Assembly (NCBI RefSeq): GCF_003428155.1
Contig: NZ_QLIR01000010.1
Coordinates: forward strand, 30,001 to 62,000
Direction of reading: 5' to 3'
DNA length: 32,000 bases
From: Fastidiosibacter lacustris
GTDB lineage: Bacteria; Pseudomonadota; Gammaproteobacteria; Francisellales; Francisellaceae
The notes under the pieces were generated by a model that was not told the DNA's origin, made no database searches, and saw only the letters and a list, made by a program, of their open reading frames with translations. Position 1 is the stretch's first letter, and each line of letters starts with the position of its first letter. Shown in pieces: positions 1-32,000 of this stretch. Both the position numbers and the translations under genes were made by a program.

Positions 1-2
1 TT

Positions 3-533
3 GAACCTATTCATTACGATGAGATTAATACTGTAGTAAATGAAATTATTGTGATTGAGTCTAATGGCATAAATGCAGCTACTTATCTTAACCATTTGGG
101 AGCAATTTATATTAGAGCTTACAAAGAAAAAACTGAGCATTGGTCAAGAATTGTAGAACATATTACTCATGAAGCCGCTCATAACTTACTCTATCATATT
201 TGGTTTAGGGAAAGAATTCTGATTGATGACAATGGATTATTCTATACTCCTTTTCGCCTGGACTACAGACCAATTAGTGGCGTTTTTCACGCGATGTTTG
301 TATTAGCCAGAACTATATACACATTTAATTATTTACTCCAAGCAGAAATAAGTAACTTATCTTACGAAGATATTAGTAGCCATTATAATGAAGCCAATAA
401 TACACTGAAATTTAAGGAAAAATTTCGACAGACAGTAAATGTATTAAATAGCTCAAAGAAATTGACTGTATTTGGAGAAAAAATAATTAATGATTGTATT
501 GAATTAGTACATAAATGTCACATTGGAATATAG
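3..533 (+). CDS. C-terminal part of an HExxH-motif peptide-modification family protein (TIGR04267-like). The reading frame is open to the left window edge, so the gene is 5'-truncated by the window.
   Basis: Frame 3 has no stop from nt 3, so the GTG at 51 in the track is probably internal. Motif string THEAAHNLL...YTPFRLDYRPISGVFHAMFVLAR matches the HExxH...(A/T)P(W/F)R.D.RP..G..H..(Y/F) pattern I recall for this family. Confidence 0.6.
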   Translation, partial: EPIHYDEINTVVNEIIVIESNGINAATYLNHLGAIYIRAYKEKTEHWSRIVEHITHEAAHNLLYHIWFRERILIDDNGLFYTPFRLDYRPISGVFHAMFVLARTIYTFNYLLQAEISNLSYEDISSHYNEANNTLKFKEKFRQTVNVLNSSKKLTVFGEKIINDCIELVHKCHIGI

Positions 534-740
534 CTATAGCTATGCCTGGAATTTTTAGGCTAGAGCTAGCTTAGATAATCCCAAACCACAAGAAAAACGA
601 CCGTTTTCTTGGCGGTCCAAAAATTTGTATATCTAAGTGTAAAATCAGCAAGTAAACTCATTGTGAAATTCAACATTAATTTGTATTATCAGATTTATAT
701 TTATTAGAGTTCTTTATCATGCCTAGAAATATTTTTAAAT

Positions 741-2042
741 TCAAATCCCGGATATAGTCATAGGCATCTGATTATTCATTTTGCTTTGACGTATAACACC
801 CTTTGTTTTATCTGACAAATCAATATGAGTAAGTGCTAGATCATATAACGATGCGGTTAGAAGTCGTCCTTCATACATTGAAAACGCCTTACAAATCGCA
901 TTTTGCATGATTTCTTTTATGTCCTTAAAAACATATTCAACTGATATTCTATCCTTTGGTGTTGACATCATAGTATAAAATGTGCGTGCCATCCCCATAT
1001 TTGCTAGAAAATCAGGAATAACAGCAAGTTTAGCATCTAAAGATTGTGAACATAAACCATAGCAATATTCTCTTTCCACAAATGGATGATTTGCTCCACA
1101 TGAAATGAGCTCCAAACCATTTGTTATCATTTTATCAACTAAATTTTTCGCGATTATGTTTGATCCTGCCGCAGGAATAAGGACATCTATTTTTGTTATC
1201 GCTAGGATTTTATTAAATTCAGCATGAGACATATTATCTGGCAAAACCTTTAACACACGCCTTGCGCACACAAGATCATTAATTTGTTTGGCACTTAAAC
1301 CGTCATTCATAATCACACCAGCATCACGATCTGTCAGCGCAATGATTTTCGCTCCCGCTTGATGCAAATAGTAGGCAGCAGCAGCGCCAACATTACCTGC
1401 TCCTTGTACGTAGATACGCTTATTGTTCACATGCTCATTTTTTGCTTGATAATAAGCAATAACCGTCTGTGCAACGCCATAACCCGTAACCATTTCTGCT
1501 AACTTTACTTCACTTTCTGCAACCTTAACCACTGAATTTAATAGCAACATGTTTTGGTAAGCAGTTTGAGTTTTTATTTCATCACCCTTACAAAACGCAT
1601 GAATAATACCTTGTTGAGAGTTATCAAGACCTAAGCCACGTAAGATCTGATTAATTTTATGAATATCAGTGTTTAAGTCACTACCTGTTCCATAGTACTC
1701 AGCTAAAAGTGGACGAATAGCTTTATACCAACGCTCAAGCACACCATATTTATCTGGGCAATCAGGATCAAGTCGAATACCTGTTTTAGCGCCACCAATG
1801 GCAGGACCAGATAATGCAAATTTTATTTCCATAATTTTAGCAAGGGTTGTTACTTCTTCTAACGTGATACGCTCATGCACACGTGTACCACCACCTGCTG
1901 CATTGCCACGTAAAGAGTTAATTACTAAAAAACCATGCGCAGAAGACTTCTTATCTCTCCATTGAAATGTAATTTCTGGTTCTTGTTGTGAAAATTGTTC
2001 CAAACGATCCACCACACTGTTTTGAAAGTCCATTAAATTCAT
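741..2042 (-). CDS. Glu/Leu/Phe/Val dehydrogenase superfamily protein, Leu/Phe/Val-dehydrogenase-like rather than glutamate dehydrogenase
   Basis: 433 aa. Has GNAAGGGTRVH (compare LeuDH GPALGGTRM) and PAIGGAKTGIRLDP (compare LeuDH GGGKTVIIGDP, catalytic Lys). Rossmann motif YVQGAGNVGAAAA. Last gene of the co-directional Phe/Tyr catabolic cluster. Confidence 0.8.
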   Translation of the reverse strand: MNLMDFQNSVVDRLEQFSQQEPEITFQWRDKKSSAHGFLVINSLRGNAAGGGTRVHERITLEEVTTLAKIMEIKFALSGPAIGGAKTGIRLDPDCPDKYGVLERWYKAIRPLLAEYYGTGSDLNTDIHKINQILRGLGLDNSQQGIIHAFCKGDEIKTQTAYQNMLLLNSVVKVAESEVKLAEMVTGYGVAQTVIAYYQAKNEHVNNKRIYVQGAGNVGAAAAYYLHQAGAKIIALTDRDAGVIMNDGLSAKQINDLVCARRVLKVLPDNMSHAEFNKILAITKIDVLIPAAGSNIIAKNLVDKMITNGLELISCGANHPFVEREYCYGLCSQSLDAKLAVIPDFLANMGMARTFYTMMSTPKDRISVEYVFKDIKEIMQNAICKAFSMYEGRLLTASLYDLALTHIDLSDKTKGVIRQSKMNNQMPMTISGI

Positions 2043-2176
2043 TTTTTCCTTTACCCCTTTAATCTACAAAGTTTCTACTAATATTCTGGTTTTTCACCTC
2101 TTTCTTACTTTGCAATATTTACGTACATAGTTCAATCCGTTACAAGAACGATATAAAAACTAGAACAGTTTAATCC

Positions 2177-2509
2177 TTATAACAAAGCATCAATTTTTGC
2201 TGCACAAATAAAGTCATTTTCTGTTAACCCATCCACTGAATGGGTTGTAAAATGGATAATACAACGATTAAAACTAACTTCCATATCAGGGTGATGCCCT
2301 TCATTGTTAGCAATCCAAGCCACTGCATTAACAAATGACATGGTTCTATAAAAACCCTTAAACTCAAATGTACACGTAATTTTTTTACCACATGGACTTA
2401 ATTGCCATTTTGGTAAGTTAATAAGATATTGCTTTGCCTCTTTCTGATTTAAAGGCACTAAATCGCCATACTCACAAACTTGGCATTTCTTATCTAATAA
2501 ATTTTCCAT
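2177..2509 (-). CDS. phhB: Pterin-4a-carbinolamine dehydratase
   Basis: 110 aa. Motif EGHHPDMEVSFNRCIIHFTTHSVDGLTENDF is typical of PCD/DCoH. Lies immediately downstream of phhA. Confidence 0.9.
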   Translation of the reverse strand: MENLLDKKCQVCEYGDLVPLNQKEAKQYLINLPKWQLSPCGKKITCTFEFKGFYRTMSFVNAVAWIANNEGHHPDMEVSFNRCIIHFTTHSVDGLTENDFICAAKIDALL

Positions 2510-2575
2510 TTTTTATCCTCAAACTATTTAATGGCTCATTGCTTTTGTGTTTTCAGCATTACTGATTCTTCATCT

Positions 2576-3355
2576 TTATTTATATAAAGGTTCAAATTCA
2601 GGTAAGCTCTGTGATTTTACAATAAGTTTAATAAAATCACCTTTAAGCACGTTATAAATACTCTCATAAGAATTAATCACATAATACAACGGTTGATAAA
2701 TATCGATTCTATAAGGTGTTCTTAAAATGTTAAGCGCATCAAATTTTTCATAACGCACCATAGGATCCTCCAATGCATACACTGTCTCCCCAATCGAAGA
2801 TAAAATCCCTCCACCATAACAGCGAAGTCCTTTTTTAGTATTGATGAGCCCAAACTCAATGGTAAACCAATAAAAACGCGCTAAAAGTCTTTGAATGTCA
2901 TGAGGCTGCCCAATGCCTAATTGCCCATAACGCTGCATAAACTCAGCATACACAGGATGAGTTAACATCGGACAATGACCAAATAACTCATGAAAAATAT
3001 CAGGTTCTTGTATGTAAGTTAGTTCTTCTGGTATACGGATAAAAGTTGCGCAAGGGAATTTACGCTCTGATAAAAGTTTGAAAAAACGATCAAAACCAAT
3101 TAACGCAGGCACGGGTTCAACCTGCCAACCAGTTTCTTTCTTTAAACGTAAATTAAGATCAGGAATCTGTGGGATTCGATCACGTGAAAATGATAAAATT
3201 TCTAAGCCTTGTAAATATTCCTCACAGGCACGCGAAGCTACAATTTTAAATTGGCGCTCAATCAAAGCATGCCATGTGTTATTTTCAACCTCATCATAAC
3301 AAACAAAACCATTATGATCTGGTTTTTTAGAAACATACTTACTTTGCATTTTCAT
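2576..3355 (-). CDS. phhA: Phenylalanine 4-hydroxylase
   Basis: 259 aa. Iron-ligand region PDIFHELFGHCPML and TIEFGL are typical of bacterial aromatic amino-acid hydroxylases. The start overlaps the fahA 3' end by 17 nt. Confidence 0.9.
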   Translation of the reverse strand: MKMQSKYVSKKPDHNGFVCYDEVENNTWHALIERQFKIVASRACEEYLQGLEILSFSRDRIPQIPDLNLRLKKETGWQVEPVPALIGFDRFFKLLSERKFPCATFIRIPEELTYIQEPDIFHELFGHCPMLTHPVYAEFMQRYGQLGIGQPHDIQRLLARFYWFTIEFGLINTKKGLRCYGGGILSSIGETVYALEDPMVRYEKFDALNILRTPYRIDIYQPLYYVINSYESIYNVLKGDFIKLIVKSQSLPEFEPLYK

Positions 3356-4676
3356 CTACTGTCTTCCTTTGCACATTTCCCTCTTTAAATTTAGTTGACA
3401 TACTGACAATTTCCCCTAAAACTTCACCAAAGCCTATTTTATAACCTTGTCCTTGACAGAAACCACTGATTATTGCGATATCACCATCTTGTAGGAAAAT
3501 ACGTGTTTCACCTGTTTTAAGTTGAAGTGGGTTTTTACCCCCTTCCGTTAGCTCAATTAAACTACCAAAACTATCTTTTTCTTTACCGCTAATCGTACCA
3601 GATGCTAACAAATCACCTGTTGCCATCGGACAACCATTAACCGTGTGATGAGCAAGTTGTTGCATCATATCCCAATACATATATTTAAAGTTTGTCCTTG
3701 AAACAATCTGTGCTGTTTGCGACTTTGGTGTTTTAATCGCAAATTGAAGGTTAATATTGATACCCCAGTCTTCACTTCGTTTAAGGTAACCTAATAACTT
3801 TAGTTCTTCTTTGGGTGAAGGCACTCGAAATGGCTCAAGTGCATCTAAAGTCACTATCCAAGGAGAAATTGAGGTTGCAAAATTTTTCGCTAAAAATGGA
3901 CCTAGTGGCACATATTCCCATTTTTGAATATCGCGTGCACTCCAGTCATTGACAAGCACCATCCCAACGATATGTTCAGGTGCATTTTTAATGTCTATTA
4001 CTTGTCCATGTTTAGATGACAAGCCAATGATTGCACCCATTTCAATTTCAACATCCAGAGCCTGGGATGCACTAAAAATAGGTGGTTCATTTGAACTAGG
4101 CTTAATTTGACCATTTGGGCGTTGAATCATTGTACCACTTACAACAACGCTCCCCGCTCGCCCATCGTATCCAACAGGTAAGTGCAACCAGTTTGGTAGT
4201 AAAGGATTATCTTTATCACGAAACATGCGCCCAATGTTTTCAGCATGCTCACGTGAGGAATAAAAATCAGTATAACCCTTAATTTCTATCGGTAGATACA
4301 ATTTTGCATTGCTTTGCTTGATAAGGACTTTTTTCTGAAGGACTACATCATCACGCAAGGTTGATGTGTTTTTATTTAAAAGGTGACTAACTACTTCACG
4401 CAAAGTGCGCACTTTACTACGCCCATGCTCAATAAGTGGATTCAAGTTATTAAGTTGACTAAAATTTAATCCAAAATCTGGGAGCAGTTTACATTCATAA
4501 GCTGCCTTAAGGTCAAGGATATAATCTCCAATTGCAACACCAATACGTCTTCTAGAGAAATCCTCCTCTATGTCACTAAAAACACCCAATGGCAAGTTCT
4601 GAATTGGGAAATGACTATCTTTATCCACTTTAATAAAGGATTGAAGCTTAGGATCATTTGCTTTAATTTCTAACAT
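3339..4676 (-). CDS. fahA: Fumarylacetoacetase
   Basis: 445 aa, with length and conserved blocks (FPIQNLPLGVF, YTDFYSS, VNDWSARDIQKWEY) typical of FAH. The ATG shares one base with the hmgA stop (TAATG at 4674-4678). Confidence 0.9.
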   Translation of the reverse strand: MLEIKANDPKLQSFIKVDKDSHFPIQNLPLGVFSDIEEDFSRRRIGVAIGDYILDLKAAYECKLLPDFGLNFSQLNNLNPLIEHGRSKVRTLREVVSHLLNKNTSTLRDDVVLQKKVLIKQSNAKLYLPIEIKGYTDFYSSREHAENIGRMFRDKDNPLLPNWLHLPVGYDGRAGSVVVSGTMIQRPNGQIKPSSNEPPIFSASQALDVEIEMGAIIGLSSKHGQVIDIKNAPEHIVGMVLVNDWSARDIQKWEYVPLGPFLAKNFATSISPWIVTLDALEPFRVPSPKEELKLLGYLKRSEDWGININLQFAIKTPKSQTAQIVSRTNFKYMYWDMMQQLAHHTVNGCPMATGDLLASGTISGKEKDSFGSLIELTEGGKNPLQLKTGETRIFLQDGDIAIISGFCQGQGYKIGFGEVLGEIVSMSTKFKEGNVQRKTVDENAK

Positions 4677-5971
4677 TACTCTAAAACCTCACAATTAAAC
4701 TGTGCTCTTAATTCTGACCAACATGATAAATAATTACTTTGCAATAAATCCGTGGCTAAAGCGAACTCAGTTAAGCGCCATGCTAAACGTGTTTCAAACA
4801 TAAATGCCATCGTATTTTGATAACGAACGGGCTTTAGTTTAGCATTTGAAGCTTGAGTAAAAGTATTATAATCAGGGCCATGTGCTGACATCGGATTATG
4901 AAGGCTAAGCCCACCCGGTTGAAATCCTTCCCCTTTTGCATCATATTGCCCCGTTAATAACCCCATACACTCAGCCATAATGTTACGGTGATAATAAGGT
5001 GGTCTAAAGGTATCTTCACCAACAACCCAGCGTGGCGGAAAAATAACAAAATCAACATTTGCTGTACCCATTTGATAGGAAGGTACACTAAGAACAGTAA
5101 AAATGCTTGGATCTGCATGATCTTTAAGTACGGTATTAACTGGACAAAACAAATCTAAGTCATACTTATAAGGATATAAATTGCCATGCCATGCAATAAC
5201 ATCTAAAGGTGAATGCTTTATTTTCCCTTGCCATAATCTACCTTGATATTGACTATAAAGTGTGAAATCACCTGTTTTATGTTCAAAATTTGCACACGGC
5301 GCTAGAAAATGACGCTCCTCTGCCAAACCATTGGCACCGATTGGTCCTCTTTCTGGCAAATAAAAACTCGCAGTATTGGATTCACAAATATAACCACGAG
5401 CATTACTGTCAATAAGCTCAATTTGATAGCGTATGCCTCTTGGAATAACGACCACCTCATGAGGTTTTGCATCAATAACCCCAAACTCTGTTTTAAAGCG
5501 TAAGTGTCCTTGCTGTAATACGTATAACCAGTCACCATCTGCACTATAAAAATAACAATTCTCCATCGACGCATTGATCGCATATAGGTGAACTGCTGCC
5601 ACCTCGTTAAACATCATGGTCACCAAACCTTCAACAAGATGAGTTGGTTTATTAGGAATATCGATTGCACGCCAACGTATTTGCTCAGGTGGAGTCAATA
5701 TTTTATCTTGAAAAAAATTATTCCTCAATAAGCTGCTATTCACAAGGCTAAATTTAGGACTATGTAAAACCGATGGTCGAATACGATATTGCCATGCTTT
5801 AAAATTTTGTGCCCTTGGTGCTGTGAAAGCACTATTGTTAATTTGTTCAGTATATAGTCCAAGTGGTGCAATTTGAGGTGAATTACGATCTTGTGGTAAA
5901 GCACCTTTTACTGCCTCAGTTGCAAAATAGCTATGGAAACCAGATTGATAATGATGTGTATTCATTTTCAT
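4676..5971 (-). CDS. hmgA: Homogentisate 1,2-dioxygenase
   Basis: 431 aa. N-terminus YQSGFHSYFATEAVKGALP and PPYYHRN...MAECMG blocks are typical of HGD. Confidence 0.95.
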   Translation of the reverse strand: MKMNTHHYQSGFHSYFATEAVKGALPQDRNSPQIAPLGLYTEQINNSAFTAPRAQNFKAWQYRIRPSVLHSPKFSLVNSSLLRNNFFQDKILTPPEQIRWRAIDIPNKPTHLVEGLVTMMFNEVAAVHLYAINASMENCYFYSADGDWLYVLQQGHLRFKTEFGVIDAKPHEVVVIPRGIRYQIELIDSNARGYICESNTASFYLPERGPIGANGLAEERHFLAPCANFEHKTGDFTLYSQYQGRLWQGKIKHSPLDVIAWHGNLYPYKYDLDLFCPVNTVLKDHADPSIFTVLSVPSYQMGTANVDFVIFPPRWVVGEDTFRPPYYHRNIMAECMGLLTGQYDAKGEGFQPGGLSLHNPMSAHGPDYNTFTQASNAKLKPVRYQNTMAFMFETRLAWRLTEFALATDLLQSNYLSCWSELRAQFNCEVLE

Positions 5972-6009
5972 ATCTCTTTAATTAATTTATAACAACATAA
6001 TTTAATTAT

Positions 6010-6657
6010 CTATTCATGTTCGATGGCAACAACACTTTCAGGTGATGCTGCTATAAAAGCAGGATGTGTCATTGCCATATAATAAATGCGATTAATAATC
6101 GGAAATGCACTTATCTCCTCCACATTAAAACGTTTAGCATTATAAACTTGTGGAATTAAACAAATATCGGCCAGCGTAATATCATCACCAAAACAGTATT
6201 TTCCAGCTGACTTTTTAAGCTTCTCTTCTAAGGCATGAAAGCCTGATATAATCCAATGCGCATACCATTTCTGAGCTTTTTCCTCACTGATGGCAAATGT
6301 TTCTTTTAGATACTTAATCACACTAGAATTATTAAGTGGATGAATATCGCAAGCAATGGTTAACGCAAATGCTTTTACTTGTGCTTTAACGATAGGATCT
6401 ATTGGATAAATTCCATCTTGTGGGTATTTATCTTCCAAGTAGTCAATAATCGCCAAAGATTGGGTAATCACAACATTGCCATCTTTTAAACTTGGCACGC
6501 GAGATTGTGGATTAATCGTTTTATACTCAATAGAAAATTGCTCACCGCCGTTATTAAGTAAATGAATTTGTTTTGTTTGATAATTTAGTTTTTTAAGCTG
6601 TAATACAATACGTACACGAAAACTTGCCGAGGAACGAAAATAATCATATAAAATCAT
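6010..6657 (-). CDS. maiA: Maleylacetoacetate isomerase (zeta-class GST)
   Basis: 215 aa. N-terminal LYDYFRSSASFRVRI matches the zeta-class SSxSxRVRI signature. Sits between hppD and hmgA. Confidence 0.85.
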   Translation of the reverse strand: MILYDYFRSSASFRVRIVLQLKKLNYQTKQIHLLNNGGEQFSIEYKTINPQSRVPSLKDGNVVITQSLAIIDYLEDKYPQDGIYPIDPIVKAQVKAFALTIACDIHPLNNSSVIKYLKETFAISEEKAQKWYAHWIISGFHALEEKLKKSAGKYCFGDDITLADICLIPQVYNAKRFNVEEISAFPIINRIYYMAMTHPAFIAASPESVVAIEHE

Positions 6658-6666
6658 CTTTAACTC

Positions 6667-7749
6667 CTATTTATGCATTTGCTCACTTAGTACACCACGC
6701 TCAATTTGATCTAGCTCAATCGAGTCAAACAAAGCTTGAAAGTTTCCTTCACCAAAACCATCATCGCCTTTTCTTTGAATGATTTCAAAAAACACAGGAC
6801 CAATCACAGTGTTTGTAAAAATTTGCAATAAATAACCACCATCTTTAGTTGATGCACCATCTATTAAGATCCGATTTTTTCTCATCCGATCTACTGATTC
6901 AGGATGATAGGGTAAGCGCGCATGAGTTTTGGTGTAATATGTATCAGGCGTGTGCATAAACTCTAAACCTAAACCGCGTAAACGCTCCACCGTATCAAAA
7001 ATATCTTTACTCTCTAGTGCGATATGTTGAATGCCTTCACCATTATATTCATGTAAAAACTCTTCAATTTGCGAACGATCATCTGCTGATTCATTGATTG
7101 GAATTTTAATTTTTAAACAAGGACTTGTCATCGCTCTACTATATAATCCTGTTAATTTCCCTTCTATATCAAAGTAGCGAATCTGTCTAAAATTAAACAA
7201 ATCGATATAATACTGTGCCCATTTATCCATGTTACCGCGATATACATTGTGAGTAAGATGATCAATATACAATAAACCACATTCATTTTGCTTCATCCGT
7301 GCATCAGCACCAGCAATGCACTTAAATAAACCACTATCTAAAATTGAATCATAATGAGTTAAGTAAAGCTTAGTATCGGCAATGCCACAAATAACTTCTA
7401 TACTATCACCGTTCCAATCATCGACGTTTTTTTCCTTAACTTTGGCGCCTTTTTTGATACAATGCACTAGTGCCTTTTCAACGTTTTCTACCTTAAAACC
7501 CATCCCACAGGCACCAGCCTTATGTGTATTTTTAAATGTTTTAGCAAACCCTTTATCTTCGCTATTGAGCAAAAAGAATATATCGTTTTGCTGCCATAGC
7601 TCAATAGTTTTATTTTTATGATTGGCAACATGCGTAAAACCGATTAGTTTAAATAGGTCACGAATCTTTTGCGGTGCATTACTAACGTATTCTAAAAAAC
7701 TAAAGCCTTTGGTACCGACTGGATTAGCTAAAACCTCCATTGATTCCAT
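6667..7749 (-). CDS. hppD: 4-hydroxyphenylpyruvate dioxygenase
   Basis: 360 aa. Blocks GIQHIAL, YLLQIFT and FFEIIQRKG...GFGEGNFQALFDSIE are typical of HPPD. First gene of the catabolic cluster. Confidence 0.9.
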   Translation of the reverse strand: MESMEVLANPVGTKGFSFLEYVSNAPQKIRDLFKLIGFTHVANHKNKTIELWQQNDIFFLLNSEDKGFAKTFKNTHKAGACGMGFKVENVEKALVHCIKKGAKVKEKNVDDWNGDSIEVICGIADTKLYLTHYDSILDSGLFKCIAGADARMKQNECGLLYIDHLTHNVYRGNMDKWAQYYIDLFNFRQIRYFDIEGKLTGLYSRAMTSPCLKIKIPINESADDRSQIEEFLHEYNGEGIQHIALESKDIFDTVERLRGLGLEFMHTPDTYYTKTHARLPYHPESVDRMRKNRILIDGASTKDGGYLLQIFTNTVIGPVFFEIIQRKGDDGFGEGNFQALFDSIELDQIERGVLSEQMHK

Positions 7750-8013
7750 TGCAACCTCCTTAAAAAATTCTTTCCCAGTTTTTATACATGGACAAGCGGG
7801 TGTTTGCTTGCATGGTGGCTAACATACCATAGCATAACGACGTTTGCATCAAAACACAGTGAAAAACTAGCTTTATTTGTATTATGTAAATTTATTGCAT
7901 AATAACAGCAACATGACTTGACAATTGAAATAACTAACTACCATTTTAAGTTATTGATTAAACATAGAACCTTTATACAAAAAAAGTAGCAAGCAGAATC
8001 AAAATAATTTAGA

Positions 8014-8877
8014 ATGCCGAACAAAAAAATACATATAACCTACATGCTAAAAGACACATTTTTTCTCTATAGCCAAAAAATTCTGCCGCAAACTTTATTA
8101 TCACGTTTAGTTGGTAAGCTAGCTAATTGCCAACAACATCATATCAAAGAAACTCTTATTAAACTTGCAATTAAACGCTTTCAAATTAATCTTGATGATG
8201 CTTTGCTACAAAATATTAGAGATTACAAGAGTTTTAATGATTTTTTTACACGCAAGCTTAAGCCTGAATCTCGTCCCATTAATCACGATTCAAAGGCGAT
8301 TATCTCCCCCGCTGATGGAAAGATAACTCAAGCTGCGAAAATTGACTTAGGCAGAGTTATCCAAGCAAAAGGCAAATATTTTACTGTTGATGCACTCACT
8401 GCTAAAACCCACACAACCAATTACACTGATTTTGCCGTCATTTATCTTGCACCAAAAGATTATCATCGTGTGCATATGCCTATAGATGGCACACTCACAC
8501 GTATGAGCTATATTCCTGGCAAACTGTTTTCAGTTAACGAGCTTACCGCTCAAAACATTGATAACTTATTTGCTAAAAATGAACGCTTGATATGCTATTT
8601 TGATACTGATATTGGTGAAATTGCTGTAATTTTTGTTGGAGCCATGCTAGTTGCAGGGATTGAAACCGTTTGGCATAAAATGGTCGCACCAAACTACTAT
8701 AACAGTATTCAGCACTTTGATTATCAAGGGCAAAATATCCACTTTAGAAAAGGCGATGAAATTGGATTATTTAACTTTGGTTCAACGATTATTACACTGT
8801 TCCCTGAAAATAAAATTGCTTTTAATGACAACCTTTCCGAAATTAAAATGGGACAGAAAATTGCACAAATTAAATAA
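8014..8877 (+). CDS. psd: Phosphatidylserine decarboxylase proenzyme
   Basis: 287 aa. Has the YHRVHMP block and the FNFGST self-cleavage (G-S-T) motif near the C-terminus. The true start may be the Met at 8044 (MLKDTFF...). Confidence 0.9.
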
Positions 8878-8884
8878 CTCACGA

Positions 8885-9823
8885 TTATTTATTACAATAA
8901 ACATGCTCTAACTCATGGAAATATGGGGTGTTTATTGTAAATGGAGACTGAGCTTTATTTTTTTGTATTCGCTCACATAAGCCTTTCTTAAGATTATTAT
9001 TAAAATTAAAACAATTTTGCTGAACTTGAATTGAATTGGCGTAAACAAAGTCTTGTGTGTAAAAATTTTCACCAATTAAAATTCGACATGTTTTTGCAAA
9101 CTCAGGATAAATAACATAATTATAATGCGAGTCGGTTACTATTAAATCATATTTTTTTTGATCAACAAATAAGTTATACGCCTCCTCCGTTACTCTTTTT
9201 TCAGCCTGAATTTCACTACTTAATAGAGGAACTAAAAAAAAGACAACTAAAAATCTATATACCACAGATAAAAGAAAAGCAATTAGAAGAATAGATTGTG
9301 TTAGTTCTTCATAGATTTTATTTAATGATTTATTTCTCTGAAAGCTCTCCATTGTTTTCACAGCCCTTACATTATCAGGGATGAATAGGTTACTGTTATT
9401 AGGTTGTAGCACATTGCTTTCGTGACCTGATAAGTTTTTTCGGGAATTTCTAAATGATGAAATAGCAATACAACCAATACCGATATATACAACCGTTGCT
9501 AATAACATGACCCAGAAAAAATTCCAAACTTTTAAAGATAAATCGCTGAGTCCTATATTTAATAAAGAAATGAGTCCTCTATATATAAATTGAATATCAG
9601 ATATCGTTGTGCTTTGAAAAACGAACATATCAATACCAAGCAAGTTCAAGAAATGTTTTATATACCCATAGCCTGATAAAATTAAATACCCAATAAAACA
9701 ACCTACAAATAATAGTAATAGCCACTTATAAAGAGACCATATAAACTTAATTACCCATAACTCCTTCAGTATTTTAATAAAATCATCAATTAGTTTTAGT
9801 TTATTAATTTTTTCCATACTCAT
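8885..9823 (-). CDS. Hypothetical membrane protein with three clear hydrophobic helices and a roughly 110-aa C-terminal soluble region. I recognise no family.
   Basis: 312-aa ORF not nested in another gene. Hydrophobic segments WLLLLFVGCFIGYLILSGYGYI, FFWVMLLATVVYIGIGCIAISSF and ILLIAFLLSVVYRFLVVFFLVPLL. Very AT-rich. Its 3' end lies 7 nt from the psd stop. Confidence 0.5.
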   Translation of the reverse strand: MSMEKINKLKLIDDFIKILKELWVIKFIWSLYKWLLLLFVGCFIGYLILSGYGYIKHFLNLLGIDMFVFQSTTISDIQFIYRGLISLLNIGLSDLSLKVWNFFWVMLLATVVYIGIGCIAISSFRNSRKNLSGHESNVLQPNNSNLFIPDNVRAVKTMESFQRNKSLNKIYEELTQSILLIAFLLSVVYRFLVVFFLVPLLSSEIQAEKRVTEEAYNLFVDQKKYDLIVTDSHYNYVIYPEFAKTCRILIGENFYTQDFVYANSIQVQQNCFNFNNNLKKGLCERIQKNKAQSPFTINTPYFHELEHVYCNK

Positions 9824-9880
9824 CTTCCATTTTCTACAAATCGAACTATTATCTTTACTTTCTGTTTAAGTAAACGTTGA

Positions 9881-10663
9881 CTAAATTTGAAATAACTTCA
9901 TTGTATTGGCTTTTGTCACTATACAAAATTCCTCAAAGTCTTCACCACGCAACTTTGCTAAAAATTCAGCTACATAGTAGACATACTCCGGGTAATTTGG
10001 CTTACCACGATATGGGATAGGTGTTAGATATGGTGCATCTGTTTCGACAAGCAATCGATCAAGCGGAATTTTCTTTGCCATTTCCTGGACATCTTGTGCA
10101 TTCTTAAAGGTGACAATGCCTGATATTGAAATATACATTCCCATATTAAGTGCCTGGTTTGCCATATCCCAATCCTCAGTAAAACAATGAAGCACCCCAC
10201 CACAACACTCAATATTGTAGTCTTTTAAAATGCTTAAAGTATCTTCTTTAGCTGCACGTGTATGAACGATAACAGGTTTTTTGAGTATTTTTGCAGCCTC
10301 TACATGAGCAATGAACTTTTGCTTTTGCAGCTGATAACTCTTTGGTTCATTGTAAAAATAATCAAGCCCAGTTTCACCTATAGCTACGCATTTATGGGCT
10401 TTATCTGCGTCTATATAATCAATAATCGTCTGTGCGTCTACAGGCTGAACACCTTCTGTTTCACTAGGATGCACACCGACAGAGTAATACACATTTTGAA
10501 ATGCAGACGCCGTATCTGCTATGGTTTGAACCTCTTCTAGTGTTGTCGAAATTGAGATAATTTTATTAATGCCTTTAGATTTAGCATTTTGAACGACTTT
10601 CTCTATTGTTAAACCATCATCTAACCTTAAGTGGTTTAAATGGCAATGTGAATCAATAAGCAT
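9881..10663 (-). CDS. TatD-family metal-dependent hydrolase/DNase
   Basis: 260 aa. Has MLIDSHCHL, IGETGLDY, VIVHTR and LLVETDAPYL motifs. Confidence 0.85.
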   Translation of the reverse strand: MLIDSHCHLNHLRLDDGLTIEKVVQNAKSKGINKIISISTTLEEVQTIADTASAFQNVYYSVGVHPSETEGVQPVDAQTIIDYIDADKAHKCVAIGETGLDYFYNEPKSYQLQKQKFIAHVEAAKILKKPVIVHTRAAKEDTLSILKDYNIECCGGVLHCFTEDWDMANQALNMGMYISISGIVTFKNAQDVQEMAKKIPLDRLLVETDAPYLTPIPYRGKPNYPEYVYYVAEFLAKLRGEDFEEFCIVTKANTMKLFQI

Positions 10664-10670
10664 ATGAAAA

Positions 10671-11243
10671 TTAGATCATGTGCTTTTTATCAACGGCTCG
10701 AATTTCAGGTACATTACGCATATACCCATAATAGTCTAAACCAAAACCAAACACCCATTCGTTTTCAACTTCTGTACCACAATAATCTGTTTTTAAAAGA
10801 CCTCCTTTCTCACGTGGAGCTTTCTTATCTAGCATAACAGCAGTCAGCACACGTGCAGCACCTCGATCCTCGTAATAACGCTTAACTTCAGACAAAGTCA
10901 AACCACCATCTAAAATATCATCAAACAAAATAACCGTACGCCCTAATGGATCAATATTAGGTGTTTTTACCCAATTAAGCATGCTAGTTCCTGTATATTC
11001 ATTACCATAACGACTGGCATGAATATAGTCAACCTGCAAAGGAAACCTTAAACGCTTAACAATTTCAGAAGTGATAAACAATCCTCCATTCATTACACAC
11101 ACTGCAATTGGATTATCTTTAATATGTGCTTGCGTAATTCCATTTGCAAGCTTACCAAATGCAAGTTCAAGTTCTTCTTTAGAAACAACTACATTCGAAG
11201 CATCAAAAACTTCTTTAATGAAATGAGGTGTGATTTGTGGCAT
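10671..11243 (-). CDS. hpt: Hypoxanthine(-guanine) phosphoribosyltransferase
   Basis: 190 aa. PRPP-binding loop VILFDDILDGGLTL and overall 6-oxopurine PRTase pattern. Confidence 0.85.
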   Translation of the reverse strand: MPQITPHFIKEVFDASNVVVSKEELELAFGKLANGITQAHIKDNPIAVCVMNGGLFITSEIVKRLRFPLQVDYIHASRYGNEYTGTSMLNWVKTPNIDPLGRTVILFDDILDGGLTLSEVKRYYEDRGAARVLTAVMLDKKAPREKGGLLKTDYCGTEVENEWVFGFGLDYYGYMRNVPEIRAVDKKHMI

Positions 11244-11327
11244 TTGACGTGAAATTTTATTTATGAAAATTTCGGCTTATTCTATATGATTTCTTACGAA
11301 ATGCGAACTAAAAAATGCTTAAATTCA

Positions 11328-12191
11328 CTAACAAATCAAATCAATCAATTGACGAAAGTAATTGGGCAAAATGCCTCTATCATACCAACATAATGATGCC
11401 TCATGATCGTAGTAGTCATTAGGATTCAAAACAATTATCCTTCCTGGATCACAATATTGCTGATAAAACTGCTTAGTTACAACTGTATAACCTAACGACA
11501 ATCCAACTAATTGTGCTAGCTGGTCAGGAGAGTTGACAAAGTGACGATCTTTACGTGCTAAGGTCAATAGTTGATACTTTTCCAAATAGCAAAAAGTAAT
11601 GGTATCACTGGGATCAAAATCGATGATATTTTCGCTTGCAATAATATCACTCACAGTCCTTGATTGCCATTCTTTAGGCACGATTAGCACATAGCGCTCA
11701 GGTTGCAATGTTTTTATACACATCTCCTTTGAAACAAAATTATTATTAACGATTGCTAAGTCAACTTTTCCTGTTTTTAATAAATCATGTCTATTTTCAA
11801 TATCTTGAATTTGTAAGTGAAAGCGAAGTTGTGGATAAGCTTTGGCAATTTTTGCAACAGGCTCAACAATACGCGTTTTCATAAGTGTGGAGGACGATAC
11901 GATTTTAATCGGAATAATATTTTCACTCTGGTGCATATTTAGACTACGTAAATAAGTATTCTCAAGCTTTTGGATATCATGACAATAACGTAATAATATT
12001 TGCCCCTCTGATGTCAATTGCATGCCTTTGCGTGAACGAACAAAAAGTGACACATTAAGCTTTTCTTCTAATGACTTTATACGTTGAGTAACCGCTGTTT
12101 GTGTCAAGTGTAATACATCTGCTGCACTATGCACCGTACCAGCTTTTTCAACAGCAATAAATGCCTGTAATAACGGGCTTAAATTGATCAT
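11328..12191 (-). CDS. LysR-family transcriptional regulator
   Basis: 287 aa. N-terminal HTH FIAVEKAGTVHSAADVLHLTQTAVTQRIKSLEEKLNVSLFVR. Confidence 0.85.
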   Translation of the reverse strand: MINLSPLLQAFIAVEKAGTVHSAADVLHLTQTAVTQRIKSLEEKLNVSLFVRSRKGMQLTSEGQILLRYCHDIQKLENTYLRSLNMHQSENIIPIKIVSSSTLMKTRIVEPVAKIAKAYPQLRFHLQIQDIENRHDLLKTGKVDLAIVNNNFVSKEMCIKTLQPERYVLIVPKEWQSRTVSDIIASENIIDFDPSDTITFCYLEKYQLLTLARKDRHFVNSPDQLAQLVGLSLGYTVVTKQFYQQYCDPGRIIVLNPNDYYDHEASLCWYDRGILPNYFRQLIDLIC

Positions 12192-12270
12192 TAATCTCTC
12201 TTCTTAATTATTTATATTGAATTTAAGTTTCAGCAGTTTGCTATAAAAAACATCGTCTTTAACAAGCAAT

Positions 12271-13203
12271 TTAAGAGTATTTAATATTACCTTTAGATGC
12301 AAAGTAAATACCAATAATAAGCATAATACTCCACACTACAAATGAGTGCTCAACATGAGTGATATTAAAGATTACACTGAAAATACCTGCCCAAAAGATA
12401 AAGCTTGCATTAAACGTTGTTCCCAAGCTTGCTCCAATGCGTTTGATCGCATGATAATATGCCAAATAAGAGCTAGAAGCTGACAACACACAACCAATCA
12501 TAAGTAATGGTAAAAATAAATGACTCATCACTTGCCACGTCTGTACATAGTCCACAATCAATAATATGATCAAAATCAATAAATAACTTAAAGCAGAAGT
12601 ACTTTGACGAATGGCTAACAACCAGGAAACATCTTGAGTTGAGGATTTTTGTGCAATTGAAAATAAGATTGATTCCATACCCCAACCAATCATCGCACAA
12701 CTTGCAAAGATTAAACCAATTAGGATGTGCTCTGCACCTGAGCGTACACCTGTAATTGAGATAAACATGACAGCAATGACAGATAAAATAATACCAACGA
12801 CTTTTACTTTGGTTGGTTTTTCACGTAATAAAATCATGGCAAATAATAAGGCGATAACAGGGTAACAAGATGTGACCACACCAGCGTAAACAGGTCCTGC
12901 ATATGCTATACCCATAATACCCGCGACCATTCCTAAGGGTCCTGCACACATTGCTGCAATCACAAGTGGCCAAAAGTTTTGCAATGTTGTTTTACGCCAA
13001 TTTTTTATTAAGCTACCACGTATATGATGATAAACAAAAATACCCAAACAAGAAAAACTATCTTGCATAAGCGACAACGCTAATGCAAAAACTAAAACTG
13101 CAAAAGTAGCTGTACTAAACAAAGCTTGCTCTGAGTAAATATTGGTTAAAACATCATTTAACCCCCAAAGCATACCTGAAATAATTCCTATAATAATTCC
13201 CAA
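12271..13203 (-). CDS. DMT-superfamily (EamA-like) polytopic transporter
   Basis: 310 aa, about 10 hydrophobic helices in two similar halves. Block YAGVVTSCYPVIALLFAMILLREKPT is typical of EamA repeats. The track start is TTG only 2 nt after a GGGGGAGG Shine-Dalgarno, so the exact start is uncertain. Confidence 0.6.
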   Translation of the reverse strand: MGIIIGIISGMLWGLNDVLTNIYSEQALFSTATFAVLVFALALSLMQDSFSCLGIFVYHHIRGSLIKNWRKTTLQNFWPLVIAAMCAGPLGMVAGIMGIAYAGPVYAGVVTSCYPVIALLFAMILLREKPTKVKVVGIILSVIAVMFISITGVRSGAEHILIGLIFASCAMIGWGMESILFSIAQKSSTQDVSWLLAIRQSTSALSYLLILIILLIVDYVQTWQVMSHLFLPLLMIGCVLSASSSYLAYYHAIKRIGASLGTTFNASFIFWAGIFSVIFNITHVEHSFVVWSIMLIIGIYFASKGNIKYS

Positions 13204-13218
13204 AACCTCCCCCCTAGA

Positions 13219-14265
13219 TTAACCTTCATCGTTGCCAGGTAAACGTTGATAATCTTCTAATTTATCTGGCATTTCAATGTCAAAATGACGATAAGCGTGC
13301 AAAGTTGCTACACGCCCTCTTGCAGTACGCATAATATAACCCTGTTGAATCAAATAAGGCTCAATCACATCTTCTATGGTTCCTCGCTCTTCAGATATAG
13401 ATGCTGCAATGGTGTCTAAACCTACTGGTCCTCCTGAAAACTTGTCAATTAATGCTAATAAATAACGCCTATCCATTTGATCAAAGCCAACAGGGTCAAC
13501 ATTAATAAGTAATAAAGCTTTATCGGCAACTTTATGGTCAACAACTCCATGCGCTTTCACTTCTGCATAGTCTCGAACTCGACGTAAAAGCCTATTAGCA
13601 ATTCTTGGTGTGCCACGCGCACGTTTCGCAATTTCTTTAGCTCCTGTTATTTTGATGCTTATTTGCATAAGTTTGGCTGATCGCATAATAATTTCAGTTA
13701 AATCATCAACTGAGTAAAACTCTAAGCGTTGTACAATCCCAAAGCGATCCCTTAAGGGTGATGTCAAAAGTCCTGCCCTTGTTGTTGCACCAACCAAAGT
13801 AAAAGGTGGAAGGTCAATTTTAATGGAACGTGCTGCTGGTCCTTCTCCGATCATGATATCCAGTTGATAATCTTCCATTGCAGGATAGAGCACTTCTTCA
13901 ATCACAGGACTTAAACGATGAATTTCATCAATAAAAAGAACATCGTTTGCTTCTAAGTTCGTTAACAGTGCCGCCAAATCACCTGCTTTCTCCAACACAG
14001 GACCTGAGGTTTGTTTGAGTGAAACGTTCATTTCATTGGCAATAATATGTGAGAGTGTTGTCTTGCCCAAGCCAGGAGGACCAAAAATCAATACATGATC
14101 TAACGCTTCTTTGCGCTTTTTAGCAGCAGCAATAAATATCTCCATTTGTTCTTTAACAACAGGTTGACCGTGATAATCTGGTAATGTTTTTGGTCTTATT
14201 GCACGATCTATTTGATTATCTTCCATTTGCTTATTACCAGAGATAATACGATCTGTTTCTATCAT
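13219..14265 (-). CDS. ruvB: Holliday junction branch-migration helicase RuvB
   Basis: 348 aa. Has Walker [16 protein letters not shown] and the arginine finger region. No ruvA lies upstream; nagA occupies that position. Confidence 0.95.
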
Positions 14266-14408
14266 ATTTCTACATCATACTTAATATTGACTATATAAAC
14301 AGAAGCCTAACACGTTTTAAAGACAAAAACGACGTGATTTTTAGCTTGTCTTATTTCACATTAGCTATCTGACATTAATAAACGCCTGTTCAAAACTATT
14401 TACTATAA

Positions 14409-15554
14409 TCACGCTCTGAAAACTTGCTTTACTTGAAACGACTTATCCAGCACAACAAGATCCGCATCCATGCCAACTTGAATGTCGCCTTTCCGTTTAT
14501 CAAAATTTAAACTTTTTGCTGCATTAAAACTCGACATCTTAACAAGCTCTTGCAAACTGCATGCACTAAACTTTAACATATTTTTTAAAGCGATATTCAT
14601 AGTTAGTACACTCCCCGCAAGCACCCCATTCTCCAAACGAGCTTCACCATTTTTAACAATGACTTTTTGTCCCCCAAGTTCAAAAATACCTTCACCATAT
14701 CCCTGGGCAGACATGGCATCGGTAACTAAAATAATTCCCTCTGCCTCTTTAATACAAAATGTCATCTTGACAATTTCAGGTGCTAAATGTACTCCGTCAA
14801 CAATAAGCTCAGCAATCACTTTATTTGACATCAAAATCGCAGTTGCAGCACCTGGTTGCCGATGATCCACTCCACTCATTGCATTAAATAAATGAGTTGC
14901 TTGAGTAACGCCTTTGTCAATAGCATCAAGCGCACATGCAACACTACAATTAGTATGTCCAATTGAAGCAATCACACCATGTGTGTTACACCAGTCAATA
15001 ATGTTGTTGGCACCTTCAACTTCAGGTGCGAGTGTAACCTTACGAATCGCATTTCGTGATAAGTTTTGCCAATGATTTAATTTTTCTAATGAGGCTTGTT
15101 GTAAATATACGGGATTTTGTGCTCCAATTTTTAAAGCTGAGATAAATGGTCCTTCTAAATGCACCCCCAGAACATTAGCAAAGTGGTGCTCATGTGAATA
15201 TTGATAACCAAAATCAGCTACATTCGATAACGCATTTTCAATAGCTTCTTCAGTTTGTGTCATCGTAGTTGCCAAAAAACTTGTCACACCTTGACGATAA
15301 AGTGATGAACTTATGACTTTAAGTGCTTCTATTTCAGCATCCATTACATCACAACCATTTGAGCCATGAATATGGATATCGATAAAACCTGGCATGATTA
15401 TATCACTTGCATGGTAATTAACTTTTGGTAAATATTTAAATCGTGTATTTATTTCCCCGAATGATACGATTTTACCATACTCAACAACGAGCTCACCTTC
15501 AATGATTTCAGATTTAGTGACAATTTTTGCACCACTTATTCGATAACTTTGCAT
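14409..15554 (-). CDS. nagA: N-acetylglucosamine-6-phosphate deacetylase
   Basis: 381 aa. Has PGFIDIHIHG, HLEGPFIS and ATHLFNAM motifs of the NagA amidohydrolase family. Confidence 0.85.
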   Translation of the reverse strand: MQSYRISGAKIVTKSEIIEGELVVEYGKIVSFGEINTRFKYLPKVNYHASDIIMPGFIDIHIHGSNGCDVMDAEIEALKVISSSLYRQGVTSFLATTMTQTEEAIENALSNVADFGYQYSHEHHFANVLGVHLEGPFISALKIGAQNPVYLQQASLEKLNHWQNLSRNAIRKVTLAPEVEGANNIIDWCNTHGVIASIGHTNCSVACALDAIDKGVTQATHLFNAMSGVDHRQPGAATAILMSNKVIAELIVDGVHLAPEIVKMTFCIKEAEGIILVTDAMSAQGYGEGIFELGGQKVIVKNGEARLENGVLAGSVLTMNIALKNMLKFSACSLQELVKMSSFNAAKSLNFDKRKGDIQVGMDADLVVLDKSFQVKQVFRA

Positions 15555-15669
15555 ATCTGCCCCATAAGTGTCATTTCTTGTAAAATTGCATCACCATATC
15601 CACATCTACTAACGTAAACGTCTTGCTTATATTGTAATGTCTTTATTGTAACTTTTTTATCAGACATGT

Positions 15670-15820
15670 ACTAGTCTCTTAGTTAGATGTGAAAGTTCAT
15701 TTTAACAATTTGATTTATAGCAGCAATCATTTGATATAAAAAACCTCTGTATACAATGAAAAATAAATTACCTTACTAGTTTACGATTTAGCACTTCTTT
15801 TAAAACTAAAGAGAATAAAG
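15670..15820 (+). ncRNA. ssrS: Candidate 6S RNA; boundaries are approximate
   Basis: Sits in the 350-nt gap directly upstream of, and co-oriented with, the 5-formyl-THF cyclo-ligase gene, which is the ssrS-ygfA arrangement widely conserved in Gammaproteobacteria. TCTCTTAGTT (15675-15684) plus AGATGTG can pair with CACTTCT (15793-15799) plus AACTAAAGAGA (15804-15814), allowing one bulge, one mismatch and a 4-nt (TTTA, 15800-15803) interruption on the 3' strand. This would form a long closing stem around about 110 nt, with an inner TCATT(T)G/CAATGA stem. The structure was not computed. Confidence 0.4.
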
Positions 15821-15904
15821 TTTAATTTAGCAGGCTATACTGTCGACTAATTCTATTTAAAATTCAATAATGACAATATATATAACTTATCTTTATTTAA
15901 GCAC

Positions 15905-16468
15905 ATGCAAACTTCTATCCGTAAAGTGTTACGTCAGATCAGAAAATCTATTCCAAGTATACAAAAAAATCACTTGGCATTAGCGCTTGCCAAGCAGTTT
16001 GAAATATACTTCCCAAAGCTTACAAACAAAAACATCGCAAGCTATTTTGCCACAGACGAAGAGATTTCGCCTTATTATATTAATCAGAGGCTTAAGGCTA
16101 AAAATAACCTACTTTACTACCCTATCCTTCACTCGTTTCATACTCGTCACTTATGGTTTAGTGTGGATACACAAAAATATGCAAGAAATAAATATCAACT
16201 ATTAGAGCCTATTTTTTATGCTAACAACATACTTGCACCTTGGGAACTTGATATTATTATTATTCCTTTGGTTGGCTTTAATAAACACAAACAACGTATT
16301 GGAATGGGTGGCGGTTTTTATGACACAACACTACGCTACTGTAAAAAATTCAATAATGTTCAATTTATTGGTATTGCATTTGATGAACAACAGCATGATA
16401 GTGTTGCAATGAATTCTTGGGATATTACAATGGATGCTATTATTACTCCAACTAAAATTATCAATTGA
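15905..16468 (+). CDS. ygfA: 5-formyltetrahydrofolate cyclo-ligase
   Basis: 187 aa. C-terminal block IIPLVGFNKHKQRIGMGGGFYD is typical of the family. Confidence 0.85.
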   Translation: MQTSIRKVLRQIRKSIPSIQKNHLALALAKQFEIYFPKLTNKNIASYFATDEEISPYYINQRLKAKNNLLYYPILHSFHTRHLWFSVDTQKYARNKYQLLEPIFYANNILAPWELDIIIIPLVGFNKHKQRIGMGGGFYDTTLRYCKKFNNVQFIGIAFDEQQHDSVAMNSWDITMDAIITPTKIIN

Positions 16469-16737
16469 TGAACACTAATTCTAACTTACAAAAGCTCATC
16501 ATCGACAGACTTACCAAAGCATTTGACCCTTCTATACTTGAACTGATTGATGAAACGCACAAACACCAAAAACACAAACACTTTCAAAGCGGAAAATTTC
16601 ATTTTAAACTACGGATAGCTAGCCTAAAATTTGTTACACTTAGCACCATTAAAGCACACCAGGAAATCTACACTTGTTTAGGAGATCTGATGAAAGATCA
16701 AATCCATGCCTTATCCATTCATATTGAAAATAACTGA
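16465..16737 (+). CDS. BolA/IbaG-family protein
   Basis: 90 aa. Pattern LIDETHKH...HFKLRIAS.KF...S.IKAHQEIY..L....IHALSIH matches the BolA fold signature. The start overlaps the upstream stop (ATGA). Confidence 0.8.
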   Translation: MMNTNSNLQKLIIDRLTKAFDPSILELIDETHKHQKHKHFQSGKFHFKLRIASLKFVTLSTIKAHQEIYTCLGDLMKDQIHALSIHIENN

Positions 16738-16762
16738 ATAAACTGAATAAGAAGAGAAAATA

Positions 16763-17887
16763 ATGCAAAAAATATCTGCTTTTATCAAAGCTGAATACGG
16801 AGTTGTGCTACCGATTATTCTTTTTATTTTGATCAATTTTATTTTTACAACGTTCAATCCACAAAATATTAGTCACTTTGTAACTGCAGTTACAACGTTT
16901 ACTATATTTTGTGTAATGCTAATTTGTGCATTTAACGTCGTTAAACATGCTGATCGACTTGCTCATAAATTTGGTGAGCCTTATGGAACGATTATTCTGA
17001 CGCTTTCGGTCATCTCAATTGAAGTAGCGCTTATTATTACAATGATGCTCATAGGAAAAGGAGATTCTACACTTGCAAGGGATACGATGTTTGCTGTTAT
17101 CATGATTGCCGTCAATGGGTTTGCAGGCTTAAGTCTACTAACTGGAGGAATCAAACACAACACTCAAATGTATAATATTGAAGGTGCAAGTATCTATATA
17201 TCTTTATTAATTTTACTGCTTAGCATTTGTCTAATTTTACCCAATTATACTGTTGCTACAGATGCAGGCACCTTCAATTTAAGTCAATCCATTATTGTCA
17301 TTGTGGTATGTGTTATTTTGTACGCTAATTTTTTGGTGATGCAAACGATTACTCACAGTGATTATTTTCAATTTTCGCTTGATCATAAAAGTCAACAAGG
17401 TGAGCAGCATAGCTCGATGAGATCGGTATGTTATCACGTTACTTTACTTTTGATCGGTCTTATTGTGATGATTGCACTATCTAAAAATCTTGGAACTTTT
17501 TTAGAATATAGCATTCAAGAAGCAGGTCTCCCTAGTAAACTTGGTGGTTTTATCATCGCTCTTTTAGTGTTGACACCAGAAGGTGTCAGTGCCATTCAAG
17601 CTGCCTACAAGAATCAACTACAACGCTCGATTAACCTGTGTATGGGTTCAGCTGTTGCAACTATTTGCTTAACTGTGCCATCTGTAATTGTCATAAATTT
17701 AATTCTAGGGCACCCACTTATATTAGGTTTAAATAGTACATCCATCGTTATCTTAATGTTAACTTTTTTTATTAGCCTTATCACTTTTACCTCAAGGAGA
17801 ACAAGTGTATTTAACGGCGTGGTACTATTAACTGTATTTGCCATTTATTTTGCTTTAATTTTTGATACCGCTCAACCCTTTGCTTAA
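16763..17887 (+). CDS. chaA: Ca2+/H+ antiporter (CaCA family, ChaA-like)
   Basis: 374 aa, about 11 TM helices. Has two alpha-repeat-like blocks (GTIILTLSVISIEVALI and LVLTPEGVSAI). Confidence 0.75.
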   Translation: MQKISAFIKAEYGVVLPIILFILINFIFTTFNPQNISHFVTAVTTFTIFCVMLICAFNVVKHADRLAHKFGEPYGTIILTLSVISIEVALIITMMLIGKGDSTLARDTMFAVIMIAVNGFAGLSLLTGGIKHNTQMYNIEGASIYISLLILLLSICLILPNYTVATDAGTFNLSQSIIVIVVCVILYANFLVMQTITHSDYFQFSLDHKSQQGEQHSSMRSVCYHVTLLLIGLIVMIALSKNLGTFLEYSIQEAGLPSKLGGFIIALLVLTPEGVSAIQAAYKNQLQRSINLCMGSAVATICLTVPSVIVINLILGHPLILGLNSTSIVILMLTFFISLITFTSRRTSVFNGVVLLTVFAIYFALIFDTAQPFA

Positions 17888-17991
17888 ACTATATACGCTT
17901 TACTTTGATTGGAGTATTTCAGCTATTCATGTCAAACGTATCAGTATATACTAACGTACGAATAAGCAACTATTTCTTAATAATGGTTATA

Positions 17992-18618
17992 ATGTCAAAA
18001 AATAAACATAGTAAAAGTAGTAAACGTTGGCTGGATGAACATCATAACGATTATTATGTCAGCCAGTCCAAAAAAGAAGGTTTTCGCTCACGTGCAGCAT
18101 ACAAACTTATTGAATTACAAGAAAAGGATAAACTTTTTAAATTAGGTATGCAAATTGTTGACCTAGGTGCAGCACCAGGAGGCTGGTCACAGGTATTAAC
18201 AAGCTTTGTCGGTGAAAAAGGGAAAGTATTTGCACTTGATATTTTGGAAATGGACCCTTTACCAGATGTAGTGTTTATTCAAGGAGACTTCACCCAAGAT
18301 GAGTCATACGAAGAACTTATGAACTTAATTAAAGGGCAAACTGTCGATTGGGTGGTTTCAGATATGGCACCTAATATGAGTGGTAATCGAAGTACCGATC
18401 AAGCTAATGCTATGTATTTGGTTGAACTTGCATTAGATTTTGCACAAAGTGTATTAAAACCCAAAGGTAACTTTCTAGCTAAAGTCTTTCAAGGTGAGGG
18501 TTTTGAAATGTTTGTCAAAAACGTCCAACAACAATACCAAAAAGTTGTCATTCGTAAACCAGATGCTTCACGGACTCGCTCGCGTGAAGTTTATGTAATT
18601 GGATTTAATAAATGTTAA
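17992..18618 (+). CDS. rlmE: 23S rRNA U2552 2'-O-ribose methyltransferase RlmE (FtsJ)
   Basis: SKRWLDEHHNDYYV...RSRAAYKL...VDLGAAPGGWSQ...VVSDMAPNMSG are typical of RlmE. I place the start at ATG 17992 (208 aa). The 29 upstream codons of track ORF 17905-18618 have no counterpart in the family. Confidence 0.9.
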   Translation: MSKNKHSKSSKRWLDEHHNDYYVSQSKKEGFRSRAAYKLIELQEKDKLFKLGMQIVDLGAAPGGWSQVLTSFVGEKGKVFALDILEMDPLPDVVFIQGDFTQDESYEELMNLIKGQTVDWVVSDMAPNMSGNRSTDQANAMYLVELALDFAQSVLKPKGNFLAKVFQGEGFEMFVKNVQQQYQKVVIRKPDASRTRSREVYVIGFNKC

Positions 18619-18629
18619 GAGAAATATAG

Positions 18630-19244
18630 ATGGGTTACAGACTTTCAAAAATCTATACCAAAACAGGTGACAAAGGAAAAACCGCTTTATCAGATAATAA
18701 GCGGATTGATAAATGTACACCTATTATTGAAGTAATTGGTCAACTAGATGAACTAAATGCCGCTATTGGTGTTGTGGTATCCTTCTCTCATCACAACGAT
18801 ATCAATATACAATTACAAAACATTCAACATCAGCTTTTTAATATTGGTGGTGAGTTATCACATCCTCAATTTAGCCAATTAGCGGCTGAGAATATAACAA
18901 TACTTGAACACTACATAGATAACTTTAACAGCCATCTCACACCACTTAAAGAGTTTATCCTACCAGGTGGCTCTAAGGCTTCTGCACTTTGTCATCAAGC
19001 ACGAACTATTGCCAGAAGAGTAGAGCGTTGTTATGTTGCACTTAGTAGAAATGAACCTAAATTTACAAATCCATTGATTTTACAATTTTTAAACCGCCTA
19101 TCGGATTATTTATTTGTACTTGCACGTTTTCTTAACCTTAAGGATAATCACAACGAAATACTATGGCAAAGTCATAGAAGTCAACCACAAGTAGATAATG
19201 AAATTATGTTAATTCCACAATCAAACGTCAAAAAGGACAAATAA
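18630..19244 (+). CDS. ATP:cob(I)alamin adenosyltransferase, PduO/MMAB type
   Basis: 204 aa. Has the N-terminal KIYTKTGDKGKT motif and the ARTIARRVER helix. Confidence 0.85.
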   Translation: MGYRLSKIYTKTGDKGKTALSDNKRIDKCTPIIEVIGQLDELNAAIGVVVSFSHHNDINIQLQNIQHQLFNIGGELSHPQFSQLAAENITILEHYIDNFNSHLTPLKEFILPGGSKASALCHQARTIARRVERCYVALSRNEPKFTNPLILQFLNRLSDYLFVLARFLNLKDNHNEILWQSHRSQPQVDNEIMLIPQSNVKKDK

Positions 19245-20617
19245 TGAAAATCATTATTTTAGGTGCAGGACAAGTCGGAAGCTCTCTAGCAAAAAACTTA
19301 CAAAAAGATCACAATATCAGTGTGGTTGATGATAGACCTGAGCGCTTACGCCACATCCAAAACCATTTTGATGTTAAAACCGTATGCGGCTCTGCCTCTC
19401 ATCCTAACGTCCTTGAAGAGGCAGGTGCTAATGATGCAGATATGATTATTGCTGTCACCAATAATGATGAAGTTAATATTGTAGCTTGCCAAATTGCATA
19501 TAGCTTATTTAAAATTCCAACGAAAATCGCACGTCTTCGCAATAAAAACTATGCACGTTATCCGCAAATTTTCAATAATGATAATATTCCTATAGATATG
19601 ATCATCAATCCTTCTGAGCTCGTTACTCAACGCTTAGTACGTTTAGTGGAACACCCTGGAAGCTTCCAGATCGTTGACTTTGCCAATGGGCGCATACAAC
19701 TTGCAGGTAGTGAAATCTCTGAAGACTCCCCTTTGCATGGTATGAGTATTAAAGAATTTCGTCAAGAACTGCCAGATATTGACGCACGTATTGTTGCCAT
19801 TTATCGCAAAAAACAGAATATTCTCATTTCAGCTGATACTATATTACAGAAGTATGATGACGTTTTCTTCATTGCTGAACGTATTAACATTCCTGCAATT
19901 TTGCGTGAGTTTCAACCACACCAAACTGCCTGCCGCAAGCTGTTTATTGCAGGAGGTGGAAACATTGGTATGGGACTTGCAAAAAAACTAGAAAATGATT
20001 ATTTAGTTAAAATTATTGAAAACAATTATGAAAAATGCCATCTTGCTGCCGAGACTTTAAATAATACAACCGTTTTAGCAGGAGATGCTTCTGACGCTGA
20101 ACTTTTAAATGCCGAAAGCATTGATGATACTGACTTGTTTTGTGCTGTTACCAATGATGATGAAGCAAATATTATGTCTGCAATGTTGGCAAAAAAAATG
20201 GGAGCTAAAAGCACAATTGCATTAGTCAATAGCCTAAGTTATGCTGAATTGGTTGATGAAACACAGACGATTGATCGAGCCATCTCGCCCCAGCGCATCA
20301 CTATTGGTGTTATTCAAACTTATTTGCGTAAAGGAGACATGCTCAATATTTACTCACTTTATGGCGGTCAAGCTGAAGCAATGGAAATCGTTGTTCATGG
20401 TACAGTAGATAGCTCACCAATTGTTGGCAAAGCTATTAATGAACTGAACTTACCAAAGTCGATTATTATTGGTGGAATTGTGCGTGAGGATAATATCCTG
20501 ATTGCCCATGACCATTATGTAATCAAATCAGGTGATCATGTGGTTGTGATCATCACAGATATGGATCATATCCGCACTATTGAAAAACTCTTTCAGGTGT
20601 TACCTGTTTTTCTATAA
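19244..20617 (+). CDS. trkA: Trk potassium-uptake NAD-binding subunit TrkA
   Basis: 457 aa with a duplicated RCK architecture. Two Rossmann motifs are present, MKIIILGAGQVGSSLA and LFIAGGGNIGMGLA. The start overlaps the upstream stop (ATAATG). Confidence 0.9.
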   Translation: MKIIILGAGQVGSSLAKNLQKDHNISVVDDRPERLRHIQNHFDVKTVCGSASHPNVLEEAGANDADMIIAVTNNDEVNIVACQIAYSLFKIPTKIARLRNKNYARYPQIFNNDNIPIDMIINPSELVTQRLVRLVEHPGSFQIVDFANGRIQLAGSEISEDSPLHGMSIKEFRQELPDIDARIVAIYRKKQNILISADTILQKYDDVFFIAERINIPAILREFQPHQTACRKLFIAGGGNIGMGLAKKLENDYLVKIIENNYEKCHLAAETLNNTTVLAGDASDAELLNAESIDDTDLFCAVTNDDEANIMSAMLAKKMGAKSTIALVNSLSYAELVDETQTIDRAISPQRITIGVIQTYLRKGDMLNIYSLYGGQAEAMEIVVHGTVDSSPIVGKAINELNLPKSIIIGGIVREDNILIAHDHYVIKSGDHVVVIITDMDHIRTIEKLFQVLPVFL

Positions 20618-20801
20618 GTGCCATTAATCATTTTAACCATTAGGTATAAGCAAGCTTCCAATAATAGAGCATTCCAAAATGGAAAGTTAATAGACTTTCT
20701 TCTGCTTTTTTTATATGATGTGCACTAGATTATTTTATGAACGTTTATGTCTTTATAGCTTAAACTTCAAGCAACCAAAATTGAAAGAAAAATAGATTCT
20801 T

Positions 20802-22706
20802 ATGATGTTTTATCCACACACTTTTGATGTCATCGTCGTTGGTGGCGGACATGCAGGAACGGAAGCTGCTGCTGCTGCTGCTCGTATGGGAGCAACTACT
20901 TTATTGCTAACGCATAATATTGAAACACTAGGGCAAATGTCCTGTAATCCTGCAATTGGGGGCATTGGGAAAGGACATCTTGTCAAAGAAATCGATGCTT
21001 TAGGCGGTATCATGGCTAAAGCAATTGACAAATCTGGTATTCAATTTCGTACCTTAAATGCCCGTAAAGGTCCTGCTGTGCGTGCAACACGTGCTCAAGC
21101 TGATAGAACACTTTATAAGTTAGCCATACGCAACATCCTTGAAAATCAAAAAAACCTATCCATTTTCCAACAACCTGTTGATGACCTAATCATAGAAAAT
21201 GATCAAGTGACAGGTGTTGTTACCCAAATGGGATTAAGCTTTCGAGCCAAAACTGTTATTCTAACTGTTGGTACGTTTTTAGGTGGAAAGATCCATATTG
21301 GATTTAATAATTACCAAGGTGGACGCGCTGGTGACCAACCAGCTAACGCATTAGCACAAAAATTGCGTGCTTTAACGTTTAATGTTGCGCGTCTTAAAAC
21401 AGGCACCCCTCCTAGAATTGATAAGCGCACAGTTGATTTTTCTGTTATGGCGATTCAAGCTGGAGATGATCCTATTCCATATTTTTCATTTTTTAGTAAA
21501 GGTGATGAACACCCCATACAGGTGCCTTGTCATATCACCTACACTAACCTTAAAACGCATGACATTATTCTTAAAAACCTAGATCGCTCCGCAATGTATG
21601 GTGGAATGATCGATGGGATAGGACCCCGTTATTGCCCTTCTATTGAGGATAAGGTGGTGCGCTTTGCTGATAAAGATCGACATCAAATCTTTGTTGAGCC
21701 AGAAGGCTTAGACAGTATTGAGCTCTATCCAAACGGAATGTCAACGTCGTTACCATTTGATGTGCAACTTGAGTTTATCCGAAGTATTAAAGGCTTTGAG
21801 AACGCTTATATCACGCGTCCAGGTTATGCTATTGAATATGATTTTTTTGATCCTCGTGGACTCCTACCAAGTTTGGAAACCAAACGTGTTGAAAATTTAT
21901 TTTTCGCAGGACAAATTAATGGCACAACAGGTTATGAAGAAGCTGCTGCTCAAGGCGTAATCGCAGGATTAAATGCTGCATTAAAAGTCCAAAAAAAACC
22001 AAGCTGGTCACCAAAAAGAAATGATGCCTATATAGGTGTGCTAATTGATGATTTAATAACAAAAGGGACACAAGAACCTTATCGCATGTTTACTTCACGT
22101 GCCGAGTATCGCTTGGTTTTGCGTGAGGATAATGCAGATGCACGTTTATGTCTAAAAGCCATTGAGCTTGGTTTATTAAGTGAAGAAGACAAGCGTAATT
22201 TTTTAGCCAAGTTACAAACAATTGAAGTAGAAACTGCACGCTTAAAGTCGGTATGGATTTCGCCTAAGAGTACTAAAGCAGAAAAACTAGAAGTGTTATT
22301 AGGTAAGCCAATGAGTAAAGAAAGTAATTTATTTGACTTATTAAAGCGTCCTGAACTTGACTATCAAAGTCTTACTAATATTACCGAGTTAGGTGAGTTT
22401 ATAGATCACACCCAAGCAATTGAGCAAATTGAAATTTCAGCTAAATACGCAGGCTATATTGATAGACAAAATGAAGAAATTCTAGTAATGCAAGCACTAG
22501 AAAACGCACATATTCCAAAAGATTTCGACTACCAAAAAGTTTCAAGTCTATCTAATGAAGTCAGGCAAAAGCTAGACAATCAACGCCCATCCACTTTAGG
22601 AGAAGCATCTCGTATTCAAGGTATAACGCCAGCCGCAATTTCACTGTTAACGATTTACATGAAAAAACTTGGTTTCATAAAAAAACAAGACATACCAACT
22701 ATCTAG
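20802..22706 (+). CDS. mnmG: tRNA uridine-5-carboxymethylaminomethyl synthesis enzyme MnmG (GidA)
   Basis: 634 aa. N-terminus [23 protein letters not shown] and family-wide blocks are present. The start may be the second ATG at 20805. Confidence 0.95.
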
Positions 22707-22715
22707 GGAGAAACA

Positions 22716-23135
22716 ATGATCTGGCAAAACATAAAACTCAGTATCAAAAGTATTCTTGTTGCCAGTATGATTTTACTTATTATAGGCTGTGCTACAACTG
22801 CAAAATACAGGGCCATTTTAGATCAATGGCATGAACAGTCTATTGATGATTTTGTTCACATGTGGGGTTATCCAAATAATACACTTAAACTTGAGGATAA
22901 TAAGACAGCTTATGTCTATAGTGACAAACAAATTGTCAGTACCCCTCTTAACCAAATGCCAACAAATATTACAACTGTTCAAAATGGAAATAATACAACC
23001 ATAATTTCAACACCTGGTGCGATTATTGGAGGTCAAACCTATTCCTTATCCTGTACAACGTGGATTGTATTTGATAACAAAACAAAAAAAATTGTCAATA
23101 CAACCTTTCGAGGTAATAACTGTATTGCTTATTAA
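22716..23135 (+). CDS. Small lipoprotein of unknown function
   Basis: 139 aa. Signal peptide ends in the lipobox LIIGC. GGGAGA Shine-Dalgarno lies 5 nt upstream of the ATG. It occupies the position after mnmG where rsmG often sits. Confidence 0.6.
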   Translation: MIWQNIKLSIKSILVASMILLIIGCATTAKYRAILDQWHEQSIDDFVHMWGYPNNTLKLEDNKTAYVYSDKQIVSTPLNQMPTNITTVQNGNNTTIISTPGAIIGGQTYSLSCTTWIVFDNKTKKIVNTTFRGNNCIAY

Positions 23136-23413
23136 TTCTATCTTTAATTTTTAAATAAAATTTAAACGCTTTAATTTCATCCTAATTTTAAAGGCTACAA
23201 AATGGATTGCCAAAATAAGAAAACATCGACTTATTAATTTCATTAAAGCTAAAATATAGAATTAATTACCATTTTTTATGATAAATATGTTTTTAGCATG
23301 GAAATACTGCAACTTTTTAAATATAATCGGCTTTAAAGTGATCATTAAGCATTTATGAAATTGCTTTGTGATTTTTTGGGAGAACCATTAATAAACGGTG
23401 ATGAGAGAGAAAA

Positions 23414-24199
23414 ATGAAAGAAGACAATGTTATTTTATTAGTTAGTACAAATCAAGATGATATAATAGCGCTAGAAAATTTACTTCAACGTTATTTGTTC
23501 CAAACAATAGCATGCTCATCGGGCGCTAATGCCCTAGAAATCTTGAGCACTCACAAAAATATTAAACTTGTTATATTGGACGTCTTATTACCAGATATGT
23601 ATGGTATCGAAGTTTGCAAAAACATTCGTGAACGCAATCCTAATATGGCTATTATTTTTGTTTCAAAAATAACAGATGCTACAGAAGTTGTTTTATGCTT
23701 TGAAGCAGGAGCTGATGACTATATTGAAACTCCTTATAATCAGCATATACTTATGGCACGCATTAAATCAAAACTCCGTGACCGCAATACACATCATACA
23801 CCTTATGCAATCACTGGTTCTGTCAAAATTGATGAGCTTAACATTAATGATTATATGCAAATTCAATTTGGTAAATGGGCTTACTATCCGCGTAAATCTT
23901 TGGTAACCCATCCAGATCAAGATGAAATTTACTTAACTGATAAAGAAGGTGCTCTGCTTAAGTTATTACTTTCTGATCCAAGCAAAACTTTTATGCGCGA
24001 AGAAATTGCCAAATATTTGAACCTTAACATAAAAGAAAGCATGATACGTGATGTTAATATCCACGTTCATCGTTTACGTAATAAACTGACTCAAGGACAC
24101 AACTCAAGCTCACCGATTAAGGCTGTGCGTTCTCAAGGTTATACACTTGATTCTTATTTAACTTATATCTATGACGGCAAAGAGGTTTCCTGCTTATAA
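23414..24199 (+). CDS. OmpR/PhoB-family response regulator with an atypical receiver domain
   Basis: 261 aa. The receiver has the phospho-acceptor context KLVILDVLLPDMYG and IIFVS. However, GADDYIETPY replaces the canonical ADDY(L/I)xKPF (Thr106 in place of the conserved Lys), and the beta1 loop reads LLVSTNQDD rather than V(D/E)DD. The C-terminal winged helix is LTDKEGALLKLLL...VHRLRNKL...IKAVRSQGYTL. Confidence 0.8.
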   Translation: MKEDNVILLVSTNQDDIIALENLLQRYLFQTIACSSGANALEILSTHKNIKLVILDVLLPDMYGIEVCKNIRERNPNMAIIFVSKITDATEVVLCFEAGADDYIETPYNQHILMARIKSKLRDRNTHHTPYAITGSVKIDELNINDYMQIQFGKWAYYPRKSLVTHPDQDEIYLTDKEGALLKLLLSDPSKTFMREEIAKYLNLNIKESMIRDVNIHVHRLRNKLTQGHNSSSPIKAVRSQGYTLDSYLTYIYDGKEVSCL

Positions 24200-24549
24200 T
24201 CTTTGGTTTTTTTAATGAGGGAGCTCTGTCTTCGTGTACAGAGTAGCTTAACATATGACTGTGTTATAATTTATAGTTGTAACGTATTTGTCACATATTT
24301 TATAAAATGTACAAACTATCAAATCAGAAATGAACTTGCTGTGGAAATTGGTTATTGTAAAAAAAGTCATTTAAACAATAACGTATCTGCCGCCCTGTCC
24401 AATCCTTTACTCGCACTCAGACACGTTTTTAAGTACGCCCCTATTCAATTAAAAGCACTTGAATTTTAACGTATAGACAACCTGTTTTTATTGAGCAAGA
24501 AAACTAGAGAACGAGATAAAATAAGACTAATCCCATCGTGGTGATTCTC

Positions 24550-26748
24550 TTAAAACCCACTTTCTTTGACCCATAAAATAAGGATTTGTTGCCATAAACT
24601 TGCAGCTAAAGACTTTCTTGCAATATTAATAAAGACTTTACCTCGAATGACGTGGGACAAATTATATTGAGGTGAAGCCGTTGGCTTTAATAATAAAAGG
24701 AAAATGCTTTCCTGAGGAGTCAGTTTTCCTTCATTGTCAGGCTTTACTGCAATGCTACCACCAAAGATTGAAGCGTGATATGTGCTAAGAGGAACTGCTT
24801 TATGAATATAGCTAAGGTTAGCCTTATTTTGATTTTGTGACAGTAATAGACTTGCATGGGAGCTTATGATTTGCGTAATAATCACAGGAGTTTTAGTAAA
24901 ATCGATGTTTTCAGGTACGAAATATCCGCTTTGATTATTGGTGAGTTTATCGTATTTTTTGGTATCGATATAAGCATGAAGTTGAATTTGATCTTTATTG
25001 ACAAGCATCATTAGTGCTTGTTTGGCTTTTAGCCATGCTCCAATTTGTAAATCTTCAGATAATGACTCTACAACCCCATCGAATGGTGCATAAAAGTACA
25101 ATTTTTCCTGTTCTTTTTGTAATTGATTAAGCTCTGTTTGAGTTTGACTGATTTGAGTCATAAGAACTTGTTGTTGTTCAAGCTGAGTTTGAAAATGGAC
25201 GATATTACGTTGTTGCCACTTAAGTTGTATAAGCTTTTGTTTAGTTTGTACAATTTTAAAATTTAACTTATCAGATTCTAGAACTGCTAAAAGCTCACCT
25301 TTCTTGATTGTTTGTCCTTTTTTAACGTATATATTGACGACTTTTGCACCTATCTCAGTGTAGAGGGTTTGTGTTTGATATGACATGGTAGCAGGTAAGG
25401 AAATTTGGCTTTGCCAAGGGGTGAAAAAAATCAATATGAGTAACAATAGGATAGAAGTTAAAATAATAGTATGCTTATTAAGTTTAATTCTGCTTTTAAT
25501 GGTCCACCAAACCTTTAATTCACGATAAATAGGATGTAAGATAAAATAAATGATTTCAATTGCAAAAAGGATAATCCCTAGTGCTTTAAAAAATAGGTGA
25601 TAAACCATTAAAGCAATACCAAAAAATAGAAAAAAACGATAAATCCAATTTAGAATTGCATAAGTGATGAGGATGTGTTGCCTAGAGATATTAAAATATT
25701 CTGGCATCGGTGCATTTAGTCCAAAGAGTATTTCTCTGATTTTCCATCTTGTTAGAGCAAAACTTCTGGTTTGAAGGTTTCGCATACTCAAAATATCAGA
25801 TAGAACATGATAGCCATCAAACCTTAAAAAAGGACTGATATTGATCAAATAGGTTGTCATTAAGCTATATGTTGCAAGAAAGAAACAGATACTTTTAAGT
25901 GCGCCTTCTGGAAATAGAAGCCATGCCCACAAAGCAAAAATAGCTATATAAGTTTCTGTAATAACGCCAGCTAGTGCAATCGTAATACGTTCTTTCGGGT
26001 CGTTGACTTTCCAGCTTTCCCCTGTGTCAGTGTAAAGCATAGGGAACATAACAAGAAAGGCAACTCCCATTACAGGCACGTTAAGAGCAAATTTTTTACA
26101 CATTAAAGCATGACCTAGTTCATGGCAGCTTTTGGCAAAAATTAACGCAATGGCATAAAGTAAAATATATTCAATTGAAAATAAAGCAAAAAAAGTATTG
26201 GTAAACTGATCCCATTCGCGCAAAGTAAAGATAAGTGCAAATATTCCAAGAAATGTCATGATAAAAGCAAACGTTTTACCAAGCATAAAGCGAAAATAAG
26301 GATAGATTCTATCTAAAAACTTATTAGGTTTAACAAGTGGAACTCGAAAGAATAAATAATTTTTAACAAGCCATAAAAACCAGTTACTCTTTTTAAGAGA
26401 TTGAATTTTATTGATACTTTTTAATATGGGGTAGTTTTGCTCAATTAGGCAGTTTTGTGATAAAAACTTAAGCATTTGACTTAAATCTTCTTCAGAAATT
26501 TGTGCTAAGGATTTACTTTTTATATCTTTAATAAACTCAGCAGGTGGGACGCTTTGCCAATAGTGTAAAATTTCATGTTCTTTCCAACCTAAATGAAAAA
26601 AGCGATTATTTAATGTGTCTTGAACAATCCAAGTTGGGCTGTTATTAAAATCCATACCTCCTTTCTCTAAGGTAACTCCTAAGCGAAGGGGTGGAAGTAT
26701 TTCTGGTAGTTCTGTCATATTTTGCATTTGCATAGTGTTACCACCCAA
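24550..26748 (-). CDS. Three-part fusion protein. It has an N-terminal soluble domain, a polytopic M50 (site-2-protease-like) zinc metalloprotease core, and a C-terminal HlyD-type periplasmic adaptor domain.
   Basis: 732 aa. HELGH at 26110-26124 lies in a hydrophobic helix. The second S2P motif NISPFLRFDG is at 25813-25842. There are several hydrophobic helices up to about residue 445. Then comes a lipoyl-like hairpin (GAKVVNIYVKKGQTIKKGELLAVLESD), a Q-rich coiled coil and YAPFDGVV, as in membrane-fusion proteins. The track start is TTG 26748; the ATG at 26733 lies 4 nt after the upstream stop. Confidence 0.8.
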   Translation of the reverse strand: MGGNTMQMQNMTELPEILPPLRLGVTLEKGGMDFNNSPTWIVQDTLNNRFFHLGWKEHEILHYWQSVPPAEFIKDIKSKSLAQISEEDLSQMLKFLSQNCLIEQNYPILKSINKIQSLKKSNWFLWLVKNYLFFRVPLVKPNKFLDRIYPYFRFMLGKTFAFIMTFLGIFALIFTLREWDQFTNTFFALFSIEYILLYAIALIFAKSCHELGHALMCKKFALNVPVMGVAFLVMFPMLYTDTGESWKVNDPKERITIALAGVITETYIAIFALWAWLLFPEGALKSICFFLATYSLMTTYLINISPFLRFDGYHVLSDILSMRNLQTRSFALTRWKIREILFGLNAPMPEYFNISRQHILITYAILNWIYRFFLFFGIALMVYHLFFKALGIILFAIEIIYFILHPIYRELKVWWTIKSRIKLNKHTIILTSILLLLILIFFTPWQSQISLPATMSYQTQTLYTEIGAKVVNIYVKKGQTIKKGELLAVLESDKLNFKIVQTKQKLIQLKWQQRNIVHFQTQLEQQQVLMTQISQTQTELNQLQKEQEKLYFYAPFDGVVESLSEDLQIGAWLKAKQALMMLVNKDQIQLHAYIDTKKYDKLTNNQSGYFVPENIDFTKTPVIITQIISSHASLLLSQNQNKANLSYIHKAVPLSTYHASIFGGSIAVKPDNEGKLTPQESIFLLLLKPTASPQYNLSHVIRGKVFINIARKSLAASLWQQILILWVKESGF

Positions 26749-28078
26749 AGAATTGTCTTAGCGTTGTGATCGGTTTTCTAAATAAGTAATAGAATAAACT
26801 TACATTTTCCCCCATCAACTTGGCGGTTCCTTGACTACCAATTTTAGGAAGTGATTGATTGGAATCAAGGTAAGCAATGACTTGATAAGCAAGCACTTGA
26901 GAAGGTGTAATAGTAGCTTCGAAACTTGAATATTCAATTATGCCATAAACAGGGTTAAGTGGATCAGCATTTAAAAATAGCTTAACTTTATCACCCTTTT
27001 GAAAGTTAATTGCATCAGATACAGGTAACCAAATTTCGATTTCGATTTGATTAGGAATAGCAACTTGCATAACGTTTTCACCCGTGACAACTGGTTTACC
27101 AATCCATTGATTGGGAGTGTCAATAATAGCGATACCATCTATTGTGCTTCTTACATAAGATTCTTCAATCAAATGACGCGTATAATTAACCTCTAATGCT
27201 TTTTCTTGCATTTGAGCTTGTAAAACTTGAATTTCAGCACGTTTTTCTATGTCCTGGTAACTACTTTGAACAGCTGTTTTGTATTTTGCTGTTGCAGTGG
27301 CAAGTTCTTTTTGAGCAAGCTCATTAGCATTGACTAAATCACGCTTATCCATATCAAACAAAATTTCGCCTCTACGCACATATTGCTCAGGCATGACAGC
27401 AATATTTTCAATTACGCCTTCCATTGGTACAGTAATAATTGCAGGATCCTTGGCAATAATAGAAGCAGGTGCTAAAACGCTTTGTGGTACACGAATGAAC
27501 ATAGCACTCAGAATGATAACAATGAACAACCAAACAAGGCGTCTTCGTTTGCTTTTGAAGTAATATTTAATTCTGCCCAACAAGCCATTTGGTTTGCTTA
27601 AGTGTGACCATGCTTGATTGTATGAAAGAGAAATCCAATCGAATTGTTTTAGTTCATTTTCATTTAACATATCTGGGTTTAATAGAATGACCCCACCAAT
27701 AATATCTTTATTAAGGTTGCGAAAGAAATAGATATGAGCATACTTTGCAAGTGGTTCAAGCCATCTTGTTGCAACAGCTTCTGCTACATCATCAATATTT
27801 AGAATCAGTAGATCTTTACTTTGATCATAATGGGTAATAATTTTGCTAATAAATTGATTAGCTGAAATTTGATAAGGACTGGTACCGTTGAGTTGGGTGA
27901 TACCTGAGACACTCAAAATTTTTATGTTTTTATTTTGCCAAGAACTCCACACAATAGCACGTTGATATTCAGCAACAAGTTTGGTTTGGTGCGCGATAAA
28001 AAAAGCAAGTTCATTTAAAGTGTGGATTTCACGCATTTCTTGTTGTAAAGAGAGTAAATTAGCTAATACATCTTTCAT
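26738..28078 (-). CDS. HlyD-type membrane-fusion/adaptor protein with a roughly 180-aa cytoplasmic N-terminal domain
   Basis: 446 aa. A single TM (LVWLFIVIILSAMFI, residues about 181-196) follows a KSKRRR stop-transfer. The periplasmic part has a lipoyl hairpin (MEGVIENIAVMPEQYVRRGEILFDMD), a coiled coil, VRSTIDGIA and beta-barrel-like repeats. Confidence 0.75.
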   Translation of the reverse strand: MKDVLANLLSLQQEMREIHTLNELAFFIAHQTKLVAEYQRAIVWSSWQNKNIKILSVSGITQLNGTSPYQISANQFISKIITHYDQSKDLLILNIDDVAEAVATRWLEPLAKYAHIYFFRNLNKDIIGGVILLNPDMLNENELKQFDWISLSYNQAWSHLSKPNGLLGRIKYYFKSKRRRLVWLFIVIILSAMFIRVPQSVLAPASIIAKDPAIITVPMEGVIENIAVMPEQYVRRGEILFDMDKRDLVNANELAQKELATATAKYKTAVQSSYQDIEKRAEIQVLQAQMQEKALEVNYTRHLIEESYVRSTIDGIAIIDTPNQWIGKPVVTGENVMQVAIPNQIEIEIWLPVSDAINFQKGDKVKLFLNADPLNPVYGIIEYSSFEATITPSQVLAYQVIAYLDSNQSLPKIGSQGTAKLMGENVSLFYYLFRKPITTLRQFFGW

Positions 28079-28080
28079 TT

Positions 28081-28878
28081 TTAACCCTCTTTTCTATCAG
28101 TCACTTTATTTATTTTAAAATGAGCAATTCCACTCATACCTGAGAAAAGCATATCCGTGTTGAGAGTGGATGATTCATCATTTTTAACAAGTTTGCCATA
28201 AACTAAAATTGATTGGCTTGCTGGATCTATTTGACTAACAATTTTAATAACTTGACCAGTAAGTTTTATATTAGGTAGCTCCTCTAACATTAAACTAAAG
28301 TTCGTCCCAATATGAATTTTGCTTAACCATGAAGACGGTATGTACATTTTGACTTCAAGCTCTCGATTATCAACGATTTCAAGCAATGGATCATCTGTTT
28401 TAACCATTTCATTTTCTTGAGCGGATTGATGAACGACTTCACCGTTATAAGGTGCAATAATTTGGCATTGACGTTGCTGGAATAAAATGATATCGAGGTC
28501 GGCTTTAGCAATCTCAGACTGACTTTTTGCTTTTGCCAAATCCATTTTACTGGCTGAGTTTAGACGCATAAGTTCAGTTGTACTTTGTAATAAAGCATCA
28601 GCCGCCTCAAGCTCAGCGCGAGCACGTAGCATTTTGAGGTCAATTTCTTCACAATCAAATTGTAAAAGTACCTCTCCTTTTTTAAAGACATCTCCTGGTC
28701 GAAAATAAATTTTTTGAATAGTCCCTGTCATTGGACTAGAAAGAGAAGCTTTGTTAATTGGGAAAACAGAGGCATATGTGCTTTGTTCGCCGGCATCGGT
28801 AAGTTGTTGAAAAGGGGTTATGCCATAAGAAAAACTAAGCAACATAAACAAGGAGATAAATAAACTGCATGATTTCAT
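28081..28878 (-). CDS. Secreted or anchored HlyD-type periplasmic adaptor protein (short form)
   Basis: 265 aa. N-terminal signal/anchor is MKSCSLFISLFMLLSFSYG. Has a lipoyl hairpin (MTGTIQKIYFRPGDVFKKGEVLLQFD), a coiled coil and IIAPYNGEV. AAGGAAG Shine-Dalgarno lies 8 nt upstream. First gene of the operon. Confidence 0.8.
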   Translation of the reverse strand: MKSCSLFISLFMLLSFSYGITPFQQLTDAGEQSTYASVFPINKASLSSPMTGTIQKIYFRPGDVFKKGEVLLQFDCEEIDLKMLRARAELEAADALLQSTTELMRLNSASKMDLAKAKSQSEIAKADLDIILFQQRQCQIIAPYNGEVVHQSAQENEMVKTDDPLLEIVDNRELEVKMYIPSSWLSKIHIGTNFSLMLEELPNIKLTGQVIKIVSQIDPASQSILVYGKLVKNDESSTLNTDMLFSGMSGIAHFKINKVTDRKEG

Positions 28879-29089
28879 AATCGTGACTTCCTTTTATTTG
28901 AGGCAGTTTTAATATGATTATTAGTTTAGATCAGCGTTTTTATTTGTACAATAGAAAATAACTTTTTGTTATGTAAGTATTTAGCGATAATCATACATAT
29001 AGGCGCATATTTAATACGTTTTTCTCTTAAGATGGAGTATGCTAGTATGAGTTCTAACAAATGTCGATAATGCAAAATAAGGATAAATA

Positions 29090-29533
29090 ATGCAAGTTAA
29101 AGGTTTCAGTTTAGCAACACGTGTCATTCATATGATTGGCTTTGAAATATTTGCTATTGTTATTTTCGCACCTTTAGCTGCTTTTATATTAGATAAGGGA
29201 ATAATAGAAATAGGTGCTTTAGGCATATTCACTTCGCTTATTGCTATGTTTTGGAACTTTATTTATAACTGGGTGTTTGACGTTTGGGAAGTGCGACTTG
29301 GCAAGGATAGGTTTAACCGTAGCGTGATAACAAGATGTATACATGTATTATTGTTTGAATTAGGTCTTTTTATTGTCACCATTCCACTTGTTGCATTTTG
29401 GTTAGATATGACACTTTTGCAAGCGTTTTTAATTGATATTGCTTTTGTGGCTTTCTTTTTAATCTATGCTTTTGTTTATAACTGGATATTCGATCTTCTA
29501 TACTTAAAACTTGTACGCAAAGTAAGCATTTAA
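29090..29533 (+). CDS. PACE-family (AceI-like, bacterial transmembrane pair) efflux protein
   Basis: 147 aa with two tandem BTP repeats. The repeats read RVIHMIGFEIFAI...WNFIYNWVFD and RCIHVLLFELGLF...YAFVYNWIFD, each including the conserved TM glutamate. Confidence 0.8.
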   Translation: MQVKGFSLATRVIHMIGFEIFAIVIFAPLAAFILDKGIIEIGALGIFTSLIAMFWNFIYNWVFDVWEVRLGKDRFNRSVITRCIHVLLFELGLFIVTIPLVAFWLDMTLLQAFLIDIAFVAFFLIYAFVYNWIFDLLYLKLVRKVSI

Positions 29534-29610
29534 ATTTGTATAAAATAATCATTATTTAGCACCTTTAGTGTTACCATCTTACGATTATCAAAAACCTATC
29601 AGTAGGAAAA

Positions 29611-30279
29611 ATGATGCGAATTTTAGTTGTAGAAGACGATATTATGTTAGGTGAAGGAATAGTTGAAGGCTTAAAGCAGCATAACTACGCTGTAGATTTG
29701 ATGCAAGATGGGAAAATGGCAGAAATGGCATTAGATACTGAACCGTATGATGCAGTTGTTATGGATATTGGCTTACCTTTTAAAGATGGCATTTCGATTG
29801 TAAAAAGCATACGTGCTAAGGGAAACTCAGTTCCAGTTTTACTATTAACCGCGCGTGATGCAATCGATGATCGTGTGCGTGGATTAGATTCAGGCGCTGA
29901 TGATTATTTAACAAAACCCTTTGATTTATCAGAGCTTTTAGCAAGAATGCGTGCATTGGTACGTCGTTCAGCTGGACGGAGCGATCCTAAAATTAAGTTT
30001 GAAGAGTTAGAGCTTGATCCTGCAGCACAAACTGTAACAGTAAGCGGTGAGTTTGTAAAACTTTCAAGAAGAGAATTTGCGTTACTTGAATGCTTGTTAG
30101 AAAATACAGGAAAGGTGGTTTCTAAAACGAAGTTGCTTGAAAAATTATATGGTTGGGATGAAGAAGTAGATTCTAATACCCTAGAAGTACATATTCATAA
30201 TGTACGTAAGAAAATTCAGAATAAATATATAAAAACGTTACGAGGCGTTGGTTATATTGTACAAAAACCAACAGCATAA
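29611..30279 (+). CDS. Canonical OmpR/PhoB-family response regulator (QseB/PmrA-like)
   Basis: 222 aa. Has ILVVEDD, VVMDIGLP, LLLTAR, ADDYLTKPF and the winged helix LSRREFALLECLL...LEVHIHNVRKK...TLRGVGY. No kinase gene follows. Confidence 0.9.
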   Translation: MMRILVVEDDIMLGEGIVEGLKQHNYAVDLMQDGKMAEMALDTEPYDAVVMDIGLPFKDGISIVKSIRAKGNSVPVLLLTARDAIDDRVRGLDSGADDYLTKPFDLSELLARMRALVRRSAGRSDPKIKFEELELDPAAQTVTVSGEFVKLSRREFALLECLLENTGKVVSKTKLLEKLYGWDEEVDSNTLEVHIHNVRKKIQNKYIKTLRGVGYIVQKPTA

Positions 30280-30332
30280 GCAATAAACCAAGTAAATCAG
30301 TGGACTTTAGACATAAAATCATTGAAGATAAC

Positions 30333-30360
30333 CACCATTGATTTGATGGTGTTTATTCTT
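30333..30360 (+). terminator. Probable rho-independent terminator after the response regulator gene
   Basis: CACCAT (30333-30338) and ATGGTG (30346-30351) form a 6-bp stem with a 7-nt loop. TTTATTCTT follows. Two further A-T pairs are possible after one mismatch. Confidence 0.5.
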
Positions 30361-30366
30361 TAGGTT

Positions 30367-32000
30367 ATGAACTTACAACTGCTGACTCAAAAGGGTGCAC
30401 TGAGCTTAAGTGCAGTTAATAATATTATTAAGCTTCTTGATGAAGGTGCAACGATTCCGTTTATTGCACGTTATCGCAAAGAAGCAACCGATGGTATAAC
30501 GGATGCCCAGCTTCGTGATTTTTATGCGCAATATCAATATTTACAAAAACTCGATGTGCGTAGAGAAGAAATTATCAATATTTTACAAGAGCGTGAACTT
30601 TACAATAATGAGTTACAAACTGTATTACACAATGCGCAAACCTTGACTGATCTTGAAGATATTTACCAACCTTTTAAGCAAAAGCGTAATACTCGCGCTC
30701 AGCTAGCTATTGATAAAGGGCTACAAGCATTAGCTGACCGACTTATGAAAGCTTATGATAGTATTGATGATTTTTATGAGCAAGCGGCACGGTTTGTAAA
30801 AGAAAAAGTGACTACTGTTGAAGAAGCTATTCAAGGTGCTATGGATATTGCAGCAGAATACTATGCGGATAATCCTAAAGAACGTGCCTTTGTTCGCGAT
30901 CAAGTGTCACAATTTGGTCAAATGCAGATTAAAATAACAAGAAGCTGTGATAAGAATGGTAACTTTTTCCAATTTGATCAATATCAGTCAAATATTAATA
31001 AGATTCCAGCTCATAGATTATTGGCGATTTTTAGAGGCGTTACTGAAAAAGAATTAAGCCTTAAGATTGAAATTGATCATGAACGTTACAAAGAAAATAT
31101 GGAGCGTCATAAACTACCTAAAAATGCAGCTGGTGTATCTTCAATTTTGCTTGATGCCTATTATGATGGTTATAAGCGTTTGTTGTATCCTGCTATTGAG
31201 CGCGAGATCATAAATGATTTAAAAGAAAAAGCCGAAAGTTCAGCGATGAATGTTTTTGCTGGAAATTTAGCTCAGTTATTAATGACTCCAGCTGTTCAAT
31301 CACAAGCGATTTTAGGTGTTGATCCTGGTTTTAAAACAGGCGCTAAGCTTGCGGTGATTAACCAAGAAGGAATGTATCTTGATCATGCAGTTATTTATCC
31401 TGTGGCACCTTTTAATAAGGTTCAAGAGGCAAATGCTGTTGTTACTAAATTAGTCAATAAATATAAAATTGATACCGTTGCGATAGGTAATGGGACAGCT
31501 TCAAGAGAATTACAAGACTTTTTTGCTCAGTATAATAAAGCGCTAAAAGTGGGACTTCGTTATACAGTGGTATCAGAAGCAGGTGCTTCAGTTTATTCAG
31601 CTTCAAAGCTTGCAGAAGAGGAATATCCAGATTTAGATGTAACAATCAGGGGTGCTATTTCTATTGCTCAACGTTTACAAAACCCAATGGCAACACTTGT
31701 TAAGATTGACCCTAAGTCCTTAGGTATTGGTCAATATCAGCACGATGTTGATCAAAAAAAATTAGCACAAAAGTTACATGATATCACTGAAGCCGTGGTA
31801 AATAATGTGGGTGTCAATCTGAATACGGCCTCTTATGTTTTATTGTCGTATGTATCAGGTATAAATACACGTTTGGCAAAAGAAATTGTCAGTTATCGTA
31901 ATAAATATGGTGCTTTTACAAGTGTTGAAGAATTAAAAAAAATCAAAGGATTGGGCGACAAAACATTTGAACAATGTTCAGGTTTTATGCGTATCCCAAA
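30367..32000 (+). CDS. tex: Transcription accessory protein Tex (S1 RNA-binding domain protein). It is 3'-truncated by the window edge and absent from the supplied ORF track.
   Basis: My translation from ATG 30367 gives MNLQLLTQKGALSLSAVNNIIKLLDEGATIPFIARYRKEATDGITDAQLR... Spot-translated segments up to nt 32000 stay in this frame and show family blocks: GVDPGFKTGAKLAVI (YqgF-like), SLGIGQYQHDV and the HhH region KIKGLGDKTFEQ. I did not translate the whole stretch codon by codon. Confidence 0.9.
   Translation, partial: MNLQLLTQKGALSLSAVNNIIKLLDEGATIPFIARYRKEATDGITDAQLRDFYAQYQYLQKLDVRREEIINILQERELYNNELQTVLHNAQTLTDLEDIYQPFKQKRNTRAQLAIDKGLQALADRLMKAYDSIDDFYEQAARFVKEKVTTVEEAIQGAMDIAAEYYADNPKERAFVRDQVSQFGQMQIKITRSCDKNGNFFQFDQYQSNINKIPAHRLLAIFRGVTEKELSLKIEIDHERYKENMERHKLPKNAAGVSSILLDAYYDGYKRLLYPAIEREIINDLKEKAESSAMNVFAGNLAQLLMTPAVQSQAILGVDPGFKTGAKLAVINQEGMYLDHAVIYPVAPFNKVQEANAVVTKLVNKYKIDTVAIGNGTASRELQDFFAQYNKALKVGLRYTVVSEAGASVYSASKLAEEEYPDLDVTIRGAISIAQRLQNPMATLVKIDPKSLGIGQYQHDVDQKKLAQKLHDITEAVVNNVGVNLNTASYVLLSYVSGINTRLAKEIVSYRNKYGAFTSVEELKKIKGLGDKTFEQCSGFMRIP

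Follow-up and report, generated by a model that had tools for sequence, protein, structure and literature searches.

An Operon Seemingly Built Like a TolC-Type Secretion System, With a Putative Leader-Binding Membrane Protease in the Place of the Pump

Introduction

What is the function of three periplasmic adaptor genes that are packed into one operon without a pump? The question is raised by a locus in the window analyzed here, a 32-kb stretch of DNA from Fastidiosibacter lacustris (NZ_QLIR01000010.1:30001-62000), in which two genes for HlyD-type adaptors (A and B) are followed by a gene (C) whose product joins a third adaptor to an M50 membrane protease. We infer that the trio follows the plan of a TolC-type secretion system, with a putative leader-binding membrane protease occupying the position of the pump. 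The initial annotation knew of no characterized system with this architecture, and our search of the literature and the PDB likewise found no paper, solved structure, or characterized function for the trio system.

Organization of the Locus

The three ORFs are tightly packed on the minus strand (Table 1), with a gap of 2 nt (28079-28080) between A and B. The junction between B and C depends on the start codon assigned to C, as a TTG at 26748 (24550-26748, 732 aa) gives an 11-nt overlap, while the ATG at 26733 gives a 4-nt gap. Both alternatives had been described from the outset and were re-derived from the ORF map and translation. The ATG is the likely start, and the 727-aa protein that it yields agrees in length with homologues of C, which are full length at 700 to 740 aa. 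Upstream of A, the intergenic region contains a single promoter-like site on the minus strand (29067-29039). Because the count of such sites in this region is no higher than in shuffled sequence, the operon promoter is only presumed.

The operon is flanked by a PACE/BTP transporter gene and by two OmpR-type response regulator genes, which confirms the earlier description of its neighbors as regulators and a PACE protein. Across the whole window there is no pump, ABC ATPase, or outer-membrane factor, and neither a TolC gene nor a trio-linked cargo gene for a giant protein is present. As for selection on the window copy, dN/dS is 0.10-0.14 in comparison with Cysteiniphilum.

Table 1. Coordinates of the operon and its predicted domains, counted from the first nucleotide of the window
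Feature	Position	Strand	Description
Gene A	28081-28878	minus	265-aa ORF; predicted exported HlyD/RND-type membrane-fusion (periplasmic adaptor) protein
Gene B	26738-28078	minus	446-aa ORF; predicted cytoplasmic GAF-like domain, one membrane helix, and periplasmic adaptor
Gene C	24550-26733	minus	727 aa from ATG at 26733 (likely start); RRE, M50, and HlyD-type adaptor fusion
Intergenic region	28879-29089	none	211 bp between gene A and the divergent PACE gene; presumed operon promoter region
GAF-like N-terminal domain of B	27596-28078	minus	Residues ~1-161; predicted cytoplasmic
Single transmembrane helix of B	27503-27550	minus	Residues 177-192; AlphaFold2 helix
RRE (PqqD-like) domain of C	26446-26685	minus	Residues ~17-96, from model and fold; predicted cytoplasmic
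Polytopic M50 (site-2-protease) core of C	25414-26358	minus	Residues ~126-440; ~7 transmembrane helices and a re-entrant beta-hairpin
HELGH zinc-binding/catalytic motif	26110-26124	minus	H204, E205, H208; inside helix 187-214 of the model
NISPFLRFDG, second M50 signature	25813-25842	minus	N298, P301, D306, G307; NxxPxxxxDG pattern
HlyD-type adaptor of C	24553-25395	minus	Residues ~447-727, ending in conserved ...ESGF; predicted periplasmic

The Three Adaptors

All three proteins are membrane-fusion-type adaptors, and the profile searches uphold every domain that had been assigned to them. Each of A, B, and C exceeds the Pfam cut-off for both HlyD_D23 and HlyD_3. Biotin_lipoyl is above cut-off in A and C, Biotin_lipoyl_2 is below cut-off in the same two proteins, and B matches no lipoyl family in Pfam. 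Gene A, with matches to HlyD_3 (3e-17) and HlyD_D23 (8e-16), also reaches 112.5 bits against the NCBIfam profile TIGR01730 (RND_mfp), above the cut-off of 94.9. Its translation opens with a signal-like hydrophobic segment, MKSCSLFISLFMLLSFSYG, which would place the body of the protein in the periplasm. Most of the 80 homologous loci have an orthologue of A at the equivalent place.

The adaptor portion of gene B is recognized by HlyD_D23 (1e-9) and HlyD_3 (2e-9), and its AlphaFold2 model (pLDDT 89.3) contains an alpha-helical hairpin (helices 246-272 and 277-306) together with a beta-barrel. The top Foldseek match is MacA (3fpp, 2e-16), followed by MexA, AcrA, and EmrA, and by sequence one of the best PDB matches is the TriA-TriB fusion 6vej. 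The protein ends in a conserved tail, LFYYLFR(K/R)P...RQ..G (alignments A2 and A6). A hydrophobic stretch in the translation, LVWLFIVIILSAMFI, forms the membrane helix segment, and the modeled topology puts the adaptor body behind this helix, probably in the periplasm.

The N-terminal domain of B, whose GAF-like character was not noticed in the initial annotation, is tentatively identified through its homologues. Of 32 homologous N-domains, nine are matched by Pfam GAF (best E-value 2.7e-7) and seven by GAF_2, and GAF families are precomputed for the homologues P0182, P0192, and P0213. Since the window copy is itself below Pfam GAF detection, its assignment rests on homology by alignment. The alpha/beta secondary structure of the modeled domain is compatible with a GAF fold; the top 50 Foldseek matches of B, a list dominated by adaptors, include no GAF structure.

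The Membrane Protease Fusion

Gene C had been described as an M50 protease fused to a HlyD domain, and this is borne out by four families above their Pfam cut-offs: Peptidase_M50 (PF02163; 31.0 bits, cut-off 27.2), HlyD_D23 over residues 447-606 (37 bits, cut-off 30), HlyD_3 (34.3 bits, cut-off 22.2), and Biotin_lipoyl (26.2 bits, cut-off 22.1). The N-terminus of C holds a further domain, an RRE that had escaped the first reading. In the AlphaFold2 model of residues 1-445 (pLDDT 81.8), strands 20-27, 33-39, and 44-48 are followed by helices 50-57, 64-74, and 81-93, which is the winged helix-turn-helix arrangement of three beta-strands and then three alpha-helices that defines RREs. Foldseek matches this domain to TbiB1 with its leader peptide (5v1v, target TM 0.66, probability 1.0) and also to the RRE of CteB (5wgg, 5why). 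PqqD (PF05402) is the sole Pfam family to recur among 70 homologous N-domains, being found in 8 with a best E-value of 0.006; the window copy has no Pfam PqqD match.

The polytopic core is matched by Foldseek to the site-2 protease of M. jannaschii (3b4r, 8e-4, probability 1.0). Both M50 signature motifs emerge from the translation at the coordinates first assigned to them. The histidines and glutamate of HELGH are invariant in homologues (alignments A1 and A4), as are the four signature residues of the second motif (alignment A1). The NxxPxxxxDG motif of M50 enzymes supplies the third zinc ligand. Judged from these residues, C has an intact M50 active site and is predicted to be proteolytic. 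The NCBIfam model daptide_HExxH (NF041824) matches residues 36-400 at 7.6e-39 and thus spans the N-terminal domain as well. At 133.9 bits against an equivalog cut-off of 300, C was rejected as a daptide-type protease; its sequence marks it as a related subfamily, not a member. The adaptor domain, for which PDB profile matches include MacA, EmrA, ZneB, and HlyD, comes after the last transmembrane helix of the model and is presumably periplasmic. The RRE and the M50 active site would face the cytoplasm in the same modeled topology.

Conservation of the Trio Without a Pump

Homologues of C make up 2,808 cluster representatives at 50% identity (E<=1e-30), and among the best 150 almost every one spans the full length. 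Where enough upstream DNA is available, A, B, and C are found in the same order and on the same strand in 55 of 67 homologous loci, far beyond chance; the trio is no local peculiarity. This synteny spans Proteobacteria, Nitrospirota, Scalindua, SAR11, and E. coli IncF plasmids. The relative Fangia has the gene order OEP-A-B-C-giant, and a five-gene cassette bordered on either side by insertion sequences is carried by E. coli IncF plasmids (e.g., NZ_CP104683.1) and by one Kosakonia plasmid. The whole cassette is present on E. coli IncF plasmids in 24 of 5,426 complete genomes. The system is thus very widespread yet apparently uncharacterized.

No ABC, RND, or MFS pump is a conserved neighbor of the trio among 80 loci, and ABC-ATPase-like ORFs occur in only nine of these, at non-conserved positions. 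The label "pump-less" therefore holds both for the window, which has no pump gene, and for homologous trios, which are not encoded beside pumps. The window-type cassette encodes no energy source. In a sister architecture, however, the M50-HlyD gene is immediately followed by a gene for a truncated SecA-like ATPase (44 of 51 metagenomic loci), so the lack of a motor is not universal in this system family. The SecA-like protein matches SecA_DEAD (3e-92) and the preprotein cross-linking domain (2e-23), and at ~663 aa is limited to NBD1, PPXD, and NBD2; the window-type cassette has no gene for it. By analogy, housekeeping SecA is a candidate motor for the window-type machine.

A TolC Gene and a Giant Partner Protein

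A TolC-family (OEP) gene is located directly upstream of A in 45 of the 57 loci with enough DNA. The earlier statement that no outer-membrane factor is adjacent is thus correct at the window locus and incorrect in general, its lack being a peculiarity of the F. lacustris locus. The trio has no adjacent TolC or giant gene in the window, in Cysteiniphilum halobium (L001), or in another relative (P0011). If F. lacustris has TolC and cargo genes, they must lie elsewhere, unlinked to the trio.

The second conserved partner is a gene that is giant, LEPR-bearing, or both, found in 42 of the 51 loci of at least 15 kb. Its product is a repetitive protein of 1,000 to >4,000 aa whose N-terminal part combines a basic stretch with the motif LEPRxMFDGA and is followed by DUF4347, and every giant-protein N-terminus that is visible (26 loci) carries both the LEPR motif and DUF4347. 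The RTX motif GGxGxD is wholly absent from 36 of 40 neighboring giant ORFs, only one of the 40 has any in its last 400 residues, and 25 of the 40 end in a conserved C-terminal tail motif other than RTX. Counting against this partnership, no cassette of the kind lies within 10 kb of cyanobacterial DUF4347 proteins that lack the LEPR motif.

The initial annotation had proposed a peptide or protein as substrate and asked whether a small ORF co-occurs. Near the trio, the 80 loci share no small precursor ORF family and the window has none, and the same is true of the peptide-modifying enzymes sought, namely radical SAM enzymes, YcaO, and lanthionine synthetase. With a giant protein found in their place as the conserved partner, the cargo is probably a giant adhesin-like surface protein and not a small peptide. 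The link between the trio and the giant protein is one of guilt by association, drawn from gene neighborhood. Of the original proposal, in which three adaptors and an M50 protease couple maturation to release, the domains and the absence of a pump stand, while a peptide cargo and, beyond the window locus, the absence of an outer-membrane factor do not.

A Proposed Export Machine

On balance, we lean toward the view that the trio forms the inner-membrane and periplasmic core of a TolC-dependent, envelope-spanning machine for giant LEPRxMFDGA/DUF4347 surface proteins. In such a machine, the cytoplasmic RRE of C would capture the N-terminal leader of the cargo, much as RREs bind RiPP leaders, with the LEPRxMFDGA leader of the giant proteins as its candidate ligand. 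Cleavage of the leader by the M50 active site would follow, on the cytoplasmic side of the membrane. In the periplasm, the adaptor parts of all three proteins could combine into one mixed tube that connects to a TolC-family channel, through which the cargo would leave the cell or be displayed. Finally, the putative GAF domain of B may gate the machine in response to a small-ligand signal. Against this model, M50 proteases are not known to serve as protein conduits, the window-type cassette has no energy source of its own, and the trio has neither partner gene beside it in the window, C. halobium, and P0011. In its favor, there is a precedent in EpeP, a related M50 protease for which a double role in cleavage and export of its own peptide is proposed (PMC10885120).

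A wider reading is plausible rather than probable, and we offer it tentatively. A, B, C, and a TolC-family channel may together represent an unrecognized, ABC-independent class of secretion system, in which the RRE-M50 protein is substrate receptor and leader peptidase, the three adaptors form the tube, and a SecA paralogue is the motor in one branch. Giant adhesin-like proteins would be exported N-terminus first by this class, which would extend to thousands of species, including SAR11, Nitrospira, and hosts of E. coli plasmids.

Alternative Explanations

Some LEPR-XLL giant proteins bear C-terminal RTX domains (PMC10868602). These proteins may use classical type I secretion, and the trio could then act solely on the giant N-terminus, for anchoring or release. 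In this alternative, export of the giant protein takes a different path, its LEPR/DUF4347 module is held at the A-B-C-TolC assembly, and GAF-controlled cleavage by the M50 protease releases or removes the adhesin, comparable to the action of LapG and LapD on LapA. We consider this unlikely, although it deserves the closest attention of the alternatives. Such RTX C-termini would suit it, but the giant proteins that neighbor the trio are almost entirely without RTX repeats; their conserved tail motif could be a separate secretion signal, but the five-gene cassette moves alone on plasmids, flanked by insertion sequences and without an ABC transporter. The missing motor of the window-type cassette would agree with it, whereas the sister clade has a SecA-like translocation ATPase in its cluster. 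The sensory nature of the GAF domain in B and the N-terminal location of the conserved elements of the giant protein are both consistent with controlled release, but an RRE and an M50 site that are predicted to face the cytoplasm seem to fit recognition before export better than cleavage in the periplasm.

Export of a small RiPP- or bacteriocin-like peptide, the peptide form of the model in the initial annotation, is distinctly improbable. There, the M50 protease removes a leader and the adaptors lead to an outer-membrane channel. RiPP pathways typically have an RRE fold, proteases of such pathways (daptide_HExxH, EpeP/YydH, and TglG) are the nearest relatives with a name for the RRE-M50 part, and there are mpaP matches on Streptomyces plasmids; yet the daptide score of 134 is far under its cut-off, the conserved neighbor is a giant protein with a leader-like N-terminus, and neither the 80 loci nor the window offers a conserved small ORF family or modification enzyme.

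Still less credible is the possibility that A, B, and C are ordinary efflux or secretion adaptors for an ABC, RND, or MFS transporter encoded elsewhere, with the M50 domain a chance or regulatory accessory fusion. Gene A does pass the RND_mfp cut-off, adaptors commonly use an unlinked TolC, and the 6vej match of B recalls the paired adaptors of TriABC. Adaptor genes, however, almost always adjoin their own pump gene, and several hundred loci across phyla have three adaptors and an outer-membrane factor without one. An accessory fusion also sits poorly with the retention of full-length RRE-M50 proteins across ~2,800 clusters (nearly all of the best 150 were seen to be full length), and the cytoplasmic domains that B and C possess are unusual for pump adaptors. 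Regulated intramembrane proteolysis, in which C is a site-2 protease acting on a membrane-bound regulator in one circuit with the flanking response regulators, is very improbable: M50 enzymes such as RseP and SpoIVFB do serve signaling and two OmpR-type regulators flank the operon, but regulators next to the trio are not conserved in relatives, anti-sigma and sigma genes as well as PDZ and CBS domains are lacking, and three adaptors and TolC are left unexplained.

Significance

If the export machine proposed above is correct, tripartite TolC-adaptor machines are not restricted to ABC, RND, and MFS engines, and the base of such a machine could be formed by a leader-recognizing intramembrane protease. 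The processing and export of the very large LEPR-XLL/DUF4347 class of surface proteins, for which we know of no export route, would be explained; these giants are found in abundant environmental bacteria, including SAR11, Nitrospira, methanotrophs, and Azospirillum. RRE domains would also extend from small-peptide biosynthesis into protein secretion. The machine would pose the question of what powers export, for which the sister SecA-like gene is a concrete lead, and the presence of the whole cassette on E. coli IncF plasmids makes the question directly testable in a model organism.

Comparison With Known Systems

The closest parallel is type I secretion, as in LapBCE-LapA, SiiCDF-SiiE, and HlyBD-TolC, where a HlyD-family adaptor and a TolC-family factor are likewise found beside a giant repetitive surface protein and the assembly is, as presumed here, envelope-spanning. 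In type I systems, however, an ABC ATPase is the inner-membrane part, a single adaptor is used, and the cargo has a C-terminal RTX signal, whereas the trio cassette has an RRE-M50 protease in the inner-membrane position with no ABC transporter or ATPase, three distinct adaptor paralogues, and a cargo signature that is N-terminal (LEPR and DUF4347). Assignment of the trio to type I secretion was rejected on the missing ABC ATPase and the 36 of 40 giant ORFs without GGxGxD. TriABC-OpmH provides a precedent for different adaptor paralogues in one hetero-oligomeric tube, but it has the RND pump TriC, while the trio is pump-free and has three paralogues, two of them with cytoplasmic domains.

The protease itself resembles two groups of M50 enzymes. 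The RiPP peptidases (EpeP/YydH of B. subtilis, TglG/TmoG, and the daptide protease MpaP) belong by sequence to the same M50 subfamily and are also membrane-embedded, but they have no periplasmic adaptor, act on short peptides, and are encoded in biosynthetic gene clusters, whereas gene C is HlyD-fused and linked to TolC and giant proteins. The site-2 proteases RseP, SpoIVFB, and MjS2P (3b4r) share HExxH and NxxPxxxxDG within transmembrane helices; unlike these, C has no PDZ or CBS domain, has an RRE at its N-terminus and an adaptor at its C-terminus, and is found in a genomic context that is secretion-like rather than signaling.

In concept, the trio is also similar to the PCATs (PCAT1, ComA), in which one inner-membrane protein couples leader recognition and cleavage to export. 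PCATs do so with a C39 cysteine peptidase and an ABC motor for small peptides, while the trio would rely on an RRE and an M50 metalloprotease, with no ABC domain, for a giant cargo. Lastly, the sister architecture is comparable to the accessory Sec system (SecA2/SecY2), which handles giant serine-rich adhesins, as its dedicated SecA paralogue adjoins a giant adhesin-like cargo gene; it differs in that SecY2 and the Asp proteins are missing and the SecA-like protein is truncated.

Architecture of the three-gene operon

The three adjacent minus-strand genes, here A, B, and C, encode a short exported HlyD-type adaptor, an adaptor with a GAF-like N-terminal domain, and a fusion of a PqqD-like RiPP recognition element (RRE), an M50 protease, and a third adaptor. 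The ORF map and translation place the packed ORFs and their junctions exactly where the initial annotation had put them: A and B are spaced by 2 nt, and B and C overlap by 11 nt if C begins at its TTG but are 4 nt apart if it begins at its ATG. The ATG start at 26733 yields a C protein of 727 aa, which is the length of its homologues. Codon 15 of C (26689-26691) reads Pro in the window (ILPPLR) versus Ser (ILPSLR) in P0001, a database representative reported to be 100% identical and traced to GCA_024208055.1; the window may thus derive from a closely matching record that differs at this site.

The adaptor domains claimed for all three proteins and the protease domain claimed for C (Peptidase_M50) are borne out by Pfam and NCBIfam profiles above curated cut-offs, and A also reaches the NCBIfam RND_mfp cut-off. 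Among NCBIfam models, C scores best against that of the daptide intramembrane metalloprotease (E=7.6e-39, residues 36-400, with a score far under the cut-off), which suggests that the protease belongs to an M50 subfamily that processes ribosomal peptides. The AlphaFold2 model of residues 1-445 of C (mean pLDDT 81.8) is made up of an N-terminal unit of three strands and then three helices, followed by about seven transmembrane helices, with HExxH in the second and NxxPxxxxDG closing the fourth. In the PDB, Foldseek matched the model to the M. jannaschii site-2 protease (3b4r, E=8e-4) and to the RREs of TbiB1 with bound leader peptide (5v1v, target TM-score 0.66) and CteB. PqqD is the sole recurrent Pfam family in the N-terminal domains of C homologues, matching weakly in 8 of 70, and PDB profile searches by sequence with the RRE and GAF domains gave no significant match. 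Taken together, the model folds, Foldseek matches, and profiles argue that C is a single polypeptide joining an RRE to an M50 protease and an adaptor. With an odd count of transmembrane helices, as in the model, the RRE would lie on the cytoplasmic side of the membrane and the adaptor on the periplasmic side. The N-terminal domain of B (~160 residues; GAF match in 9 of 32 homologous domains, best 2.7e-7) is followed by one membrane helix and then the adaptor body, whose closest structural matches, from a B model of pLDDT 89.3, are MacA, MexA, AcrA, and EmrA.

The trio is intact, the catalytic residues of C are conserved, and comparison with Cysteiniphilum gives a dN/dS of 0.10-0.14, at saturated dS, indicating purifying selection. 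The genes are thus not a decaying remnant. As claimed for the flanks, family searches identify a PACE/BTP transporter and OmpR-type response regulators; the regulators are ruled out as parts of the system, as they are not kept beside the trio in relatives. The PACE-family gene (BTP, chlorhexidine-efflux type; 29090-29533) is divergent from the operon and is followed by an OmpR-type regulator gene (29611-30279), a pairing not kept next to the trio in relatives. The rest of the window is housekeeping in character (Phe/Tyr catabolism, Psd, TatD, RuvB, MnmG, TrkA). Its minus strand bears a complete phenylalanine/tyrosine degradation cluster (2177-7749) encoding pterin-4a-carbinolamine dehydratase, a biopterin-dependent hydroxylase, fumarylacetoacetase, homogentisate dioxygenase, a GST-type (maleylacetoacetate isomerase-like) protein, and HPPD. 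The 32 kb hold no pump, ABC ATPase, or giant gene, and no OEP/TolC gene (OEP being the Pfam family of TolC-type outer-membrane factors) or LEPR-like motif in any frame. Two ORFs considered as small cargo were rejected: an 88-aa ORF (24203-24469) looks spurious, and a 139-aa ORF (22716-23135) is a lipoprotein of no family. A promoter and terminator scan of the operon gave the same site counts as shuffled sequence.

Coordinates of the operon, its protease motifs, and the related SecA-bearing cluster (L numbers denote fetched loci of homologues)
Feature	Position	Strand	Remarks
Gene A	28081-28878	minus	265 aa; ORF map
Gene B	26738-28078	minus	446 aa; ORF map
Gene C	24550-26748 from TTG, or 24550-26733 from ATG	minus	ORF map
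HELGH	26110-26124	minus	in C
NISPFLRFDG	25813-25842	minus	in C
Sister cluster	L093 1767-11023; L094-L144 (e.g. L096 3881-16872)		gene order GAF-adaptor, RRE-M50-HlyD, SecA-like ATPase, second adaptor, giant DUF4347

Distribution and conserved neighborhood

Homologues of C are numerous and almost always of full length. A 90%-identity database yields more than 2,085 matches, and at the 50%-identity level 2,808 cluster representatives reach E<=1e-30; the best 150 of these align, with few exceptions, end to end (~700-730 aa). The best 80 of more than 590 loci, from a scan with one genome per species, come from alpha-, beta-, gamma-, delta-, and zeta-proteobacteria, Nitrospirota (including Ca. Nitrospira defluvii), Scalindua, and SAR11 single-cell genomes. 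The closest named relatives of the window are Cysteiniphilum, Facilibium, and Fangia.

Searching the ORFs of these loci with A, B, and C from the window confirmed that the trio is conserved, in the same order and on the same strand, in 55 of the 67 loci with enough upstream DNA to be counted. Clustering of all neighboring ORFs revealed only two further conserved partners, an OEP gene and a giant ORF. The OEP gene encodes a TolC-family lipoprotein of ~520 aa (Pfam OEP, 1e-22 to 1e-30) and lies immediately upstream of A in 45/57 loci with enough DNA. The absence of an outer-membrane factor noted in the initial annotation therefore holds for the window but not for the family. The giant ORF encodes DUF4347 and then Ig-like, cadherin-like, or beta-propeller repeats; it mostly ends at the locus edge, with ~2,000 aa seen. 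Of the 51 loci that span at least 15 kb, 42 contain a gene that is giant or encodes a LEPR motif, or both. The description of the operon as pump-less extends to its relatives: no pump is conserved beside homologous trios, and ABC-ATPase-like ORFs (Walker A plus LSGGQ) appear in only 9/80 loci at varying positions. Three neighbor clusters were discarded, c3 and c5 as antisense artefacts in high-GC genomes and c4 as generic ABC ATPases at variable positions.

Among relatives of the window organism, Fangia hongkongensis has the order OEP-A-B-C-giant, its giant protein starting with '...ERLEPRYMYDGA', and a 61%-identical relative has OEP-A-B-C but lacks a neighboring giant gene. Another, 56% identical (GCA_044375175.1, L087 8655-9997), has the trio only, with no adjacent TolC gene and with B called as two ORFs (222 and 228 aa); either a frameshift or a decaying system may lie behind this. 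The TolC and cargo genes of the window organism are either unlinked or absent. Gene order varies more widely: A lies upstream of the giant gene in some beta-proteobacteria (A, giant, B, C), and a few loci have no adjacent A-type gene (giant, B, C); such variants include L049 (650-2518), L059 (47-820), L029, L062, and L079. In several loci one to three small genes (~170-225 aa) directly follow C (L088 16128-18235; cluster c14 in L048, L067, L073, and L077), annotated as 'tail fiber protein' in a Kosakonia plasmid.

The complete five-gene cassette is also carried by plasmids, among them E. coli IncF plasmids and plasmids of Citrobacter, Hafnia, and Kosakonia (for the last, NZ_CP107078.1, L088 3280-16094). 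The E. coli plasmid NZ_CP104683.1 (L089 1-18082, L090) encodes a giant Ig-like/DUF4347 protein, a TolC-family protein, and three adaptor-type proteins. Insertion sequences flank the cassette on both sides; in the E. coli IncF cassette these are ISKpn26, which precedes the giant gene by ~0.5 kb, and IS1B, which follows C after ~150 bp. The cassette is found in 24 of 5,426 complete E. coli genomes, and its plasmid annotation goes no further than 'Ig-like domain-containing protein', 'TolC family protein', and 'HlyD family...'.

Giant proteins as candidate cargo

In all 26 loci where it is visible, the N-terminus of the giant protein runs from a short basic stretch to a leader-like LEPR motif, a variable linker, and DUF4347. 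The LEPR motif is near-invariant, L-E-(P/Q)-R-x-(M/L)-(F/L)-D-(G/A)-A. DUF4347 itself contains the near-invariant pair 'sHG..G.l.LG' and 'D.l.YGC....G', followed by 'AAS.D.TG...GGdW.LE' (examples in L030 ~680-1130, L082 12600-13100, and L090 314-913). The His...Cys spacing resembles that of clan-CD-type (caspase or CHAT-like) catalytic dyads, and the giants may therefore process themselves. RTX nonapeptides are almost wholly absent from the giants. Of 40 giants, 25 have a short tail motif, x-L-x-x-Q-(L/F), at a distance of 16-50 residues from the C-terminus, compared with a rate of 2.6% in interior windows, and the motif is often preceded by G-(K/R); the giants that have it lie upstream of OEP in L010-L077 (e.g., L030 228-6308). 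This tail could be a second recognition signal. The 10 kb around two cyanobacterial DUF4347 proteins that lack a LEPR motif contain no such cassette, and the trio is therefore associated with LEPR-type DUF4347 proteins rather than with DUF4347 as such. A homologue search with the Fangia LEPR/DUF4347 N-terminus recovered only short fragments, and the Cysteiniphilum clade was not among their sources.

A sister architecture with a SecA-like ATPase

Searching back from a DUF4347 protein led to a related cluster that includes a truncated SecA-like ATPase of ~663 aa, made up of NBD1, PPXD, and NBD2 only (SecA_DEAD 3e-92, preprotein cross-linking domain 2e-23, P-loop_SecA). Its giant protein starts '...ELEPRVLLSAD'. 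With the SecA-like protein as query, metagenomes yielded 51 loci, of which 44 have the M50-HlyD gene immediately upstream of the SecA-like gene, 28 a GAF-adaptor gene, and 37 an adaptor gene, usually just downstream. LEPR/DUF4347 genes are present where the DNA extends far enough. An HMM built from window-type loci detected no TolC-family gene in the sister loci, and the 80 window-type loci contain no SecA-like gene. Of the indirect evidence that protein is what these systems move, the strongest is that a homologous cluster encodes its own preprotein-translocation ATPase; by analogy, the window type may be driven by housekeeping SecA, which is thus a candidate motor.

Proposed function

The evidence agrees best with a TolC-dependent machine dedicated to giant LEPR/DUF4347 surface proteins, of which A, B, and C would form the core in the inner membrane and periplasm. 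The RRE of C would bind the LEPR leader and its M50 site may cleave it, while the three adaptors could form one mixed tube, for which TriAB is a precedent (6vej is among the PDB matches). The GAF domain may gate the machine. The giant cargo would be exported, not merely anchored or released. Alternatively, the trio may be a release or anchoring device akin to LapG/LapD, which would agree with a GAF sensor and with the N-terminal position of the motif in the giants; we consider this unlikely, since a cytoplasmic RRE and active site, a self-contained plasmid cassette, and the SecA-like variant all fit it less well. More doubtful still is the initial proposal that the trio matures and exports a small peptide. 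The RRE-M50 ancestry agrees with it, but no precursor or tailoring gene is conserved and the conserved neighbor is instead a giant protein; across the 80 loci, clustering of neighboring ORFs found no conserved family of small ORFs of the kind that might co-occur with the trio, and no peptide-modifying enzyme is conserved there. That the proteins are adaptors for an unlinked pump, or that they act in signaling by intramembrane proteolysis, is poorly supported.

Comparison with known systems

No description of the system was found in full-text searches that reached few subscription-journal papers, and DUF4347 and LEPR-XLL occur there as annotation labels only; it is improbable, if conceivable, that the system has already been described elsewhere. 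Sequence-profile searches of the PDB returned only generic adaptors, together with MjS2P and RseP around HExxH. A modest precedent for protease-linked export may be drawn by analogy from EpeP, a related M50 protease for which a double role, in cleavage and in export of its peptide, has been proposed (PMC10885120). The trio and its partners can be classed with the tripartite TolC-adaptor machines, as a variant whose inner-membrane component is unprecedented, and if export were demonstrated they would deserve the name of a new secretion system.

Follow-up and report, generated by a model that had tools for sequence, protein, structure and literature searches.

A predicted RRE/PqqD-type domain on an M50/HlyD fusion protein and its possible part in the export of giant LEPR-XLL proteins

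The first ~100 residues of an M50/HlyD fusion protein encoded in the window (the whole 32,000-nucleotide stretch of DNA analyzed here) are predicted to form a divergent RRE/PqqD-type fold. The AF2 model, the first nine ranks of a structure search and homology through a sister family bear out the first-pass annotation, which had assigned such a domain to this N-terminus. The reading of its function that we prefer, at a probability of roughly 0.5, is that the RRE-like domain docks the LEPR leader of a giant protein, that the fused protease clips this leader, and that the cargo leaves by TolC-coupled export.

The fusion gene and the fold of its N-terminal domain

The segment 26437-26706 of the window (minus strand) translates exactly as PEILPPLRLGVTLEKGG...SQNCLIEQ and constitutes residues 15-104 of ORF 24550-26748 when numbered from its TTG. 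The ATG at 26733 (M6) is the start in homologues and in the gene call of a near-identical contig, so the residue numbering of the first-pass annotation is probably 5 too high. The features of the fusion and of the operon that it closes are as follows.

24550..26733, minus strand: whole M50/HlyD fusion gene, encoding 727 aa if read from the ATG at 26733 (in the ORF list it opens with the TTG at 26748)
26683..26697, minus strand: conserved N-terminal motif LPxLR (here LPPLR), immediately before strand 1, from homologue conservation
26455..26676, minus strand: predicted RRE/PqqD-like domain core (ORF residues 25-98, counted from the TTG), with three strands followed by three helices (AF2, Foldseek, hhalign)
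26326..26433, minus strand: linker of two helices and a near-invariant strand, YLFFRxPLxxP, leading into the protease core (conservation, AF2)
25423..26277, minus strand: M50/site-2-protease membrane core, seven TM helices and a re-entrant beta-hairpin (Pfam PF02163, NCBIfam, AF2)
26110-26124, minus strand: HELGH, ORF residues 209-213
25816-25818, minus strand: zinc-ligand Asp of NxxPxxRFDG, in NISPFLRFDG ending at ORF residue 312
24553..25413, minus strand: C-terminal periplasmic adaptor (HlyD/MFP) domain of the same polypeptide (Pfam, Foldseek)
26738..28078, minus strand: second operon gene, encoding a cytoplasmic N-domain of ~175 aa (possibly GAF-like), a single TM helix and then an MFP/HlyD domain (Pfam and NCBIfam HlyD)
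28081..28878, minus strand: first operon gene, a short MFP/HlyD adaptor of 265 aa (TIGR01730 RND_mfp)

The AF2 model of the N-domain has a pLDDT of 90, with 95-97 over the RRE/PqqD-like core, and presents the order beta-beta-beta-alpha-alpha-alpha. Its strands span positions 20-27, 33-39 and 44-48 and its helices positions 50-57, 64-74 and 81-93 (model numbering is ORF residue minus 5), and the same strands and helices are present in the N-domain of the full-length model (pLDDT 88.9). A Foldseek search of the PDB with the N-domain model, the check that had been proposed against known RRE structures, filled ranks 1-9 with RREs from TbiB1, CteB, TfuB1 and SuiB. TbiB1 (5v1v/5v1u) is the top match, with E=8e-3, a probability of 1.0 and a TMt of 0.62-0.66, and is followed by CteB, TfuB1 and SuiB. 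Probabilities are 0.90-1.00 for eight of these nine matches, TM scores on the stand-alone RREs are 0.62-0.66, and the next matches have a probability of <0.2.

The domain had been recognized by eye from a PqqD sequence pattern, and at the level of direct sequence detection that pattern does not stand. Pfam does not detect PqqD (PF05402) in the window protein, direct PqqD similarity is not significant in NCBIfam, and the Pfam PqqD model matches only 2 of 73 diverse family members, at E~0.03. An hhalign comparison of the N-domain profile with 120 true PqqD sequences gives a colinear alignment that is not significant (P=0.28), the profile of the N-domain matched nothing among PDB sequences, and phmmer gave no useful match with the whole protein or with the N-domain of the mid protein of the operon. 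The likeness to PqqD comes instead from the fold and from an intermediate family. Sister proteins of 714-717 aa on Rhizobium and Pseudohalocynthiibacter plasmids carry PqqD, M50 and HlyD domains by Pfam, with PqqD at residues 37-101 scoring 28.9 and 27.3 bits (cut-off 23.4). BLASTP aligns residues 35-708 of the window protein colinearly with residues 62-719 of a Sinorhizobium homologue (E=1.6e-34), hhalign joins the N-domain profile to the sister N-domain over 101 columns (P=9e-7, probability 91%), and the sister N-domain in turn matches PqqD (P=3e-5). Taken as a chain, these alignments indicate that the N-domain is homologous, via a sister family of the same architecture, to a domain that Pfam recognizes as PqqD.

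Conservation across 113 full-length homologues indicates that the N-terminal segment is a real domain of ~90 residues under selection. W64 is invariant and D44 nearly so, L18, L21, R22, W40, F95, L96 and L101 are kept at about 90% or more, and the LPxLR motif, which aligns with RPRLR/LKLKLR of the sister PqqD-M50-HlyD family, is kept in 83-96%. The idea that LPxLR is a pseudo-leader by which the protein mimics LEPR was dropped, its spacing being unlike that of LEPR. A domain profile search of 1.84 billion proteins retrieved 1,525 cluster representatives at E<=1e-3, and the best 150 matches are either ~700-aa proteins of the same M50-HlyD family or shorter proteins, presumably fragments. The family comprises over 2,000 proteins at 90% identity and 1,525 representatives at 50%. 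A word-indexed homology search with the N-domain alone gave no match, and the full-length protein was used as the query instead.

In RREs, strand 3 and helix 3 form the leader-binding groove. The domain described here might no longer bind peptide and might serve as a structural cap or as a winged-helix-like module, vestigial or regulatory, that faces DNA or lipid, for example, its RRE likeness being a matter of ancestry. Divergence past detection by the PqqD HMM would fit such a role, as would a ligand that is so far a predicted one, but purifying selection is strong across phyla and includes strand 3/helix 3 (F50, F51, G54, W55, F95, L96, N99, L101), and the net charge of the N-domain is about 0, unlike that of basic DNA binders. 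In three related families, furthermore, the domain is always found directly ahead of the protease core, and for one of these families experiments support the role of an RRE-dependent peptidase. We give little credence to a loss of peptide binding.

Protease core, topology and adaptor domain

Pfam PF02163 matches the membrane core at 31 bits (cut-off 27.2). The H, E, H and D of HExxH and NxxPxxxxDG are invariant among 73 sequences, and the window protein carries these hallmarks of peptidase M50/site-2 proteases as HELGH and NISPFLRFDG; judged by sequence, the catalytic motifs of the site-2 (M50) protease core are intact. In the linker that precedes the core, residues Y131, F133, P137 and P141 are invariant, and AF2 places the linker strand at model positions 128-134.

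At the other end of the polypeptide, Pfam HlyD_D23 and HlyD_3 score above their cut-offs and Biotin_lipoyl is also matched, while Foldseek with the full-length model retrieves MacA, EmrA and MexA with E values down to 3e-13, placing this part in the periplasmic adaptor (MFP/HlyD) family. Seven TM helices and a re-entrant hairpin separate the N-domain from the MFP domain in the full-length AF2 model. A hand hydropathy reading with eight hydrophobic segments, which put the N-terminus in the periplasm, was rejected: AF2 shows segment 220-238 as a re-entrant beta-hairpin, as in other S2Ps, and the TM helices therefore number seven, not eight. Loops 173-186, 274-277 and 381-382 have a K+R content of about 0 and the alternate loops are K/R-rich (73 sequences). 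With seven TM helices, a charge pattern read by the positive-inside rule and a MacA-like C-terminus in the periplasm, the N-domain is predicted to be cytoplasmic, the side on which the first-pass annotation had put it.

That annotation had also set the operon apart from stress-signaling S2Ps, and the evidence agrees. Pfam detects no PDZ domain in the M50/HlyD fusion, no anti-sigma neighbor is evident, and the operon encodes three MFP/HlyD modules, to which relatives add a TolC-like gene. The fitting annotation for the window trio is RRE-S2P-MFP export core, and not "HlyD efflux adaptor" or stress-signaling S2P.

Operon partners and the candidate ligand

The product of the first operon gene matches TIGR01730 RND_mfp at 112.5 bits, above the cut-off; its N-terminus is hydrophobic and signal-peptide-like by eye. 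The product of the second carries HlyD at residues 196-425 by Pfam and NCBIfam, and hhalign weakly relates its N-domain (P=0.009) to the GAF region of the GAF-HlyD protein in the sister system. Both genes keep their positions in related loci. Across 83 such loci the usual gene order is giant, OEP, MFP, mid protein, M50-MFP, the conserved neighbors being a TolC-like protein, two more adaptor proteins and a giant protein of 2,000 to >5,000 aa. The OEP (TolC-like) gene is present in 53 of the 83 and absent from the window. One homologous cluster supplies the giants of 40 loci, and other giant clusters occur in further loci.

The giants share an N-terminal signature. LLALEPRxMFDGAA (NCBIfam LEPR-XLL) is present in all 28 flanking giants of at least 900 aa with a visible N-terminus. 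Over 31 loci in total the motif is always N-terminal, though the giants fall into many unrelated clusters, and its L, E, R and D are kept in 30-31 of the 31. NF012209 (LEPR-XLL) reaches its cut-off in four of five giants tested, and DUF4347 follows LEPR-XLL in all three tested for it. In the leader, a basic stretch precedes LLALEPRxMFDGAA, and a segment rich in Ala/Val/Thr comes after it. The same LEPR-XLL/DUF4347 association is found on E. coli IncF plasmids, where the giant is a 4,459-aa Ig-like protein that reads LESRQLFDGAA in its leader. Cognate pairs of fusion and giant are available from Fangia (L003), E. coli plasmid NZ_CP081687 and Nitrospira defluvii.

Neither the LEPR motif nor a giant ORF is found within the 32-kb window, and the closest related loci (L001 and L005) likewise have no adjacent giant gene or OEP. 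Because the window holds the three-gene core only, the cargo and the outer-membrane partner of its system must be encoded elsewhere or missing. No ABC transporter gene is conserved in the window or the 83 related loci, the operon has no gene for an ATPase or for another obvious source of energy, and the dedicated ABC transporter that accompanies MFP and TolC in type 1 secretion has no counterpart here.

RREs count as a hallmark of RiPP biosynthesis, and genome mining uses them as a handle. The first-pass annotation had the domain recruit a small ribosomal precursor peptide through its leader, with the three-gene operon as a machine for RiPP-type maturation and export. Both the RRE fold and the chain of homology to PqqD would suit this proposal, as would the RiPP-processing M50 proteases MpaP (daptides) and EpeP (epipeptides), and the lack of an adjacent giant in the window leaves room for a small unannotated peptide. 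Against it, clustering of 533 short ORFs yielded no small ORF conserved beside the operon in the 83 related loci, the only clusters being pairs from near-identical genomes. No modifying or tailoring enzyme genes are conserved in these loci, no obvious precursor-like ORF lies within 2 kb of the operon in the window, and the short precursor gene with nearby tailoring enzymes that makes up a RiPP cluster is not found. The export half of the proposal holds, with three MFP modules and the TolC-like gene of relatives; the RiPP half is not supported, and a machine for small precursors is very doubtful. Because the conserved partner is a giant LEPR-XLL/DUF4347 protein, the likely ligand is the leader of a huge secreted protein and not a natural-product precursor.

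In the preferred reading, the RRE-like domain would capture the N-terminal LEPR leader of a giant cargo by strand addition, like RREs with RiPP leaders. Capture would bring the semi-hydrophobic segment that follows, oriented N-in, to the M50 active site within the membrane. The protease would cut the leader off, and the three MFP modules together with TolC would provide a conduit to the outside. The fusion would act like the daptide RRE-dependent leader peptidase MpaP, here serving a T1SS-like, ABC-less export of very large proteins.

A second motif of the giants, the C-terminal G[KR]xSLxEQL, could equally be a candidate signal for recognition. It is common to about 26 of about 40 flanking giants, where it lies 20-70 residues from the end, and type 1 secretion signals are C-terminal as a rule. 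The domain may, then, bind a peptide or protein other than the LEPR leader: either this C-terminal signal or the GAF-like cytoplasmic domain of the neighboring adaptor, acting as an exporter gate or assembly element. The mid protein, with its conserved ~175-aa cytoplasmic domain, adjoins in every operon. However, RREs typically take up N-terminal leaders as an extra strand, S2P enzymes cleave N-in (type II) segments, which suits an N-terminal rather than a C-terminal signal, and the LEPR motif is far more strictly conserved than the C-terminal one. Another ligand is on this evidence rather unlikely.

Recognition of the LEPR leader may extend well beyond the window. We tentatively suggest, as a possibility, that the operons represent a widespread, undescribed Gram-negative export route for LEPR-XLL/DUF4347 giants, present also on E. 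coli IncF plasmids, which would combine RRE-like leader recognition, S2P clipping and three MFP modules with TolC and dispense with an ABC transporter. A large family has an RRE-type domain on a protease-adaptor fusion, with TolC and giant surface proteins as conserved partners. Should the LEPR-XLL leader be what this domain reads, LEPR-XLL and DUF4347, both of them orphan annotations, would gain a function, a secretion route would exist that has a cleavable N-terminal signal and no ABC motor, and RRE-based mining would come with the warning that it also returns non-RiPP systems. The principle by which RiPP leaders are recognized would then have found a second use, in a receptor for the secretion signals of proteins that run to thousands of residues. 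With a copy on an E. coli plasmid, the system is directly open to experiment.

Comparison with known systems

A literature search on LEPR-XLL, DUF4347, "putative peptide zinc metalloprotease" and M50 with HlyD (plus PqqD or a giant) found no paper on such a system. The signaling site-2 proteases RseP and SpoIVFB share HExxH, NxxPxxxxDG and the re-entrant beta-hairpin beside the active site. The fusion, in contrast, has RRE-like and MFP domains and neither a PDZ/CBS domain nor an anti-sigma context. Type 1 secretion systems and tripartite pumps (HlyBD-TolC, LapBCE, MacAB-TolC) likewise set MFP adaptors and a TolC-family factor beside giant repetitive surface proteins. They differ in that the window family has an S2P with an RRE-like receptor in place of an ABC, RND or MFS transporter, and in that the LEPR giants, its putative cargo, carry a conserved N-terminal signal.

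PqqD and the RREs (PF05402; TbiB1/TfuB1 lasso-peptide B1; the CteB and SuiB RREs) have the same three strands and three helices in the same order and are the best structural matches of the N-domain, despite the lack of a direct significant sequence or profile match. Whereas they occur free or on a modifying enzyme, the N-domain is fused to a membrane protease, in a context that is not a RiPP cluster. The sister PqqD-M50-HlyD proteins (WP_165198722 and WP_326913007, uncharacterized and annotated "PqqD family") have an identical three-part architecture and length, near-whole-protein homology and a partner adaptor (GAF-HlyD) with a cytoplasmic N-domain. Their own N-domain is still PqqD-HMM-positive, however, their operon has a SecA-like ATPase, and no TolC or giant LEPR-XLL gene adjoins in the two loci read.

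The closest known system is the daptide protease MpaP/DapP (NF041824; Ren et al. 2023, PMC10036551), in which an RRE is fused N-terminally to an intramembrane S2P that removes the daptide leader. NF041824 (daptide_HExxH) is the best NCBIfam match of the window protein (E=7.6e-39, colinear, residues 36 to 400), with 133.9 bits against an equivalog cut-off of 300 and no daptide genes nearby, and it aligns with the sister protein from profile position 1. This match was only partly accepted as proof of N-domain homology, since residues 1-135 alone are unmatched; it becomes significant once the linker strand is included (E=0.012 for residues 1-160, 1.5e-5 for the family consensus). Compared with MpaP, the window protein carries one more TM helix and, in addition, a periplasmic MFP domain of ~290 aa. 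Its family is found in Gram-negatives alongside TolC-like genes and two other MFP genes, and with giant LEPR-XLL neighbors where daptide loci have tailoring enzymes and short ELExMEAP precursors. Common to both are the N-terminal RRE directly fused to an M50/site-2 core and the proposed logic, in which a leader held by the RRE is taken off by the membrane protease. The fusion is best classed as a variant of this known RRE-S2P fusion.

The M50 fusion gene and its product

The segment singled out in the first-pass annotation is the exact translation of 26437-26706 on the minus strand and lies at the beginning of a 2.2-kb open reading frame, the third gene of a minus-strand operon:

28081-28878 (-), first gene: 265-aa HlyD-type periplasmic adaptor (MFP)
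26738-28078 (-), second gene: 446-aa "mid protein" with a cytoplasmic N-terminal domain, one transmembrane (TM) helix and an MFP domain
24550-26748 (-), third gene: M50 fusion protein, assigned a TTG start by the ORF lister
26437-26706 (-), within the third gene: N-terminal domain (N-domain) of the fusion protein

The ATG at 26733 is a likelier start than the TTG at 26748: the TTG gives an 11-nt overlap with the upstream gene, whereas the ATG leaves a 4-nt gap. The 727-aa homologues start at this ATG, as does the gene annotated in a near-identical public contig. The residue numbers first given for the segment are thus probably five too high. OmpR-type response-regulator genes lie on the opposite strand at both sides of the operon, at 23414-24199 (+) and 29611-30279 (+). 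This arrangement is not conserved in distant relatives, so any regulatory link to the operon is hypothetical.

The fusion protein has three parts: the N-domain, an M50/site-2-protease (S2P) membrane core with intact catalytic motifs (HELGH and NISPFLRFDG), and an HlyD/MFP adaptor after the last TM helix. The full-length AlphaFold2 model contains seven TM helices and a re-entrant β-hairpin after HELGH. An eight-TM reading from hydropathy was dropped, one of its segments being the re-entrant hairpin and not a helix in this model. Loops 173-186, 274-277 and 381-382 carry almost no Lys or Arg (mean of 73 sequences), while the alternate loops are rich in both. The C-terminal domain resembles the periplasmic adaptors MacA, EmrA and MexA. 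With the C-terminus outside and an odd number of TM helices, the N-domain should lie in the cytoplasm, where the entrance to the S2P active site also lies. The location first proposed for it thus holds as a prediction.

The N-domain and the PqqD/RRE superfamily

The N-domain is a real domain. More than 2,000 homologues of the fusion protein were found, and among 113 full-length ones W64 is invariant, D44 is near-invariant, L18, L21, R22, W40, F95, L96 and L101 reach about 90% conservation or above, and P19, P38, N48, F50, F51, G54, W55 and N99 fall at 70-90%. At E<=1e-3 an exhaustive HMMER search with the N-domain profile retrieved 1,525 representatives. Its 150 top hits are members of the M50-MFP family of about 700 aa or shorter proteins, presumably fragments.

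Direct sequence comparisons do not link it to PqqD or RREs. The N-domain alone matches nothing in Pfam or NCBIfam, its profile retrieves no PDB sequence, and only 2 of 73 diverse family members reach the PqqD HMM, at E~0.03. Against 120 true PqqD proteins hhalign gives P=0.28, in an alignment that is nonetheless colinear from strand 1 to helix 3. The PqqD query came from a genuine PQQ-type PqqD/radical-SAM (PqqE-like) cluster of Nitrospirillum (locus L002, 14066-18151), which lies about 7 kb from an M50-HlyD operon; this proximity looks coincidental.

The predicted fold, by contrast, is PqqD/RRE-like. The AlphaFold2 model of the N-domain (73-sequence alignment, pLDDT 90) has strands at 20-27, 33-39 and 44-48, followed by helices at 50-57, 64-74 and 81-93, and the full-length model (pLDDT 88.9) repeats these elements. 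When the model is compared with 350,542 PDB chains by Foldseek, ranks 1-9 are exclusively RiPP recognition elements (RREs): the lasso-peptide B1 proteins TbiB1 (5v1v, 5v1u; E=8e-3, probability 1.0, TM 0.62-0.66 on target) and TfuB1 (6jx3), as well as the RREs that form part of the radical-SAM enzymes CteB and SuiB. Hits from the tenth on have probabilities below 0.2.

An intermediate family provides the sequence connection. A tblastn search of plasmids revealed remoter homologues, equal in length and annotated "PqqD family", on plasmids of Pseudohalocynthiibacter (L086) and Rhizobium (L085). In these sister proteins Pfam PqqD matches residues 37-101 (28.9 and 27.3 bits; gathering cut-off 23.4), with M50 and HlyD downstream. 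BLASTP aligns residues 35-708 of the window protein with one of them (E=1.6e-34), and hhalign joins the N-domain profile to the sister N-domains (P=9e-7, probability 91%, 101 columns) and a sister N-domain to PqqD (P=3e-5). Furthermore, in both families the alignment to the daptide RRE-S2P profile NF041824 begins in the N-domain, a match significant in the window family only with the linker strand included. On the fold match, the sister-family homology and this alignment, the N-domain belongs to the PqqD/RRE superfamily as a divergent member, which bears out the domain call of the first-pass annotation.

Directly ahead of strand 1, an LPxLR motif (26683-26697, -) is kept in 83-96% of homologues. 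Its sister-family equivalent is RPRLR, and the model shows an isolated β-bridge in this region at model residue 16 (ORF residue 21).

The sister operon (L086, 3911-9955; L085, 1292-5413), which appears uncharacterised, encodes a GAF-HlyD protein, the PqqD-M50-HlyD protein and a SecA-like ATPase (SecA_DEAD, PP_bind, P-loop); L086 alone adds a DUF3467 gene ahead and three small membrane-protein genes after. The N-terminal ~175 aa of the mid protein (27550-28078, -) are conserved, predicted cytoplasmic and without a Pfam match. They align weakly by hhalign with the sister adaptor's GAF region (P=0.009) and may form a divergent GAF-like sensor.

Giant LEPR-XLL proteins beside related operons

Four gene-neighbourhood look-ups and 80 loci of species-representative genomes gave 84 loci: the near-identical contig (L001) and 83 related operons. 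The recurrent gene order is giant protein, TolC-like outer-membrane protein (OEP), short MFP, mid protein and M50-MFP. An OEP is present in 53 of the 83 and a single homologous giant cluster in 40, with other giant clusters in further loci, many loci being limited by contig ends or the 10-kb flank. Giants, which range from 2,000 to more than 5,600 aa, stand beside the operon in L002, L003, L004, L007 and about 40 further loci; none lies in the window.

The giant bodies fall into many unrelated sequence clusters, yet share an N-terminal signal in which a basic stretch precedes LLALEPRIMFDGAAVATAAEA; its L, E, R and D are present in 30-31 of 31 cases. The shared motif, LLALEPRxMFDGAA, is NCBIfam LEPR-XLL, whose cut-off is reached in four of five giants tested; DUF4347 follows it in 3/3. 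The motif occurs in every one of the 28 flanking giants that reach 900 aa and have a visible N-terminus. Of the other five large flank ORFs, four are unrelated genes and one is a spurious antisense ORF. A second motif, G[KR]xSLxEQL, occurs 20-70 residues before the C-terminus in ~26 of ~40 giants (for example L032 6308, L050 8597, L058 6342, L087 7710) and may act as a further export or anchoring signal.

The complete system, from LEPR giant through TolC, MFP and mid protein to M50-MFP, is found on E. coli IncF plasmids (NZ_CP081687.1, 44829-64580; L087/L089), where the giant is a 4,459-aa Ig-like protein with the N-terminus ...FALESRQLFDGAA. Of 5,426 complete E. coli genomes, 24 carry it, at 21 plasmid and 4 chromosomal places, and these copies offer a tractable model.

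The proposal that the operon matures a ribosomal precursor peptide in RiPP-like fashion finds no support in this context: no short ORF and no tailoring enzymes are conserved around the related operons, and no short ORF stands out in the window. Its companion claim, that this is not a stress-signalling S2P, is supported, so that the first-pass interpretation as a whole is borne out in part.

A candidate secretion route and known systems

In the proposed mechanism, modelled on RRE-dependent leader peptidases, the RRE-like domain in the cytoplasm would bind the giant cargo at its N-terminal LEPR leader. The Ala/Val/Thr-rich stretch after the leader would then enter the membrane in an N-in orientation. 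S2P enzymes cut N-in segments, and the S2P core would remove the leader. Finally, the MFP modules and TolC would form a duct across the periplasm. The analysis itself establishes the fold, the homology, the intact catalytic motifs, the topology argument and the gene association, from which the ligand, its cleavage and the export route are inferred.

Two features fit this model uneasily. The genes at 24550-28878 encode three MFP modules and a protease but no ATPase, RND, MFS or other motor component that could power export, whereas the sister family encodes a SecA-like ATPase. The window and its nearest relatives hold only the three-gene core: neither an OEP nor a giant gene nor a LEPR motif occurs nearby. 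We give an ABC-less secretion route with an RRE as signal receptor about one chance in three.

In the literature searched, no paper describes an RRE-like domain on an S2P-MFP fusion with TolC and giant LEPR-XLL proteins, and NCBIfam holds no curated system name for it. RRE-S2P fusions themselves are already known from daptide systems, and the M50 proteases EpeP, TglG and TmoG process RiPPs (PMC10885120).
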